Shown here piece by piece: positions 1-64,000 of a stretch of DNA of 64,000 bases (its first letter is position 1; each line of letters opens with the position of its first letter). Made by a program: the position numbers and the translations under genes. The DNA is from a virus. Location of the stretch: positions 7,955-71,954 of the IMG/VR virus record IMGVR_UViG_3300040811_001208. One strand, written 5' to 3'. A model generated the notes under the pieces. The model was not told the origin of the DNA and searched no databases. It saw only the letters and a program-made list of their open reading frames with translations.

Positions 1-2
1 TG

Positions 3-593
3 TATGTAACTTTAAGGGAGGCAAAGAAAATACTAGGACTTCATCCAAACACATTAAGAAAATATGCGGATGATGGAATTATAGAGTCAATAAAGACTCC
101 TTCTGGACAAAGAAGATTTAATGTAGAATCTTTCATAAACCAAAAACAAAATACAATACAAACAATTCTTTACTGTAGAGTTTCAAGTGATAAACAAACA
201 GACGATCTCCGAAATCAAAAAGATTATCTCCTCTCAAAGTACCCAGGAGCAGAGATCATTGCTGATGTCGGCTCTGGACTCAATTTTAAACGAAAAGGTT
301 TGCGTGCCATTCTGGAACGATTATTGCAAGGAGATTCAATCAAACTTGTGGTTGCCGAGCGTGACCGACTTTGTAGATTCGGATTTGAACTCATCGAATA
401 TCTTGTCACTAAAAACGGTGGAGAAATCGTGGTTCTCAATCAAAGTGAGTATAGCCCAGAAGGAGAACTTGTATCCGACATCTTATCAATCATCCATGTC
501 TTCTCTTGTAGAGTTCATGGGATGCGAAAATATAAAAATCAAATCAAAGAAGATTCGGATTTACCCAAACCAAACTCAAAGAGAGATTCTTAG
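3..593 (+). CDS. tnpA: IS607 transposase (MerR-like HTH + serine recombinase); start codon cut by window edge
   Basis: Frame read from base 3: YVTLREAKKILGLHPNTLRKYAD...ILYCRVSSDKQTDDL..DVGSGLNFKRKGL..DRLCRFGFEL. Confidence 0.93.
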   Translation, partial: YVTLREAKKILGLHPNTLRKYADDGIIESIKTPSGQRRFNVESFINQKQNTIQTILYCRVSSDKQTDDLRNQKDYLLSKYPGAEIIADVGSGLNFKRKGLRAILERLLQGDSIKLVVAERDRLCRFGFELIEYLVTKNGGEIVVLNQSEYSPEGELVSDILSIIHVFSCRVHGMRKYKNQIKEDSDLPKPNSKRDS

Positions 594-1674
594 AAAATGG
601 TTTGGGACTTCTAGGTACACCTACAATAAAACCGTAGATTATCTGAATGAGCCAGACACAATCGCTTCGTGGGGATCTATCAAAACCGGAATAATACATT
701 CTTTACCAGATTGGGCAGATAAAACTTCGTATCAAATTAGATCTGTTGCGATAAGAGATTGTTGTAAATCTTTTTCTGCTTGTAAATTGAAAAATAAAGG
801 AGTTAATCCAAATGATTGGCACAAAGTAAAATATAGAAGCAGAAGAAAAACAGTGCAGTCAATATATGTTCCAAAGACTGCAATTAAAAAAACAGGAATC
901 TACCCAAAATATTTGGGAGAAATGAAACTTAGTGAAGTGATTCCAGATAATATTATGGATTCAAGATTAACTCTAGAAAATGGTAGATATTTTCTAGTGA
1001 TTCCTTTCAAACAAGAAACAATTCCTTGCGAGAACCAAACAAGAGTTGTTGCCTTGGATCCAGGAGTCAGGACATTCCAAACTTTCTACAATCCAGAGTT
1101 TTCTGGGATGATTGGTGAAGGTGACATGGGAAGAATTGTGAGATTATGCTCTCATCTTGATTCTCTTATTTCAAAGAGAGATAAATCAACATCAAAAAGA
1201 AAATCTAGAATCAACAAGGCAATCAAGAGAATGAGAAATAAGATCAAAGATCTTATCGATGAAATACATCATAAAACTGCTAAGTTTTTAGTGGATAACT
1301 TTGATATAATACTGTTGCCTTCTTTCGATGTAAGTGAAATGACAAAACGAGCAAAAAGAAAAATAAACTCCAAAACAGCTAGATCAATGCTTACTTGGGC
1401 TCATTATAGATTTAAATGTTTCTTGAAGTCTAAATGTGAGGAGTTTAACAAAGTTCTCATAATCGTTAATGAAGCATACACATCAAAAACTGTTTCTTGG
1501 AATGGGAAAATTAATTATTCTTTAGGTGGATCCAAAATTATTAGAGACAAAGACCATTGTGTTTCTAGAGACATCAATGGTGCCAGAAATATCTGGACGA
1601 AAAGCGTCTCAAGAATTCTTGAGACTTTGGGAGATAGCCCCTCAGGTAGCAATACCTGTGCATTGTTAGCGTAA
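187..1674 (+). CDS. tnpB: IS607 TnpB RNA-guided nuclease, Fanzor-like clade; start uncertain (alternative ATG 517)
   Basis: KIRIYPN HTH, ALDPGVRTF (RuvC-I), ILLPSF, VNEAYTSKT, RDINGARNI. Confidence 0.92.
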   Translation: MINKQTISEIKKIISSQSTQEQRSLLMSALDSILNEKVCVPFWNDYCKEIQSNLWLPSVTDFVDSDLNSSNILSLKTVEKSWFSIKVSIAQKENLYPTSYQSSMSSLVEFMGCENIKIKSKKIRIYPNQTQREILRKWFGTSRYTYNKTVDYLNEPDTIASWGSIKTGIIHSLPDWADKTSYQIRSVAIRDCCKSFSACKLKNKGVNPNDWHKVKYRSRRKTVQSIYVPKTAIKKTGIYPKYLGEMKLSEVIPDNIMDSRLTLENGRYFLVIPFKQETIPCENQTRVVALDPGVRTFQTFYNPEFSGMIGEGDMGRIVRLCSHLDSLISKRDKSTSKRKSRINKAIKRMRNKIKDLIDEIHHKTAKFLVDNFDIILLPSFDVSEMTKRAKRKINSKTARSMLTWAHYRFKCFLKSKCEEFNKVLIIVNEAYTSKTVSWNGKINYSLGGSKIIRDKDHCVSRDINGARNIWTKSVSRILETLGDSPSGSNTCALLA

Positions 1675-1713
1675 GTTAGCAAAATTCTATCGGTAGTGCT
1701 AGTGTTGCCTTAT
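1625..1713 (+). ncRNA. putative omega/reRNA of IS607 TnpB plus flanking guide
   Basis: CAGGTA-GCAA-TACCTG hairpin and GATAG/CTATC complementarity at the tnpB 3' end and right end; boundaries inferred. Confidence 0.45.
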
Positions 1714-1722
1714 GTTGTGGTT

Positions 1723-1923
1723 TCATTGTTCTACACAAACGATTTGTTGATTATACTGGTCTGCTCTACAGATAGTCACCTTCTTAGAATCCAGTGTTCC
1801 TAGTTGGTAAATGATTATACACATCTGCCCGAACAGAATGATAAGTCCTACTCGTTTCTTTACTCCCTCAAAATACTTATTCATTTTCCTCCAAGAGAAA
1901 ATCCACTTTGAGGATGTGCCCAA
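1723..1923 (-). CDS. small hypothetical membrane protein (true start probably later, MNKY)
   Basis: ORF with hydrophobic segment in tightly packed minus-strand array. Confidence 0.55.
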   Translation of the reverse strand: MGTSSKWIFSWRKMNKYFEGVKKRVGLIILFGQMCIIIYQLGTLDSKKVTICRADQYNQQIVCVEQ

Positions 1924-2150
1924 GGTTCTTTATCCTTTTCAAGTTTTTCTACTCGTGCCTTGAGTTCAGCATTTTCAATATACAAGTCCTCTAAGATACT
2001 TGTGAGGTTATTCCAATTTACACAACCCATTTCATAATAACCATTATTTTCTGTTATTTTTGTGTAGATGCTTTTCCAGTTTTGCGAGTAGTTCATCTTT
2101 TTTAATCTTATTGATAGAACCATCATAGAAGATAAATTCGGTATCGTCAA
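1881..2150 (-). CDS. hypothetical protein with short coiled coil (start probably MNYSQ)
   Basis: ORF; LYIENAELKARVEKLE. Confidence 0.55.
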   Translation of the reverse strand: MTIPNLSSMMVLSIRLKKMNYSQNWKSIYTKITENNGYYEMGCVNWNNLTSILEDLYIENAELKARVEKLEKDKEPWAHPQSGFSLGGK

Positions 2151-2829
2151 GAGATATGTGACACTTCAAAGATTGTACCTGTTCTATCTTTTCGATTGTC
2201 CACCCATTTCTCCTTGCTCCTTTTCGATTATAACATAATGAAGCATTCATTGTAGCAAAAGATATATTTTTATAATCACAAAATTTTTTAAGTTGCCCAA
2301 AAACAATATATTTTTCTCCTGTTGGACTGATTAAAAGATAGATTTTTGAATTTGGATGAACAAATCCATTAGCAAATCTTTGTTTTGCTTTTTTTCCTAT
2401 TTTTCTTTTTCTTTCTTCACCACACGGAACTCCATAGAGAGGATGGTTTTCTCCACTTAATAATTCACTCAAAAGTTTTTTGTGTTTTTTGGAAAGCGGT
2501 TTGCCTTTTTTTGCTTCAGTTTGCCGTCTTTTCCATTCTTCACTTCTTATAACACCAGAAACACCTTCTCCTCCATTGGTTTTATTGTGAAGAATGCCAG
2601 TTCCCAAATCTTTTCTACCGAAGACCGCAATCATATAGATTTCGTGTTTGAATGCTTCCTTTTCAGTAAGATTTTGTTTTAAAAATATTATTCTAGATTT
2701 GTCTTTTGGTGGTTTCACTTCATATCTAGATTTATAATATACTCTATCGCCATTTCCCTTACCAATATAATAAGGAGTTCTATCTACCCGCAAATATGCG
2801 TAGGTATAAAATCTGTATGGGTTTACCAT
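2044..2829 (-). CDS. free-standing GIY-YIG-type homing endonuclease with NUMOD3-like C-terminus
   Basis: FYTYAYLR..PYYIGKG, EAFKHEIYMI..GILHNKTNGGEG, basic HxxE-type repeats. Confidence 0.85.
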   Translation of the reverse strand: MVNPYRFYTYAYLRVDRTPYYIGKGNGDRVYYKSRYEVKPPKDKSRIIFLKQNLTEKEAFKHEIYMIAVFGRKDLGTGILHNKTNGGEGVSGVIRSEEWKRRQTEAKKGKPLSKKHKKLLSELLSGENHPLYGVPCGEERKRKIGKKAKQRFANGFVHPNSKIYLLISPTGEKYIVFGQLKKFCDYKNISFATMNASLCYNRKGARRNGWTIEKIEQVQSLKCHISLDDTEFIFYDGSINKIKKDELLAKLEKHLHKNNRK

Positions 2830-2946
2830 TTCTATTCTATATGTACGGCATTATTATTTATAAAAGTTTATAATAGAAAAGGTGCCCAAAAGAGCACCTA
2901 ATCTTGTCTGTAGAGAATTGCCGTACCTATAGACGATATTATTTAT
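2830..2946 (-). promoter_or_regulatory. late promoter - structured RNA/terminator - late promoter cassette upstream of endonuclease 1
   Basis: TATAAATA at 2939-2946 and 2855-2862; 15-bp inverted repeat; AGGTGCTC/GGGCACCT hairpin + TTTT; second copy at 7077-7183. Confidence 0.7.
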
Positions 2947-2947
2947 A

Positions 2948-3748
2948 CTACCTCAACTTATCCCTCATAATCTTCAAACATTTGTTCCACTGATAATCAT
3001 TAGTATCGTGAGAAGGTGGAATGAATTGGCTATCAATCTTATCCACGAGACCATCAATACAAGTTTCCATATCATCCGTAGAGTTAGCACAGAAGACATC
3101 ACACCACCAATTTTCAATCAACTGATAAAGAGTAGGTGGTTTGTTCTTCTCTCCCCATTCTTTGATAAGGTCAAGAGAGTTCTTGAAGTTCTTATCATTA
3201 TCTTCTTCATCAATCTTTCTTTGAAGTTCTTTCCACTTTTCAGTTTGTTGTGCCTTTACAAATGCTTCTCTCAGGGATTCTGCTGTTTCTTCTGGTGTCT
3301 TAGGAGTCAACCAATCCAGTGGGTTTTCATTCTTGTGTTCCTCACACCATTTCACACTCTCACGGACAACTTCTTCCATTTCATTATGAACTCGTTCTCC
3401 TCGTTCTTGTGCGGTTTCTTTCTTTACCTCAATATGATTGTAGTAAAGATCTTCAAGCAATCTTTCCGTTTCGGCATCAGTAACCATCACAAGAGTAGGG
3501 AAAGAACTCACACCTTTTTTGTGATACCAAGCAAAACAAGTAGCATCTTCACCCATAAGACGATAATATGTTGTATCATTATAAGAAACTACGGCATAAT
3601 CACCTTCTTGTTGAAGAGTCATCTTTGGTTGTGGATAAGCATACTTGATTTTATCAAATACACTTTTTGTTTCCTCATTCAACTCAACATACTTATCAAG
3701 TGTTTTCAACTCGTCAAGTGTAAGTGTTAGTGTAATTTTGTCAGTCAT
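2948..3748 (-). CDS. hypothetical protein
   Basis: 266-aa ORF, ATGA overlap with neighbour. Confidence 0.75.
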   Translation of the reverse strand: MTDKITLTLTLDELKTLDKYVELNEETKSVFDKIKYAYPQPKMTLQQEGDYAVVSYNDTTYYRLMGEDATCFAWYHKKGVSSFPTLVMVTDAETERLLEDLYYNHIEVKKETAQERGERVHNEMEEVVRESVKWCEEHKNENPLDWLTPKTPEETAESLREAFVKAQQTEKWKELQRKIDEEDNDKNFKNSLDLIKEWGEKNKPPTLYQLIENWWCDVFCANSTDDMETCIDGLVDKIDSQFIPPSHDTNDYQWNKCLKIMRDKLR

Positions 3749-3963
3749 TTCAACCTCATTTTATCAATCACATAACTTGCTTGAGTGAGACCATTACTAT
3801 CAGTAATCTCTGCTTTCGTCATATAAAAAATAAGAGTAGAACCTTCAGCAAGTTGTTCTTCAATACCTTCCATAGTTCCATACTTTCCAGTTCTCATAGG
3901 TTCTGGAATTGAATTGAATGCGTCTTCAATAGTTTTTAGTTGTTCTTGTGTAAGTTTAGTCAT
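3745..3963 (-). CDS. hypothetical protein
   Basis: ORF with ATGA coupling. Confidence 0.65.
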   Translation of the reverse strand: MTKLTQEQLKTIEDAFNSIPEPMRTGKYGTMEGIEEQLAEGSTLIFYMTKAEITDSNGLTQASYVIDKMRLK

Positions 3964-4178
3964 TTTCCTCCATCATTCCAAGGATACACATAATCCACTT
4001 CAATAGATTCTAAAAGTGTGCGGGCAAAGGTAATCTCACCATAATCAGAACCATCTTCAAAAATATCCCAGTTATGGTGTGGATATTCATAATCTGGATT
4101 TAGATTATAACAAGTTGGTTGTTCTGCGTAATTTTTGAGAACTTTGATGAGATGTTGGAACTTTTCAGTGTCAGTCAT
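3960..4178 (-). CDS. hypothetical protein
   Basis: ORF with ATGA coupling. Confidence 0.65.
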   Translation of the reverse strand: MTDTEKFQHLIKVLKNYAEQPTCYNLNPDYEYPHHNWDIFEDGSDYGEITFARTLLESIEVDYVYPWNDGGK

Positions 4179-4420
4179 CAGAAATACTTCATCCTAATTT
4201 TGCCATCAACGAGGTGTTCATCATAATCCAAGTTGCCATCATAAATCATCTTAAGATAAGTTTTCTCAGTCACAATATCCCTCTATAACTCAACAACAGA
4301 AGCATATTGGAGATACAGAGAGTATTCATACTCGTTGAAATTGATTGATGGAATGAGACCTTTGTAAGATTGAAGAGATTTGATAATCAGTTTTTCTGCT
4401 TGATAATGGTCGTCAGGCAT
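4178..4420 (-). pseudogene. 80-codon ORF with in-frame TAG at 4283-4285 (or two tiny ORFs)
   Basis: TGATG-coupled at both ends; MPDDHY..VVEL*RDIVTEK..MKYF. Confidence 0.45.
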
Positions 4421-4677
4421 CAGTCGTCCCACCCATCAAAATATTCAGTAAAAATACCAAATGCTAAACTAAATCTCTGTTGTTGTAAATCTACACTCAT
4501 AAGAGAACTACCAAAGAAAGAAAACAAGATGTTGATACCACCAGAAGAATGAACGATACAACCAGGATTTGTATAACTCACGAAGAGTATTGCTCGATTC
4601 TTGATGATACCAAACTGCCAGGTGTGGTCTACTTCATCACCTTGGAAAATTAGTTTGTCGTGCTGGAAGAGTTTCAT
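4420..4677 (-). CDS. hypothetical protein (start MKLFQ after early promoter)
   Basis: ORF; upstream part of the tracked ORF overlaps the promoter cassette. Confidence 0.65.
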   Translation of the reverse strand: MKLFQHDKLIFQGDEVDHTWQFGIIKNRAILFVSYTNPGCIVHSSGGINILFSFFGSSLMSVDLQQQRFSLAFGIFTEYFDGWDD

Positions 4678-4753
4678 CGGTTGGTTGCTTATGAAGTCAT
4701 TATACGACATCACAGGGACACTTGGAGCATCCCTGTGACAGTTCTTCAAGTGT
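4678..4753 (-). promoter_or_regulatory. early promoter cassette (upstream box + hairpin + TATAAT)
   Basis: ACACTT-N4-AACTGTCAC, hairpin TCACAGGGA/TCCCTGTGA, TATAAT at 4699-4704. Confidence 0.75.
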
Positions 4754-5094
4754 TACATGAGGTTTAGCAATTCCTTTTCTTCATCAGTCAAACGAGCAAT
4801 CAGTTCTCGTCTTTTTTGTTCTTTGATTTCTTTTTGTTTTTCTCTCTCAACCATCTCATCCAAAATACCATTCATCGTCCCAAAATCATAATCCCCAGTA
4901 TCCCAAGTGGATTCACCTTTGTTATCAATGAAAGTAGATTGTTTATAGTTATTGCCATCATCATACCAATCACAATAGAGAGTGATGTAATAACCTCCAT
5001 CTGCTTGACGAAAGGTTGCTCCACGAGGAGAAACTCTTTGTGCTTTGGTGAGAAAGTCCAGTAGTTCAGTTGCGGTAATCATCAGTAAGTCCAA
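4753..5094 (-). CDS. hypothetical protein
   Basis: 113-aa ORF, C-terminal coiled coil. Confidence 0.7.
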   Translation of the reverse strand: MDLLMITATELLDFLTKAQRVSPRGATFRQADGGYYITLYCDWYDDGNNYKQSTFIDNKGESTWDTGDYDFGTMNGILDEMVEREKQKEIKEQKRRELIARLTDEEKELLNLM

Positions 5095-5357
5095 GGAAGA
5101 GTTTTCAGTTCATCATCAGTAAATTGAACTCCATCATCAAGTCGTGCTTTATTCTTATACAAATACCACTGCTTGAAGTTGGTAATATAACCCCGCAAAT
5201 CACCATCCTTATCTACAAAATACACAAGGACATCACAATACTTGTTTCTGTCCCAAGTGAGGATGGTGCATTTGCGGATATGTACTTTTTCAAATTCAAA
5301 ATCACCAAGTCCAGCGATAGGATAATCGGTGTAGGCATCAAGCATTTGAGGTGTCAT
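5082..5357 (-). CDS. hypothetical protein
   Basis: ORF directly after promoter cassette. Confidence 0.7.
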   Translation of the reverse strand: MTPQMLDAYTDYPIAGLGDFEFEKVHIRKCTILTWDRNKYCDVLVYFVDKDGDLRGYITNFKQWYLYKNKARLDDGVQFTDDELKTLPWTY

Positions 5358-5436
5358 CGGTTTGGTTGCTTATGAAGTCATTATACGATCAAACACACCC
5401 AACCACAAGGAGGAGTGTGCCAGTTCATCAAGTGTC
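5358..5436 (-). promoter_or_regulatory. early promoter cassette
   Basis: GACACTT-N4-AACTGGCAC, TATAAT 5380-5385; leader nearly identical to 4678-4708. Confidence 0.75.
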
Positions 5437-5641
5437 AGTCAAAATAATCTCCATCAAATAAGTTATCATAATTGTTGAGTGCCTGATAAAACCACCAAGC
5501 ATCTTCTTCAACATCAATCAATCTATGCTGACACACCCATTTTGTATAATATCTTTCAGGGAACATTAGAATATACCAACAATCAAAAGCACTTCTCCAA
5601 GTGCGTCTGTTATTCCAGAGGGTTTTGAGTTTATTCATCAA
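5435..5641 (-). CDS. hypothetical protein
   Basis: ORF. Confidence 0.6.
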   Translation of the reverse strand: MMNKLKTLWNNRRTWRSAFDCWYILMFPERYYTKWVCQHRLIDVEEDAWWFYQALNNYDNLFDGDYFD

Positions 5642-6200
5642 TCCACCTGAACCCCAAAAGTTGTTTCATAAAGAAACGAGCAATCATATTTGGTTTAGTC
5701 GCCATATAATACTTGAAATATCTTCCATTACCAAAGGTATAATAACCTTCGTGGTTGTTTCCTTGTTTGATTACAAAAGAGGTTTCATAAGAACCAGCAC
5801 TCAATCCAATTCCAGAACTAAATGTTAGTTTGGGTCTGAATTCCCCATTCTTCTTCGCATACTCAAAGTTATCAAAAATACCAGCAAACTTTGCGTTGTA
5901 ATGATACTCTGCGGTTTGTTTGGATACATCAAACTTTCTCTTGGTCTTTACCAAAAGTTCATCAATCTTCTCATCAAACTCCTGTGTGATTTCTTCAATA
6001 CTCCTGCGTGGTGCTAGGAATGTTAGTTCTTCTGGTTCTTGTGGAATAGTAAAATACTCACTCAAATAATAGTTCTCATCATTTGGGTCATCTGGGTCAT
6101 AACATCCAACAAAACGAATACTATCAAGAACATTTTTTACATCCTTGAGTGTTTTGATTTTATCTACATTCAAACGATAATTTTTTCTATTATTAGTCAT
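5631..6200 (-). CDS. hypothetical protein
   Basis: 189-aa ORF. Confidence 0.7.
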   Translation of the reverse strand: MTNNRKNYRLNVDKIKTLKDVKNVLDSIRFVGCYDPDDPNDENYYLSEYFTIPQEPEELTFLAPRRSIEEITQEFDEKIDELLVKTKRKFDVSKQTAEYHYNAKFAGIFDNFEYAKKNGEFRPKLTFSSGIGLSAGSYETSFVIKQGNNHEGYYTFGNGRYFKYYMATKPNMIARFFMKQLLGFRWIDE

Positions 6201-6218
6201 AAAGTTAATACATAAAAT

Positions 6219-7076
6219 TTATAGTGTTTTTGATTTTCTTATTAGTTTCCCACGACCAGGAACCCAACCTTCACCAGGACATTCTACAGCACGAATACAA
6301 TTTCCGCAACCATCATTCCACCACTTTTTCCCAACACTTGCTTTACTTTGTCTGGTTTTACTTTCTACACTCATCCCAAGAACCCAACCTTCACCAGGAC
6401 ATTCTGTTGAAAGTTTATTATTCCCACAACCATCATTCCACCACTTTTTATCTTTATTACCAACGGCACATTTTTCTTTGTGCTCTTCCGTCATCCCAAG
6501 AACCCAACCTTCACCAGGACATTCTGTTGAAAGTTTATTATTTCCACAACCATCATTCCACCATTTTTTCCCATAAGCAGGATGATTTTCACCAAACTTT
6601 ACCTTCTTCTTATTCATTTCTACATCCATCCCAAGAACCCATCCTTCTCCAGGACATTCTATAGAACGAACTACATTACCACATCCATCATTCCACCATT
6701 TTTTACCATAAACAAAAGAGTTTTCACCTAATTTACCATAATTTGGATTATTTTCACCTATATTTGCTTCACTTAATTTTTTTCTAGTTTCTTCACTTGG
6801 ATTAGAATTTCCATCACCTCCGTCAGTTCTATTGTGGAGAATACCAGTTCCCAAATCTTTTCTTCCAAAAACAGCAATCATATAGATTTCGTGTTTGAAT
6901 GCTTCTTCTTCAGTTAGGTTCTGTTTGAGAAAGATTATTCTTGATTTATCTTTTGGAGGTTTTACTTCACTCTTTTTCTTTATATACAATCTATTTTTAG
7001 TTCCTTTTCCTATGTAATAAGGAGTTCCATCTTCACGCAGATATGCGTAAGTATAAAACCTATTAGGATTTACCAT
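6219..7076 (-). CDS. free-standing GIY-YIG-type homing endonuclease with four KKWWNDG repeats
   Basis: N-terminus near-identical to 2044..2829; 4x KKWWNDGCGN..ECPGEGWV(L/P)G. Confidence 0.85.
   Translation of the reverse strand: MVNPNRFYTYAYLREDGTPYYIGKGTKNRLYIKKKSEVKPPKDKSRIIFLKQNLTEEEAFKHEIYMIAVFGRKDLGTGILHNRTDGGDGNSNPSEETRKKLSEANIGENNPNYGKLGENSFVYGKKWWNDGCGNVVRSIECPGEGWVLGMDVEMNKKKVKFGENHPAYGKKWWNDGCGNNKLSTECPGEGWVLGMTEEHKEKCAVGNKDKKWWNDGCGNNKLSTECPGEGWVLGMSVESKTRQSKASVGKKWWNDGCGNCIRAVECPGEGWVPGRGKLIRKSKTL
6255..6708 (-). repeat. four intragenic ~75-bp repeats (120-135 bp period)
   Basis: AGAACCCAACCTTCACCAGGACATTCT...CAACCATCATTCCACCA repeated on + strand. Confidence 0.9.
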
Positions 7077-7183
7077 TTCTATTCTATTAAGACCGCATTA
7101 CTATTTATAATAGAAAAGGTGCCCATAAGAGCACCTAATCTGTCCGTAGAGAATTGCGGTCTTAACAGACACTTATATTTATT
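7077..7183 (-). promoter_or_regulatory. late promoter - structured RNA/terminator - late promoter cassette upstream of endonuclease 2
   Basis: AATAAATA 7176-7183, TATAAATA 7102-7109, TTAAGACCGCA/TGCGGTCTTAA inverted repeat, same internal hairpin. Confidence 0.7.
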
Positions 7184-7364
7184 AGAGTTTTTCAATCTCC
7201 TCACATAATTCTAACACATCAGCACACATAATCACACCAGGAGACACTTGAAGAACATTAATCACCTCACGAAGAATACCAGTAAGGTGGAAGGCAGGGT
7301 CGTGTGCTTCGTCATCATAATAAGCAGATAATACTTTATCTGCTTTGGTTTTTATGTCAGTCAT
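7182..7364 (-). CDS. hypothetical protein (paralog family A)
   Basis: similar to 7361..7549 and 9648..9866. Confidence 0.65.
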   Translation of the reverse strand: MTDIKTKADKVLSAYYDDEAHDPAFHLTGILREVINVLQVSPGVIMCADVLELCEEIEKL

Positions 7365-7549
7365 AGTTCCTCCAGTTCCTCAATAATGTCTACTAATTCT
7401 CTAAACACACACCAGGAAGGTTCATCACCATACCATTCACTAAACTGATTATTCAATTCACGGATAGCAGCAACAACTCCATCCTTTGGAAAGTTGTAAG
7501 TGTCCTCTGCTTCGTATGCGTCCATAATGCTTTTTGCTCGGTCAGTCAT
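7361..7549 (-). CDS. hypothetical protein (paralog family A)
   Basis: ATGA coupling; paralog similarity. Confidence 0.65.
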   Translation of the reverse strand: MTDRAKSIMDAYEAEDTYNFPKDGVVAAIRELNNQFSEWYGDEPSWCVFRELVDIIEELEEL

Positions 7550-7713
7550 CGTATTCCAGTATCAAAGAGTTTTCTCAATTCATTATAAATCAAAATCAAA
7601 TCTTTGTCTGTATGTAAATGACCGACATCTTTTGCTCCTCGTAGAAATTCATAAAGTTCTTTTGCTTGTTGCTCTGTGAATTCAATTTTATAACTGATTT
7701 GTTTTTCAATCAT
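7546..7713 (-). CDS. hypothetical protein (55 aa, MIEKQISY..)
   Basis: read manually; fills gap with ATGA coupling. Confidence 0.55.
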   Translation of the reverse strand: MIEKQISYKIEFTEQQAKELYEFLRGAKDVGHLHTDKDLILIYNELRKLFDTGIR

Positions 7714-7936
7714 TTTCAGTCTCCATCAAACTTACATAAGGAGCAGTTTCCCAACCACTCCATTCAACCAACTTCCAGTCGGCACCCATCCACTGTTCTG
7801 CTTCTGGTAGCTTATACCGATACTGAAAATCTGGACGGCACATCGGTCCATTATCAACAATTCTCATTTCAATCATTTTAAATACCTGCGTCGGCATCAA
7901 TTGTGTATTCTGGAGTGTCTGTGATAATCTCCACAT
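7706..7936 (-). CDS. hypothetical protein (start probably later)
   Basis: ORF. Confidence 0.5.
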   Translation of the reverse strand: MWRLSQTLQNTQLMPTQVFKMIEMRIVDNGPMCRPDFQYRYKLPEAEQWMGADWKLVEWSGWETAPYVSLMETEND

Positions 7937-8075
7937 TCATATTATACATAATACTCTCAATTTTTCTCAATACCCTCTCTCTGGATTCTTTGGTAGTGTT
8001 GCCATAGTTAACAACATTCAAAGAATGTGATAGAGCATCTAGGATAACATAACAATCAACTGCTGATAACTTCAT
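7878..8075 (-). CDS. hypothetical protein
   Basis: ORF. Confidence 0.6.
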   Translation of the reverse strand: MKLSAVDCYVILDALSHSLNVVNYGNTTKESRERVLRKIESIMYNMNVEIITDTPEYTIDADAGI

Positions 8076-8317
8076 TTTCCTAAAAAATCCTCCAGTTTAG
8101 GAATTTCCCCACAATAAGAATTTACTTCTGTTGGACTTCTACCTTTGAAAGTAATACGACACTCCATAGATTTGTCGTAAGTTTTTTGATACAAACTTTG
8201 CTTCTGCATATCAGTATAGAAATATCCAAACATCAAACCAATAATGCTAGCAAATCCAACCATAATACACAGAGCAATTAGTGCTTCTTCATTTAGTTTC
8301 ATTTGTTTTCTCCACAA
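8072..8317 (-). CDS. hypothetical membrane protein
   Basis: N-terminal hydrophobic helix. Confidence 0.65.
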   Translation of the reverse strand: MWRKQMKLNEEALIALCIMVGFASIIGLMFGYFYTDMQKQSLYQKTYDKSMECRITFKGRSPTEVNSYCGEIPKLEDFLGK

Positions 8318-8505
8318 TCAACTTCAAGGTATTCTACAACAGGTTTCCTCAAAACATAGAAAATGCGTTTTTGTGCTTCTTCAAATGTGGAATACCAACC
8401 ATCATAACCAAACATATTCATCCAAAACAATCCAAACCATTTCTCTTGCGGATAGTATCTGGTTGAGTATTTGTCTGTAACTTTTTTAATTCGGTAGTTT
8501 TTCAT
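8299..8505 (-). CDS. hypothetical protein
   Basis: ORF after promoter cassette. Confidence 0.65.
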   Translation of the reverse strand: MKNYRIKKVTDKYSTRYYPQEKWFGLFWMNMFGYDGWYSTFEEAQKRIFYVLRKPVVEYLEVDCGENK

Positions 8506-8583
8506 AGGTTTGGTTGTTTATAGAAATATCATACCAGAAAGGGCACCTGTTTTCAAGTGCCCTTGTTCCAGTTCGTCAAGTGG
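8506..8583 (-). promoter_or_regulatory. early promoter cassette
   Basis: CCACTT-N4-AACTGGAAC, AAGGGCAC/GTGCCCTT hairpin, TATGAT 8528-8533. Confidence 0.7.
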
Positions 8584-8772
8584 TCAAATAGGATAAGGTT
8601 GCTGTGGGTCTCGTGTCCACAATTTCTGGTAGGTTAACCACTTTTCTTGATGTGGTGTCATTTCAGCAAACCAGTGCATCCCATCTTCTGAAATTGCGTC
8701 AAGATAGTGGATTTGTGTTCTTGGACAAATAGTTCTTGTCACTTGTATGAATTTTACTTTTTCCATAGTCAA
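8584..8772 (-). CDS. hypothetical protein
   Basis: ORF. Confidence 0.6.
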   Translation of the reverse strand: MTMEKVKFIQVTRTICPRTQIHYLDAISEDGMHWFAEMTPHQEKWLTYQKLWTRDPQQPYPI

Positions 8773-8878
8773 ACTCCGTCTGGTAGATTTCCTGTTAAAG
8801 TAAGAATAAGAGCAATAATATTAATGATAGCAAATCCTACTGGTAATGCCCATTCTATCTCTTCTGGGTCATTCATAA

Positions 8879-9175
8879 TCAATTACACATAGGAAAATAA
8901 GCAGGACCATGAAGTTCTCCATCTGGTCCCAGATAAGACCAATCACCTTTTTCTACATCCCACCAACAGTCTTTGGGATAATCATTGTGAGCATCATAGT
9001 ATTTTCTCACAGCATCCCACTGTTCTGGAGACCAGTTCTTCCAGTTACTCATCTTATCAGCAAGGAAATGATTTTCAATCTTTCGTTTGATGATAGCATC
9101 AGTAGTGGTGTTGTAAATCTCAATCACATCAGAATGATTGAGATGTAGGGTCCAAACTCGTTCAGTCATCATCAT
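8879..9175 (-). CDS. hypothetical protein
   Basis: ORF. Confidence 0.65.
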   Translation of the reverse strand: MMMTERVWTLHLNHSDVIEIYNTTTDAIIKRKIENHFLADKMSNWKNWSPEQWDAVRKYYDAHNDYPKDCWWDVEKGDWSYLGPDGELHGPAYFPMCN

Positions 9176-9374
9176 TCTCCTTTTGATAATCCCATTTCAA
9201 GTTGTGAGTAATCATTTTGAAAGCACCATCAAGAGTTGTTGCGTGTCCATCATAAATCCAATCACCTACCTGAATAGTATAATATGCCAAGGAACCTTCT
9301 GCGGTGTAATCACGGATACTAATTTCAGTCATCGTCATTCTCCCAGAAAACTTTCCATTCTTCCTTGTCCTCAT
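9162..9374 (-). CDS. hypothetical protein (start probably MTEIS)
   Basis: ORF. Confidence 0.55.
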   Translation of the reverse strand: MRTRKNGKFSGRMTMTEISIRDYTAEGSLAYYTIQVGDWIYDGHATTLDGAFKMITHNLKWDYQKENDDD

Positions 9375-9651
9375 CGGTCATATCTTCAACTTCAAAACCA
9401 CTCACATTCAATCGAGCAAGACCAAAATCTCTAATGATTAGATTTGCTACATCATTTGCCAGATAATCACCAAAATCTGCTGAACTTCTCAAGTCAGTAT
9501 ATGGTTGAGCAGCAGGATTGAACTTCACACAAAATGTGATTTTATATCCTTCAACACAATCTTTTGACTTACGCAGTGCCTCTTTGCGTTCTTCAATTTG
9601 TTTTTCAAGTTGTTGAAGTTCTTTGTAGGTGAGGTTGGTGATGTTAGTCAT
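9325..9651 (-). CDS. hypothetical protein
   Basis: ORF. Confidence 0.7.
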   Translation of the reverse strand: MTNITNLTYKELQQLEKQIEERKEALRKSKDCVEGYKITFCVKFNPAAQPYTDLRSSADFGDYLANDVANLIIRDFGLARLNVSGFEVEDMTDEDKEEWKVFWENDDD

Positions 9652-9866
9652 AGATTCTCCACCTCCTCAGCAAGTTCATAAACAGCACGAGCATCAAGTA
9701 CCCAATCTTCTACACCTTCTTCTGCACAACACTGATAGTATTGGAGTTGCTCCACAACCTCACGGAGAATAAAAGCAATCAACTTCTGCCTGTCGCCTTT
9801 TTGCGGTCGCAGGGAGAGTTCCATTGTCTTATCAAGGAGTTCTTGTGCTTTAATAGTCATCCCCAT
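9648..9866 (-). CDS. hypothetical protein (paralog family A)
   Basis: ILREVV..VYELAEEVENL as in 7182..7364. Confidence 0.65.
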   Translation of the reverse strand: MGMTIKAQELLDKTMELSLRPQKGDRQKLIAFILREVVEQLQYYQCCAEEGVEDWVLDARAVYELAEEVENL

Positions 9867-10054
9867 ACCTCTAGGTATTCTTCGAGAGTGAAGTTCTCAT
9901 CAATAGATGCTTCTTCTAATAGTTCTTCATAAGATAATGTTTTAATCATTTCAAAATACTGTTCTGGAGTTGGGTCTTCATCTGGGTCGAAGTCATCGTG
10001 ACAGAGAAATGAATACTCATTATAGAGTGCTTTGATCAATTTAGAATAAGCCAT
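9857..10054 (-). CDS. hypothetical acidic protein
   Basis: ORF. Confidence 0.65.
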   Translation of the reverse strand: MAYSKLIKALYNEYSFLCHDDFDPDEDPTPEQYFEMIKTLSYEELLEEASIDENFTLEEYLEVWG

Positions 10055-10344
10055 TCTTTATCTCTGTATGCTTTCAGGTTCCGTGGTGATGAAGTAATCA
10101 TATCAAATCTAATTTGAAACCACTTCCAACGAAATGAAAATCCACATAAAGACCTACTACCAAAACTAATCAATAGCATTGGGAAGATTTCAGTGGCAGG
10201 GTAGTCGTCCCATTGGATACAAATATCAAATAGAGCAAACTTTGGATAGTATGAGAGCACTTGTAGGTATCCCTCCCAACCAAAATCTTCATATTGTGCG
10301 ATATCAAAAATTTTCACTAGACCCCATCTCCAGTTTCTTGCCAT
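10036..10344 (-). CDS. hypothetical protein (paralog family B)
   Basis: similar to 11576..11884. Confidence 0.65.
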   Translation of the reverse strand: MARNWRWGLVKIFDIAQYEDFGWEGYLQVLSYYPKFALFDICIQWDDYPATEIFPMLLISFGSRSLCGFSFRWKWFQIRFDMITSSPRNLKAYRDKEWLILN

Positions 10345-10631
10345 TCGTGGATAGGATTATACTTGTTCTCCACTTCTTTCACCCGCAATAGGAAACTATC
10401 TTCCCCGTGGTCTCCACTATACAAATAGTCCACAGCACGCATAATCTCTGCCATCTTACGCAGTTTGGGTAGTTGTGCTTCAAGGTAATCAATCACATCA
10501 GGATCAAAGTTATACCTATCACCATATTCATTTACTGTATTGTTAGCAGCAATCTCTTGCTCCAACTCATCAGCAAATTGTGCTACCTTGTAGTAATCAT
10601 AACCGCAGTCACAGAAGTGCCCACCCGACAT
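10317..10631 (-). CDS. hypothetical protein (MSGGHF..., DYLYSGDHGEDSF)
   Basis: ORF with motif typical of a phage hypothetical family. Confidence 0.7.
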   Translation of the reverse strand: MSGGHFCDCGYDYYKVAQFADELEQEIAANNTVNEYGDRYNFDPDVIDYLEAQLPKLRKMAEIMRAVDYLYSGDHGEDSFLLRVKEVENKYNPIHEWQETGDGV

Positions 10632-10696
10632 TATCGTGCCTCCAATTCTTCATAAGCAAACTCAACTTGTTGCCATGCCAATTTTTCTCGCGCTCT

Positions 10697-10996
10697 CTAA
10701 CTTTCAATAGAAGATTTGGCAATAAGTGGCCATTCTTCTTTGGAACCTTGCCACCAATCTTTATAATCTTTAGGCATTACACTGGAGAGTTCTTCATCAT
10801 ATCGTTGAAGACGAGCGAGTTCTGATTTAATCGTCAAAAGATTGTCATGGAGTTCTTTGTTAAAATCATACTGTTCAGACAAACTTTCTATATTATTGTC
10901 TGTATAATTAGTTTCTTCTCGGATCTCCCAAGACAATTCTTCCATGTATGCTGCAGTGTCATCCATAAAGTATTCAAGAGTTTGAAGTAAATTCAT
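10697..10996 (-). CDS. hypothetical protein; frame continues past TAG to TAA at 10631
   Basis: ..SSIES*RAREKLAWQQVEFAYEELEAR then TAATG overlap. Confidence 0.6.
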   Translation of the reverse strand: MNLLQTLEYFMDDTAAYMEELSWEIREETNYTDNNIESLSEQYDFNKELHDNLLTIKSELARLQRYDEELSSVMPKDYKDWWQGSKEEWPLIAKSSIES

Positions 10997-11169
10997 TCTT
11001 CCTCAAATCCACCAATACCAATATCTACAAAGGTAGAACCATCAACATCTTCAAAGAGTTGGAAGTCAAAATCACCTCCATAGAAGTGATACTTGTGTCC
11101 ATCTGCAATCCTTACTTCTTGATCAAGTGGAAACTCTTTGAGTTTTTCAATCCATTCAGCAACAGTCAT
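10993..11169 (-). CDS. hypothetical protein (58 aa, MTVAEWIEKLKEFPLD..)
   Basis: read manually; ATGA coupling on both sides. Confidence 0.6.
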   Translation of the reverse strand: MTVAEWIEKLKEFPLDQEVRIADGHKYHFYGGDFDFQLFEDVDGSTFVDIGIGGFEEE

Positions 11170-11351
11170 TTGAATTGCTCCAATACATCAATGAAATGTT
11201 GAATACAATCTTGAGGAATATGAATGGTTTGGTATTCTGGTCCATTACCATCACGCACACTCACAGTTCCATACTCATCGGGGGAGAACTCAAAACACCA
11301 TCCATATTCATCGTGGTGAATTTTGATTTCTTTGGTGATAGTGTAGGTCAT
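11166..11351 (-). CDS. hypothetical protein
   Basis: ORF. Confidence 0.6.
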   Translation of the reverse strand: MTYTITKEIKIHHDEYGWCFEFSPDEYGTVSVRDGNGPEYQTIHIPQDCIQHFIDVLEQFK

Positions 11352-11509
11352 CGGATGTAAAGATGTTTCTTATTGATAATCATATGATCCAGAACCTGTG
11401 CAAGTTTCTGTTCATAAGTGGGATTGTTGTGTTTCAAACACTCCACATAAGCATCGTGGAGACGAGCATAAAGATCTTCCCAGTGGGTTTTGTCAATCGG
11501 TTTGATCAT
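11348..11509 (-). CDS. hypothetical protein (start MIKPID)
   Basis: ORF after promoter cassette. Confidence 0.55.
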   Translation of the reverse strand: MIKPIDKTHWEDLYARLHDAYVECLKHNNPTYEQKLAQVLDHMIINKKHLYIR

Positions 11510-11587
11510 GAGATTCATTTGAACTAAAGTCATTATAGCAAAAAGGCACTCCACCACAAGATGGAGTGTGATAGTTCATTCAGTGTC
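11510..11587 (-). promoter_or_regulatory. early promoter cassette
   Basis: GACACTG-N4-AACTATCAC, CACTCCA/TGGAGTG hairpin, TATAAT 11532-11537. Confidence 0.7.
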
Positions 11588-11884
11588 AGCCCATTCCCAA
11601 GAACGAGTGGCAAGATCAAAATCAAATCCAAACTTATAAGCCCAAAACAAGATACTAAAGAAACCATTAGATCCAAAATTGATCTGAAGAAATGGCCAAC
11701 ATGGAGAATCATTCCAACTGACTGATCCTTGGAATAGACTCCAATAATATTTTTTGATTTTTAGATTGCAAATCTGGATGCAAAATTCAGTACCAAAAGA
11801 TTTTCTTTTCTTTGTACGAATTAAATCAAACTGCATTTTTCTTCCCATGAATAGGACAATCAGCATTGACCCACTTGCGGTCAT
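11576..11884 (-). CDS. hypothetical protein (paralog family B; start probably MQFDL)
   Basis: similar to 10036..10344. Confidence 0.6.
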   Translation of the reverse strand: MTASGSMLIVLFMGRKMQFDLIRTKKRKSFGTEFCIQICNLKIKKYYWSLFQGSVSWNDSPCWPFLQINFGSNGFFSILFWAYKFGFDFDLATRSWEWADTE

Positions 11885-12377
11885 CAGGCATTTCTTGGTT
11901 ATCCATGCGAGGACATCTACAGCCTCGTTTTACTGCCTCAACAGAACCAGGAACAAGACCACCCCAGGGCATCATAGCATCCATCTCTTCATCCGTGTAA
12001 TTTAGATTGTCTGGATTTTCGAGACGAGATAGTTTTGCCTTTAAATCACGAATTTCATCTTCAAGAGCACGAGCATCATCATCAGTATAATATTGCTTAT
12101 CCTGAAGGTCATATTCTTCCATAAGTTTCTCTATGTCTTCTTTCTTGTTAAAATCACCGAAAGCAATTCCACAAGCACCATCCATAATGCTATACTCATC
12201 AAAATCAATAGCACGAAGAAAACTCTTGAACAAAGAGAAGTATTGATGAATGTTTAGATCTTGTGCTGGTGCCTCGATTGTGATGGAATGTTCATCGAGT
12301 AGTCCCGGAAATGTTTGGCTATATTGTGGAGGAGTATCGTTGATAAAAGTGAACTTTACTTTTGCTGAGTAGGTCAT
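11826..12377 (-). CDS. hypothetical protein with C-terminal Cys/His motif (GCRCP..DCPIHG)
   Basis: ORF. Confidence 0.7.
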   Translation of the reverse strand: MTYSAKVKFTFINDTPPQYSQTFPGLLDEHSITIEAPAQDLNIHQYFSLFKSFLRAIDFDEYSIMDGACGIAFGDFNKKEDIEKLMEEYDLQDKQYYTDDDARALEDEIRDLKAKLSRLENPDNLNYTDEEMDAMMPWGGLVPGSVEAVKRGCRCPRMDNQEMPDDRKWVNADCPIHGKKNAV

Positions 12378-12850
12378 TGGATTACAGATTTAATGTAGTC
12401 GAAGTCTTCTTGTGATGTTGGGATCTCAAACTGATGATACATTCGCTTGAGAATACTTTCGGGAATGAACTTTCCTTCTCGGTGTTTGTTTCTTTCCAAT
12501 GCTTCTTCAAGAGAGATCTGGAAATAAACAATTCCTCTTTTGTAATAAGAAGGAATCTTTGCAAGTTTTTTCTTTCTGGTTTTAACCGTCAAATTTGTTT
12601 GGTCAAAAATAATGTCCTTCCCTTTATCTTTTGCCATATTGAGTTGAAGTTCCAGTTCTCGTGTGGCATCAGAAATTACATCGTCAAAAATCTCATTGTA
12701 GGTGAGATTCAATCGTTGTGCTTCCTTTTCGATATAGTCATCAGTAGACAACACAACAGCATTAGACCAATATGGGATCTTTAGTAGTCGTTTGACATAA
12801 GTGGATTTGCCCGATGTGGGAATTCCTGCCAACATCACAAGTTCTGCCAT
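12374..12850 (-). CDS. P-loop kinase (AAA_33 / polynucleotide-kinase-like)
   Basis: GIPTSGKST, LSTDD, IIFDQTNL, RNKHR lid. Confidence 0.85.
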   Translation of the reverse strand: MAELVMLAGIPTSGKSTYVKRLLKIPYWSNAVVLSTDDYIEKEAQRLNLTYNEIFDDVISDATRELELQLNMAKDKGKDIIFDQTNLTVKTRKKKLAKIPSYYKRGIVYFQISLEEALERNKHREGKFIPESILKRMYHQFEIPTSQEDFDYIKSVIQ

Positions 12851-12928
12851 GATTTTGGTTCAACTGTTGGTATTATACAAGAAAAAGGACACCAGTAGGT
12901 GTCCTCATGTGCCAGTTGTTAGGGTGTC
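12851..12928 (-). promoter_or_regulatory. early promoter cassette
   Basis: AACTGGCAC, AGGACACC/GGTGTCCT hairpin, TATAAT 12872-12877. Confidence 0.7.
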
Positions 12929-13328
12929 ACTTCTGGATATCAAAAGTAGGAACTGGTGCTCCGCCGTTACTTGGAATCATATATACCGTGCGGTTAGAAT
13001 CTTTCTCGCCCTCAGTAATCCACAAGTACTGAAGATAAGCAGGATTATCCTTGAGACTTTCGCCAATAATAGAGTTTGCTTTTGCAACACCCTGGGCGCG
13101 AATAATTTCTGCTTCGGCAAGTTGTTGAGCCGAATCTTTCTTTGCTTGTGCCTCAAGCACTGCTACTTGACGAGTATATTCTGCCTCCAATAGTTGTCCT
13201 TTCCCATTTAATGTTTTCGTATAAACTCCATATTGGGGAAGACCAAAAGCAAGGCCAGCAACCACAATCACACCAGCAAAAACAATAATGGCAACGCCAG
13301 AGTCAATAAATCCGTTTTGTTTGTTCAT
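12927..13328 (-). CDS. membrane-anchored SPFH/band-7-like coiled-coil protein
   Basis: TM helix; AEAEIIRAQGVAKAN..YLQYLWI. Confidence 0.7.
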   Translation of the reverse strand: MNKQNGFIDSGVAIIVFAGVIVVAGLAFGLPQYGVYTKTLNGKGQLLEAEYTRQVAVLEAQAKKDSAQQLAEAEIIRAQGVAKANSIIGESLKDNPAYLQYLWITEGEKDSNRTVYMIPSNGGAPVPTFDIQK

Positions 13329-13447
13329 TTGTCATTCTCCAAGGTAGATTTCAATAGTTCATCAACAGTGCGTCGAGCACGATAGTTTAGGATAATGTCC
13401 ATCACGCAGTATCCAAAGGCAAATCCTGCCATAATAGTAGTAATCAT
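13325..13447 (-). CDS. small membrane protein (40 aa)
   Basis: read manually, ATGA coupled. Confidence 0.5.
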   Translation of the reverse strand: MITTIMAGFAFGYCVMDIILNYRARRTVDELLKSTLENDK

Positions 13448-13746
13448 TTTAAACTCTCAACTTGATTAAGAATAGTTTCGACATCTTCTCTGGTAAGATA
13501 CCCAAGAACATCATCAGTAATGGGAGTATCATAGCAGATTTCCCATTCTTCTTCTGTTCCTTTGAGAACAGCAATCTCATAAAGACCATCAGAGCCACCA
13601 TAAGAATATGGAGTCATAATGACACTTGTACCATAGCCGTTTTCAAAAAAGTTAACTGCCTGGACACCATCCCAATCAGGATGTGGCTCAAACTCAAGAT
13701 CAGAAAATTTCATTTTTGTCCCAACGGTCTTGCCAGAGTTCAACAA
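13444..13746 (-). CDS. hypothetical protein (start probably MKFSDL)
   Basis: FENGYGTSVI..SYGG..GLYEIAVL, a common phage hypothetical motif. Confidence 0.7.
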   Translation of the reverse strand: MLNSGKTVGTKMKFSDLEFEPHPDWDGVQAVNFFENGYGTSVIMTPYSYGGSDGLYEIAVLKGTEEEWEICYDTPITDDVLGYLTREDVETILNQVESLK

Positions 13747-13930
13747 AGCGTGCCCTCAGATTTTCAATCGTATCATACCGCTGAATGATCGGATTGTCAA
13801 GTGGTAGGTCATTAAATCCAGAATCATAAGGAGAAACTAGGTGATAGCACTCCAGTGCATGAACCAGAAGTTCGATCATAACCTCATGTTCTACCTCAGT
13901 CAACTGAACAGTAATGTCGTTTGTGTCCAT
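13700..13930 (-). CDS. hypothetical protein
   Basis: ORF after promoter cassette. Confidence 0.6.
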   Translation of the reverse strand: MDTNDITVQLTEVEHEVMIELLVHALECYHLVSPYDSGFNDLPLDNPIIQRYDTIENLRARFVELWQDRWDKNEIF

Positions 13931-14011
13931 TCCAAAGATTGGTTGTGTACCAGATCATTATAAGAGACTCAGATCAGAACCAAGGTCTGGAGTGGACAGT
14001 TTTAGAATTGG
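13931..14011 (-). promoter_or_regulatory. early promoter cassette
   Basis: AACTGTCCA box and TATAAT 13957-13962 at the same spacing. Confidence 0.6.
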
Positions 14012-14179
14012 TCAGGAGTAGTCTCCAATCTGATTTTTTGTTTTCATTTCTTTAATTTCTTTTGCTTTGTCCAGAAGACGATCAAGATTTGCAATTAAAA
14101 GATCCAAACGATCTTCTGTCTTTCCCATCAATGCCTCGTCAATTCTTTCAAATGCAGCTTTAGTTTGTGTGGTGATCAT
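14012..14179 (-). CDS. hypothetical protein (55 aa)
   Basis: read manually; ATGA coupled to def. Confidence 0.5.
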   Translation of the reverse strand: MITTQTKAAFERIDEALMGKTEDRLDLLIANLDRLLDKAKEIKEMKTKNQIGDYS

Positions 14180-14598
14180 GCAATGAGTTCTCCATACAAG
14201 TGCAAGATCTCATGTTGAATGATTCGTGCAGTGAGTCCACTATACTTCTCAAAATGTGGCTTACCATCTAAGTCACGATACTTAACACTAAGGCTTTCTG
14301 GACGAGAGATCATTTTAAAAATATCAGGACAAGATAGACACCCTTCTTCCATCTCTACTTGTTCTTCTGATACTTTTGTGATAACAGGATTAATCATAAC
14401 AATTGGTTCTCCATGATGATCAACAACGATAATGTGCTTGAGAACTCCAATCTGAACCGCAGACAATCCGACTCCATTGGCTGCCCTCATAGTTTCAATC
14501 ATATCTAGTGCAAGAGAACGAATAGAATCATCGACATTTGCTACTCGTTTCGACTTCCTGCGAAGTAATTTATTTTCTGATGTGAGGATTTGTAACAT
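14176..14598 (-). CDS. def: peptide deformylase (short phage type)
   Basis: GVGLSAVQIG, EGCLS, IIQHEILH; lacks C-terminal helix. Confidence 0.92.
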   Translation of the reverse strand: MLQILTSENKLLRRKSKRVANVDDSIRSLALDMIETMRAANGVGLSAVQIGVLKHIIVVDHHGEPIVMINPVITKVSEEQVEMEEGCLSCPDIFKMISRPESLSVKYRDLDGKPHFEKYSGLTARIIQHEILHLYGELIA

Positions 14599-14622
14599 GG
14601 CTTTTCTCCACCAATCTACTAT

Positions 14623-15852
14623 TTATTTCTTGATCTCTGCCACAGCCAACTTACCCTGCTCAAATACAGAATCAACAATAGTCTGAACATTGCGCGATGC
14701 AACATCAGTATTCTTATTGTAAACAGGACAGATCACAAGACCTTCTGGTTTCAGATAAGTCGAAAGATCACCAGGAATTACTGTTCCGTTTCTCATGCCA
14801 GCAGCATCATCAGGATGGAGACGCAGTGTACGACCGATATTCTGTAGCATCGAAACTGTATCCATCGAGCGCATAAAACACACAGAATCGAGACAAGAAA
14901 TTGATATCCCTTCTCCCAATATGCTGTAGTTCATAACAACAAACTTCTTAGAATCATTCTTTCCCCATGTATTCAAAATCTGAAAGAACTTCTCGCGAGT
15001 CACTGGTTTCCCATCACAATAAGCACCATACTGAGATGTAATATGCAGCAAAGAATATCCACGATCCTTAAGTTCTTCCTGGAAACTGGATTCAGAAAGA
15101 AGAGCCATCATATTCTTGGTTGATTTCACGGCAACAAGCATCTTGTTGACTTGCTCTTCGTCAATAATTTCCAGAAGATGCTTACAGTCTCGTTCTGCAA
15201 CATTATCAGTAACTGCTTCCAGATACTTTGTGATAACTCTTGGTTTTGTGATATAACCACCTTTGATCAGTTCTGGTGCAGGAACATTAGAAATGATCTT
15301 CCCATAAACATCAACATCATTCATTCCTGGTTTTGAAGCAACAGCACTGGTTTTAGGAGTTGCAGTAAAGAAGAAACAACGATCAGACCTTTCTGATGCA
15401 GTTTTGACATGCTCATGAAAAGATCTTTTTACTGAATTATGTGCTTCATCTAGTATGTAAGTATTGACATGAATACCTGATTCTTGGATACGACGAAGTG
15501 AATTATAAGTACAGAAAATTAGTTTATGATGGTTCTTATGAATCTCCGTCCAGTCTTGAATGTTCTTGACTTTTGTGGTATGATAGTGGGACACTTTTCC
15601 AGAGTGTACATGAAGTACACGAGCGTTCTTGATGTGCTCTAGATACTCAGAACTGAGTTGACAAGCAAGAAGAATTCTTGGTGCAACAACACAAACTGTT
15701 TGTGGTTGTGTCTTTTCAAACTCTCTTATGGTATCGGCAATACCCACCATCGTCTTTCCACCACCAGTAGGGTAGGTAACGATACCAACATTGTTGTGCT
15801 GGAGATCGAAAACAGTTTTGGCTTGATGAGGACGAAGTTCCATGAGAATCAT
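14623..15852 (-). CDS. superfamily 2 (DEAH-box) helicase
   Basis: PTGGGKT, DEAH, FTATP, EGISI, QNIGRTLR. Confidence 0.9.
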   Translation of the reverse strand: MILMELRPHQAKTVFDLQHNNVGIVTYPTGGGKTMVGIADTIREFEKTQPQTVCVVAPRILLACQLSSEYLEHIKNARVLHVHSGKVSHYHTTKVKNIQDWTEIHKNHHKLIFCTYNSLRRIQESGIHVNTYILDEAHNSVKRSFHEHVKTASERSDRCFFFTATPKTSAVASKPGMNDVDVYGKIISNVPAPELIKGGYITKPRVITKYLEAVTDNVAERDCKHLLEIIDEEQVNKMLVAVKSTKNMMALLSESSFQEELKDRGYSLLHITSQYGAYCDGKPVTREKFFQILNTWGKNDSKKFVVMNYSILGEGISISCLDSVCFMRSMDTVSMLQNIGRTLRLHPDDAAGMRNGTVIPGDLSTYLKPEGLVICPVYNKNTDVASRNVQTIVDSVFEQGKLAVAEIKK

Positions 15853-15921
15853 TGATTATGAAATAATCATACAGCAAAACAAGACCCTTGTCTAGGGGTC
15901 TTGTGACAGTTATTGAAGTGT
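15853..15921 (-). promoter_or_regulatory. early promoter cassette
   Basis: ACACTT-N4-AACTGTCAC, ACAAGACCC/GGGTCTTGT hairpin, TATGAT 15866-15871. Confidence 0.7.
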
Positions 15922-16080
15922 ATACTAGATCTTTATAATTCTTAAGGTAGTTAATAACCTTAACTGGTTCCCTTCGGGAACTTTCCTTCGGAAACTATCT
16001 AGATTTATTTTCTTTCTTTAGGTCTTTATCTTTATTAGTAATTATTAATTACTAGAGTGATCTTCATCGGTGACAAAGCT

Positions 16081-16109
16081 AGTCTACAGACATCAGAGAC
16101 CCTTGTCAA
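16081..16109 (-). promoter_or_regulatory. sigma70-like promoter
   Basis: TTGACA-17bp-TAGACT. Confidence 0.6.
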
Positions 16110-16540
16110 CCCCCATCTAGAAATGTTATGAATTCCTGATAAAGAATTGATTCCTGTTCTTCTGCCTCGATCTCATGAGGTTGGTTGACATAATCAAGAC
16201 CATCGATTATAATTCCATTCCAGTACCTCTTCGAGTGCCTGATCTTTAGCTTCCCTTGACAAAACTGATAAACATGGTATAATTCATGAAGCAGTGTCCC
16301 AATGTAGTCGTCAATCTCCAGTGTCTTCTCTAGTTCAATCAAAAAACTTCTAGGATTTTCTCCACATTCCTCATAAGGAGAAATGTCACAATAACCATAA
16401 ACACCATCTTCCGTTAGATCCTTATGATCGATAATAATTTCTAGGTCGTAATCCAGAAAATACTTCTCAGAAAACCAGTTCACAATTGTCTCACAAAGAT
16501 TTTCACGCCTTTTCCCGTTTTCAATTTCAAGTTCCAGCAT
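16106..16540 (-). CDS. putative zinc metallopeptidase-like protein
   Basis: TLLHELYHVYQ (HExxH), PHEIEA. Confidence 0.75.
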   Translation of the reverse strand: MLELEIENGKRRENLCETIVNWFSEKYFLDYDLEIIIDHKDLTEDGVYGYCDISPYEECGENPRSFLIELEKTLEIDDYIGTLLHELYHVYQFCQGKLKIRHSKRYWNGIIIDGLDYVNQPHEIEAEEQESILYQEFITFLDGG

Positions 16541-16730
16541 GAGAAAAAATGATGTACGACAGCCGAGTAAACCAGTGCATAAACCAAATGAATGATCCGA
16601 TGAATAAGATTCTGTCTAGTGTACTGAACTCCATTCTGATGTGGTTTGGTCTTGTGTATTATGATCTTAGGCTCCCAGGCTCGGATCAAGGTCTTATGAT
16701 GGACAGTTTTGGTTTTGTCACAGATGACCA

Positions 16731-17066
16731 TCAAAATAATTTAATCACCATCATCAACTCCAACACACAGTATATAATCCATCCTTTCCACTTAGGTATA
16801 TTATCTAATGTGATTGCATTATTGTAAAAAACAACATTTGCCAAATGATAATCATATTCTCCATAATCAGCTTCTAGCCAATCATAATCGTGTATAATAG
16901 CAGAATACTTTATGTCATAAGGAGAAACAAACCACCAAAAAAAGGAAGGCACCGAACCCAAATCAGATTGAAATCCTCTGGGCAAGAACCTTCCATCAGG
17001 TAATTTATAATTTTCAGTTAGCTTTACTCTTTGTGGTTTTACATACACAAAGCTTGGTAGGTTCAT
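16731..17066 (-). CDS. DUF1353-like protein
   Basis: PRGFQSDLGSVP..AIIHDYD. Confidence 0.75.
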   Translation of the reverse strand: MNLPSFVYVKPQRVKLTENYKLPDGRFLPRGFQSDLGSVPSFFWWFVSPYDIKYSAIIHDYDWLEADYGEYDYHLANVVFYNNAITLDNIPKWKGWIIYCVLELMMVIKLF

Positions 17067-18001
17067 CCTTCCAGAACATCTATAAATTCTTGTGGTAAAT
17101 CACATGATTTAGCAACACTGATTATAGACTGCAATACAGTAACATCAACCAAAGACATTTTTACTAGTTCTCCCCAGATGATTTTGAAAGTTCCATATTT
17201 CCCATTCTTGACTTCAAAGAATGCCGCAGGGAATGCAGAAGCAATCAATGGATTTATGGTATTTGCATGAGTAATAAAATCTTTCATTTCTTTTGATTGC
17301 AATACCAAACTTTCAAATGTTTCCCAATCTGGATTTTGTACTGTAATTGCACTACCATCGAGTATATGTGATAAGGTTTCCTTTATGATACCAATAAACT
17401 CTTCAGGTAAATTGCAAGATTGTGCAACTCCAATAATAGATTCGATTATATTAACATCTACTGGAGAAATTTTAATGAGTTCATTCCAGACAGTATTGAA
17501 ACTGTTGTATTTCCCGCCCTTTGTCTCAAAAAATGCCGCAGGGAATGTTGAAGCAACCAAAGGATTTTTTGTAGAGGCAACAGAAATAAAATCTTTTATC
17601 TCCTTTGATTGAAGAATAATTGCTTCAAATGTATCCCAATCTGGTAGTTTTGCAATATCTTCTGGAAGTAGCTCACCAGAATCATAAGGTGCCTCATCAA
17701 TATGATTCTCTAGGATGACATAAGTTCTTTTTGCCCTATACCAAATGGCCTTATGAGTTTCTGGGTCGTAGTCGTTTTTAATAATGACCGGATTTCCATC
17801 GACATCTAGTACTGGTTCTCCATTTTCATCAAACTCTTGAGTATGTGGTTGAGGAACATTAATTGGGCCTACCCAACCAAGTTGAAGAAGTTGTTTATCA
17901 GTTAAAAGTTTCAGGTCAGTTCTTACTGTACCGTCATCAAATCTCCAACGGTCAGGAAGTTCTTGTGGATGACCACCTCTTGGGGTACTATATAATTTCA
18001 T
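17063..18001 (-). CDS. tail-associated protein (fibre assembly-like) with duplicated C-terminal domain
   Basis: paralog of 26813..27400; PDW..F..LQSKE..NPL.AS.FPAAFFE twice. Confidence 0.65.
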   Translation of the reverse strand: MKLYSTPRGGHPQELPDRWRFDDGTVRTDLKLLTDKQLLQLGWVGPINVPQPHTQEFDENGEPVLDVDGNPVIIKNDYDPETHKAIWYRAKRTYVILENHIDEAPYDSGELLPEDIAKLPDWDTFEAIILQSKEIKDFISVASTKNPLVASTFPAAFFETKGGKYNSFNTVWNELIKISPVDVNIIESIIGVAQSCNLPEEFIGIIKETLSHILDGSAITVQNPDWETFESLVLQSKEMKDFITHANTINPLIASAFPAAFFEVKNGKYGTFKIIWGELVKMSLVDVTVLQSIISVAKSCDLPQEFIDVLEG

Positions 18002-18018
18002 TTTTATGCTCTTTTTGA

Positions 18019-18402
18019 CTATTTATGTAATTTCACTTCACTATAAGTGGAGTTTGTTTTTTCATTGATTTGTTTTTTGATTCTTGCTCTTTTATCATTT
18101 GTAATATAAACCGCTCTTGCAAGTTCAATAAATGTTGATGAGAAATCTTGTTGTTTTTCGAGTTCTCTTAGTTCATCTTCAATCACCCATAATTTTTGAT
18201 TGACTTCTTTGAGTGATTGAAGGTCTTGTTCATTGTAAACCTTATGTTCTTTTGCGATGTTTGTGAGGTCGGTGAGTTCTTTGGTGATATAAGGATTATT
18301 AGAGTATTGTGATTTGATTTGGAGTATGGTGATTTTATCGAGTAGTTCACCGACTGATATTGGAGTTGTGATTATCATTTTGGGACAAAATACAAGTAAC
18401 AA
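18019..18402 (-). CDS. DUF6165-like protein (start probably MIITTP)
   Basis: PISVGELLDKITILQIK..LWVIEDELR..VYITNDKRARIK. Confidence 0.75.
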   Translation of the reverse strand: MLLVFCPKMIITTPISVGELLDKITILQIKSQYSNNPYITKELTDLTNIAKEHKVYNEQDLQSLKEVNQKLWVIEDELRELEKQQDFSSTFIELARAVYITNDKRARIKKQINEKTNSTYSEVKLHK

Positions 18403-18412
18403 AGTACAAAGT

Positions 18413-18895
18413 TCAATAGGTTACACACCGGAAGGCACGGACACAGCGGGTGTTCGTCTTAGTGCTGCCGCCCGCAGTGCCATAATTATAGTCAACGAAG
18501 CACGCAATCGTAGCATTAAACTCCGTAGAAGACCAATAAGTGGCGCCGGAGAAGGAGTCCCAGTTTGCTCTACAACAATATCCTGGGTTTTGGAGTTGTG
18601 TTACAGAAGGAACAAACCAGTCACTGGGATTAAACCCAGCAGAAATCATTGCAGAACATAAGGTTGGCCAATCACAAACACAACACCTATCATCAACGAG
18701 TTCTGTTGTAGTTCCGTTCCAGGTAGCACTCACTTGAGTTGATGCAGGAGCAACAATCCAGGCAGTTCCTCCTGCCTTACAAATAATTGCACTTTTATCT
18801 GGTAGTACAGTTCCTACAGGACAAGATTTTATAAGTGAACTCAATGAATCTGGTGATGCTACCCACCAATCTGCTGGCCCAATCGTAATTCCCAT
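18413..18895 (-). CDS. C-type-lectin-fold protein, DGR target 1
   Basis: WFVPS..L, YWSSTE, C-terminal VRAFR; carries variable repeat. Confidence 0.85.
   Translation of the reverse strand: MGITIGPADWWVASPDSLSSLIKSCPVGTVLPDKSAIICKAGGTAWIVAPASTQVSATWNGTTTELVDDRCCVCDWPTLCSAMISAGFNPSDWFVPSVTQLQNPGYCCRANWDSFSGATYWSSTEFNATIACFVDYNYGTAGGSTKTNTRCVRAFRCVTY
18425..18565 (-). repeat. DGR variable repeat VR1
   Basis: 141-bp repeat shared with 24100-24240 and 27480-27620; differences concentrated at codon positions 1-2. Confidence 0.85.
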
Positions 18896-18928
18896 ATGTC
18901 TACTTAAAGTCTTTATAAACTATTTAGT

Positions 18929-19405
18929 CTAAACAAAGTTCATATTCACATTCACTCTACACTTATCGTCACTGCAGGTAGTGCTACAATGAAGTCTAGA
19001 ACCATCAAATAATAACAAACGATTTCTAATGGACTCCACTTCTATCGTATCTTCTAAAATCGTAAGACCATTATTGGTATTCAAGTAATAAATCGCACCA
19101 ATGTTTTCATAGTCGTAATCAATATGATTACTATGTTTCTCTACTTTTTCTGTAGAAGGATATAGATTTGCTTTGATTCTTATAATCTTCGATGGACTTA
19201 ACCTCTCCAATAAGACATCAAAAATCTCATAAGATTCAAACAAGTGAGTAAAATAATAAGAAGAAGTAATCTTTAAGTTCTCCTGAAGATTGGACACATT
19301 AGGTGTCAGGTTCCAGGAGAACTCACTGTTTAAGATTGAGTTTTTAATCTTTAGAAACTCATCTTCTTCCAAAAAGTCATCAAAAATCTCAAACATAACG
19401 ACCAA
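18929..19405 (-). CDS. 2OG-Fe(II) oxygenase
   Basis: HID, YYLNTNNG, H.ST...R..VNMNF. Confidence 0.8.
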   Translation of the reverse strand: MVVMFEIFDDFLEEDEFLKIKNSILNSEFSWNLTPNVSNLQENLKITSSYYFTHLFESYEIFDVLLERLSPSKIIRIKANLYPSTEKVEKHSNHIDYDYENIGAIYYLNTNNGLTILEDTIEVESIRNRLLLFDGSRLHCSTTCSDDKCRVNVNMNFV

Positions 19406-20372
19406 CTTTTGCGGATACCTCTTGTATCTTTTTTACTACGGCAGTTTCTTCTTTTTTTCCTTCAATACGACTGACGATTTCTTTATAGGCATTTTCCATT
19501 TCTTCATCAGTAAACATAATCCTTTCTTCATTGAGTCTTGTGGCAAGGGAACTATCCATACTACAAATTCTCATTGGAGCAGGATGAAACTCACAATCTC
19601 GTTCAATGATATGAAAATCTTCTGGGTATGAAACATTATTCTTATGAGTGCCAGCAATGAGAACTGATGCCCTCTGTCCTACTGCCTTTGCAAAGTGCTG
19701 ACCACAAGTATCACAACCGATAAAGTAATCTGCTGTTTTGATGATACCAATCCATTCTCTCATATTGGGGTCTGGTTGTGGTTTATATGAAACACCATCG
19801 TGGTATTCGTGTGCTCCCATATAAATCACATTATAAGACTTAGAGAGTTTATTTACTAAACTTTCATAAAACTTCTGTGGGAATGAACGAAATGATGGGT
19901 CAAATACTCCCATAGGACACTTATTTGCAGTGCTACCATAAGGTTGAATCACAATCGTCTTTTGCTTCTTTTGAAGTTCTTTGACTTCGTGGATGATTTG
20001 GTGTCCTTTGATTTCTTCGAACTGTGAAAGTTTAAAGTATTCTTTTGGTAGGTTCTCATAATCTTTAGAACCATTGATTTCCTGGTGAAATGCCTGAATC
20101 AGGTTGATTTCGCCACGATAATATTCTGGGAGACGGTAAGGTTCTGGTGTAATGACTCTATCGGCATCCCAGAAATACTTTTCAAAAGTTCCTTTGGTTT
20201 CTGGGTTGAATGTTCTACCTTGTAGTTGTGGAAGTCCCCAGGAAAGAAAATCCCAACCGTGAATCATTACATAAAACTCTTCATCTTTATGTTTCTCTGC
20301 AAAGTATAGAAGTGCAGGAAGTGCAGTCATTGCTCTTCCAATACCACCATCAATCGTAATAACTGTTTTCAT
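19389..20372 (-). CDS. GT-B glycosyltransferase (GT9/heptosyltransferase-like)
   Basis: DGGIGR, IVIQPYG, FIGCDTCGQHFAKA. Confidence 0.7.
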   Translation of the reverse strand: MKTVITIDGGIGRAMTALPALLYFAEKHKDEEFYVMIHGWDFLSWGLPQLQGRTFNPETKGTFEKYFWDADRVITPEPYRLPEYYRGEINLIQAFHQEINGSKDYENLPKEYFKLSQFEEIKGHQIIHEVKELQKKQKTIVIQPYGSTANKCPMGVFDPSFRSFPQKFYESLVNKLSKSYNVIYMGAHEYHDGVSYKPQPDPNMREWIGIIKTADYFIGCDTCGQHFAKAVGQRASVLIAGTHKNNVSYPEDFHIIERDCEFHPAPMRICSMDSSLATRLNEERIMFTDEEMENAYKEIVSRIEGKKEETAVVKKIQEVSAKVGRYV

Positions 20373-21181
20373 TTGTATAGCATCCTTTGTTTATCAATCT
20401 TTGTATAGTGCTTCCACCAATATCTCCAATCTATGTATGGGTCTTCTTCAAGGCGTCCTTGTAGATGTAAAGTCAGCGATGAAATAGGATTGATTCGCAT
20501 TACATCAGTTTCCCATATCTTGCAAATGGTGTTTCCTTCGTGTATTGTATCATTCTTATCGCCAGTTCCATCCCATTCTTGGTATTGAGTTGCAAGTGTT
20601 TCAAATAAGTTCCAATAAGTTCTAAAAATCATTGGAGAAGTCATAAAACTATAAGTTGTAAACCATCCTGTTCTCCAATGACGATATTTACCTCTCATTA
20701 TCAGTTCTGGTGATAGATGCTTTGCCTCATAATCTTCTGGTGAATCCCATAAGAATAAACATAACTGTTTTTCTATAGGATACTTTTGTTGTAAGAATAT
20801 AAACTCATCCAGTGCTTCTTTCAGTGCAGTGGGACAATGTAAGTAATCATCTTCTATAGAATACACCAAATCTACATTACTATCTCTACATAACTCAAAC
20901 TGTTTGAGTGCAGTATAGTGATGTCCTGTTCCATCTAACTTCACAAACTCATAAGAATGTTTGGACTGTTTGAATAATGAATGCAACTGATTTAATGTTT
21001 CTTGTGATGAGTTGTCATCTAATACCTTAAAATGAATCGTATGAGATAGCACCTGATTTGAGGCATTCACCAATGATGTAACACAACCTAAAAGTAACTC
21101 TGCTTTGGACACTGAAATGAACCGTGGAAACTTTGATACATTACCACGGTCACAGGTTCTTAGGATAATCTCCAATCTCAT
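20369..21181 (-). CDS. GT-A (GT2-like) glycosyltransferase
   Basis: VLDDNS, YSIEDDYLH. Confidence 0.7.
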   Translation of the reverse strand: MRLEIILRTCDRGNVSKFPRFISVSKAELLLGCVTSLVNASNQVLSHTIHFKVLDDNSSQETLNQLHSLFKQSKHSYEFVKLDGTGHHYTALKQFELCRDSNVDLVYSIEDDYLHCPTALKEALDEFIFLQQKYPIEKQLCLFLWDSPEDYEAKHLSPELIMRGKYRHWRTGWFTTYSFMTSPMIFRTYWNLFETLATQYQEWDGTGDKNDTIHEGNTICKIWETDVMRINPISSLTLHLQGRLEEDPYIDWRYWWKHYTKIDKQRMLYK

Positions 21182-21996
21182 CGGTATTGTTGTTGTGGAA
21201 CTGCAATAAGTCCTTGTGATTGATTATAAGGTTTCCAAAACTCCATTCTCATTTGTTGATACTTCTGTTTGATTTCTTCTGGGATATAATACTTACAATC
21301 TTCATAATAGACAACTGGTTTAATCTTATGGAGATTTGGAACACCAGATTTTAGGTCAAACTTTGGATTCTCATAATCCAGTTGGTTGAAATCGTGTTTA
21401 TAATAATCTTTTCCAATGAACTCATAAATATCCTTCATTGTCTTTTCTGGGAACTTACAGAGTGATCCATACTCAACAAAGTGTATCATCTCTGGGTTCT
21501 TTGCCATTCCTTCTTTTAATGAAGTATAATGTGGAATGATGGAACGATTATAAATCTCATCACTTCGCTCAAAGATATTCTGGGAATATGTGAAATCATT
21601 GATTTGTTTATAATATAATGGATTATGAGTCCATAACTTTTCAAATGAATTGATAATCTCATCAATGTTTCTTACACAACACAAGACCTTTGTAGTTGGG
21701 AAAACTTGTTTAAGTAATGAAGTATTACGAGTCCAACTCCTTGAGGTATCAAAGATTGTGGATTGTGATTGTTGAGAATAATAACCTTCAAATAAACTTT
21801 GAATAGTATTGATGCGTCTTTCTTCATTGATGTTGGGACTATTCTCACATTCACTTAATACTCTTATGGTGTCTTCTACAATCATCGATAGTGGAGAAGA
21901 CACATCTGCATAAAAATCTGGGTTTTGTCTTAATATCGAAGACAAAAGAGTAGACCCAGACCTAGGGAGTCCGCTGATAAAAAAATAGTTTTTCAT
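21178..21996 (-). CDS. PAPS-dependent sulfotransferase
   Basis: FISGLPRSGSTLL 5'-PSB loop, VRN...S. Confidence 0.85.
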   Translation of the reverse strand: MKNYFFISGLPRSGSTLLSSILRQNPDFYADVSSPLSMIVEDTIRVLSECENSPNINEERRINTIQSLFEGYYSQQSQSTIFDTSRSWTRNTSLLKQVFPTTKVLCCVRNIDEIINSFEKLWTHNPLYYKQINDFTYSQNIFERSDEIYNRSIIPHYTSLKEGMAKNPEMIHFVEYGSLCKFPEKTMKDIYEFIGKDYYKHDFNQLDYENPKFDLKSGVPNLHKIKPVVYYEDCKYYIPEEIKQKYQQMRMEFWKPYNQSQGLIAVPQQQYR

Positions 21997-21997
21997 T

Positions 21998-22597
21998 TCA
22001 ATTTTGTTGACTTGGAAGAACCATTAGATTGAATGAAATAGAAATCCGCTCATCATCGTGGTGGTTGGTTTCTACTGAATGTGGGATGTATGATGGGAAA
22101 AGAAGAATAGAACCTTCTTCTGGTTCAATCCGCATCATTTCTCCGGTAAACTGGTTCTTTTCTTTGACAAGTTGGCAACCACCCCAGAGACGATTGAGAC
22201 CTGGATTGGAAAGAACAAGTTTACCACTTTCTGGTGGTGCCTTAAGATAGAAAACACCTGATAGAATCTCTCCGTGAACGTGTTCACTATTCATACATTC
22301 CCTGGAGTCATTGAAGTTGACCCAGGCGTGAGTGAGAAAGATATTATTTTCAATGAAGTTCAGGTCTTGTACTGCCTGAATCGCCATCTCACAAACATAT
22401 TGGAAGAGAGGTCGAAGTTCTGCTTCGCCTTGTAGTGTAAATGGTGACTGATAACCAGCGATATTTGATTTATGTTCTCCTTGTGGATTCTTTTCTTTGA
22501 AGTTTCTTACGCAGGAAAGGAAAGAATCCTTATGTTGTTCAAAGTCAGGGTAAACCGACATCCATACTGGAGTGGAAAAGATTGGTAGTAGTTCCAT
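21998..22597 (-). CDS. 2OG-Fe(II) oxygenase (TIGR02466-like)
   Basis: WVNFN..HVH..LSGVFY..FPSYIPHSV..RISISFN. Confidence 0.85.
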   Translation of the reverse strand: MELLPIFSTPVWMSVYPDFEQHKDSFLSCVRNFKEKNPQGEHKSNIAGYQSPFTLQGEAELRPLFQYVCEMAIQAVQDLNFIENNIFLTHAWVNFNDSRECMNSEHVHGEILSGVFYLKAPPESGKLVLSNPGLNRLWGGCQLVKEKNQFTGEMMRIEPEEGSILLFPSYIPHSVETNHHDDERISISFNLMVLPSQQN

Positions 22598-22699
22598 AGT
22601 GTATTTCAGGTTTGTTGTTTATTCTATGTCATTAAGGGTATTTATGCAAGACTTGTCTCTAGAGTAAACTTGTAGTCTCGTGGAAAGTTTTTTACGATA

Positions 22700-23983
22700 T
22701 TGAACTACCGCGATGCTAAAGACATCGCGGATTCCTTCTTCACCGGAGTTTGCCTACAAGTAGGTCTTACATCTCCTCCAAAGGCAGTAACGCTAGTTCC
22801 TAACGCCATTAAATTCTTTGCTGCGTTTATATCTCTATCGTGAGTAGTTCCACAAGCATCACAAGTCCATTCTCTTATGTTTAATGGAAGTGAAGACTGG
22901 ATAGTACCACAAGAACTACAAGTCTTGCTTGAAGGATAGAACCTGTCAACTTGTATTAGTTCTCTTCCATACATAGTTGCTTTGTATTTTAGAAAAGTCA
23001 AGAACTGGTACCATCCTTGTTGAGATATTGCGCGAGCAAGTTTTCTATTCTTTACCATACCGGAAACATTTAAATCCTCAAGAACAATAACTTGGTTTTC
23101 GTTAATGATTCTTGTAGACAACTTATGTTGGAAATCTTCCCGGATGTTGACAATCTTTTCTTGCTGTCTTGCGACTTTTATTCTTGCTTTATTTTTGTTT
23201 TTAGAACCATTTTTCTTTTTAGAATGTTTCTTTTGTAGTTTCTTTAGTTTATTATAATGAGGTTTCAAGTCAGGCATCTTGACTTTTTCGCCAGTAGATA
23301 ATGTAGCAAAGGTTTCAATGCCCAAGTCTATTCCAAGAACTTTGTCGCAAAGTGGTAAGGTGTAGTTATTTGGGTCGTCAACCAAAATAGAAATAAACCA
23401 CTTTCCAGAAGAAGTTAAAGAAATAGTAATAGAACTAATGTCTTCACTTGGTAGTTGTCTACTCCAACGAATGTTTAACTTTTTCTTGGATTTCGCAATA
23501 AAGATTTCTCCATTTTTGTAAGAGAAACCTGCTTTGGTTAAGGTAATAGAGTTTCTATTACTCTTCTTCTTAAATCTAGGGAAACCAACTTTCTGGTTCT
23601 TCTTCAATCCCCTAAAGAAGTTATTGTATGCTTCTTGGAGGTTTTGAAGAGATTGTTGAAGAGCAACAGAAGAAACCTCATTCAACCAACTAGTTTCTTC
23701 TTCTTTCTTGAGGTTAGTTAAAAGGGAAGAAGTTTCACTATAAGAAACCGACTTTTGATTTGTAGTCCATTCCTTAATGCGTAAAGCAAGAAAGTGGTTA
23801 TAGACAAACCTGCTACAACCCATAGTCTTCCGCAGAAGAACTTCTTGGGATGGAGAAGGATAAAATCTATAACGAAATGCTCTATACATTCTTATGTGGA
23901 ATGCGATTGACTACATAAGTATTTAGTAAAGTTTGTTCCTTACATCCGCGAAACAAAAGACTTTGCGGTTTTACGGAACGCAG
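22700..23983 (-). mobile_element. IS200/IS605-family (IS1341-type, tnpB-only) element
   Basis: inserted 3' of TTTAT; LE hairpin CCGCAAAG..TTTCGCGG; RE hairpin CCGCGATG..CATCGCGG followed by TTCAA; removal restores flanking ORF. Confidence 0.85.
22705..23889 (-). CDS. tnpB: TnpB RNA-guided endonuclease
   Basis: RAFRYRFYP HTH, GIDLG, VLEDL, CSSC..CDAC Zn ribbon, DRDINAAKN. Confidence 0.95.
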   Translation of the reverse strand: MYRAFRYRFYPSPSQEVLLRKTMGCSRFVYNHFLALRIKEWTTNQKSVSYSETSSLLTNLKKEEETSWLNEVSSVALQQSLQNLQEAYNNFFRGLKKNQKVGFPRFKKKSNRNSITLTKAGFSYKNGEIFIAKSKKKLNIRWSRQLPSEDISSITISLTSSGKWFISILVDDPNNYTLPLCDKVLGIDLGIETFATLSTGEKVKMPDLKPHYNKLKKLQKKHSKKKNGSKNKNKARIKVARQQEKIVNIREDFQHKLSTRIINENQVIVLEDLNVSGMVKNRKLARAISQQGWYQFLTFLKYKATMYGRELIQVDRFYPSSKTCSSCGTIQSSLPLNIREWTCDACGTTHDRDINAAKNLMALGTSVTAFGGDVRPTCRQTPVKKESAMSLASR

Positions 23984-24087
23984 ATAAAAACTCTTTTAAT
24001 CAGTTCACTCACATCTCTATAGATTTTCAGTTCTTCTACCATATTAAAAAAATCCGTTTACAAAGTACAAGTAACAAAGTACAAAGG

Positions 24088-24558
24088 TCAATAAGTCACA
24101 CACCGGAAGGCACGGAAACAGAAGGTGCCCGCCTTACCGCTGGTGCTCGCAGAGCCATTAGTATAGCGAACGAAGCACGCACACGTAGCATTAACCTCCG
24201 TAGAAGACCAATAGTTGGTGGCGGAGAAGGAGTCCCAGTTGGTTCTACAAACATATCCTGGGTTTTGGAGTTGTGATACTGAAGGAACAAACCAGTCTCC
24301 TGGATTAAAACCACAATTAATCAGTTGAGTTTCTAGTCCACTCCACTCATAAACACAACACTTATCACCAACTTCTGTTGAGTTATATTGTCCTCCTGCC
24401 CATTGAGAACCTACTTGAGTGCAAGATGGTGCCACGATCCAGGCAGTTCCTCCTTCCTTACAGATGATTGTGGAACCATCAGGAAGATAAGTTCCTTCTG
24501 GGCACGCTGAAACTAGATTTGCTTGCCACCAAGGTGTTGGTCCAATAATTAATCCCAT
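24088..24558 (-). CDS. C-type-lectin-fold protein, DGR target 2
   Basis: paralog of 18413..18895; YWSSTE..FRAFRCVTY. Confidence 0.85.
   Translation of the reverse strand: MGLIIGPTPWWQANLVSACPEGTYLPDGSTIICKEGGTAWIVAPSCTQVGSQWAGGQYNSTEVGDKCCVYEWSGLETQLINCGFNPGDWFVPSVSQLQNPGYVCRTNWDSFSATNYWSSTEVNATCACFVRYTNGSASTSGKAGTFCFRAFRCVTY
24100..24240 (-). repeat. DGR variable repeat VR2
   Basis: 141-bp repeat aligned with VR1 and VR3. Confidence 0.85.
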
Positions 24559-24587
24559 ATTCTTTACCGTTTTTTATCTATTTAGTT

Positions 24588-26765
24588 CTAAGAAAGTGTA
24601 ACAATACCTGTTCTAATAACCCCATCAGTTCCTTTGACTCTTATGGTTAATGTAGTATTATTAGTAAGTTCAAAACTCATTGTTGAATTATTTGTTGGAC
24701 TTGATGTGCTCCCAAGACCAACAGTGGTTATTCCAGTTATATTTGCATTACCACGAACATCTAATGTTGATGTTGGAACTGATGTTCCTACTCCAACATT
24801 GCCTGATGGAGAAACTTCAAATGCAGTTTCTATGGTTCTGGTTCCCGTTGCATTAGTGGAAAGACCAGTAAATCTATTGATTCTAAAAAGACTGCTGTTG
24901 TCATTAACAACAGTTACAAGTTGTCCACCATTTAGTGGTTGGTCTAGTTCACCTTGGAATAATATAGAACCTCTTGTTGGGGCATAAGTGCTGACTCCAG
25001 GAGTGATTGGTTCTATATTGACTGACGTAGAAGATTGTCTATTGAAGTCTAATTGTTCACTAAAAGTAATTCTATCACGGATTAGAACATTTCCAGTTGC
25101 ATTTGTATTACTTCTAATATGAAAATCACTTTCTGGATTTGTGATTCCAATACCAACTCTACCACTTTGTGTTACATCAATTGCCGGAACTGAACTACCA
25201 CTAAAATACTTATAACCACCAACACTGAATATATTTCCTGTTGGGTCATTGGTTATTGCAAATAGTGATGCCGGGAATAAAGAAACACCATCAGTAGAAA
25301 TACCAGCAGGACTATCAAAACTGATTGCTCCACCTGCAAAAGTAACGGTTTCTATGCCAACCTGATACTCAAAGTTATTATAATGGTTAATATCAATCTG
25401 TTCTGTTGCGGTAGAACCAGCAGAAGTGACCCTTAGGTTTCCATTTACTTGTAACTTTGCTTGCGGATTCGTCGTTCCAATACCAGCATTACCTGATGCA
25501 CTTGCCTCAAAGATTGGTTTGCGGTTTAGGTCATTGACTCTAAAGATACTACTTGAAAGATTGTTTGAAATACTAAAGATTTGAGTTCCTCTATCAGTTT
25601 GGGCAGTCCCCACTGGAGCTTCAAAACTTAGAGCACCCTTATCACTAAACTTTGGAACAATACTGACATATTCTGTTGTTGTAGAGAATGGTGCTCTTAC
25701 ACTCAGTCTTCCATAAAGTTCATTATAAACAGAACTATTGGCAGTAGTGATTGATGTGCCAACTCTTAGAGCACCATAAGTTGTGACAATACCAAGAGGA
25801 CTTACACTGAATAGATTACGATTTTCAAATGAAGCAATTGAAAGATTGTCATAGTTTGCATAACGATAAACCGAGAATGCACTTTCACTTTGATTATTAG
25901 AAACAGAGAATAACTGGTTTCCTCCGTAGTTTGCGATTTCTAATAAACCATTATCCCTAGAAACCGCAGAGATTTCCATTTTTTCTGTTGATGCTGCACC
26001 AACAGAAGAACCAATCGTAACTTTTGGATTAAATGCACCAGAAGCAGAAACAACAAAGTCGGTTCCAATATCAAGTGCTTGTGAGCCTGATGCTTGTTGT
26101 ATTGTGAGTTTTGAGTTTGCTGATGCTTTTGTGGTTCCAATACCAACATTTTTAGAAAGAACTACATTACCTGTATCATAAACAGCAAAAGCAGAAGTTC
26201 CATCATTATCATTAATAACATAAAGTTCTCCAGATTCTGCTGGTTCTGTTGTGACACTGAAGAGATGGTCTGTATTGATTCCACTTTGAAATACCAAAGA
26301 ACCACCATTTGATTCATAGTGTTTCGCAGTGATTTGAGTGGTTGATGCTGCACCAGTGACAAGAAAGTTGACAAGTGGTGTTTTCAATATTGGAGTATCT
26401 ATAGAACTTTCTACAGAAACTTGCCGTATTGTTGTAACTCCACTATTAGATACTGATAATAAAGGGAGTGCATCACTATCACTAATGACATAAACCAAAT
26501 CTGGATTCCCAGAATCTGGTTCATTTGTGATTGAAAATATTAGATTATCTGTGGTTGGTTCAAAATCTTCTTTTCGATATACTAAAGAACCACCATTACT
26601 TGTGGTGTGAAGTGCAACAATATTATCGCCAATAGTTGACCCAACAGAGGTGATTTTTACATCTCCGGTTATGTCAAGAGTTGTCGTTGGATTTGTGGTT
26701 CCAATGCCAATCTTACTATCCTTCAGTACAAAATCTTTGCCAAATCTAACTCTGTTCTTAGGCAT
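24588..26765 (-). CDS. tail fibre protein
   Basis: repeated GIGTTNP/GNVGIG segments and repeated GG.L.F...LFS(I/V)TN modules. Confidence 0.75.
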   Translation of the reverse strand: MPKNRVRFGKDFVLKDSKIGIGTTNPTTTLDITGDVKITSVGSTIGDNIVALHTTSNGGSLVYRKEDFEPTTDNLIFSITNEPDSGNPDLVYVISDSDALPLLSVSNSGVTTIRQVSVESSIDTPILKTPLVNFLVTGAASTTQITAKHYESNGGSLVFQSGINTDHLFSVTTEPAESGELYVINDNDGTSAFAVYDTGNVVLSKNVGIGTTKASANSKLTIQQASGSQALDIGTDFVVSASGAFNPKVTIGSSVGAASTEKMEISAVSRDNGLLEIANYGGNQLFSVSNNQSESAFSVYRYANYDNLSIASFENRNLFSVSPLGIVTTYGALRVGTSITTANSSVYNELYGRLSVRAPFSTTTEYVSIVPKFSDKGALSFEAPVGTAQTDRGTQIFSISNNLSSSIFRVNDLNRKPIFEASASGNAGIGTTNPQAKLQVNGNLRVTSAGSTATEQIDINHYNNFEYQVGIETVTFAGGAISFDSPAGISTDGVSLFPASLFAITNDPTGNIFSVGGYKYFSGSSVPAIDVTQSGRVGIGITNPESDFHIRSNTNATGNVLIRDRITFSEQLDFNRQSSTSVNIEPITPGVSTYAPTRGSILFQGELDQPLNGGQLVTVVNDNSSLFRINRFTGLSTNATGTRTIETAFEVSPSGNVGVGTSVPTSTLDVRGNANITGITTVGLGSTSSPTNNSTMSFELTNNTTLTIRVKGTDGVIRTGIVTLS

Positions 26766-26812
26766 TGCTATTGTTATACACTTCCTTTTTTATATTTAGG
26801 TTTAATTCCAAC

Positions 26813-27400
26813 CTAAATGAGATTGATAAAATCTTGTGGTAGATGGTGAGATATAGCTTGTTTTTTGATGTAGTTAATGGTGGTCTTTGTTACCTTCATC
26901 TTTGTTTTAATAAGATTCCAACACGCCTGGAAATCTGCATAGTTTCCTTTTTCGCATTCCAAGAATGTTGTTGGGAAAGAAAGTGCTGCTATTGGAATCA
27001 CTGCTATGGAGTTAGCAATAATGGTATTCAGTGGCTCATAAGAAAGGAACTTTTCCTTGAATGCTCCCCATTCTGGAGTTGGTTGTGGTTCTGGTGGGGT
27101 AGTTTCTTTATTTAATATTGTTTCTGCTTCGTCGGTTTTGTTTTTTATGATGAAGTTTCTATGAGTTTCACTCCACTCCCAGTATTCTGTTTCTGGGTCA
27201 AAGTCACCTTCGATTACATTTCCTTCTTCATCGGTATGAGTTCCCACTGGCATTTCATATGGGCCAGTAAAGCCAAATGCGATTAACTCTTCGTGGGATA
27301 GTTCTGGTAGGTCAGTTCTTATGACTTTATCTGCACCTCTATAATAAGATGGAACTTCTTGTGGAAATGTTCCGTTTGGTGGACTGTAAAGTGGTTTCAT
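26813..27400 (-). CDS. tail-associated protein (fibre assembly-like)
   Basis: paralog of 17063..18001 (LYS.P.G..PQE.P..RTDL). Confidence 0.65.
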   Translation of the reverse strand: MKPLYSPPNGTFPQEVPSYYRGADKVIRTDLPELSHEELIAFGFTGPYEMPVGTHTDEEGNVIEGDFDPETEYWEWSETHRNFIIKNKTDEAETILNKETTPPEPQPTPEWGAFKEKFLSYEPLNTIIANSIAVIPIAALSFPTTFLECEKGNYADFQACWNLIKTKMKVTKTTINYIKKQAISHHLPQDFINLI

Positions 27401-27467
27401 AGTTCTTATGGGGGTTTATTAGTGAAGAAAAATCCGTTTACAAAATACAAGGTACAAAGTACAAAGT

Positions 27468-27971
27468 TCAATAAGTCACACACCGGAAGGCACGGACACA
27501 GTAGGTGCCCGACTTATTGGTGCTGAACGCACTGCCATTAGTATAGTTAACGAGGCACGCACCCGTAGCATTAAACTCCGTAGAAGACCAATAGTAGGTG
27601 GCGGAGAAGGAGTCCCAGTTTGCTCGACATTGATATCCCAGTTGAAGTTGGGACAATGAGGGAACAAACCAATCACTTGGTGTAAATCCTGCATTTGTTA
27701 ATGCTGTTTGTAATCCACTCCATTCACTAACACAGCACTTATTGCCAACTGCCGTTGAGTTATATTGTCCTCCTGCCCATTGAGAACCTACTTGTGTACA
27801 AGATGGTGCAACAAGAATCGCAACACCATTAGTGGCACACATAATCGTAGAACCATCAGTTAAAGTTCCGCCAAGACCATCACTATTCAAGGTTGCCTTT
27901 ACCTTACAGTTGATTAATGCATCTGGGCTATCTTTCCACCACCAGTTTGTTGGGCCGACATATACTGTCAT
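27468..27971 (-). CDS. C-type-lectin-fold protein, DGR target 3
   Basis: paralog; YWSSTE..VRAFRCVTY. Confidence 0.85.
   Translation of the reverse strand: MTVYVGPTNWWWKDSPDALINCKVKATLNSDGLGGTLTDGSTIMCATNGVAILVAPSCTQVGSQWAGGQYNSTAVGNKCCVSEWSGLQTALTNAGFTPSDWFVPSLSQLQLGYQCRANWDSFSATYYWSSTEFNATGACLVNYTNGSAFSTNKSGTYCVRAFRCVTY
27480..27620 (-). repeat. DGR variable repeat VR3
   Basis: 141-bp repeat aligned with VR1 and VR2. Confidence 0.85.
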
Positions 27972-27995
27972 TTTATTAAAACTTTGACTTTATCT

Positions 27996-28862
27996 TTATT
28001 TATTTATCGAATACCTAGAAACCTTAATAGTTGCTGGGTCTGCACTTGACATAAGAACCTGAAGTATGCAGTTACCACCAGATATAACAGTTTCGAACTC
28101 ACCGAGATAATCATTTGTTACCACTGTTCCATATTCAATCAATGATGCAACAGAATCATTATGAATCACAAGAACATCACTTGCCTGATAATCGGTTCCT
28201 TGTGTGATTTGGACTTGAAATCTCGATGACCGATAAGAAGATGTAGAGAAACTATCAATCGTTGTTGCTGCTGTTGTTGATACTTCAGTAACTGTAACAT
28301 CAATACCAAGGTCTTCTACTTGCAGTTTTGATGTTGCTACTGTTGTTCCAATACCAAGATTTCCACCAATAGTAGCACTATTAGTAATATCAAAACTATT
28401 TGCGGAAAAGTTGTCAAATACTAGGTCATCTTGAACATAAAGGTCACCACCAACATAAAGGTCACCAGTGCTAGTAACGATACCTGCAAAGGTAGAAACA
28501 CCAGTGACATAAAGACCAGTGGTAGTTGTAAATCCTAGTGAGGAAACACCAGAAACACCAAGAGTAGTTGCACTGACAGAAGAAAGAGTAGAACCACCAG
28601 AAACACTAAGACCAGTGACAGTTGTGAAACCTAATGTGGAAACACCAGAAACGACAAGATTGGTTATATCCGCAGAAGATAAGCTAGAAACACCATCAAC
28701 ATTTAGAGTTTCGATGTCAACACTAGAAGTAAAAGTAGAAGCACCAGAAACTCTAAGTTCACCACCAACATCCAACAAAGCCTGTGGGTCTGCTGTATTG
28801 ATTCCAACTTTATTGTCTTTGAGGACAAAGTTATTGGAAAATCTAATGCGGTTATCAGCCAT
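27996..28862 (-). CDS. tail fibre-like structural protein
   Basis: N-terminus like 24588..26765; L.VSGVS repeats; C-terminal IDSF..YRS..IEYG domain shared with 29355..32297. Confidence 0.7.
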   Translation of the reverse strand: MADNRIRFSNNFVLKDNKVGINTADPQALLDVGGELRVSGASTFTSSVDIETLNVDGVSSLSSADITNLVVSGVSTLGFTTVTGLSVSGGSTLSSVSATTLGVSGVSSLGFTTTTGLYVTGVSTFAGIVTSTGDLYVGGDLYVQDDLVFDNFSANSFDITNSATIGGNLGIGTTVATSKLQVEDLGIDVTVTEVSTTAATTIDSFSTSSYRSSRFQVQITQGTDYQASDVLVIHNDSVASLIEYGTVVTNDYLGEFETVISGGNCILQVLMSSADPATIKVSRYSINK

Positions 28863-28889
28863 TTCTTGGTGCTCTCTCTATTTTACTAT

Positions 28890-29015
28890 TTAGTTCGAAG
28901 TGGTTGCCAAAGAGACTTTAACGGTTTCTGCATTTTCGGTCACAAGAACCTTATATGATGATGGACTACTCACTTTTACAGTATAAACCTGATTTCCTGT
29001 AAGTATTACTTTCAT
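28890..29015 (-). CDS. small hypothetical protein (41 aa)
   Basis: read manually, fills gap. Confidence 0.45.
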   Translation of the reverse strand: MKVILTGNQVYTVKVSSPSSYKVLVTENAETVKVSLATTSN

Positions 29016-29016
29016 T

Positions 29017-29355
29017 TTAGGTTGGTAGGGTAGCAGAACCATTCACAAGAGCATTGCCTTCTGTATTTTTGATTCTTGTTCCATCAGGCGCAACCAGGAA
29101 TATATCATAATAATGTCTACCTGGAGTTAATGTGGCAGTGATTGTCCTTGATAAATCCAAATCGAGAACTCCAGTAGTAGTATTCAACGAAGTTGTAAAA
29201 GCATAACCAGTTGTTGCTCCTGGATGTTTCTTTAATGTAGCGAGAGCAGTATAGTTTGCTAGTGACGCAATGGATTCGTCTGGATTTCTAATGGTATAAG
29301 AAGCAGAGAAGTCCGCACCTTGTTCTATTGTAATATTAACTACATTAACTGCCAT
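29017..29355 (-). CDS. virion structural protein
   Basis: NITIEQGADF..T.TLTPGRHYYDI, typical of myovirus tail region. Confidence 0.7.
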   Translation of the reverse strand: MAVNVVNITIEQGADFSASYTIRNPDESIASLANYTALATLKKHPGATTGYAFTTSLNTTTGVLDLDLSRTITATLTPGRHYYDIFLVAPDGTRIKNTEGNALVNGSATLPT

Positions 29356-32297
29356 TAGAGTTCAGTTCCCTTTCTGGTGAGTTTGACTGTATTATGTGCA
29401 TAAGTAGGAGTAAACTTCAATCTTGCATTTCCTCCACTGATGTCTGCACTATATTCACCAAGAGATTCAAGATTTGCAATACCAGCATATTCAATAATAG
29501 ATGCATCAGTAGAAGCAGAACCAACAGATTGAAGAAGCATTACATCACTGACCTGGAAACTTTCAATCAATGATGTAGTAGTAAAACTAAATCCAGTTCC
29601 AACTGTTGTGTCATAGATTGATTGTAAGTCAGCATTATTAATCGTAAGAGTTTCTCCTACTTCATAGCCAGAACCACTATTAGTAATAGAAACAGAAGAA
29701 ACACTACCACCAATATATGCATCTGGGTTGGATGTAATATCATATCCAAGTGTAATATAGTCAGTTCCGGCAGAATCTTTTGTGAGTCTAAAGGTATTGG
29801 AATCTATTGGGTCAATGTAATAAACAGTGGTTCCACCATAACCAGGCCCAGATTCTAGATTGAAACTAGAATCATAACCAATCACACTAGTCAGTGCAGC
29901 ACCAGTTAGTGGAGAAATCGTTGGACTATCAATCGTAAATGATGGATTGGTTGTATAACCAAGACCAGTTGTGGCAGTTACAGAATAAATCCCAAGACCA
30001 ACAGTGCTTCCAACTCCAGGAGTTGTAACAGTTGTAGTGACTGGCATATCAGCAGAAGTATAACCATAACCAGAGTTATTGACTTCAATACTGGTTAAGA
30101 CAACATTAGTAACTGTTGCAGCAGCACCAGAACCACCACCTCCAATGAAACCAATAGCTGGTTTTGATGTTCCAAATCCTGCACCAGGAGATAAGACACT
30201 AATATTGGTTACAATCATTTGAGTGATTGTGATTGCTGCACCAACACCAGTATCATCATCAGTTACTGTTACTATTGGCGGAACAGTATAACCAGAACCA
30301 ACATTTGTAATATCAATATCAGTTATTCTACCAGAACCATCTATAGAACCAAGAACCATAGTCGCAGTAACTCCACCAAGCGGTGGTGGTGCGACCGTTA
30401 TGACAGTTCCTGCTCCATATCCTATTCCCCCAGTGATTTGTATTCCGGCATCACTAATGCCAAGACCAACTCTTGTGACTGGAGTAGAAGTTGGAGTTTG
30501 GTCGTAAGTGACAGTTGGTGATGATGTATAGGCAGAACCAGGATTAGTCACAGTGAATGTAGAAATACCAAAACCAACATAACCAGTGGCAGTGACTCCA
30601 TTTCCAACAGGAGAACTATAGGTCACTGTTGGTGCAATATTGGTGACAATGCCAGAAGTGTTTAAGGTGACATTTGTAACTTTCATCGAAACATCAGTTA
30701 CAATCGAAGTGCTACCAATGCCAACACCTGGAACTGGATTTCCTCCAATAATGGGAGAATCAACAGTGATGCTTGGAACTGTAGTAAATCCTGCGCCAGA
30801 AGTTGTGATTCCTATTGAAGTAAGTTTTGATTGCTCATAATCAGTAGGAGATAAAGTTGTATCCAACGAAACACTATATCCTGTTGGAATACCAGCAATA
30901 CTATTGGAAGTAGTAAAGATTCCACCAAATGATTGAGTGATTGGATATGCAGGTGCAGTTACTGTGATTGTTGCTTCTGCTCCAGTTCCAATACCAGAAG
31001 AGATGAGAACTACATTTTCATAAGTTCCTGGCGAATAGTTAAGTCCAGCATTAAGACCAGAAACGGATGGAGTGCCAAGATTCAGTTGATTATTTGTGGT
31101 TACCTGAAGATTATATCTTGCGCTACGATATTGCGAAGTATTAAAAGAATCAATAACAATCTCATTTGTTGATGTCGTCGTTACAATTCCAGGTGCTTCT
31201 GCAAAACTTTGTGCAATAATCTGGTCGGCACGAATCGTTCCACTAACATCCAAAGAATATTCAGGTTGAGTGCCGATTCCAAGTCTTACAGAAGATGGAT
31301 TATAATAAAGTCCATTGGAGTCTACATAAAGACTTGAGAAACTATCAGTTGTTGATGAGAAACCAATATAATACAGTTGATTGTTGGTTGCTTCTATTGT
31401 TGCAACTGATTGTGCTATTCCAACTGGAGCATCTTGTCCTACAACTCCCCAAGTTGGTGGACTAGTGCCATTAGAAAGTAATGCTTCTCCAGGTTGTCCA
31501 GGATTGTCAAGGTAATCATAAACCAATCCATAAAACCTAGATGAACCAAAAACATCTAGTTTATATGCTGGTAATGTAGAACCGATACCAACATTACCAT
31601 TTAATGTTTTTACGACAGTAGATGCAGCACCTACATTTAGATTGTTAATGAAACTATTGTTTACTGTACTAATACCGGAATAAGAAGTAGTTGCAGTAAT
31701 AAATCCAACAACTGCAGTATTAACTCCTATTTGACCTGATACATTTACATTACCAAATACATCAAGTTTTTGTGTGGGGAGAGTAGAACCAATACCAATA
31801 TTACCACTTCTAAATACAACTCCTGTTGCTCCCCTTAAGAATCCAGTTCCTGGGTCGTGATATGGAATCTCATACGCATTTCCAGGTGCAACCAAATCGG
31901 TAACTTGGATTCTTACGGTTGCAACACCTGTTTGGTCTTCTGGGTTTCCCCCAACAAAGTCAACAGTAACACCAGCGCCAACAAAGTTAAATACATTAAA
32001 ACTGTTGGCAAGACCTACCTGAACATCATTATTAAAAACAGTAAATGAACCAGGACTCAATCCACCAACAACAAGCGATGTAGAAGGCAACCAATATCTC
32101 TTTCCTGTTTCTCCGCCAACATTAATCAAAAGATATTGATTTCCTGGAGGAGCAGGATTGGCAGAAACCGCAGAAGGCCCAACAAGTGGGTCACCTAAAT
32201 CAGGTTCGGCTTGTTCTAATCCAAGAAACTCGTAGCGGTCACTTGTGATTCCTGATTGAGGAGTCTTCTTGACTCTTCCAGAGATTATTTTTGCCAT
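29355..32297 (-). CDS. large tail fibre/virion structural protein
   Basis: GSGYT..P.VT repeats and GNIGIG segments. Confidence 0.75.
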   Translation of the reverse strand: MAKIISGRVKKTPQSGITSDRYEFLGLEQAEPDLGDPLVGPSAVSANPAPPGNQYLLINVGGETGKRYWLPSTSLVVGGLSPGSFTVFNNDVQVGLANSFNVFNFVGAGVTVDFVGGNPEDQTGVATVRIQVTDLVAPGNAYEIPYHDPGTGFLRGATGVVFRSGNIGIGSTLPTQKLDVFGNVNVSGQIGVNTAVVGFITATTSYSGISTVNNSFINNLNVGAASTVVKTLNGNVGIGSTLPAYKLDVFGSSRFYGLVYDYLDNPGQPGEALLSNGTSPPTWGVVGQDAPVGIAQSVATIEATNNQLYYIGFSSTTDSFSSLYVDSNGLYYNPSSVRLGIGTQPEYSLDVSGTIRADQIIAQSFAEAPGIVTTTSTNEIVIDSFNTSQYRSARYNLQVTTNNQLNLGTPSVSGLNAGLNYSPGTYENVVLISSGIGTGAEATITVTAPAYPITQSFGGIFTTSNSIAGIPTGYSVSLDTTLSPTDYEQSKLTSIGITTSGAGFTTVPSITVDSPIIGGNPVPGVGIGSTSIVTDVSMKVTNVTLNTSGIVTNIAPTVTYSSPVGNGVTATGYVGFGISTFTVTNPGSAYTSSPTVTYDQTPTSTPVTRVGLGISDAGIQITGGIGYGAGTVITVAPPPLGGVTATMVLGSIDGSGRITDIDITNVGSGYTVPPIVTVTDDDTGVGAAITITQMIVTNISVLSPGAGFGTSKPAIGFIGGGGSGAAATVTNVVLTSIEVNNSGYGYTSADMPVTTTVTTPGVGSTVGLGIYSVTATTGLGYTTNPSFTIDSPTISPLTGAALTSVIGYDSSFNLESGPGYGGTTVYYIDPIDSNTFRLTKDSAGTDYITLGYDITSNPDAYIGGSVSSVSITNSGSGYEVGETLTINNADLQSIYDTTVGTGFSFTTTSLIESFQVSDVMLLQSVGSASTDASIIEYAGIANLESLGEYSADISGGNARLKFTPTYAHNTVKLTRKGTEL

Positions 32298-32301
32298 TTA
32301 C

Positions 32302-32652
32302 TTACTGTTTTGCGGTTTCTAGGATACTCAATACAATATTCAACTCATTATCAGCACTTGCCTGAACTTTGATGATGTCATTAGTCTCAAGTGCTAATCT
32401 TCCATCAGGAACTAGACTTACACTATCATTTGGTGGAACATAAGCACCATTTGCAAACTTATAATCAGTTGGTGTTTCTCCAGGGCGAGAATGTAGTGCG
32501 GTGACTTGTGATGTGGTATCACTAGTCAAATTGGTAACTTGTGCTAATAGTACAATAGCAGAAACACCAACAGGACAAGTGTAAATACCAACACTACTTG
32601 TGGTGATTGTTTTTCTTATTGTCTTAAAACTATTAAGTGCTACTGCTGCCAT
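32302..32652 (-). CDS. virion structural protein
   Basis: conserved-looking ORF in tail operon. Confidence 0.65.
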   Translation of the reverse strand: MAAVALNSFKTIRKTITTSSVGIYTCPVGVSAIVLLAQVTNLTSDTTSQVTALHSRPGETPTDYKFANGAYVPPNDSVSLVPDGRLALETNDIIKVQASADNELNIVLSILETAKQ

Positions 32653-32654
32653 TT

Positions 32655-35600
32655 TTAGTTACCTAGTGCGATGATAAGTGGGGTTACTGTATTTAATATA
32701 CTTTGGCTGAATGCTCTACCGGAAATAGTACCAGTCAGCTGATTGATTGTTAGGTCATCACCAATCTTAAAGTTTCCTGCCTGGTCTGTGCTGGTATAAA
32801 CAACTTCACCACCATTGAGTTTGACAACTTCATTTTCTTGTATTACAACACCACCGAGAGCAGGTTTTGCGAGATTGATGTCATTTCCAGAACCAACCCA
32901 CTCAAAAGAATGTGATGATGTAATCTGGAGACTTAAACGATTGAAATAAACTGTAGTTCCGGCACTTACTGTATTATTTAGATTTGTATTAAGAGTGACG
33001 GTTGAGATTCCAGAGCTTGGTAGGGTTGCAGATTCTATTGTATAATAGATTGGCGCAAGATTTAATGTTGCGGTTGCTGTAACTCCAGCACCAGTTGGGC
33101 CTGCAATCGTGATTTGTGGATTGTCACTTAATCTATACTGGCTGCCAGCACTGATGATATCAATAGATGATACTTGACCAAAGGCATTAATCGTTGCAAC
33201 TGCTTCTGCCCTGATTCCGGTTGGGCCAGTTGGGGAATCGATAGTTACTGTTGGTGCCTGAGTATAACCAAATCCACCATTGTCAACAGTAATACTTTCT
33301 ATTGAATAATAAAGCTCACCAAAGTGTAAGGTTTGTCCATCATAAGGTCTCAAGTTTCCAATACCTGATACTTCAATGACTGATTGTTCTGCTGGTGCAT
33401 CTACATTTGCAACTCCGGTGTAATGATAGATTGATTTGGTATTATAATCACCAACACCATCACTCATCAGTCCATAAGTACCGAACGAAGAGTTAGAGTT
33501 TGTAATATCACATTGTCCACCAGAACCAGTAAAGATTGCGATATCATCACAAATCGTAAAGATAGAAACTAACTGCGAGTATGCTCCATTAGTAATCGAA
33601 ACTCCAATACCACCTTGATTATATTGAGTATAAGAGTCAACGCTCATTGTACCAGTTACCCCAATATCATCTTGGTCTCCTGGTTCTGCCTCAAATCCAT
33701 CAACTTTCATTCCAATACTTCCAGGAACAAAGTTAGTGCAGTTTCTAATGTATGGGCCTTGTGTGATAGGCCCAACACCTGGAGAATATGGTGGGAATAC
33801 AACGCCACCACCTTCATAAGTATGTGGAATCGTAGAAACACCAGTATTAACAACAAATGTGGTTCCAGTTCCAATCACTTCTGTAACTTTGAAATCATAT
33901 CCAAGATTTCCTGTTGGATATAAAGTAGTGGTTCCTGCTCCACTGGTGCAAGAAAACTCTAGGTCGTGGAGTCTTACGAACTGACCGACCTTAACAACAG
34001 CACCTGGAGCAGTGATTGTTGTGATTCCTGTTGTGTTATCATAAGAAGCAGTAGTAACACCAATGGCACGATTGACCACAAATCCACCACCAACATAGTT
34101 ATGTGCAATAGTAGAGATTCCAGTGTTGATAACAAATGAACCATCATTATTGACTGATTCTACATCAAACTGATAACCATAAGCACCTGATGGATACCTT
34201 TGAGTGCCAATAGAACCACCAGAAGTACAATCAAAGAGTAGGTCTCTAACTTCTACAATATCTCCTGGTTTGACTGATAATGTTGGAGCAAGTATTGTTG
34301 TTTCGCCAGAAGTGTTATCGTAGACAGCACTTGTAACTCCAACAACAGTAGTGAATCCAATGCCAGAGTTTCCTGGGAATGATGTATTGATTCCTGCTCC
34401 AAGAATAGAAAGTCCTTGGTCTAGGATTGTGGTTACGACTCCAACACAAGAGTAAATTGCAGAAACAACATTAGCGCAAGAACCAATGTCTTCATTGGAA
34501 CCAGTTGCTACATCTACCTGCATCGCAAGGTCTTTGACCTGACTATATTGTGTCTGATAATTTCCAGTCCAGGAGACATTGTTGATACAAGAACGAGCAA
34601 TGCCTGCTGCATAGTTTAGAGCATCAATGGTTGCTTCTTTTACACTATAACCATTTGTGTCGGTTCCAGTGATATGAAGAAGTGAACCAGCATCATCAAA
34701 ATAAGATCTACCAGCACCAACACACTTGAGATTTCCACCTCTTGTAATGTCGTGTATAACTGCTTTCATTACATCTTTAATGTCATCACTACAGTTAACT
34801 GGAGCAATAGGACTACCAGAACCATCAACAACTACAAATGCTGGATTCTTATAGTCGGTGCTTGTTAGATAACCAACAGTTTCTGCTGCGATAAAATCTA
34901 GATTATAACGAATCATTCTTGCGGCATCAAAGAACCTATCTGTAGATACACCTGCAAGTGGTTGTAGTGCTACGATTGCAGCACCGTCAGTCATATTAGG
35001 ACCAATAAAACTTAAGTCAGTAATATGGCAACTATTGTTTACATAAAATAGATCTCTATCAACATACTTTGGAGTTACGACGCAGTTACGAAGTTCTGTT
35101 CCCTCAACCGCAACTCTCCTGGAGAGATAGATTGGATTTTCTTCGACATAAACTCCGGGAAAAACTTTAATCGTATCTCCAGGGAATGCAATAGCCGCTG
35201 CTGCCTTGATGGTTCTCTTTGAGTCGCTTTCGGTGAGTCCACTATTAGTATCGCTACCGTTTTGAGTTACGAAGATTGTCTTACCGATTGGGAAGTAAGA
35301 ATCAATATTAACTACGCCCTTTCCTTGTGCCTGGGTTGATGACAACCTAACACCAATACCTGCTGTAATTTGAGTGACGATTCCAGCAAGTGCTTCGCCG
35401 CTTCCAAGATATGTAAGAGCATCAACTGTAGTTGCAGTTACTGTTTCTGCTACTGATACATTTGTTGCTGTGACGAATCCAACAGTTGCAGTGCCAGATA
35501 CATTAATGTCTGCTGCAGTAACAAATCCAACAGTTGCTGTGGTTCCAACACTAATACTACCAGATACATTGATATTTCCACCAACATCAAGTCTTTCTGT

Positions 35601-36821
35601 TGGAATTGTCGAACCAATACCAAGATTTCCTGGATTTGAAACAAAGACTAACTCACTCTTTGCAATTCCAATCGGTTGGAATCCAGAGTCTTCTGCGAAT
35701 GTTGGATAATAAGTAGTTGTTGTACTTATGTTTTGGATTGCAGTATTTGATGCCGCAGACCAGTTTGGAGGTAAACCAGAACCTCTAGAGACTAATACCT
35801 CACCATCAAGTCCAGCATAAAACTCTCTTGTGATGTTGATGGTGGTTTCTATTGGAGTACCAAATCTATTATGATTTGGCAATATACCAACAGAGTTAAT
35901 ACCAACAGAAATAACTACTGTTCCTGGATTGATATCAGTTCCTGCATCATCAACAAAATCGGAAACCTCAATACCAGTTGTATCAATACCACTAATAATA
36001 CTCCTATCAGTACCAGAAAGAATACCAACCCTTGAAGTCAGTTGTCCACCTTGAAGATATACTGGGCCACCAAATAATACAGTTCCTCTAACATCAAGAT
36101 CATAATTTGGTTGATTAGTTTTAATACCAACTTGGCCATCATTGTCGATAATGAATGATGTAGAATCTGGGTTTGCGTTATCTTCGACTCTTAGTGCATT
36201 ACCAGAACCAGTTTGTGTGATTCTTACTAGATCATCAGAAGTAGAACCAGAGAATATACCAGAACTAAAAGTGCTAACTCCACTAACAGTCAATTGAGTT
36301 ACTGATGCAATGCCACCAATAACATTAATTGCTGTGGTTGCTGTAGCAGCGTTGACTGCATCTGGGGTAGTCCAAACTGGGGGAAGATTATTTCCCCTTG
36401 ATACGAGTACTTGTCCGGATTCTCCAGAATTTTTATATCTTAAAAATGTAAATGTAGTTGTCGCAACACCAGAAGAATTTGTGTGATTTGGAAGGATTGA
36501 TAGTGAACTGCTCCCAATCGCAGTAATTCTGGTATTATTTTGAATATATGTTCCTGTTAGGTAATCACCTACTAGAAGACTACCTGTATCAATTCCGGAT
36601 ATTGTAGTTAAAGAGGTATTGGATGCAATACCTATAGTAGTCTTTACAAAAGAATTGTCCGATGGAACATAAATGCCACCAGATAGCGATAAGTTTCCAC
36701 CAACAGACAAAAGGTAATCTGGGGTTGTGGTTCCAATACCAACAGATTGCCCTTCTGTATAGATTAAATTTTCTGCAACTTCAATACCATGACGAACAAC
36801 AAAATTCTTCTGAATTGCCAT
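32655..36821 (-). CDS. large virion structural/tail spike-like protein (possible beta-helix domain)
   Basis: IFVTQNGSD..TIKAA..GDTIKVFPGVYVE; SPYIRNCT-like segment. Confidence 0.7.
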   Translation of the reverse strand: MAIQKNFVVRHGIEVAENLIYTEGQSVGIGTTTPDYLLSVGGNLSLSGGIYVPSDNSFVKTTIGIASNTSLTTISGIDTGSLLVGDYLTGTYIQNNTRITAIGSSSLSILPNHTNSSGVATTTFTFLRYKNSGESGQVLVSRGNNLPPVWTTPDAVNAATATTAINVIGGIASVTQLTVSGVSTFSSGIFSGSTSDDLVRITQTGSGNALRVEDNANPDSTSFIIDNDGQVGIKTNQPNYDLDVRGTVLFGGPVYLQGGQLTSRVGILSGTDRSIISGIDTTGIEVSDFVDDAGTDINPGTVVISVGINSVGILPNHNRFGTPIETTINITREFYAGLDGEVLVSRGSGLPPNWSAASNTAIQNISTTTTYYPTFAEDSGFQPIGIAKSELVFVSNPGNLGIGSTIPTERLDVGGNINVSGSISVGTTATVGFVTAADINVSGTATVGFVTATNVSVAETVTATTVDALTYLGSGEALAGIVTQITAGIGVRLSSTQAQGKGVVNIDSYFPIGKTIFVTQNGSDTNSGLTESDSKRTIKAAAAIAFPGDTIKVFPGVYVEENPIYLSRRVAVEGTELRNCVVTPKYVDRDLFYVNNSCHITDLSFIGPNMTDGAAIVALQPLAGVSTDRFFDAARMIRYNLDFIAAETVGYLTSTDYKNPAFVVVDGSGSPIAPVNCSDDIKDVMKAVIHDITRGGNLKCVGAGRSYFDDAGSLLHITGTDTNGYSVKEATIDALNYAAGIARSCINNVSWTGNYQTQYSQVKDLAMQVDVATGSNEDIGSCANVVSAIYSCVGVVTTILDQGLSILGAGINTSFPGNSGIGFTTVVGVTSAVYDNTSGETTILAPTLSVKPGDIVEVRDLLFDCTSGGSIGTQRYPSGAYGYQFDVESVNNDGSFVINTGISTIAHNYVGGGFVVNRAIGVTTASYDNTTGITTITAPGAVVKVGQFVRLHDLEFSCTSGAGTTTLYPTGNLGYDFKVTEVIGTGTTFVVNTGVSTIPHTYEGGGVVFPPYSPGVGPITQGPYIRNCTNFVPGSIGMKVDGFEAEPGDQDDIGVTGTMSVDSYTQYNQGGIGVSITNGAYSQLVSIFTICDDIAIFTGSGGQCDITNSNSSFGTYGLMSDGVGDYNTKSIYHYTGVANVDAPAEQSVIEVSGIGNLRPYDGQTLHFGELYYSIESITVDNGGFGYTQAPTVTIDSPTGPTGIRAEAVATINAFGQVSSIDIISAGSQYRLSDNPQITIAGPTGAGVTATATLNLAPIYYTIESATLPSSGISTVTLNTNLNNTVSAGTTVYFNRLSLQITSSHSFEWVGSGNDINLAKPALGGVVIQENEVVKLNGGEVVYTSTDQAGNFKIGDDLTINQLTGTISGRAFSQSILNTVTPLIIALGN

Positions 36822-36869
36822 TTGTCTCCCTAGAGGTTCACTTTCCCCTCTTTTCTATTATTTAGTAAA

Positions 36870-38255
36870 TTAACAAGGCCATCCCGAAGGTCTACATGAC
36901 CAAGCGAATTTACTGCCACAATTTAGAGATCTTTGGGCAGCTATTCCAAATCTTTTTCCCTGTCTGATGGCAAGATTGACAATTTCACAATCACTAAAAC
37001 CACATCTTCTAGCACGATCTACCGCATTAAGTCCCAATACAACTCCAGAGGGATCTCCTAAAGTATCAATAAAATATGCTAAATCCTGTTCTCCTCGAAT
37101 CCTACAAGTAGGAGTCGGCGGTGGCGGTGGTGGTGGTGGTGGTGGTGGTGGAGGAGGAGCACTTCGGGTTGTAACTTTCCAATCCGCACTAGTATTTCCT
37201 ACTGTCAGGTTAGTAGATACTGAACTACTATAAGAACTAGAAGATGTCAGTCTAAGTCTTATTTTGTCATTATTGATAATTTCAATTGGAGAATCAGTAA
37301 AACTCTTGACTATAGAACCATTTCTTTCCACTTCATAAGTTGAAGAAGAATTTGACAATGTAACAGGAAGATCAGAATTTAAACTTAAATCAGAAATAGT
37401 AATTTGATCACTGTTATAATTTCTACTCAATTGTCTACTACCTCGATCCGAAAAATCTTCAGGAGTAAATGTAACATCAAGATTTTCTATTTCTGTTGTT
37501 ACACTCCAAGTAGTACTATAAGTTCCAACTTGAAGCTCCACATTCGTAGATGTTTTAAATAAATTTGAAGATGTTGTTTCTAATCTTATGGAATTCCCAT
37601 TAGTAATGGAATGTGATGATCCATAATTTGTTCCATTAACAATAATAAAACCAATTCCGGAAATGATACTAGAATCAAAAGAAATTCCAGGTTCCAACCC
37701 AGATATTATAATTTCATTACTTTGTATTACTGTACTTGTTGTTGTAGAACCTATCTCCACAAAAGAAAAAGGAGTTGGAGTTTCGTCAATTGGTCTGGTC
37801 TTAACAATCCAATCTTGAGTTGTTTTTCCGACCGAAACTAAAGTAATGTGGGTTTTATTGAAATCAGTCTTTAATGCTTTTGCAGTAACTAATGACAAAT
37901 TAATTGATTGATTATTAGTTACAAAATCATTTATTTCATTAAAACCAAGACCAGGTTGAAATCTAGAATTTATTTCCGAATATTCATCAAAACTTGCTTG
38001 ATTTATATTATTGTTGTCAAAAGTAACTGTTTGTCCATTATCAAAAACATTAGAAATCAAAGAGTATGAAGAACCAATACTTACTCTTATTGGAAGTGGA
38101 GATTTTATTCCAGTAATTTTTGCATAACCAGCACGATATTCAACACCAGGCTCAACATCATATAAGTCGATCCAATCAAATGGATCTGGAATTTCTATGA
38201 TTGGCGGTTTATAGGCATATTCTGATGCGTTTCCAAATCCTCCAAGTATTGGCAT
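36870..38255 (-). CDS. virion protein with repeated domains, polyproline linker and Cys-rich tip
   Basis: three W.V.T-ended repeats; P13 tract. Confidence 0.7.
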   Translation of the reverse strand: MPILGGFGNASEYAYKPPIIEIPDPFDWIDLYDVEPGVEYRAGYAKITGIKSPLPIRVSIGSSYSLISNVFDNGQTVTFDNNNINQASFDEYSEINSRFQPGLGFNEINDFVTNNQSINLSLVTAKALKTDFNKTHITLVSVGKTTQDWIVKTRPIDETPTPFSFVEIGSTTTSTVIQSNEIIISGLEPGISFDSSIISGIGFIIVNGTNYGSSHSITNGNSIRLETTSSNLFKTSTNVELQVGTYSTTWSVTTEIENLDVTFTPEDFSDRGSRQLSRNYNSDQITISDLSLNSDLPVTLSNSSSTYEVERNGSIVKSFTDSPIEIINNDKIRLRLTSSSSYSSSVSTNLTVGNTSADWKVTTRSAPPPPPPPPPPPPPPTPTCRIRGEQDLAYFIDTLGDPSGVVLGLNAVDRARRCGFSDCEIVNLAIRQGKRFGIAAQRSLNCGSKFAWSCRPSGWPC

Positions 38256-38261
38256 TTTCTC

Positions 38262-41200
38262 TTATGCGTAATTTGACTGCGAAGCAAGAACCGTAAATGT
38301 GGAATCTGCGGTTTTTATGATCACATATGTATAACTATCTATGCTATTTGCACTACCAAAAGTTGGAGCAAAGCCACCATACCATTTTGGAATTATTGTA
38401 GTACCATCAATTTTTATTTGATTGTTATAATATGCAGTAGCTCCATTGGTAGCTAAGAAAGCAACTGTAATCGAATCTCCGACCACAAGAATATTGTTTA
38501 GGGTTGTGCCATCAGAATGTCCTGTAAAATTCAGAGTCCAATTTTTAGAAACATTTTTTGTATAATAGTAAACATTGTTGTCCCCCAAATAAATTGGAAT
38601 ATCGATTGCATTTCCTCCGCCATCTAATAGAGGCCAATCGTCTGTAACTATAGTTGCCTTTTCGATGATCTCTGTTACATTAAGTAATCCATTGATATAA
38701 GTTTTTCCTTCCACTTTCAATTTGATATCAGAAGAAACCACACTAGTTCCAATACCAACATTATTCAAATAATATGCAGTATTAATTCCGACTGAACCAA
38801 CAAAAGGATCAACTTCGCTCCAAACGGAATCTAAATTGGTCAAATTACTACCGTCCCCATAAAAAGTCCCAGTCCAAATACCAACATAATGCCCATCACC
38901 ATTTTGAATTGGTCCAAACTTTCTCCACTCATTACTAGAGGTATAGACCCACCCAAGATAGCCACCATCAGAAGGCTGAGAATAGTATTCGACATCACCA
39001 GAGTTTCCTGCAATAGAAGGAGTAGAAATTCCTACAGTATATTTCCTAGAAATGGTTGCATTTCCCTGTAGGTATATTGAATTTGCCTCAATTCCACGAG
39101 AGGAATTGGAAGTAATCTTGTCGTTGAAAACTACTGGGCCATTAAACTCTGAGACATTGTTTCCATCTTTTCCTCCTTCGACTTTAATCGAACGAGTCAC
39201 ATTAACATTTTCGGTATTTACAATATTGATTGCGGCAGCAGTTCCAGTCTCAACAAAAATTTCTTCGCCGCGAACAGATGGGACAGGCGCATCAAATACA
39301 TCTTCTTGTCCAGTAGCAGAACTTACACGCTTGTTTCCAATATAGAAGTCTCCATCATTATTCATTCCAGTGTAGACATTAATGCCACCATCAACCTTAA
39401 ATGATTGTGATAGTAACTCTTCTTGTTCTGTAATTTGTCGGTCTTGGCGATCTGGGAATGCATTAGAGTAGTTACCAGGGCCAAATCCGACATATTCAAA
39501 AGTATGACCAGAAGCACGAAGAATGGAGTGCCTACGGAATTCAATTGGATATGGATGTATTTTTCTAACAACAGAACCAGAGACATGAGAAGAATTGCGA
39601 GTTCCAAGTAATCCTCTGAAAACAGAAACTGGATTTCCATCGACAGTTTCATTAATTCTTAGGATCTCATCGTCAATTTGGATGTAATCTCCAATTTTTA
39701 GTCCAGTAGAATCAATGGAGGTGATAGAAACTGATGTTCCTGTTGTTGTAATTCCTGCTGATGTAGTTGCAGTAATTCCCGCATATTGTTCAATTATTCT
39801 TTGTTCTTCTCTGCCGGTGTTACCCCCACCTCTAGAAGAATATCCATAAGGATGAACTACAATTGTTCCAGTAGTTGCCGGAGAAGAATTGTTTGTTCCA
39901 ACATTTAAATCAATTGAGGTTAGAGAATTTACTTTGGAAATCAAGAAATCTCCATTATACAATGCTGAAGTTGCTCCATCTACTTTTACTTTATCTGATA
40001 CGGAAAATCCATGAGCGACAGAGAAAGTAACAGTCGCTATTCCAGATACATTGTTGTAAGTAAATGCACTAGCCGTGAGCGATTTGCCAGTTAGGTACGC
40101 ATTTGTTCCTGAAGTTACAGTAACACCAATACCCAAAGTAGATGGTATAGTGATAGAACCAGCAGAAGAAACTTGAACAGATTTACTAGTTGATATTCCG
40201 GTGATTCTATATAAGTCATTATATTGAGAATAAGACTCATCAATAATTCCGGACAGAGAAATGACTTCATTTGTATGATCATAAATTGATGCTACCGTAA
40301 CAGTTCCTGGTACATGTCCAGAAGTTGTGGCAACACCAACGACAGTCAGCACATCTCCTACTTGATACGCACTACCACCATCAATAATTTCAATATTAGT
40401 AATTTGACCAGATGGATTGATTTTAATGACAGCAGAAGCTCCTTCGCCGGAACCTCCTGTCAATTCAGCATTGTATAATGTTTCTATTGTTCCAGTAGTT
40501 CCATATGCAGAACCTGAAGTAGTAATAGAAAGATCAGTAATTGGATTTAATCCATGATCTATATCTGTGTGGAATGTGTGCGCAATTCCGGTTGGATCAC
40601 TGACAATGTAAGTAATACCAAATCCAACTTTATTTTCGGATAAAAATTCATCCAAAGTTTCTTTTGTTATGCTCTTTTGTGGATCATTAACCACCACTTG
40701 ACCGATTGGATCGGCAATAGCAAAACTTTGGGTTTGTTCGGGATCCGAGACAACATTATCTCGGTCAAGTTGTGGATATAAGTACTGAACTGGCTGAGAT
40801 AGTCTTATGTCTTCAAATGGAGCAACATTAGGAGTATTTGAAGAATTAATAACAGCTAAATGATAAATGCCGTCCTGTTTATTTTGGACATATTCTTGTA
40901 CTTGTTCCGTTCGGTATACAATATATGTTCCAGGAAGTTTTTTCCGATTATAATAAGGAAGTGAAGTATTTCTTATTGAAGTGTTATCAACAAAGGTTCC
41001 TGGATTGTTTGTTAGTGAATATGTAAATTGTTTTCTGCTTGGAATTGTAGATATTGTATAGATTCCATTGTAACCTGATGTTGATAATCCAGTGATATTA
41101 TTTGTACTTAATACATTTAATACTTCTACTTGAGAACCAACAGAAAGATGATGGGGCAATTCTGTTTCTATGGTTGCAACAGACCCATTCCAAGATGCAT

Positions 41201-43727
41201 TAGATATGAATCTTGTACTTCTGAGTTGAGAAGAATTGTCTAGTGTTTTTGTTGTATTATCTGGACTATATTGGTAGTCAATTTCATTATCACTTTCAAC
41301 AATTGAAGTAGAATCTTGGATAATATAACCATCAAGTGGTGGTCTTGCTTTTATGGGAGAATCATTTGGAATGACATATCTAAACTTATAGAGTGTATCT
41401 TCTAGGTTTCGTGTATCTGGGATTCTTGTAAAATATGTTCTTGGACTTACGGAGACACCAGACGAAGATACTGCGGTATAAATTGCATTACCAGAATTAA
41501 CTCCTAGATACCATTGGTTATTTGTCGAATCATATTGGATAGGATGTCCAATATTTCCAGAAGATTTATCGGAAACTCTACTGACTACTTTTAGGTTTGC
41601 TGTTTTCTGGGTGAAAATGTCTATGGCAGAGGAGAAAGAACTTCCATTTTTTGCATCATTCAAGGAAGTCGCAAGTCTTATTTGTGTATTAGTAAGTCCA
41701 GTTGCGGTAGAATTTGTGATGACATAATAAACAGAATTATGATCTAATCCATCAGGCAATTCGCCGGTTTCGCTGATAATTCTTACTGTCTCTCCATTAA
41801 TAAATTCATGTGGAGAACTTAAGGTAATAGTATTTGCCACAATGTTATTTGTGGTTCCACTTAATTTTGCGACATCATATTCTTTCTGGTATGTTGTATT
41901 GCTCGAACCATCCATCACAATGGTCGCAGAATATGTGGTTGATATACCAGAACTTGTTAGAATAACATTCAGTTGATCATTCTGTTTGGCACCAATTCTA
42001 TAGCCATCAATAACACTAACTGGTCTTACATTTTCATTGATTTGATTATAGAGATAGAGTCTTGTGCTATTTCCAACACTCAATGTCTTGGCGATATCAA
42101 TAGCATCAAATTCAATTGTAATTTCTGATGATGTTATTTCTTTTGGTGGTATAATATGACTGATATATCCTAGGTCATCACGAATGAATTTATCGTCTCG
42201 AAATCCCCTAGAAACCAATGATTTTGCACCAAAGTTTGAGTTTGAGTTGGTGATGGACATATCGCCACCACTAACTGCCTCAAAATGTTGTGCATATCCA
42301 ATGGCAAATATAGATACACATTGGATAAATGCATTATTGCTTGCCTTGATGTGGTAAGTCTCATAAGAGGGTTTATACCGGGCAAGAGAATCAGAATAGA
42401 TATTGGCAACATTAGTTGTGTCAATATACTTTCCGGTGGTTGGATCGTATTTTACAAAAGCATTGTTATCTTTCTGTAATGAAATGCCAGTAAACTGAGC
42501 CACCACCATGCTCTTAAATCCGTTTACAACACTTCCATCTGCATGGAGACCACACAGACCATAAACAGACCTTAGAGAACAATTGAAGATATAAGGAGAT
42601 GCTGAGGTAACAGTATCGACAACAATGTTCAGTGTGCCTTGTCCGATGATGGAATCAATACCAGTTGGAGGAGCAGCAGAAGTTGCATACTTGATTTCTG
42701 TTCCGCTAACAACTTCCTTAACAACATATTGGCCATTAAAGGTGCTGATGCCAACTCCATTGATACGAATTGGAGTATCAACATCAAGACCAGAAACATC
42801 TTCTGCAAATGATACAGTAATTTCTGTTCTGTCGCCACCACCAAGACCATCACCAGCACGAATACTTGTGATTCCTACTTCTTGGCCACGAGAACCAACG
42901 ATACGATATTCGTCGATTTTTGGTTCTATGTCTACGACATTTGGATAATCTGGTGAAATTGGTCTTCCACTTGAATTGCCGAAAGCAAGACCAATTTTTT
43001 GGTAATAGATGTCTAGATCGGTTCTATCAGTAGAATAAGTATTGAAGGCATCATTGATTTCTACTGGATTGACGCCATCAGCATATTCAAATGTTGTTAG
43101 TTTATTATGTGAAAAATTTGGGACAAATGTGTTGTTGGTGTAGTCTTTATAGCACACACCATTTGGATTTGCATCAAAGATTGACATTTGCCATAAGTAG
43201 CAGGCACCAGTCAATCTAAAAATGGCAGATCTTTCTATATTGTCGTTTTCTGGATCTGGTACATATTTGGGTCTTATTTTCGTCTTGCGCAAGTCTTGTC
43301 CGACCAGAGAAATTCCTTTCGGGAGAAAAATTCCACCGTGGACTGAATTGAATTTATAAAGAACATTATTGTCTGATGTAATATCGAAGTTTGTCTGTAA
43401 ATCAAACTCATAAAAATCACTTGAAGTTGTTCCATCTCTTTTTAGGAATGTAGATCCTGTGAGTGGGACCCATCCTGGTCTATTGTCGATTATATGTTCT
43501 CCTGGGTATAGGAGAATTGTGGTGTTTGCGAATGTATCGTTATTGAATCCAGGTCTATAGGAAAACTTGACACTTTCTAGGATCGCTCTCTGGAGACTCA
43601 AAAATGGTCGAAGAGCACTGGTACCGTCGTTTTCAATCGAATCAGTGGCATCTAATGCATTCGGATTAACATGGATCAAGGTCCCTCTGAGGGACCTCAT
43701 GAAATTTTCTAAACGACTTAATCCCAT
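38262..43727 (-). CDS. large virion structural protein (T4-like cyanophage family)
   Basis: MGLSRLENF..VNP...DATDSIEN N-terminus; 1821 aa. Confidence 0.8.
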   Translation of the reverse strand: MGLSRLENFMRSLRGTLIHVNPNALDATDSIENDGTSALRPFLSLQRAILESVKFSYRPGFNNDTFANTTILLYPGEHIIDNRPGWVPLTGSTFLKRDGTTSSDFYEFDLQTNFDITSDNNVLYKFNSVHGGIFLPKGISLVGQDLRKTKIRPKYVPDPENDNIERSAIFRLTGACYLWQMSIFDANPNGVCYKDYTNNTFVPNFSHNKLTTFEYADGVNPVEINDAFNTYSTDRTDLDIYYQKIGLAFGNSSGRPISPDYPNVVDIEPKIDEYRIVGSRGQEVGITSIRAGDGLGGGDRTEITVSFAEDVSGLDVDTPIRINGVGISTFNGQYVVKEVVSGTEIKYATSAAPPTGIDSIIGQGTLNIVVDTVTSASPYIFNCSLRSVYGLCGLHADGSVVNGFKSMVVAQFTGISLQKDNNAFVKYDPTTGKYIDTTNVANIYSDSLARYKPSYETYHIKASNNAFIQCVSIFAIGYAQHFEAVSGGDMSITNSNSNFGAKSLVSRGFRDDKFIRDDLGYISHIIPPKEITSSEITIEFDAIDIAKTLSVGNSTRLYLYNQINENVRPVSVIDGYRIGAKQNDQLNVILTSSGISTTYSATIVMDGSSNTTYQKEYDVAKLSGTTNNIVANTITLSSPHEFINGETVRIISETGELPDGLDHNSVYYVITNSTATGLTNTQIRLATSLNDAKNGSSFSSAIDIFTQKTANLKVVSRVSDKSSGNIGHPIQYDSTNNQWYLGVNSGNAIYTAVSSSGVSVSPRTYFTRIPDTRNLEDTLYKFRYVIPNDSPIKARPPLDGYIIQDSTSIVESDNEIDYQYSPDNTTKTLDNSSQLRSTRFISNASWNGSVATIETELPHHLSVGSQVEVLNVLSTNNITGLSTSGYNGIYTISTIPSRKQFTYSLTNNPGTFVDNTSIRNTSLPYYNRKKLPGTYIVYRTEQVQEYVQNKQDGIYHLAVINSSNTPNVAPFEDIRLSQPVQYLYPQLDRDNVVSDPEQTQSFAIADPIGQVVVNDPQKSITKETLDEFLSENKVGFGITYIVSDPTGIAHTFHTDIDHGLNPITDLSITTSGSAYGTTGTIETLYNAELTGGSGEGASAVIKINPSGQITNIEIIDGGSAYQVGDVLTVVGVATTSGHVPGTVTVASIYDHTNEVISLSGIIDESYSQYNDLYRITGISTSKSVQVSSAGSITIPSTLGIGVTVTSGTNAYLTGKSLTASAFTYNNVSGIATVTFSVAHGFSVSDKVKVDGATSALYNGDFLISKVNSLTSIDLNVGTNNSSPATTGTIVVHPYGYSSRGGGNTGREEQRIIEQYAGITATTSAGITTTGTSVSITSIDSTGLKIGDYIQIDDEILRINETVDGNPVSVFRGLLGTRNSSHVSGSVVRKIHPYPIEFRRHSILRASGHTFEYVGFGPGNYSNAFPDRQDRQITEQEELLSQSFKVDGGINVYTGMNNDGDFYIGNKRVSSATGQEDVFDAPVPSVRGEEIFVETGTAAAINIVNTENVNVTRSIKVEGGKDGNNVSEFNGPVVFNDKITSNSSRGIEANSIYLQGNATISRKYTVGISTPSIAGNSGDVEYYSQPSDGGYLGWVYTSSNEWRKFGPIQNGDGHYVGIWTGTFYGDGSNLTNLDSVWSEVDPFVGSVGINTAYYLNNVGIGTSVVSSDIKLKVEGKTYINGLLNVTEIIEKATIVTDDWPLLDGGGNAIDIPIYLGDNNVYYYTKNVSKNWTLNFTGHSDGTTLNNILVVGDSITVAFLATNGATAYYNNQIKIDGTTIIPKWYGGFAPTFGSANSIDSYTYVIIKTADSTFTVLASQSNYA

Positions 43728-43765
43728 CTTATTATCGCAATAAGTTCTTTATTACTTATTTAGAC

Positions 43766-43792
43766 ATAAAAAAGACCCCTAACTAGAGGGGC
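43766..43792 (-). terminator. intrinsic terminator
   Basis: GCCCCT-CTAGTT-AGGGGT followed by T-tract. Confidence 0.55.
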
Positions 43793-44004
43793 GAAGTAAA
43801 GAAACAAGAACAAAAAGCAAAAATAAGATTCCAGAAAGTTCTAAATTGTCCATAAGAACTTATTATTTGTCTCTACTTTTTATATAGTTCACTGTGTTCT
43901 TTGCGGCAATGATGGCATCATCCATAGTTAGATTCTGACCAGATTCTTGCTTAATAATAGGTCTAGAAGAATCACAGACAGTCCATCGCCACTGCCGCAT
44001 AGAT

Positions 44005-44187
44005 TCACAAAACCAGATCGTTATCTTCATGTTTAAAGTGCTCCAACTCGATCCAATTTAGTAGTGCATTGAATTCTGAACGCTTTTCTTCGGAAAAATT
44101 ATTTCCTTTAGAGAAAAGATAAAAATCTATTGCTTCGATTGCATTCTTGCGATCTTTTTGTGAAATTAATGACATAAGATTAATCAA
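44005..44187 (-). CDS. hypothetical protein
   Basis: ORF. Confidence 0.6.
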   Translation of the reverse strand: MINLMSLISQKDRKNAIEAIDFYLFSKGNNFSEEKRSEFNALLNWIELEHFKHEDNDLVL

Positions 44188-44449
44188 CAGGTAACATTTC
44201 TGGATTTTCTAGCTCAACCTCGAACATAAGAGGATGACATTCTTCCAAAATTAAATATTGAGAAGAAAGATAAAGATCTTCTGCATCAAACCTCCTTTCT
44301 TCGTCTGCTAGTTTGATGAGTTCCATGTCAGTAATGGAATCATCTGGCAATTCATCAAATGTAAAGGGAACTTGATTGATGAAATACATGAGAACAATTT
44401 GGGTTCCTTTGTTGTACCAAACATATTTTGCGTCTATTCTGTATTCCAT
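44180..44449 (-). CDS. conserved hypothetical protein
   Basis: IVLMYFINQVPFTFDEL. Confidence 0.7.
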   Translation of the reverse strand: MEYRIDAKYVWYNKGTQIVLMYFINQVPFTFDELPDDSITDMELIKLADEERRFDAEDLYLSSQYLILEECHPLMFEVELENPEMLPVD

Positions 44450-44473
44450 GAGAATAGCTCCCTTTACTTTTGG

Positions 44474-44677
44474 TTATTTATAAGTTGGTTCGTTGTATTT
44501 CAGATATTCGAAGAAAGTCAATTTCATTTCTTTTGTGCTCATACCACAATGCTTTGCTGCTTGTGGTAGATTCATTTTAGAGAAAAACAAACCTTCATTT
44601 GCTTCCTTTACATTTTCTGGTGTTGTTTTAATGGGTTCTTCTTTGAGTGCTTTGTAGTTGATACGATGAGGAGTCAT
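44474..44677 (-). CDS. hypothetical protein, possible HTH
   Basis: MNLPQAAKHCGMSTKEM. Confidence 0.65.
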   Translation of the reverse strand: MTPHRINYKALKEEPIKTTPENVKEANEGLFFSKMNLPQAAKHCGMSTKEMKLTFFEYLKYNEPTYK

Positions 44678-44856
44678 AGGGGATTTGAGTAAGAAAGAGT
44701 GTCTTCGTCCACTGTGGCACGGACAAATTCTAGCACATTCATAAACTCTTCTACTGTGTCGCAGGTCACTTGTTTTTTTGTCCCTTCACTTGAATACAAA
44801 TATACGGTTCGTTTGGTAGGATCCACTACACATCTTGATAGATATTCTTCTTCCAT
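44674..44856 (-). CDS. hypothetical protein
   Basis: ORF after sigma70-like promoter. Confidence 0.65.
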   Translation of the reverse strand: MEEEYLSRCVVDPTKRTVYLYSSEGTKKQVTCDTVEEFMNVLEFVRATVDEDTLSYSNPL

Positions 44857-44879
44857 GCTTTCTTTGCGTTTTGCTCCTT

Positions 44880-44909
44880 ATTGTAGCATGGGATGGGGGT
44901 GGGCGTCAA
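44880..44909 (-). promoter_or_regulatory. sigma70-like promoter
   Basis: TTGACG-18bp-TACAAT with extended TG. Confidence 0.6.
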
Positions 44910-46147
44910 GTAAATTTATTTGTATAATAAACTTTGTCTCCAATGAAAAAGAAAAATCTATCTTTAAATCCTATGACTGCTGGCCCTTCATTGGTAAGTT
45001 GAGTTTGTCTAGCTGAAATTGCCTGCCCTGTTGTAGTATCATATAATAAAATTGCTCCACTATCACCCCAAGCAGCGATTTTATCTCCATAAGAAGCACA
45101 ACGAAGAATATGAGAGTCCAAATCCCTAGTATGAAAAGTTTGTAATATTTGATTAGATAAATTAATTTCTGTCACACTCCCGTTATAAAAAGCAATAGTT
45201 GAGTATTTAGTTTTGTCGGCATAATTTGAATCTGCCGTTGATATTGTAGCAGTTGCTATTAAAGAATTTCCCCCACCACCAAGAGATCCTCTGTCTTCTA
45301 ATGGATCTCCAGTTACAAATCCACTATAAGGAATATAATAATCATTTAGTGTCTCCCAACTAGACCCATTATTTATTGTGAAATAACTTTTACTTGGTTT
45401 GACAATTGCACCTTGATTGGGAAGCATAGCAACTCCCCAGACGGGAGAACCGGAAATAGTAGTAGAAGAAGATTCGAGTATAGTCCAGTCTTCTTCATTG
45501 CTGTTTCCTGCGCTTGGAAGATTCATGTAATTCCATGTATTTCCTCCATCGGTAGTTATTGATGCAACTGGACCATGTTGACCGCTACTAGTGCTATTAG
45601 TAAATACCACAAAATTAGAAGTACCAGATGCGCCCGGAGTTCCAGTGAAACTAGCAAGAGATCTAAACAAACTTCCCCCACTTGCCCCATTAAAAAAGTC
45701 ATGAGTCATAGTAAAAGTATTCCAAGTTTCTCCATCATCTGTGGATCTAATTCCTTCAAGCGTTGATCCGGAAATATACCTAACTCCAACCCAGGTGTTA
45801 TTACCACCATACGCTATTCTATATTGTGGCTGCGACCCTTGATAAACTTGATTCCAAGTAAATCCATCTGTACTTCTATAAATTCTACTTCCAGCTGACC
45901 TGCAAATAGAAGTTGGACTCGATTGTGTCTGTCCACCTGCTGTTGGAAGTGTTGCTTCTTTTAGAATAACCCCAAAAGGCAAGGAGACATAATCTTTTAA
46001 CTCACTTGCTTCTAATTTATAATTACTTCCTCCCCTGTTAACCAAAAGTAAATCAGTATCTTCTATTGCCATGATGTCTTGTGCCTCTACTTTGTAATTT
46101 GTATTATTTCTATCAACTAAAAATAAATCAGTATCTTGTATTGCCAT
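44906..46147 (-). CDS. beta-propeller (BNR/Asp-box) virion or receptor-binding protein
   Basis: STDGFTW, STDDGETW, TTDGGNTW, TINNGSSW; duplicated 25-aa N-terminal motif. Confidence 0.7.
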   Translation of the reverse strand: MAIQDTDLFLVDRNNTNYKVEAQDIMAIEDTDLLLVNRGGSNYKLEASELKDYVSLPFGVILKEATLPTAGGQTQSSPTSICRSAGSRIYRSTDGFTWNQVYQGSQPQYRIAYGGNNTWVGVRYISGSTLEGIRSTDDGETWNTFTMTHDFFNGASGGSLFRSLASFTGTPGASGTSNFVVFTNSTSSGQHGPVASITTDGGNTWNYMNLPSAGNSNEEDWTILESSSTTISGSPVWGVAMLPNQGAIVKPSKSYFTINNGSSWETLNDYYIPYSGFVTGDPLEDRGSLGGGGNSLIATATISTADSNYADKTKYSTIAFYNGSVTEINLSNQILQTFHTRDLDSHILRCASYGDKIAAWGDSGAILLYDTTTGQAISARQTQLTNEGPAVIGFKDRFFFFIGDKVYYTNKFT

Positions 46148-46149
46148 GA

Positions 46150-46464
46150 TTATGGTAAAGAAGGTAGGGAATTTATGTTAATGGTATAGTTTATTCTATT
46201 ATTAGCATCATCATAAGTAACAGTGATGCCAGTTTGGATACCAGCATTTATGGCAGCACCTACGGCATCTTGTGCCCTCTCATCAGTGTAATAGAGATTT
46301 GTCCCCTCAGATACTTTGCCTGTATTCAAGTCAATCGTGGAGCCATCACCAAGAGCATTATAAATTTCTTCAAAGTTAGAATTGATCTTTATCGCACCAG
46401 TCAATAAACTATCACCAGTATTATCATTTGGTGTAGTTCCGGTTCCTATGCCTTGATATGCCAT
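46150..46464 (-). CDS. baseplate/fibre connector-like protein (gp9/gp10 N-terminal motif)
   Basis: GTTPNDNTGDSL..GAIKINSNFEEIY. Confidence 0.65.
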   Translation of the reverse strand: MAYQGIGTGTTPNDNTGDSLLTGAIKINSNFEEIYNALGDGSTIDLNTGKVSEGTNLYYTDERAQDAVGAAINAGIQTGITVTYDDANNRINYTININSLPSLP

Positions 46465-46481
46465 TTCTAATACTTTTACAA

Positions 46482-46736
46482 CTATTTAGTTTCGGCCATA
46501 ATCAAATAATAGCACTCAATCGGTAAATTACCATAAGACTGTAAACGAACTTCTTTGACATCTACAGTCTTCACAATAATATCCTGAGGTGCCCCACAAG
46601 GAGTTAATGATACAGTAATTGTTTTTGGATTGACTGTTCCTTCCCATTCTTCTGGGAGCTGAATTGAAGTATTATTAAATACTTTTCCTCGTGCAATAAC
46701 TAGATTTTCGATGTTCGTGTAAAGTGTGTTTTTCAT
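46482..46736 (-). CDS. hypothetical protein homologous to C-terminal domain of 48149..49066
   Basis: IQLPEEWEGTVNPKTITVSLTP. Confidence 0.65.
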   Translation of the reverse strand: MKNTLYTNIENLVIARGKVFNNTSIQLPEEWEGTVNPKTITVSLTPCGAPQDIIVKTVDVKEVRLQSYGNLPIECYYLIMAETK

Positions 46737-48148
46737 ATAGAGTCTTGGGCGTTAATATAACCAATTAAACTATTATATCTATCCACCTCTTCGTTCTCTC
46801 CACCTATTGACTGTCTCAATCCCCATATTTGTAGTGCATATTTATTTCTTTCTTCTCTTAGTGCATTAGCCGCATTAAGTTTGTCTGTTGTCGATAAAGA
46901 AGATTCTGCGGAATCTCTTGTTGCTTCTGCAGTAGAAATTGTAGTATTCAGAGGACTACATCCACTTTGACTTATTGCCGAATATACTTGACTTGCAACA
47001 AGAGCAGGATTATATGATGCTATTGATATACTTCTAGTATCTCCTTTAGATGCAGGATCACCTAAAGCATCAACTGGCTCATCAGTAAATCCAATTTTAT
47101 AATAAATCTTTCCTGCGCCAACTTTAGGTTCTTTAATGGTTTCACCTTTTTTCTCGGTTCCCTCTAATTCTGGTTTCCACTCTTGAGTCTCTGGCGGTTT
47201 TCCACTATTATCCACTTCAATTTTATATCCTTTTCCTAAAGTAGAAGAATTCATAATACCGATTGTCTCTGGGGAAAATGGATTTTTTGTGAATTTTACA
47301 GAATACTTAAATCTTTCTTGTAGTGCCTGTTCATCATCTGGGTCAGTCACAATAGTAAAAGTAACATAAGAACCATCACTTTCTGGCAATGATGTAAATC
47401 CTACAGTATTATTTTGTAATATTATAGTAGAAACTTCAAGTGCTGTTGTTGCAATTCCAGTTATTGTTTCGATTTCTGTAGAGTAAATTGTTGTCGATCC
47501 AAAGCCAACAATAGTATTATAGTCTCCCGAAAATAATCCTTCTTTACCGGAAATTACAAGATTAGTTGGTTCATATTCTTGTATTAATTCATCAGAAATT
47601 TGAGAAACAATGGCGAGTTCGGTTGATCCTGCTCCAACTACTCCAATGAATTCACCTATGGTGGTATCACCAATATCCTTTAAGTATCTTTGGTCATAAT
47701 ATTTTAGGCCATAAAGATTGTCACTTTGATTTCCAGTTCCAATAACTACAGTTCCTGCAGCATATGTTGTAATTCCACCAGAAGAGTCTAAGTGAGTAAT
47801 ACTTGTTGCATAACCAACATCGCCAAGTTGATCTACTTCTAATGAAAAATCATAGCTAATTGGAGAACCTCCCCCACCAGAAGTTGAGAATCCAGTTATT
47901 TTCCAAAACAAATCTGTTCTACACCCAGAATCAATTCTTGCTTGGTATGCATCCTTCACTGCTTGAATCGTATTATTTGTAGAATTAATATCACCAAATA
48001 AGTCGCTATCAATAGCAATAATTCCATTATCATATAATTCTTTTTCTGCATCCGTTAAAAGAATTTGAGTTTTAAAATGATTGATATTATTAACTTTTTG
48101 AATTGCTTTATTTCTAGAGTCTCTTACTAAATCATCAGATAGTGCCAT
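46733..48148 (-). CDS. virion structural protein
   Basis: 471-aa ORF in baseplate operon. Confidence 0.65.
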   Translation of the reverse strand: MALSDDLVRDSRNKAIQKVNNINHFKTQILLTDAEKELYDNGIIAIDSDLFGDINSTNNTIQAVKDAYQARIDSGCRTDLFWKITGFSTSGGGGSPISYDFSLEVDQLGDVGYATSITHLDSSGGITTYAAGTVVIGTGNQSDNLYGLKYYDQRYLKDIGDTTIGEFIGVVGAGSTELAIVSQISDELIQEYEPTNLVISGKEGLFSGDYNTIVGFGSTTIYSTEIETITGIATTALEVSTIILQNNTVGFTSLPESDGSYVTFTIVTDPDDEQALQERFKYSVKFTKNPFSPETIGIMNSSTLGKGYKIEVDNSGKPPETQEWKPELEGTEKKGETIKEPKVGAGKIYYKIGFTDEPVDALGDPASKGDTRSISIASYNPALVASQVYSAISQSGCSPLNTTISTAEATRDSAESSLSTTDKLNAANALREERNKYALQIWGLRQSIGGENEEVDRYNSLIGYINAQDSI

Positions 48149-49066
48149 TTATTTTGTCCTCATTTCTTTTCCTTCATACTCAACTTCGAGATCTGGAACA
48201 TCTTTTCTTTTGCCATAAACAACATAACTACAATTTATCAATCCACCAGAGTTATTTTGTATATTTATTCTGGTTCCCCATTCGATTGATTTTACAAACA
48301 ACTCTTGGTAGCATTCATGTGGAGTTAAATTGACAGTTATTGTTTCTGGATCTACTAATCCTCTCCAATATTCCGGTAATACAATAACATTATTATTCTT
48401 TAATTTTCCTCTGTAGTATACGCCAATCTCTGGGCCTTCAATGCAGGCATGAACCAATCGATGATTGGGCTTTGTTGGATGTGGGATATCAAATTCTTTC
48501 CAAGCCTGGACATTAATTGTTCCCCTCAAAGAAACATTATTACAAACTAAACTACCATCGACAATGAGATTTCCGTTGATAACCTTATTTCCATTATCAA
48601 CTGTCGCTCCAGAAACAGATTCTCTACCGTTTCTTGCCTCTGCTCCACTTTCTGCGACTACTCCAGTAAGAACTTTATCGCCATTCCAGGTATATCTTCC
48701 AGTTCCTGCTAGAGATTCTGTTCTAATATTAATAAATGTATCATTGACAATATTGATAACAATGGAATTTACAGAAATTCCTACCTTACCAGCAATATCA
48801 CCAAGCATCACATCAACTTGAGTCGGAGAAAATCCTTTTGATGATACCTTAAAGATTGAAGGAGGTATTGTGATTGCATCAGTATTCGTACACCTAGCAA
48901 CCATCAGGTTTGCTTCTGCACTAGGATATGATGTTGGGTCACCAACAATCATTGGGCCTTCAATGAATGCAGATCCTCTAATTTCTGTTGGGCCTATTCC
49001 AAGTCCAACTGGATTTCCAAGTCCAACAAATAATCTTTTTCCTACGAATAAATCAGGTACTTTCAT
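48149..49066 (-). CDS. spike-associated protein with chaperone-like C-terminal domain
   Basis: beta-helix-like repeats; FDIPHP..RLVHACIEGPE..VYYRG. Confidence 0.6.
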   Translation of the reverse strand: MKVPDLFVGKRLFVGLGNPVGLGIGPTEIRGSAFIEGPMIVGDPTSYPSAEANLMVARCTNTDAITIPPSIFKVSSKGFSPTQVDVMLGDIAGKVGISVNSIVINIVNDTFINIRTESLAGTGRYTWNGDKVLTGVVAESGAEARNGRESVSGATVDNGNKVINGNLIVDGSLVCNNVSLRGTINVQAWKEFDIPHPTKPNHRLVHACIEGPEIGVYYRGKLKNNNVIVLPEYWRGLVDPETITVNLTPHECYQELFVKSIEWGTRINIQNNSGGLINCSYVVYGKRKDVPDLEVEYEGKEMRTK

Positions 49067-49641
49067 CTATTTTGTGTTTCGTTTTTATAGGGAATTCCAC
49101 CAGAAGACTTTGATCCATTAAGACTTGTTGCTCCATCTGCAGCATCAATCAATCCTCCGTAAATATTTAATATTCCTTTCCCTATCAAATTGACAGTATT
49201 TTCGGAAAAAAGTTTTGTTGATACTTTTGAGCTGATGCTGATGCTTTGTGCATCCATAATAATCTTTTCATTTGCACTCAAGTCTATGACTCCATTTTTT
49301 CCATCACCACCAGTTGCTTTTAGATTGATATTTTCTCCTTCAATTCTTACTCTTCCGCTTGCCTTGATAACAACATCACCACTAACTGCCTCAAAATAAA
49401 TTCCGGGAATTCCACTAGGAACATTATCTCCTGCCTTTACCTGAAATGCTCCTGGAGATCTACAAACAGTTCCATATTTCAAATGCGTGTCTCCAGTAGA
49501 ACTCATCGCAATGTAATGCTTTGAGTGTGCTCCACTTCTTGCTAAAAAAGAAAATAAATTATTTCGATCATCAATGTGACCAAACTTTATTTCTCCGTCT
49601 TTGTTTCCATATCTTATGGTATGGTAATTTTCTCTTGTCAT
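49063..49641 (-). CDS. gp5 C-terminal/spike-like protein
   Basis: beta-strand repeats downstream of gp5. Confidence 0.55.
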   Translation of the reverse strand: MTRENYHTIRYGNKDGEIKFGHIDDRNNLFSFLARSGAHSKHYIAMSSTGDTHLKYGTVCRSPGAFQVKAGDNVPSGIPGIYFEAVSGDVVIKASGRVRIEGENINLKATGGDGKNGVIDLSANEKIIMDAQSISISSKVSTKLFSENTVNLIGKGILNIYGGLIDAADGATSLNGSKSSGGIPYKNETQNR

Positions 49642-51980
49642 TATTGTGGTACTCTAAAGAATGTTGTTTGTGGAACTTTTCCAACACAATCGACAACAGA
49701 AATAATTTGATCCTGTATTTCTGCTTCTTTATATCGGTCTTCCGACACTCTATCTATACAGAACCTTGGAATCAGCTTGGCATTATTTCCTGTTTCGCTT
49801 TCGATATAAATTCTAGGAATGTCTTTAAATCCTTCACCAAAAGAAGTAATTTTAATACTTTCTAGAGCACCAAATGCACCAAACTTCGGAACTACAACTG
49901 CTCCATTATCTGGTGTAATGACTATCTTATCATTTTCGGTATATCCAAATCCGGCATTTTCGATTTCAAGTCCACAAAGATACAAAATAACAGGATATTG
50001 TCCAGTACCAAGTGATGGATAATCTCCACGAGCAAGAGCACTTGGTATTTGAACTGGTGCTGTTATTGCTCCATAATTATTGACAACATAATCAGTACCT
50101 CCTGGGATGACCTCATTTCCTAATTCTGTTGAGGTTCTAGTTGGAAGTCTTATTGTATCGCCAGGAATAAGATTAACAGTATCACCAGGAATATAAGGAA
50201 TATCATAAGTTCCGTCAGGGTGCTTCACTGTCGTATTATCTGCTGGTGCCCACACTCTGCCATCACCGCCACGATCACCATCAGGACTTGAGATATAATC
50301 AATTCCAGGATCTGTTATTATTACTGATACAACTCCTTTTGTTGTTGCGTTTGTGGTGCCATTTCCAGCAAAAGTTTCATCTCCTGTATCACCCAAAACT
50401 GCTCTTCCTGTTGCACCTCTTCCTTTACCACAAGCATCATAAAATCTAACAAAAGGTGCATTTGTATAACCAGAACCAAAAGAAGTTAGATCAACTCCCA
50501 GTATTTGGCCTGTGGCACTCACAATCGCATTTCCGGCAGCGCCACTTCCCCCTCCCCCAAAAAATTCTACTGTGGGAGGCCCACATAAGATCGCATCGAC
50601 ATTACAATTATTAGCAAATACATCACTGAAATCTAAATCAAAATCAAAATTATCTGGGTTTATTGCTTCGGATACACTACTTGCATAAGATTTAATTTTA
50701 TCAACTAATGAATTTACATCAAAAGAAGCCAATCCAGTAGAACCAGCGCCATCCCAAATATTCCATTCTTTTACTTGTGGACAATCTGGCTTTTCTTCGC
50801 AAGAAAGAAAAGAAAGTAAATCTACAATAAAATTAATAATGTCACCAACAATATCGAATGCGCCAAGGAGCACTTTTATTGGTGCAAGTATTGCATTTAG
50901 AGCGGATGTAATCAACCCAATTAACTTGCCAAGTAATCCGCCAAGCATATTCTCAACTGCACATAGCGGAACATTGATAAATCTATCAACAGCGGCAAGT
51001 AAAAACTTACCAATCATTTTGAGAAGATTGCTAATAATCTTTCTAAAGAGACAGGCAATTAAATCATTTGCCGTATCCATTTTTTCCTTGAATTCGGCTC
51101 TCTGATTGGGAAAAAGTAAATAATATAAATCTTTTGCAGTATTATTAATTTTATTAGTTACAAATTTTTGTATTTCAGTGATGACCCACTTGACGCCCCC
51201 AGATATAAATTTTGCAGCATCATTTATCGCATTATTGATAAAATTTTCAACATCTTGTATTCCTTTAGTAACAGTTTGTCTCCAACTGTTAATTTGCTTT
51301 CTTACTGCTTCAATTTTTTGTATTAAATTTCTAATCTTAATTTGAACTTCACTTAAAGGTATTCTGTCGCATTGCGAAGGAACTGCCAAAGATGTATTTT
51401 CTTCATCTCCTGCTTCTTGGTCTGCGGTATTATTTTCTAATGGTGTGTTTGAGGTATTGGACTCAATAGTAGAAGAGTTTCCTCCCTGTCCAGATCCAGG
51501 AACCTGGGGAGAACCGCCAGGAGCAATTGCATAATAAGGAATTAGTTGGTCAATCTGAAAAGCAGTTATCGGATCAAATCCTTTTTTCTGATTTCTCTCT
51601 AAAACTGTTTGCTCATTATTTCCGATGCATCCAAGAATTAATGGCTCATTGCCATCAATTCCGTCTTTATAAATTCCAAATACAACAGAACCTTGCCTTA
51701 GATTTGATGTTTGATAGCTAGAAGCGTGACCAGAACCAGCAGTAACAGGATAAAGAACTTCACATAACTCAAGTTTATCATCACTGAGTTTTTCTTTTAC
51801 ATCTGTATGTTTTCCAAAGATTCTAACTTTATATCTCGATCCCCATCCAGGTAGTTCGTCAATACTTGACCACTTTTCTGCTTTTTGGTTCCCTTTCCAA
51901 GATTCGTCAGATACAATAACCCCTGTCCACCAATATGTTCCTGCTCCTATTGATTCTGAATTGAAAAGATTATTCGTCAT
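49641..51980 (-). CDS. gp5: baseplate hub/central spike gp5-like protein
   Basis: WWTGVIV..RYKVRIFGKH..VFG..DG...PLILG OB-fold. Confidence 0.8.
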   Translation of the reverse strand: MTNNLFNSESIGAGTYWWTGVIVSDESWKGNQKAEKWSSIDELPGWGSRYKVRIFGKHTDVKEKLSDDKLELCEVLYPVTAGSGHASSYQTSNLRQGSVVFGIYKDGIDGNEPLILGCIGNNEQTVLERNQKKGFDPITAFQIDQLIPYYAIAPGGSPQVPGSGQGGNSSTIESNTSNTPLENNTADQEAGDEENTSLAVPSQCDRIPLSEVQIKIRNLIQKIEAVRKQINSWRQTVTKGIQDVENFINNAINDAAKFISGGVKWVITEIQKFVTNKINNTAKDLYYLLFPNQRAEFKEKMDTANDLIACLFRKIISNLLKMIGKFLLAAVDRFINVPLCAVENMLGGLLGKLIGLITSALNAILAPIKVLLGAFDIVGDIINFIVDLLSFLSCEEKPDCPQVKEWNIWDGAGSTGLASFDVNSLVDKIKSYASSVSEAINPDNFDFDLDFSDVFANNCNVDAILCGPPTVEFFGGGGSGAAGNAIVSATGQILGVDLTSFGSGYTNAPFVRFYDACGKGRGATGRAVLGDTGDETFAGNGTTNATTKGVVSVIITDPGIDYISSPDGDRGGDGRVWAPADNTTVKHPDGTYDIPYIPGDTVNLIPGDTIRLPTRTSTELGNEVIPGGTDYVVNNYGAITAPVQIPSALARGDYPSLGTGQYPVILYLCGLEIENAGFGYTENDKIVITPDNGAVVVPKFGAFGALESIKITSFGEGFKDIPRIYIESETGNNAKLIPRFCIDRVSEDRYKEAEIQDQIISVVDCVGKVPQTTFFRVPQ

Positions 51981-53287
51981 CTTTTAAATGGTTTCCTACC
52001 ATAAGAATCTCTTACCAAAGTCAATTGAGTATATGTGCTACCACGAGCATCCAATTGTTGAATAAGACTTGCTATCATATATATACCACTATTTTTGCCA
52101 CTGACTACCTGTGTCCTATCACTACTCAATTCTGGGAAATCGCAGTAGATCAAATCGCCAGCACGATGTGAATAATCTCCTGCTATTACAATATTCAGAA
52201 CAATTGTGAAAAGTTGATTATAGCGACTGGCTGCTTGTGCTGTGATTTCATCGACATTATAATCTTGTTTCTTTGATTTGTCTTTATCAATTGGTTGCAT
52301 GATTCCAACTGGTTGCATCTTACTGATGATTCTAGTTGGTTTCCCGGCAATATCTTTTGGGAGAATTGGAAGATTATTTCCTGCTAAGTTTATTCCTTCT
52401 TTTCCTTCATCTTCATAAGTTATTTCTTTTTGTTTATATTCTGTTGTATAATAGTCATAAGTCTTAACCTTAGACCCATAAGCACCAATTGCCATTTTTT
52501 GTTGGACATCAATGTTAATGACTGGAGTTGCTTCTAGTATTTTCCCATCATAACCTACTGGAAGTTCGGTGGTATTATTGTAAATGTATTTCTTATATCC
52601 TCTATTTTCATCAAGAAGTTTTTCAATCGATTTGAACTTGAACCCATCGTGGGTCTCAAAGAAAAAGAATCCGGCGGAGGCAGCAGTGCTTCCTACTGGA
52701 ATACTTCTTTTTCCTAACCAAGTGCATTTATAAAATGGTTTTTCTGTATGTCCGATAAAGGAGTATTCATTTTCTGTATCTTCAATATCAATATCTTTTT
52801 CTGTTTTTAAGAAATTCTTAAGTATAGTATCTACTGATGTTGATATTTTCCCATCAAATCTCTCGTCAACTCTTGTTTCTACTAATTCATTTGTGAAAAA
52901 TTCTTTAGTCACAAGGTCAATCACAAACACCATATTCTGGGTATGCTCCATTTTATTTCTGATTCTTCCAATATATAAAGATTTCTCATCGGAAAAACGA
53001 AGTTGATTTCCATAACCATCTTCCATGTGGAGTTCTACTTTTTCTCCTCCACACATATCAAGTCCTTCGATCAGTCCAACATACTTACCATCACTTTCGA
53101 TTGAATATCCAGTATCTGCAATGATTGCCGTTGCTTTGACTTGATTTTCTAGGATGCTTTCATAATAATGTAAGTTGACGAATATACCCTCTTTCTGTGG
53201 TATATCCGCAAACTTGTCATTTCTGTTAGAATAGATCCTAAACTTTGTGACATTAAAATCATTTACTGCCTGATTGTTTAATCCCAT
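51977..53287 (-). CDS. baseplate hub protein (gp27-like)
   Basis: YYESIL, FFFFETHDGFKFKSI, GDLIYC..SGIYMI..T.LTLVRDS; precedes gp5. Confidence 0.7.
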   Translation of the reverse strand: MGLNNQAVNDFNVTKFRIYSNRNDKFADIPQKEGIFVNLHYYESILENQVKATAIIADTGYSIESDGKYVGLIEGLDMCGGEKVELHMEDGYGNQLRFSDEKSLYIGRIRNKMEHTQNMVFVIDLVTKEFFTNELVETRVDERFDGKISTSVDTILKNFLKTEKDIDIEDTENEYSFIGHTEKPFYKCTWLGKRSIPVGSTAASAGFFFFETHDGFKFKSIEKLLDENRGYKKYIYNNTTELPVGYDGKILEATPVINIDVQQKMAIGAYGSKVKTYDYYTTEYKQKEITYEDEGKEGINLAGNNLPILPKDIAGKPTRIISKMQPVGIMQPIDKDKSKKQDYNVDEITAQAASRYNQLFTIVLNIVIAGDYSHRAGDLIYCDFPELSSDRTQVVSGKNSGIYMIASLIQQLDARGSTYTQLTLVRDSYGRKPFKR

Positions 53288-56067
53288 TATCCGATACTTA
53301 GTGCTGCTGTTGTGGGAGTTGATTGTGTATTATCTATGATCGTGGAAGATCCAGTTCTTCCCATAGTGACTGGGATTGTTTTTTCCACAATTACTCTTTG
53401 TATCATAATAGTAGAAGACTTTGATGGATTATAATATTCAGCATAATTTTGAAGAACTCGCAATGCTCCTTTGTAGTTTGATTTGTTAAGAGAATCCAAA
53501 AATCCAGGATAATTTTCCTCTAGTGCCGCAGTAGTATCAGCGTCTAGGACAAATTCTGGTCCTTTTTCTCCAAGAATTGCTCTTGTAAGTCCTCTAACTT
53601 TTCCCCCATCTTCAAAAGCTACATGTACATGGTGATAATGATTTCCAGGATCTATTGGAGGAACTTGCTTTCCGTTTTTAATACTAAACCCAAGAGGAGT
53701 ATAAATTATCTCCTTTGCGGTCTTTCCATATTTTTTTACTAATTCTTGTGCGAGTTTTAATTGTTCCGGTGTTCCCTTTCCCACAGCATCATTAGAAAAA
53801 TCCATTGCTCTTCCAGAACCGTGGTATCCAGGGTCTCCCGGTCTAACATGCGAGTACAATGGAACTCCAAAACTTTCTGCAAGTTTTCTTACTTCTTCTA
53901 GATTTCCTTGTTCGTCGCCCAATGGAACAAATCCACCAGTAGTAGTTGGCTTATAAACTGTAATCTTAGGAGCAGATGATACTTTTTGTGCTGACCCAAG
54001 ATACCTTTTGTATGCTCCAGTTTTATATACAGTCCAAGCACCAAACCCTTGGCTTTTTTTGATTAATCTTGCCGCATGTGCATTAGTGACAGGATCCTTA
54101 AGTTGTGCATCATTGCTAATACCAAATTGCTTTCTTCTTTCTGGTCCCAAATTGCCAATCATATTAATTTGCCACAATCCATATGAATTATCAGGAGGTT
54201 TTCTATTATGTGCATTAGAATTACCACCAGACTCTGCCATAGCAATAGCAGCCATAATAACAGCATCCGAATCGCTAAATCCAGCACCTTTGGCCAATCC
54301 AACTAATTGCTCCATACTTAATTGTCCACGAGCAATTGTTCCTACGGCAACTTCTCCAGTTGCTGTACCATCCATTTCCGGAACACCACCAGAATCATAA
54401 ATGCCTTGTTTGTTTAACTGTTGGCGAATTGCCTGTAAGGTATTAGAAACTTTGCTATTGACCATTGTCTGTAGTGTCTTGGCAATTCGTTCTCCTATTT
54501 TTATACCAACATTTTCATTGGTTGATAATGTCCTAGGAATCATACCACCACCGGCAAGACCAATAATTTGTCTCTGTATATTACTAATAGAAGCAGTGGT
54601 TTCCGAATCTATTGCACTTTGAATGAGGTAACCAAGTCCTATTCCGAATTTTTTGAATACTCTGTTATCTATCCTTTGTCCCATGTCGGAATCTATAGCA
54701 GAGCCCATTAATTCGCCAATCAATGGTATTTTCTTATATTCTTTTGAAGAAGTTTCTAATACCCCCAATGGATTCTTTTGTCTTGGATCAGTTGTAGTCG
54801 GAAATAGTTTCTCGATTTGTTTCTTGCCGCCAATGTCCTTGCCAGGAATTGATTTTTGTGGTTGAATTTTTGGTGGCTTGGATCTTACTTTTCTTATTGT
54901 CCTCTTTACTGCACCACCAACTTTTTTTCCTCCTCTAGTAACTTGACCGCCTTTTGCTTTTGCCTTGAGCTTGTCATCGCCGATAAGACTATCATAAAGT
55001 GCTCCACCCACAAGATCGCCAACAATACCACCAAGAATAGTTCCAGCAAATGGAAAGGGAACAAAAGTTCCAAGTGCAGATCCGATTGTGGATCCTAATG
55101 CCTTTGCTGCTGCTCTTCCCGGCTTCTCCTTGAAGATAACTGTGCTAATAATAAAGTCAACTAGTCCACCAATGATGGGAATCTTTCCAAGTGCTTTTCC
55201 TGCAAATCTTCCAGTGAGTCTTCCAGCTGTTTTTCCAGTTAGACCTTTGTAACTTCTCTTTCCAAACTTTTCTACATATGCTTTTTCTCCATATCTTTCT
55301 AAGAATCTTGCCTGAGATCTTTTACTTACTTTTTTTCCTGTTTGTTTATCAACACCAAGTCGTTCTCTTTTTCCGTCACCAAAATCCATTCCACCGCCAG
55401 TGGCAGCAAGACCAGCAATAATGGCAAGATTTGCGAAGGTATTGAATTGTTTATTGAACTCATCAAACTTTTTCTCTAGGTCTTCTCCTCCAACAGTCTT
55501 GGCGATTTCTTTGATCTTATCTTGTGCCTTATATCCAGCACCTATAAAATCAACTATTCCATTTAAAATGTTACCAGTGAGCTTTTCAAAAAACTCAAAT
55601 GCCGGTACTAGTAATTTGGTGAACTTAAGTATTTCTGGAATGTGCTTCCCAAACTTAACAAATGCAGATCCAAGTAGAGTATAGAAAAGAAACTGCCGGA
55701 TTCTATCTAAGAATCCCATCTTGGGAAATGGAGTTGCTTTAATTCCTGGTAAATTTCTTTCTTTCTTTTTTTCTAATCTTAATTCTTTCTCTTCTCTCTT
55801 TTTATTTTCGTCTTGTTTCTTGTTATTTTCTTGTTCTTTCTTTCTCAGTACGCGACCTTTTGCGATCAACTTTTGGATTTTTTTGACATCTTTATCAATC
55901 TGAATCAATTCTGACAGTATTGATTTCTTTTCCTCGTTTCCTGGATTTGCAGCTGGTTGGACATCAGTTTCTGTTCTTGTGCTACCAGAAACTGTGGCTC
56001 CTGTTGCTACTGGAGCAGTACTAGTAGATGTGGATCTTCCAAAGAAAGTTTCTGTATTAATTGCCAT
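53287..56067 (-). CDS. tape-measure-like tail protein with lytic transglycosylase and putative metallopeptidase domains
   Basis: AIAMAESGG..SYGLWQIN; HGSGRAMDF..HHVHVAF; GEKGPE. Confidence 0.75.
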   Translation of the reverse strand: MAINTETFFGRSTSTSTAPVATGATVSGSTRTETDVQPAANPGNEEKKSILSELIQIDKDVKKIQKLIAKGRVLRKKEQENNKKQDENKKREEKELRLEKKKERNLPGIKATPFPKMGFLDRIRQFLFYTLLGSAFVKFGKHIPEILKFTKLLVPAFEFFEKLTGNILNGIVDFIGAGYKAQDKIKEIAKTVGGEDLEKKFDEFNKQFNTFANLAIIAGLAATGGGMDFGDGKRERLGVDKQTGKKVSKRSQARFLERYGEKAYVEKFGKRSYKGLTGKTAGRLTGRFAGKALGKIPIIGGLVDFIISTVIFKEKPGRAAAKALGSTIGSALGTFVPFPFAGTILGGIVGDLVGGALYDSLIGDDKLKAKAKGGQVTRGGKKVGGAVKRTIRKVRSKPPKIQPQKSIPGKDIGGKKQIEKLFPTTTDPRQKNPLGVLETSSKEYKKIPLIGELMGSAIDSDMGQRIDNRVFKKFGIGLGYLIQSAIDSETTASISNIQRQIIGLAGGGMIPRTLSTNENVGIKIGERIAKTLQTMVNSKVSNTLQAIRQQLNKQGIYDSGGVPEMDGTATGEVAVGTIARGQLSMEQLVGLAKGAGFSDSDAVIMAAIAMAESGGNSNAHNRKPPDNSYGLWQINMIGNLGPERRKQFGISNDAQLKDPVTNAHAARLIKKSQGFGAWTVYKTGAYKRYLGSAQKVSSAPKITVYKPTTTGGFVPLGDEQGNLEEVRKLAESFGVPLYSHVRPGDPGYHGSGRAMDFSNDAVGKGTPEQLKLAQELVKKYGKTAKEIIYTPLGFSIKNGKQVPPIDPGNHYHHVHVAFEDGGKVRGLTRAILGEKGPEFVLDADTTAALEENYPGFLDSLNKSNYKGALRVLQNYAEYYNPSKSSTIMIQRVIVEKTIPVTMGRTGSSTIIDNTQSTPTTAALSIG

Positions 56068-56068
56068 C

Positions 56069-58561
56069 TTATGCTATCCCATAAATTGAGGCATTAATTC
56101 TTGCGGAAACATTATCTGGTGGTGTAAATTGAGGAACCTTTGTTCCACCAGAAGATGCTACTTTCTGCCCAGCTTGCTGTACAATTGGCGGAAGTTCTAT
56201 GATGTTTTGATTTATAGAACTTACTGGTGGTCCAATATTAATCGCTGGTTTAGGACTAAAAAAGTTCATTATATTAGTCTTTACTTTATCAAATAAAGAT
56301 GGTTCTTTGGGTTTGACTTGTGCTTTTGGTGGTTGTTGTGCTTTAGTCAAATCTTTTGGTCCACTTAAAAGTAATTGCTTTTCAATAGAAAGCCTTGCTG
56401 TACTTGGTCCACCTCTCTGAACATTTGTGGCAGCACTTTGCATATCGCCCTTTATAAGCGCATCAGTAAGTCTTGGGAATGCTCCTATTGGTCCATAGGG
56501 AGCATTATATCCCAAAGTCAATACTCCTGCTTTTTGGTTATTACTCATCTTGTTCCAAAGAGGAATCTTTCGAGAATATGTCTTTGCAAGATTTCCAAGA
56601 TTTGTACTTAAAATATTATCTGCTTGTTTTTTTGTAATTGTATCTCCCATTTTTACTGGTTTCTTACCACTCAAAATACTATCATAAAAAGTAGAACCCC
56701 ACCCAATAGTTGGTTGTCCAACACTATCTTTATAAGAATGAATTGGAGTTTCTGATTTGATATTACCCCAGTTTATTTTACTTATTGCACTTCTTCCACC
56801 AGGTTTAATAAAATCATTCATTCCCTTTGTAAGAGATGATAGTGCTTCATCCTGCTTAAGATGATATACTGCTTTACCAATCATACCACCGCCTTGTGCC
56901 AATTGGACATTATTGACAAATTTTGGAATGTTGGTGCCACCACCCATTTTGTTCATGTATAAAAGTCTGTCTGCACCCCAATAATCTACTGCTTTTTTGC
57001 TGAATACAACTTCTCCTGGTTGCAATACAGTTGCCTGAGTATCAGCTCCAGCTCCTGTTACAGTAAGACCAGTGGAATCATCAACATAGCCACCTTCAAA
57101 TGGTTGGAGTTGCGTTGCTTCTCCGCCACCAGCAAATGCCTTGGCAAGTGGAATCATACCACCACCAGCAAACCCAAGACCACTTCTAGATCCAAAGTCC
57201 AGCATACTTTTCATCGGACTTGGTTTTTTGCCATATTCTGGATCGGATTTCTGTAGTTCTTTATCTTGTTTTTCGCCTCGTGATTGCATATACATCCCAA
57301 TACCGGCTGCTGCAGCACCAGCACCAATCACAGCAGCAGTCTTTGGATACTTGGCAATAAGTCCCAATAGTTTTGGTATTCCAGATTTTGCTAATTTAAA
57401 AGTAAACTTGGTAACAGTTCCAACAAATGCTCTCACAAACTTCCCAAAAGGAGTCGTGAATAAAACCAAACCACCAAGTAATGCTGGCCACCAATCCTTC
57501 AAAAATCTTTTGAGAAATTCTACTCGTTCTTTATTTTCTGGATTATTGAACCATTTTATAAAATTGACAAATGCTTTTCCAAGTAAAGTATACCAAAGAA
57601 AGTTCAAAATCTTATCAATCAAATTCTGGACTGGCGCAAGCATCTTCACTGCAGAAGATGCAATATTTTTGATTCCTTTTTCAAGAAAGTTTTCTCTTTT
57701 TTGTCTTCTTTCTGTTTCTATTCTTTTCCTTTCTGATTCTTGTCTCTTTTTGAATAACTTATTCTGTTCTTCAAGTACTTCTAAGATCTTGGAAACTGAC
57801 TTGTTGATTGAAGTTAAGGTATCGATGACTTTTTTATTTTCTTCTCCAGATTGTGTAACTGGTGTATCTGAGGAAGAAATTAATTCTTTTGGATCGACTG
57901 CATAATATTGATTGGTTCTTCTGTTGTATCTTATTACGAAATCTCCAGGAGCATTGTCTACAGCACTATCTACATTGGCAAGTTGTCCCAAAGTAATTCC
58001 AGGCAACCCAAGAAGTTTCGCTGGATTTGGTCTTATTGTTCTTGTTCTTATTCTACTTGCTACTTCTTGTTTTTGTTGCTGCTCTTCTTGTGTTGGAGCT
58101 TCTCGTACTTGCTTTAATAACTCATCAAAACCACTTGGAACAGGCTCATCTCCTTCTTCGTCTTCGTTTTGTATACTTTTTATGAGATCGTCAAGTTCAA
58201 TGGGAGGATTTGGCTTGCTTTCGGTTTTTATATCTTCCAAAAGATCATCCAAATTTGGAACATCTCTTGATTCTATCTCGTTTTTTAAATATTGATCTAC
58301 CAACCACTCCTGATAATTTTTCATATCATCAGGAGTTGGATTATCCGCTTCTAGCACAAAGATCCCACGAGGATCTTTTTTCATGTTTCTTATTACTTTG
58401 TTAACTTGTACCTTGTTTAAGTTAACCTCAGAATAATACTGACTACCATCAGGTTGCTTTTTTCCAGTAAGTCTCGCTGCGAGAACTTTCCAGAATCTTT
58501 CTCCAACTTGTCCAGGAGAATAAAATTTTGCTTTTAAACCTGATGGTATATCAATTAGCAT
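56069..58561 (-). CDS. tape-measure-like tail protein with phage lysozyme (GH24-like) domain
   Basis: YKDSVGQPTIGWG..ITKKQAD..LGYN; coiled coil and hydrophobic segments. Confidence 0.75.
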   Translation of the reverse strand: MLIDIPSGLKAKFYSPGQVGERFWKVLAARLTGKKQPDGSQYYSEVNLNKVQVNKVIRNMKKDPRGIFVLEADNPTPDDMKNYQEWLVDQYLKNEIESRDVPNLDDLLEDIKTESKPNPPIELDDLIKSIQNEDEEGDEPVPSGFDELLKQVREAPTQEEQQQKQEVASRIRTRTIRPNPAKLLGLPGITLGQLANVDSAVDNAPGDFVIRYNRRTNQYYAVDPKELISSSDTPVTQSGEENKKVIDTLTSINKSVSKILEVLEEQNKLFKKRQESERKRIETERRQKRENFLEKGIKNIASSAVKMLAPVQNLIDKILNFLWYTLLGKAFVNFIKWFNNPENKERVEFLKRFLKDWWPALLGGLVLFTTPFGKFVRAFVGTVTKFTFKLAKSGIPKLLGLIAKYPKTAAVIGAGAAAAGIGMYMQSRGEKQDKELQKSDPEYGKKPSPMKSMLDFGSRSGLGFAGGGMIPLAKAFAGGGEATQLQPFEGGYVDDSTGLTVTGAGADTQATVLQPGEVVFSKKAVDYWGADRLLYMNKMGGGTNIPKFVNNVQLAQGGGMIGKAVYHLKQDEALSSLTKGMNDFIKPGGRSAISKINWGNIKSETPIHSYKDSVGQPTIGWGSTFYDSILSGKKPVKMGDTITKKQADNILSTNLGNLAKTYSRKIPLWNKMSNNQKAGVLTLGYNAPYGPIGAFPRLTDALIKGDMQSAATNVQRGGPSTARLSIEKQLLLSGPKDLTKAQQPPKAQVKPKEPSLFDKVKTNIMNFFSPKPAINIGPPVSSINQNIIELPPIVQQAGQKVASSGGTKVPQFTPPDNVSARINASIYGIA

Positions 58562-58736
58562 TTTGTTGTTGCTTTAGTTTTTCTTCTTCTAAGTGCTCTT
58601 TTAGCCAAGTTACATAAATGTCTCTTTCAAATGGCATCAGATTTTCAATCTCTGTCAAAGAATATTTATGGTACTGAACCAAAGAAAAACAAAGCCGATA
58701 ATAATTCTCAAGATCGATATGGGAAAGACTTATGCG
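58551..58736 (-). CDS. gp51: gp51-like baseplate hub assembly domain lacking own start codon (probable -1 frameshift extension of gp26)
   Basis: RISLSHIDLENYYRLCFSLVQYHKYSLTEIENLMPFERDIYVTWLKEHLEEEK. Confidence 0.75.
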   Translation of the reverse strand, partial: RISLSHIDLENYYRLCFSLVQYHKYSLTEIENLMPFERDIYVTWLKEHLEEEKLKQQQNAN

Positions 58737-59449
58737 AAAAAAGATGTTAACCCTTCAATCAATACTTCACTTTTTACTTTTGTTTTTGGATTGAAGACTT
58801 CGACCTTATGAGAAAGCTTTGGCATCGTTTCAAAGAATTTTTCAATCAGTTTGAATTGGGAAGAATTCATTTGATCTAGGAACTCTTGCATTTCTTTTTT
58901 TGTCACATCAGAAGTTGACCATGCTTCGTCTTTTGTGTAGATCTTGTCAATACAAGATGAAATGAGATCGAATGCTTGATCTAGATCATTAGAAGCATTA
59001 AAATCAAAATTATTTTTGATGAACTCATCAAGAGATGGATATTTCATTTCAATGGAAATATTATCATCTAGTTTGATGTTTTTATCGTGCCCATCAAACT
59101 TCTGGACTTCTATCTCGTCAACATTAATCTTAACTGGAACTTCAGTTTCTCCATCATCAGGACAAATGATGTTGACTTCTATTTCTTCTCCTACTGATTT
59201 ACCACGAATGTTTAAGAAGAGATATTCAATGTCAAATGTAGGAAGAGTTTCTACTTTTACTCCTCTGGTTTCTATGCAGTTCTTGAGTACAGTTTTGATT
59301 GCTTCTGTAATTTGTTTTGTGTCTTCACTTTCGAGTGCAAGCAAAAGAAGTTTTTCCTCTCTGACAAGAAATGGTCTGTATTTTATTTCTTTCCCTGTTG
59401 ATGGCAAGGTTAGGAAAAATGAGGGAGTCGAAATCTTTGGGAGCGGCAT
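58730..59449 (-). CDS. gp26: baseplate hub subunit/assembly chaperone
   Basis: MPLPKI.TP..LPSTG..IKYRPFLVREEK..FDIEYLFLNIRGKSVGE. Confidence 0.9.
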   Translation of the reverse strand: MPLPKISTPSFFLTLPSTGKEIKYRPFLVREEKLLLLALESEDTKQITEAIKTVLKNCIETRGVKVETLPTFDIEYLFLNIRGKSVGEEIEVNIICPDDGETEVPVKINVDEIEVQKFDGHDKNIKLDDNISIEMKYPSLDEFIKNNFDFNASNDLDQAFDLISSCIDKIYTKDEAWSTSDVTKKEMQEFLDQMNSSQFKLIEKFFETMPKLSHKVEVFNPKTKVKSEVLIEGLTSFFA

Positions 59450-59489
59450 AATATCCTTATGTCATTTCAGTTTTTATTATTTATTGTCC

Positions 59490-60281
59490 TCACTCTAGAG
59501 CTTGAATTTGTTGTAACTCCTTCACAAACTGTTCTTGAGTAAGACTACCCGGTTGTCTAGGTTCCGCATTTTTATCAAATTGCGCATAGTCTCTAGATAG
59601 AACATAACGACTATAAGTGAATGAAACAGTACACTTCAGTAGCTGAGAACTTTCATAAGACACTGGCATAGAATTAATGCTGATTGGATAAGCATTAATA
59701 AATTGATAAGTTAGTGGTCTATTAATTTGGTTTTTTCTGTCAATCTCTGGGTCTCCGTAATCTTTTTCAAATTTTGTAATATAGAGTCTATCAGTAATAT
59801 AATCATGAGGAAAGTTGACCCTGTAATTATATGTTTGATTTGTTTGGGGTATCCTGTTTGGTTGTTCTTCATTGGATAATAAATTTTCTCCTGCAGCATA
59901 AGAAATCCAGTTCTCAAAAAAATCAATGACAAAGTAATTACGATCAACAATAAAAGTAAAGTCAGCACGATCATCATAGGATCTTCTATATGCGTGTCTT
60001 TCTGTTACACCAGTGTAGTCATTGTTGATCTCATTTGTCATTAAGGTAGATCCTGGCAAAGAAGCATCAGAACAAGAAAGTTTAATCAATTCCTGCAACT
60101 CTCCTTTATATTGTCCGCCTGGAAATCCAGCACTAAGTCTATCTTGTAAAAACTTTTGTACTTTGCTATCACTACCACCAGGAGGCAAAAACTCACAAAT
60201 ATAATGTGAGTTTAGAGCAGGCTGAAGCAGCTTGCTTACGATGTGTGACATTTTATATGGCTGTATCGGTGCGCCTGCCAT
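59490..60281 (-). CDS. tail-tube-like baseplate protein (gp54-like)
   Basis: CSDASLPG..FFENW..AYPISINSMPVSY..CTVSFTY. Confidence 0.6.
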   Translation of the reverse strand: MAGAPIQPYKMSHIVSKLLQPALNSHYICEFLPPGGSDSKVQKFLQDRLSAGFPGGQYKGELQELIKLSCSDASLPGSTLMTNEINNDYTGVTERHAYRRSYDDRADFTFIVDRNYFVIDFFENWISYAAGENLLSNEEQPNRIPQTNQTYNYRVNFPHDYITDRLYITKFEKDYGDPEIDRKNQINRPLTYQFINAYPISINSMPVSYESSQLLKCTVSFTYSRYVLSRDYAQFDKNAEPRQPGSLTQEQFVKELQQIQALE

Positions 60282-60283
60282 TT

Positions 60284-60312
60284 CTAAATACTTTATGTTC
60301 TTTAATATTTAG
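60284..60312. promoter_or_regulatory. overlapping divergent late promoters
   Basis: CTAAATA on + (60284-60290) and on - (60306-60312). Confidence 0.6.
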
Positions 60313-60314
60313 GA

Positions 60315-60761
60315 ATGGCAGAGCGAAAATACATTCAAGGATACTTTCGCCCAATACATCCAGAAAAGTATATTGGTAATCCTCAGAACATTGTGTACAG
60401 AAGTTCTTGGGAACTTCGTTTTATGAAATGGTGCGATGAAAGCACTAATGTTATTCAATATGGATCTGAAGAATTCTTTATTCCCTATCGCTCTCCAGTG
60501 GATAATAAGACCCACAAATATTTTCCTGACTTTCTCATAAAAATACAAGAGCAATCTGGAGAAATAAAAACTTACTTGATTGAAATAAAACCACAAAGAC
60601 AGACAGTACAACCAAAAGTACCGAAAAGAAAAACAAAGAATTGGTTGTATGAGATGAAGACTTATTCTGTGAATCAGGCAAAATGGGCTGCAGCAGAAGA
60701 ATGGTGCAAAAGTAGAGGGATAGAGTTTAAGCTAATAACAGAAAGGGAATTAGGAATTTAG
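60315..60761 (+). CDS. gp4: head completion protein
   Basis: YRSSWELRFMKWCD..YFPDF..IEIKP..NQAKW. Confidence 0.9.
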   Translation: MAERKYIQGYFRPIHPEKYIGNPQNIVYRSSWELRFMKWCDESTNVIQYGSEEFFIPYRSPVDNKTHKYFPDFLIKIQEQSGEIKTYLIEIKPQRQTVQPKVPKRKTKNWLYEMKTYSVNQAKWAAAEEWCKSRGIEFKLITERELGI

Positions 60762-60764
60762 GAA

Positions 60765-61373
60765 ATGTTCAAACCACTAAGCAGACAAGCACAAAAACTC
60801 TGGGGAGTATTTGGAACGATCAGAAAATGGTTTCTTGGCCTAACAAAAGCCAAAGAAAATAAATTTGAACAAGAAGAAAAAGACATAAAGTTTGAAGAGG
60901 AGCAACTAAAGAAACGAGGTGCTAGAGATTATATTTTTGATAGGCTCAATGAAAGAAAAGAAGAGTTACAACAACAAAAAGATGAATTTTATAGTTTCAA
61001 GAATTTAGTTGATACTCTACCAAAAAATCAGTCTCCTGTTTTCTATTTTGATGCACTACTTGACATCTTAGCAAAAATGGGAAGAACAGAAGAAACTATG
61101 GAAGTTGGCAAGATTTACACTTTTAAATATATCGCAAGAACAAAAGGTCAGTGGTATGATGTTCATCCAGTCAGTCTAATTATTGAAAAGGGGAAGACTT
61201 ACTGGAGAGGAGTCAACTACCATTGGGAGAGGAGACCAGAATATATTGAAAGTCCTGTGCGAACTTATAGTTTTGTTGGGATGCAATCTTTGTTTTATAG
61301 AATCAAGCAAGAAGAGTTAGAATATGTTTTGAGAATTCCTTCTTTCTATCCAGTATTCATATCTGGACGCTAA
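60765..61373 (+). CDS. gp2: DNA end protector-like protein
   Basis: GKIYTFKY..YDVHP..GVNYHW; follows gp4. Confidence 0.55.
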   Translation: MFKPLSRQAQKLWGVFGTIRKWFLGLTKAKENKFEQEEKDIKFEEEQLKKRGARDYIFDRLNERKEELQQQKDEFYSFKNLVDTLPKNQSPVFYFDALLDILAKMGRTEETMEVGKIYTFKYIARTKGQWYDVHPVSLIIEKGKTYWRGVNYHWERRPEYIESPVRTYSFVGMQSLFYRIKQEELEYVLRIPSFYPVFISGR

Positions 61374-61453
61374 ATAAATATAAAACTACTATAAATGTCT
61401 CATACTCTACAAAAAATTGAGATCGTTTTGTCCCTTATGTGGAGGGAGTTCTG

Positions 61454-62806
61454 ATGGCAGGACAACCTTATGTATGGCAAATATCATCACCAAATCTTAA
61501 TACTGGAGTTGGAGTTATAAGTTCCGCTTACAATGTTGATGGTAAAAGTCCTTTTACAACAATAACTACGGATAACCCAACAGGATATGTGAAAGTTTTT
61601 CCGAATAGTAATTCCAATGATTTGAATATAAAAAATCTTGAGTATGCAATTCAAACTGATGGAAAAATAACTTATAGAGTTCAAGATGGCACACAGAATC
61701 CAAAGCAATACAATAGTCTCCAAGAATTAGCGGACAATAGGGGAAATTGGACTGAAACAACCACAAAACAAATTCAATCCCAAATAAAAGGTATATTACA
61801 GTCTTTTGTTTCGGAATATAACCAAACAAATCCAGATTCCCCAATAGGCCCAGCAACTGCCAACCAAGAACAAACACAAAATCAAACACTAATAGGTACC
61901 GAAGAGTACCAGTTAGAACAAATAGAAGCGGACAAGGACAATAAAAAAACTGCATGGAGGGGTAAAATATATCGATACCCAACAAAAATAGGTGATAATA
62001 GACAAGACTTTATAAAATTTGAAGTCTATGATTATAAGACAAGAAGACCAAGTAGAGAAAATCCACTAGTACAAGAGAAAGATAGAAATTTAGGGTCTCA
62101 AATAGCAACTATAGTACTGCCAATACAACCAACAATTGTAGACAATAATACAGTTGATTGGAATGGATTGGGATTAAATCCAGTAGAACTTGCTGGATAT
62201 GGTCTATCAACTGCTGGCATGACTGGAGGAAGTAATGGCAATGATTTTGGTGAAATATTAGGAAAATTGGGAACCACAATAACTGAAGATCCCGATGTAC
62301 GAAAAGCACTTCTACTATACTTAAAGCAAAAAGCAATTGGCGTCAATGGTTTATTGTCTAGGTTTGGTGGTGCAATTGTAAATCCAAATATAGAATTACT
62401 ATTTCAAGGGACACAATTGAGACCATTTAATTTTTCATTTAGATTATCCCCAAGAGATAGAGACGAAGCAAAACAAGTAAAGAGTATAATAAGAGTTTTT
62501 AAAGAAGCAATGTCAGCAAAAACTGCTTCCGGTGGAATATTCTTGGCAGCTCCAAATGTTTTCAAAATAAGATATATCAACGGAATAACAAATGACGATC
62601 ATACATCGTTAAATCAAATTAAAACATGTGCTCTCCAATCATGTTCTGTTGATTATACTCCTGATGGATCTTATATGACATTTAAGGATACAGATAGTGG
62701 AAATCCAATGACATCATACAACTTGAATTTGCAGTTCCAAGAGCTAGAGCCAGTAATAGACACCGATTATAAAGAGTTCACAGACGAATCAACAATAGGT
62801 TACTAA
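61454..62806 (+). CDS. gp48: baseplate tail tube cap
   Basis: NPNIELLFQG..RPFNFSF.LSPR..CAL....VDYTPDG..L.FQELEP; GGAGG SD before ATG 61454. Confidence 0.88.
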   Translation: MAGQPYVWQISSPNLNTGVGVISSAYNVDGKSPFTTITTDNPTGYVKVFPNSNSNDLNIKNLEYAIQTDGKITYRVQDGTQNPKQYNSLQELADNRGNWTETTTKQIQSQIKGILQSFVSEYNQTNPDSPIGPATANQEQTQNQTLIGTEEYQLEQIEADKDNKKTAWRGKIYRYPTKIGDNRQDFIKFEVYDYKTRRPSRENPLVQEKDRNLGSQIATIVLPIQPTIVDNNTVDWNGLGLNPVELAGYGLSTAGMTGGSNGNDFGEILGKLGTTITEDPDVRKALLLYLKQKAIGVNGLLSRFGGAIVNPNIELLFQGTQLRPFNFSFRLSPRDRDEAKQVKSIIRVFKEAMSAKTASGGIFLAAPNVFKIRYINGITNDDHTSLNQIKTCALQSCSVDYTPDGSYMTFKDTDSGNPMTSYNLNLQFQELEPVIDTDYKEFTDESTIGY

Positions 62807-62807
62807 A

Positions 62808-63827
62808 ATGCCATCATACTTCAGACAAGTTCCAGACTTTGATTATGTCAGTAGAGATCCAAATCAAAGACAGATCTCAGAGTATGCTCCAGTAAAAAAC
62901 CTTTTTCGTCGTGGCAAACTTCGTGAAGACATCTTCGGCAATCTTTCTTACTTCACAAAGTATAAGATCATAGGTGACGAAAGACCAGATAATGTGGCTT
63001 ATAAAATCTATAACGACGAAACTCTCGACTGGATAGTATTACTTTCAAATAACATCCTGAACATCCAAACAGAATGGCCATTGCCACAGGTTATATTTGA
63101 TAAAGTAATGCTCGAAAAGTATGGTTCTTATGACGAACTATACAACGGAATTCATCATTATGAAACTAATGAAATCAGAGATAGTTCTGGAAATATTATT
63201 CTTCCTTCTGGAATACAAATGCCTTCTCAGTGGAAGAGTGGAAATGGATTTGTTCAAGGATATAAAATTAATCAAATAGTACAAATATTTTATGAAGTAA
63301 TTGATAATTTTTATGTCGTAATTCCACTAAGTCCAATACCATTATCAGTCGGAATAAAGCAAGGAAATAAAATAATAATAAAAAATTCTTCTATAGAAAG
63401 CTTAAATAGTTCATTTGTAATTGATCAAATATTTTTGGATAATTCTAGAGACAATATAGAAGAATTTTCTTTTTTGGCACCTAATGTTTCTGTCAGTGAT
63501 GCAATCATCCCAATGAATGGAAATGAAACAATCGAATTTATTTCGTATACTCCATTAGCAGAATCAGATACTTATTATTATAATTACTACGATAATAACT
63601 TACAATTAAATGTACAGATCCCGTCAAATGATATAATAAAGCCAATAACAAATTACGAATATGAGAACAAACTAGAAGAAGACAAAAGAAACATTTTTGT
63701 CCTAAAACCACAATATCTCAATATAGTATTCAATGATATGGAAGAAATTATGAAATATAAAAAAGGTTCTACTCAATATGTAAGTAGAACCCTAAAGAAA
63801 GGAGATAACATAAGACTATATTCTTAA
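62808..63827 (+). CDS. gp53: baseplate wedge subunit
   Basis: YFRQVPDF..GDERPDNVA..WIVLLSNNI..EWP..HHYET..TNYEYE. Confidence 0.9.
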   Translation: MPSYFRQVPDFDYVSRDPNQRQISEYAPVKNLFRRGKLREDIFGNLSYFTKYKIIGDERPDNVAYKIYNDETLDWIVLLSNNILNIQTEWPLPQVIFDKVMLEKYGSYDELYNGIHHYETNEIRDSSGNIILPSGIQMPSQWKSGNGFVQGYKINQIVQIFYEVIDNFYVVIPLSPIPLSVGIKQGNKIIIKNSSIESLNSSFVIDQIFLDNSRDNIEEFSFLAPNVSVSDAIIPMNGNETIEFISYTPLAESDTYYYNYYDNNLQLNVQIPSNDIIKPITNYEYENKLEEDKRNIFVLKPQYLNIVFNDMEEIMKYKKGSTQYVSRTLKKGDNIRLYS

Positions 63828-63998
63828 TTATTCTGGCAAAAAACCGGCATAATTTTTATCATATGTGAAAAAAGATGACATAGTATATCTTTTTCCATGA
63901 GTCACTTTTGTCACCCCATGAGTGTATTTTATCCCTGCCGGATGTAGAACTATCATTCCAGGCTTCGGAGAAACTTGTATACCAATATTTGGATAATA
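63828..63998 (-). CDS. 2OG-Fe(II) oxygenase, C-terminal part (truncated by window)
   Basis: YYPN..PKPGMIVLHP...THGVTKVTHGKRYT. Confidence 0.75.
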   Translation of the reverse strand, partial: YYPNIGIQVSPKPGMIVLHPAGIKYTHGVTKVTHGKRYTMSSFFTYDKNYAGFLPE

Positions 63999-64000
63999 TA

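What the first reader, a model, noticed from the sequence alone, without database searches (positions are those of the whole stretch)
22642..24042. TnpB element inserted in a DGR avd gene, with a guide predicted to cut intact avd alleles
Seen: directly after VR2 an ORF starts MVEELKIYRDVSELIKRVF. Removing 22700-23983 (left junction TTTAT|, right junction TTCAA|) restores the frame: ..IIVKNFPRDYKFTL, then ETSLA*. Established: L.IY...L...V..FPR.YKFTL resembles the Avd four-helix-bundle N-terminus, DGR cassettes often place avd, template and RT after the target gene, and TnpB guides come from DNA flanking the right end. Inference: this was the core DGR cassette, and the rest of avd, the template and RT were lost or moved. 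The TnpB retains its catalytic D/E/D and would use guide TATCGTAAAAAACTTTCCAC with TAM TTTAT. It could therefore cleave co-infecting relatives, or a second own copy, carrying a working avd.
Basis: partly seen in the sequence, partly recalled or inferred. Interest (0 to 1): 0.8.

Follow-up and report, generated by a model that had tools for sequence, protein, structure and literature searches.

The report
TnpB transposon in decayed phage avd

Summary
Observation confirmed. Window 22700-23983 (- strand) is a 1284-bp TnpB-only IS200/IS605-type element. It lies directly 3' of TTTAT and ends in ...GGTAGTTCAA, with no target duplication. Syntenic relatives that read straight across the site fix both ends.

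The interrupted ORF is the 5' end of a DGR avd gene. 10 of 17 related contigs carry target-avd-TR-RT-oxygenase here, and three of those avd products pass Pfam bAvd. In the window only 33-36 avd codons remain. The rest of avd, the template and the RT are gone, and the 72-kb contig holds no RT.

Cassette decay recurs: 7 of 17 relatives lost it in other ways, none with an IS. The three VRs still carry the adenine-mutagenesis signature.

TnpB keeps residues aligned to the ISDra2 D/E/D triad and both CxxC pairs. Its right end is structured, with 9 covarying pairs.

Not supported: cutting of intact avd alleles. 0 of 10 intact relatives match the 20-nt guide (5-8 mismatches; 3 lack TTTAT). The exact 20-mer is absent from IMG/VR. 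No empty-site contig appeared in four runs. The target lies inside the retained stump, so the guide does not single out working avd. This is ordinary IS homing logic.

The parts
24088..24558 (-). DGR target gene 2 (156 aa) with a C-terminal variable region; weak Lcl_C/DUF1566 match
   Evidence: ORF. Pfam Lcl_C E 0.0086, below the gathering score. VR alignment. 25 of 28 variable columns among the three window VRs fall where the relative's TR has A.
24043..24087 (-). Intergenic tract after the VR stop; its first ~27 nt are conserved after all three target genes
   Evidence: Alignment A1, columns 288-319.
23984..24042 (-). avd 5' fragment (codons 1-19 plus 2 nt); its last five bases, 23984-23988, are the TAM TTTAT
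   Evidence: Avd HMM test.
22700..23983 (-). TnpB-only IS200/IS605-type element, 1284 bp, no target-site duplication
   Evidence: Ends fixed by empty-site relatives. Single copy in the contig. 19 related copies at 80-96% in metagenome contigs.
23890..23983 (-). Left end (LE): 4 variable nt, then a conserved GTTCCGTAAAACCGC... imperfect hairpin
   Evidence: the LE is shared by 8 loci. The DNA fold is only modest, z -0.91.
22705..23889 (-). tnpB, 394 aa; D188/E271/D353 and the CSSC/CDAC zinc-ribbon cysteines are kept
   Evidence: Pfam. phmmer against ISDra2 TnpB structures 8bf8/8ex9/8exa and 8h1j, E 5e-82, with alignment. Residue positions.
22700..22860 (-). Right end (RE) and putative omega-RNA scaffold; a 9-bp terminal hairpin lies 8 nt before the end
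   Evidence: RNAalifold over 12 copies: 41 pairs, 9 with compensatory changes. RE hairpin DNA fold z -2.85. No Rfam family matches.
22680..22699 (-). The 20 nt flanking the RE: the predicted guide segment, and the target once joined to the TAM
   Evidence: The position follows from TnpB biology (passages of PMC10055086). It is unique in the window at up to 3 mismatches.
22651..22699 (-). avd codons 20 to about 33-36; homology to avd is lost 40-49 nt past the IS
   Evidence: residues 34-38 are identical in 0-1 of 5.
22598..22655 (-). Deletion junction, stop TAA at 22642-22644, and an intergenic tract shared with cassette-less relative L004
   Evidence: 51 of 63 aligned columns are identical to L004. 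L007, L016, L017 and L091 give 33-35 of 64-66.
21998..22597 (-). 2OG-Fe(II) oxygenase gene, the conserved right-hand neighbour of the cassette
   Evidence: Pfam 2OG-FeII_Oxy_5, E 7e-22. Synteny in 17 relatives.
18413..18895 (-). DGR target gene 1 with VR
27468..27971 (-). DGR target gene 3 with VR

Best explanation
The locus is the wreck of a phage diversity-generating retroelement (DGR) with a selfish transposon lodged in it.

In this lineage of T4-like aquatic myoviruses the DGR core sits between a lectin-fold target gene and a 2OG-Fe(II) oxygenase gene. The core consists of avd, the template repeat and the reverse transcriptase. In the window's phage a deletion of about 1.5 kb removed everything from avd codon 33-36 to the end of the RT. 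It left a stump.

A 1284-bp TnpB-only IS200/IS605-type element lies in that stump at codon 20, immediately 3' of TTTAT.

Shown: the ends, the TAM, the loss of the cassette, the intact RuvC and zinc-ribbon residues, and a conserved structured right end.

Inferred: the element makes an omega RNA whose 3' 16-20 nt are copied from the flanking avd sequence. TnpB would then cut any DNA that carries TTTAT joined to that sequence. That means the vacant site, whether produced by excision or present in a near-identical co-infecting genome. The IS-bearing copy would then repair the break. This is the ordinary retention and homing logic of the family. It is aimed at this site because the IS happens to be there, not because the site is avd.

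The order of insertion and deletion is unresolved. The three variable regions were diversified recently by a DGR and are now most likely frozen.
For: Ends. Relatives read TTTAT followed directly by the right-flank homologue.

Synteny and cassette:
- L007 has target, target, avd (111 aa), TR, RT (343 aa, RVT_1) and oxygenase.
- Its TR differs from its three VRs at 50 positions, all of them TR adenines.
- 10 of 17 relatives have the full cassette.
- The window has no RT in 71,954 bases. No fourth TR-like copy exists.

VR signature in the window:
- 25 of 28 variable columns lie at positions of TR adenines.
- 27 of 28 lie at codon positions 1 or 2.
- Only 3 of 89 non-A columns vary.
- The VRs of cassette-less L004 carry indels and scattered changes.

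TnpB:
- Three Pfam domains match.
- E 5e-82 to the ISDra2 TnpB structures, with D/E/D and both CxxC pairs aligned.

Right end: 9 of 41 predicted pairs show compensatory changes across 12 copies.

Family behaviour:
- 19 loci at 80-96% lie in different flanks.
- The RE is conserved in 16 of 17. TTTAT abuts a conserved LE in 8 loci.

Assembly: contigs from 3 runs bridge both junctions.

Mechanism of donor-joint cleavage: passages of Meers et al. (PMC10055086).
Against: - No RNA data exist, so the omega RNA and its guide length are inferred. No Rfam model exists.
- No vacant site with the exact guide was found in IMG/VR, in the 78 loci fetched up to that call or in four runs.
- No Y1 TnpA is present in the contig. 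Excision, and therefore restorative homing, would need a transposase supplied in trans.
- The contig is only 35% complete by CheckV. A second TR-RT elsewhere in the genome cannot be excluded.
- The LE hairpin is weak on folding (z -0.91).
- Intact catalytic residues do not prove activity. Meers et al. found the IS608 TnpB inactive in their assay (passage).
Confidence: 0.75

Rival explanations
1. The IS hit a working avd and killed the DGR, and the rest of the cassette then decayed. Its guide now acts as a drive or weapon against co-infecting relatives that carry a working avd.
For: - The window's three VRs are still clean: 3 of 89 non-A columns vary and there are no indels. DGR activity therefore stopped recently, which fits a recent knockout.
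- The TAM TTTAT is present at the same avd position in 7 of 10 intact relatives.
- The IS family is mobile between phages.
- Homing into co-infecting phages is discussed as theory in a 2026 review (PMC13565253, passages).
Against: - 0 of 10 intact avd alleles match the guide. They carry 5-8 mismatches, including positions 4 and 7 near the TAM.
- The target sequence survives in the stump, so the guide is blind to whether avd is intact.
- 7 of 17 relatives lost the cassette without an IS.
- The tract right of the junction is close to that of cassette-less L004. This fits a deletion or recombination that owes nothing to the IS.
Confidence: 0.2
2. The DGR is still working. Only this copy of the accessory genes is dead, and a second avd-TR-RT elsewhere in the unsequenced 65% of the genome serves the three VRs.
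For: - The contig is 35% complete.
- The VR scaffolds are nearly identical, as expected under ongoing homing.
- L007 shows that one cassette can serve a remote target several kb away.
Against: - In 10 of 10 relatives with a cassette, it lies at this one locus.
- The complete 243-kb relative G001 has a frameshifted avd stump here and no RT anywhere.
- No TR-like fourth copy lies in the 72 kb.
Confidence: 0.1
3. The TnpB is a domesticated or nuclease-independent factor, for example a guide-directed repressor like the TldR proteins, and not a mobile-element nuclease.
For: It stands alone without TnpA. It is co-oriented with the phage genes.
Against: - The catalytic D/E/D and the zinc ribbon are intact.
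- LE and RE are intact, and close copies lie at many different sites in other phages. That is the behaviour of an active IS.
- The flank it would bind is a pseudogene stump.
Confidence: 0.05

Closest known systems
ISDra2 TnpB / IS200-IS605 family (Deinococcus radiodurans), and TnpB-only IS1341-type elements
   Same: - Same domain order, and E 5e-82 to the solved ISDra2 TnpB.
- D/E/D and the zinc ribbon are kept.
- Insertion 3' of a 5-nt TAM without duplication.
- RE hairpin a few nt before the end.
- The ORF's 3' end overlaps a structured RE from which the guide RNA would run into the flank.
   Different: - The TAM is TTTAT here. TTGAT for ISDra2 is recalled, not tested.
- No Y1 tnpA lies in the element, in the contig or in a complete related phage genome.
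- The close family (80-96%) was found only in phage-like metagenome contigs. The best match in 185,579 bacterial and archaeal species genomes is 46%.
Bordetella phage BPP-1 type DGR (target, avd, TR, RT)
   Same: - Relatives have target-avd-TR-RT in that order.
- Their mismatches are adenine-only (50 of 50 in L007).
- Their Avd proteins pass Pfam bAvd, and their RT matches RVT_1.
   Different: - The carrier is a T4-like, presumably lytic, myovirus. Its nearest cultured kin are cyanomyoviruses at about 37% in a tail protein.
- There are three dispersed small lectin-fold targets.
- In the window the core is deleted, so only orphan VRs and an avd stump remain.
Free-standing homing endonucleases of T-even phages (Seg, Mob) and 'transposon non-restorative homing'
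   Same: A nuclease gene in a T4-like genome could cut the cognate site in a co-infecting relative and be copied in by repair. The concept is in review PMC13565253 (passages).
   Different: Recognition would be by guide RNA plus TAM, not by protein. Nothing here shows that it happens.

Membership tests
IS200/IS605-family TnpB element | TnpB with HTH, OrfB_IS605 (RuvC) and zinc-ribbon TNB domains | tested here: met
   Pfam scores of 64.5, 89.8 and 93.2 bits, all above cut-off.
IS200/IS605-family TnpB element | RuvC catalytic D/E/D | tested here: met
   D188, E271 and D353 align with the D, E and D of ISDra2 TnpB in 8bf8/8exa. The ISDra2 residue numbers 191/278/361 are recalled from the literature.
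IS200/IS605-family TnpB element | Insertion 3' of a short TAM with no target-site duplication | tested here: met
   Empty-site relatives. TTTAT abuts the conserved LE in 8 of 19 related loci.
IS200/IS605-family TnpB element | Subterminal hairpins at LE and RE | tested here: met
   RE: a 9-bp hairpin, z -2.85, with compensatory changes. LE: an imperfect hairpin, only z -0.91, so the LE part is weak.
IS200/IS605-family TnpB element | Y1 TnpA transposase (autonomous form) | tested here: not met
   PF01797 is absent from the contig and from 5 relatives. This makes the element a TnpB-only, non-autonomous member.
IS200/IS605-family TnpB element | Omega/reRNA expressed from the RE, with its guide from the flank | not testable with these tools
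   There is structure and covariation only, no Rfam model, and no RNA runs were laid.
Diversity-generating retroelement (functional) | DGR-type reverse transcriptase | tested here: not met
   No match in the 71,954-base contig. Present in 10 of 17 relatives.
Diversity-generating retroelement (functional) | TR/VR pair with adenine-specific mismatches | tested here: inconclusive
   There is no TR in the contig. By proxy, 25 of 28 variable VR columns lie at adenines of the L007 TR. This shows past activity, not a present TR.
bAvd (PF22296) | Full four-helix-bundle protein of about 110 aa matching the profile | tested here: not met
   Relatives pass at 59-70 bits. The window keeps only 33-36 homologous codons, split by the IS. 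It is a pseudogene fragment, not a member protein.

The most novel reading that the evidence does not exclude
This IS belongs to a TnpB-only family confined to T4-like aquatic phages. The family spreads from phage to phage during co-infection by RNA-guided cutting of vacant sites. That is non-restorative homing without any TnpA, which would make TnpB the programmable counterpart of the Seg/Mob homing endonucleases.

Hints:
- Copies lie beside portal, terminase, primase and fibre genes.
- No close copy exists in 185,579 bacterial and archaeal species genomes.
- No Y1 TnpA exists in a complete 243-kb relative that carries five TnpB genes.
- Two phages, L044 and L049, carry the IS at the same site. 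It is 100% identical over 1200 nt while their flanks are only 77-96% identical.

On this reading the avd insertion is one snapshot of such a drive.
Probability: 0.2. Interest if true: 0.7.

Novelty: new member of a known kind. Interest (0 to 1): 0.42.

Why it matters
The finding gives a cleanly resolved natural case of two mobile systems meeting: a DGR that has just died and a TnpB element sitting in its accessory gene. Exact ends, the TAM and the predicted guide are all known. That makes a cheap interference assay possible for an uncultured phage's TnpB with an AT-rich TAM.

More broadly, the relatives show that DGR cores in this T4-like lineage are lost again and again, in 7 of 17 loci plus the window. 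They also show that a TnpB-only IS family circulates among these phages without a transposase of its own. If that circulation is guide-driven homing, it would be the first natural phage example of an idea so far stated only as theory (PMC13565253).

If not, this is an ordinary IS in a pseudogene.

Tried and rejected
Searches that found nothing:
- GenBank phages. Megablast of window 21000-26000 gave no match. blastn of the IS gave only short 69-88% patches in unrelated phages. No cultured relative helps.
- Exact 20-nt guide. It gave 0 hits in IMG/VR. Among the 78 loci held at that call, only the two loci from the own contig matched. The window holds no second site at up to 3 mismatches.
- Rfam. 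Only two sub-threshold chance matches (22 and 16 bits, against gathering scores of 60 and 87).
- Single-protein TnpB scan of IMG/VR. It gave one 49% relative. Close copies came only from the metagenome scan.

Runs X1-X4:
- No joint from 23984 to 22699 was seen. These are contigs, which drop rare variants, so this says little.
- One X1 contig joins 22618 to 24179 with 6 other letters in 62. I read it as a coexisting cassette-less relative, not as an excision product.
- Loose ends at 23946 and 23979 in all four runs look like other IS copies in other flanks.

Ideas considered and dropped:
- A TnpB cut caused the deletion. The junction lies 40-49 nt past the RE. That is not where TnpB is said to cut, a position I recall rather than tested. 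Relatives also deleted the cassette without an IS.
- Microhomology at the deletion junction (ACTCTAG in the window against ACTAG in L004). It is too short to weigh.
- Assembly chimera. Rejected because contigs bridge the junctions in several runs.

Limits:
- The identical IS in L044 and L049 could partly reflect collapse of a repeat during metagenome assembly. I could not test this.
- Literature. Searches for TnpB with bacteriophage and homing, with 'diversity-generating', and for DGR with cyanophage listed no paper whose title or abstract start describes a TnpB element in an avd gene. I read only listings, plus passages of three papers.
- I did not open any supplements. DGR catalogues built on IMG/VR may already list the relatives' cassettes in their supplements.
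Full report
WHAT IS THERE

The window is bases 7955-71954 of a 71,954-base IMG/VR virus contig, rated 35% complete by CheckV. Its genes run on the - strand. PHROG hits to baseplate, tail and helicase families mark it as a T4-like myovirus. So does a tail protein whose nearest cultured relatives are Synechococcus and Prochlorococcus myoviruses, at about 37% identity. Four estuary runs from four studies hold half or more of the sampled words of the region.

THE OBSERVATION

Directly after the second small target gene (24088-24558) an ATG at 24042 opens an ORF. After 19 codons and two bases this ORF runs into foreign DNA.

The foreign DNA is 22700-23983. It carries a 394-aa ORF (22705-23889) with the three Pfam domains of TnpB.

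Removing exactly these 1284 bases restores a 38-codon frame. The boundaries read ...TTTAT| and ...TTCAA|.

THE ENDS ARE FIXED BY NATURAL EMPTY SITES

I used the downstream 2OG-Fe(II) oxygenase as a handle. Later I also used the relatives' Avd. Together they fetched 17 related contigs.

In L007 the order is:
- target and target (156 aa each);
- a 111-aa protein;
- a non-coding stretch rich in AAC codons;
- a 343-aa reverse transcriptase;
- the oxygenase.

The 111-aa proteins of L007, L012 and L014 pass Pfam bAvd at 63, 70 and 59 bits, with a cut-off of 40. The RT hits RVT_1.

The L007 template differs from its three variable regions at 19, 14 and 17 positions. All 50 are template adenines. That is a textbook DGR.

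These relatives read ...TTTAT followed at once by the homologue of the window's right flank, in frame. The IS therefore starts right after TTTAT and ends at TTCAA, with no duplication.

The window's joined peptide scores 63 bits against an HMM of four such Avds. The best of 1037 decoy ORFs scores 8 bits. 27-29 of its first 33 residues are identical to them.

WHAT WAS LOST

Homology to avd stops 40-49 nt past the IS, at codon 33-36. A few unrelated codons and a stop follow.

Next comes a tract of about 55 nt before the oxygenase. It matches the intergenic tract of L004, a relative with no cassette at all, in 51 of 63 aligned columns. Cassette-bearing or otherwise decayed relatives match in only 33-35 of 64-66 columns.

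The contig has no RT and no fourth TR-like copy.

Cassette loss is common in the lineage. 10 of 17 relatives are complete. The other seven are:
- L015, which keeps avd 1-94 only;
- L016, which fuses avd 1-61 to RT 285-343;
- L017, with a frameshifted 48-codon stump;
- L091, with 42 codons;
- L006, with about 14 codons;
- L004 and L005, with nothing.

Some of the 17 are near-duplicates of each other: L010/L011, L012/L013 and L086/L087.

L017 lies in a complete 243-kb genome with terminal repeats, and that genome has no RT anywhere. None of these decayed loci holds an IS.

THE VARIABLE REGIONS

The three window targets share a 3' block. Of its 129 aligned columns, 28 vary. 25 of those 28 lie where the L007 template has A, and 27 of 28 lie at codon positions 1 or 2. 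Only 3 of 89 non-A columns vary.

L004's variable regions, by contrast, carry indels and scattered changes.

The window's DGR was therefore active until recently.

THE ELEMENT

- TnpB aligns over residues 3-387 with the solved ISDra2 TnpB (E 5e-82).
- D188, E271 and D353 sit on that enzyme's RuvC acidic residues. Both CxxC pairs are kept. The ISDra2 residue numbers are recalled.
- The last 160 nt fold into a conserved structure across 12 copies, with 41 pairs, 9 of them showing compensatory changes. A 9-bp hairpin lies 8 nt from the end.
- No Rfam family covers it.
- No Y1 TnpA is in the contig.

THE FAMILY

About 85 protein clusters at 74-94% identity exist in metagenomes. A metagenome scan gave 19 loci at 80-96%.

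- The right end ...GGTAGTTCAA is present in 16 of the 17 loci that reach it.
- TTTAT abuts a conserved left end in 8 loci. The left end is four variable bases followed by GTTCCGTAAAACCGCG.
- In the other loci the left end has diverged and my extrapolated boundary is unreliable.
- All flanks differ from the window's.
- Of the ten flanking ORFs scanned, seven hit portal, terminase, primase, virion-structural or tail-fibre families, two hit families of unknown function and one hit none.
- The best match in 185,579 bacterial and archaeal species genomes is 46%.

THE CLAIM ABOUT INTACT AVD ALLELES

By the known logic of the family, the guide is the 16-20 nt right of the RE, and the target is TAM plus that sequence. 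That is the vacant site (Meers et al., PMC10055086, passages).

- Against the 10 intact avd alleles the 20-mer has 5, 7, 7, 6, 6, 6, 8, 6, 7 and 7 mismatches.
- 3 of the 10 have TTCAT.
- The best two alleles still differ at positions 4 and 7.
- Meers et al. report that binding tolerates mismatches. I recall, but did not check, that cleavage needs about 12 matched TAM-proximal bases.
- The exact 20-mer is absent from IMG/VR.
- No vacant-site contig was seen in four runs.
- The TAM and target both lie inside the surviving stump, so the guide cannot distinguish a working avd from a dead one.

The claim is therefore plausible for near-identical siblings only. It is not specific to working avd, and nothing found here supports it.

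ORDER OF EVENTS

The clean VRs argue that the loss is recent. The L004-like right side argues for a deletion or recombination that owes nothing to the IS. An X1 contig from a cassette-less relative in the same sample points the same way. I leave the order open.

COMPARISON AND NOVELTY

The element is a TnpB-only member of IS200/IS605. The locus is a decayed BPP-1-type DGR in an unusual carrier. TnpB genes in phages are known, for example in cyanophage A-1(L) (10.64898/2026.02.14.705889, passages), and some are annotated in GenBank phages. Homing into co-infecting phages is named as theory in PMC13565253 (passages).

My three literature searches listed no paper whose title or abstract start describes a TnpB element in avd. 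I did not open the listed papers beyond three. This is a new member of known kinds.

THE BOLDER READING

The bolder reading is a phage-restricted, TnpA-less family that spreads by guide-directed homing. It rests on the hints and needs the tests listed.

VERDICT

Interest is moderate.

Noticed in passing
window 3-1674 (+): A second, unrelated mobile element at the window's start. An ORF open at the window's start combines a MerR-type HTH with a serine resolvase domain (3-593). It overlaps a 495-aa ORF with the TnpB domains HTH_OrfB_IS605 and Cas12f1-like_TNB, plus OrfB_IS605 below cut-off. The layout is IS607-like.
   Followed up: partly
L044:3405-4690 and L049:3405-4690: Two metagenome contigs from different samples carry the IS at the same site. 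The IS is 100% identical over 1200 nt, while the flanking phage DNA is 77-96% identical and differs within a few bases of both ends. This means either recent horizontal arrival at one site or collapse of a repeat in assembly.
   Followed up: partly
L046:2184-3467 and L047:3407-4690: The two contigs share the left flank and the IS at 99.7% identity. Their right flanks differ completely from 3 nt past the RE. This is a rearrangement that starts at the right end.
   Followed up: no
G001 (contig of L017), loci L074-L078: A complete 243-kb relative with terminal repeats carries five TnpB genes (43-49% identical to the window's). It has no Y1 TnpA and no DGR RT.
   Followed up: partly
L054:2231-2360 and L055:1695-1824: The right-end motif occurs twice, 129 nt apart. 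The tnpB match is about 125 nt longer than in other copies. This is a tandem duplication of the RE region.
   Followed up: no
L007:777-8139: An apparently active DGR in a T4-like phage contig. One template serves three targets, one of them about 5 kb beyond the RT. All 50 mismatches are at adenines. The nearest Avds in cultured phages are only about 31% identical and come from Pseudomonas, Bacteroides and Burkholderia phages.
   Followed up: partly
L043:4481-6898 (-): The portal gene beside an IS copy is 806 aa. Residues 264-372 match a ribonucleotide-reductase PHROG, not portal. This may be an intein or another insert.
   Followed up: no
window 18385-18412, 24060-24087, 27440-27467: About 27 nt directly after each VR stop codon are nearly identical in all three targets. 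A CTTGT-rich tract follows the VRs of L007 too. This may be the cis element for homing.
   Followed up: no
window 22618/24179, run X1: One contig of a coexisting relative (6 differences in 62 nt) joins the oxygenase leader straight to the target's VR. It has neither the avd stump nor the IS.
   Followed up: no
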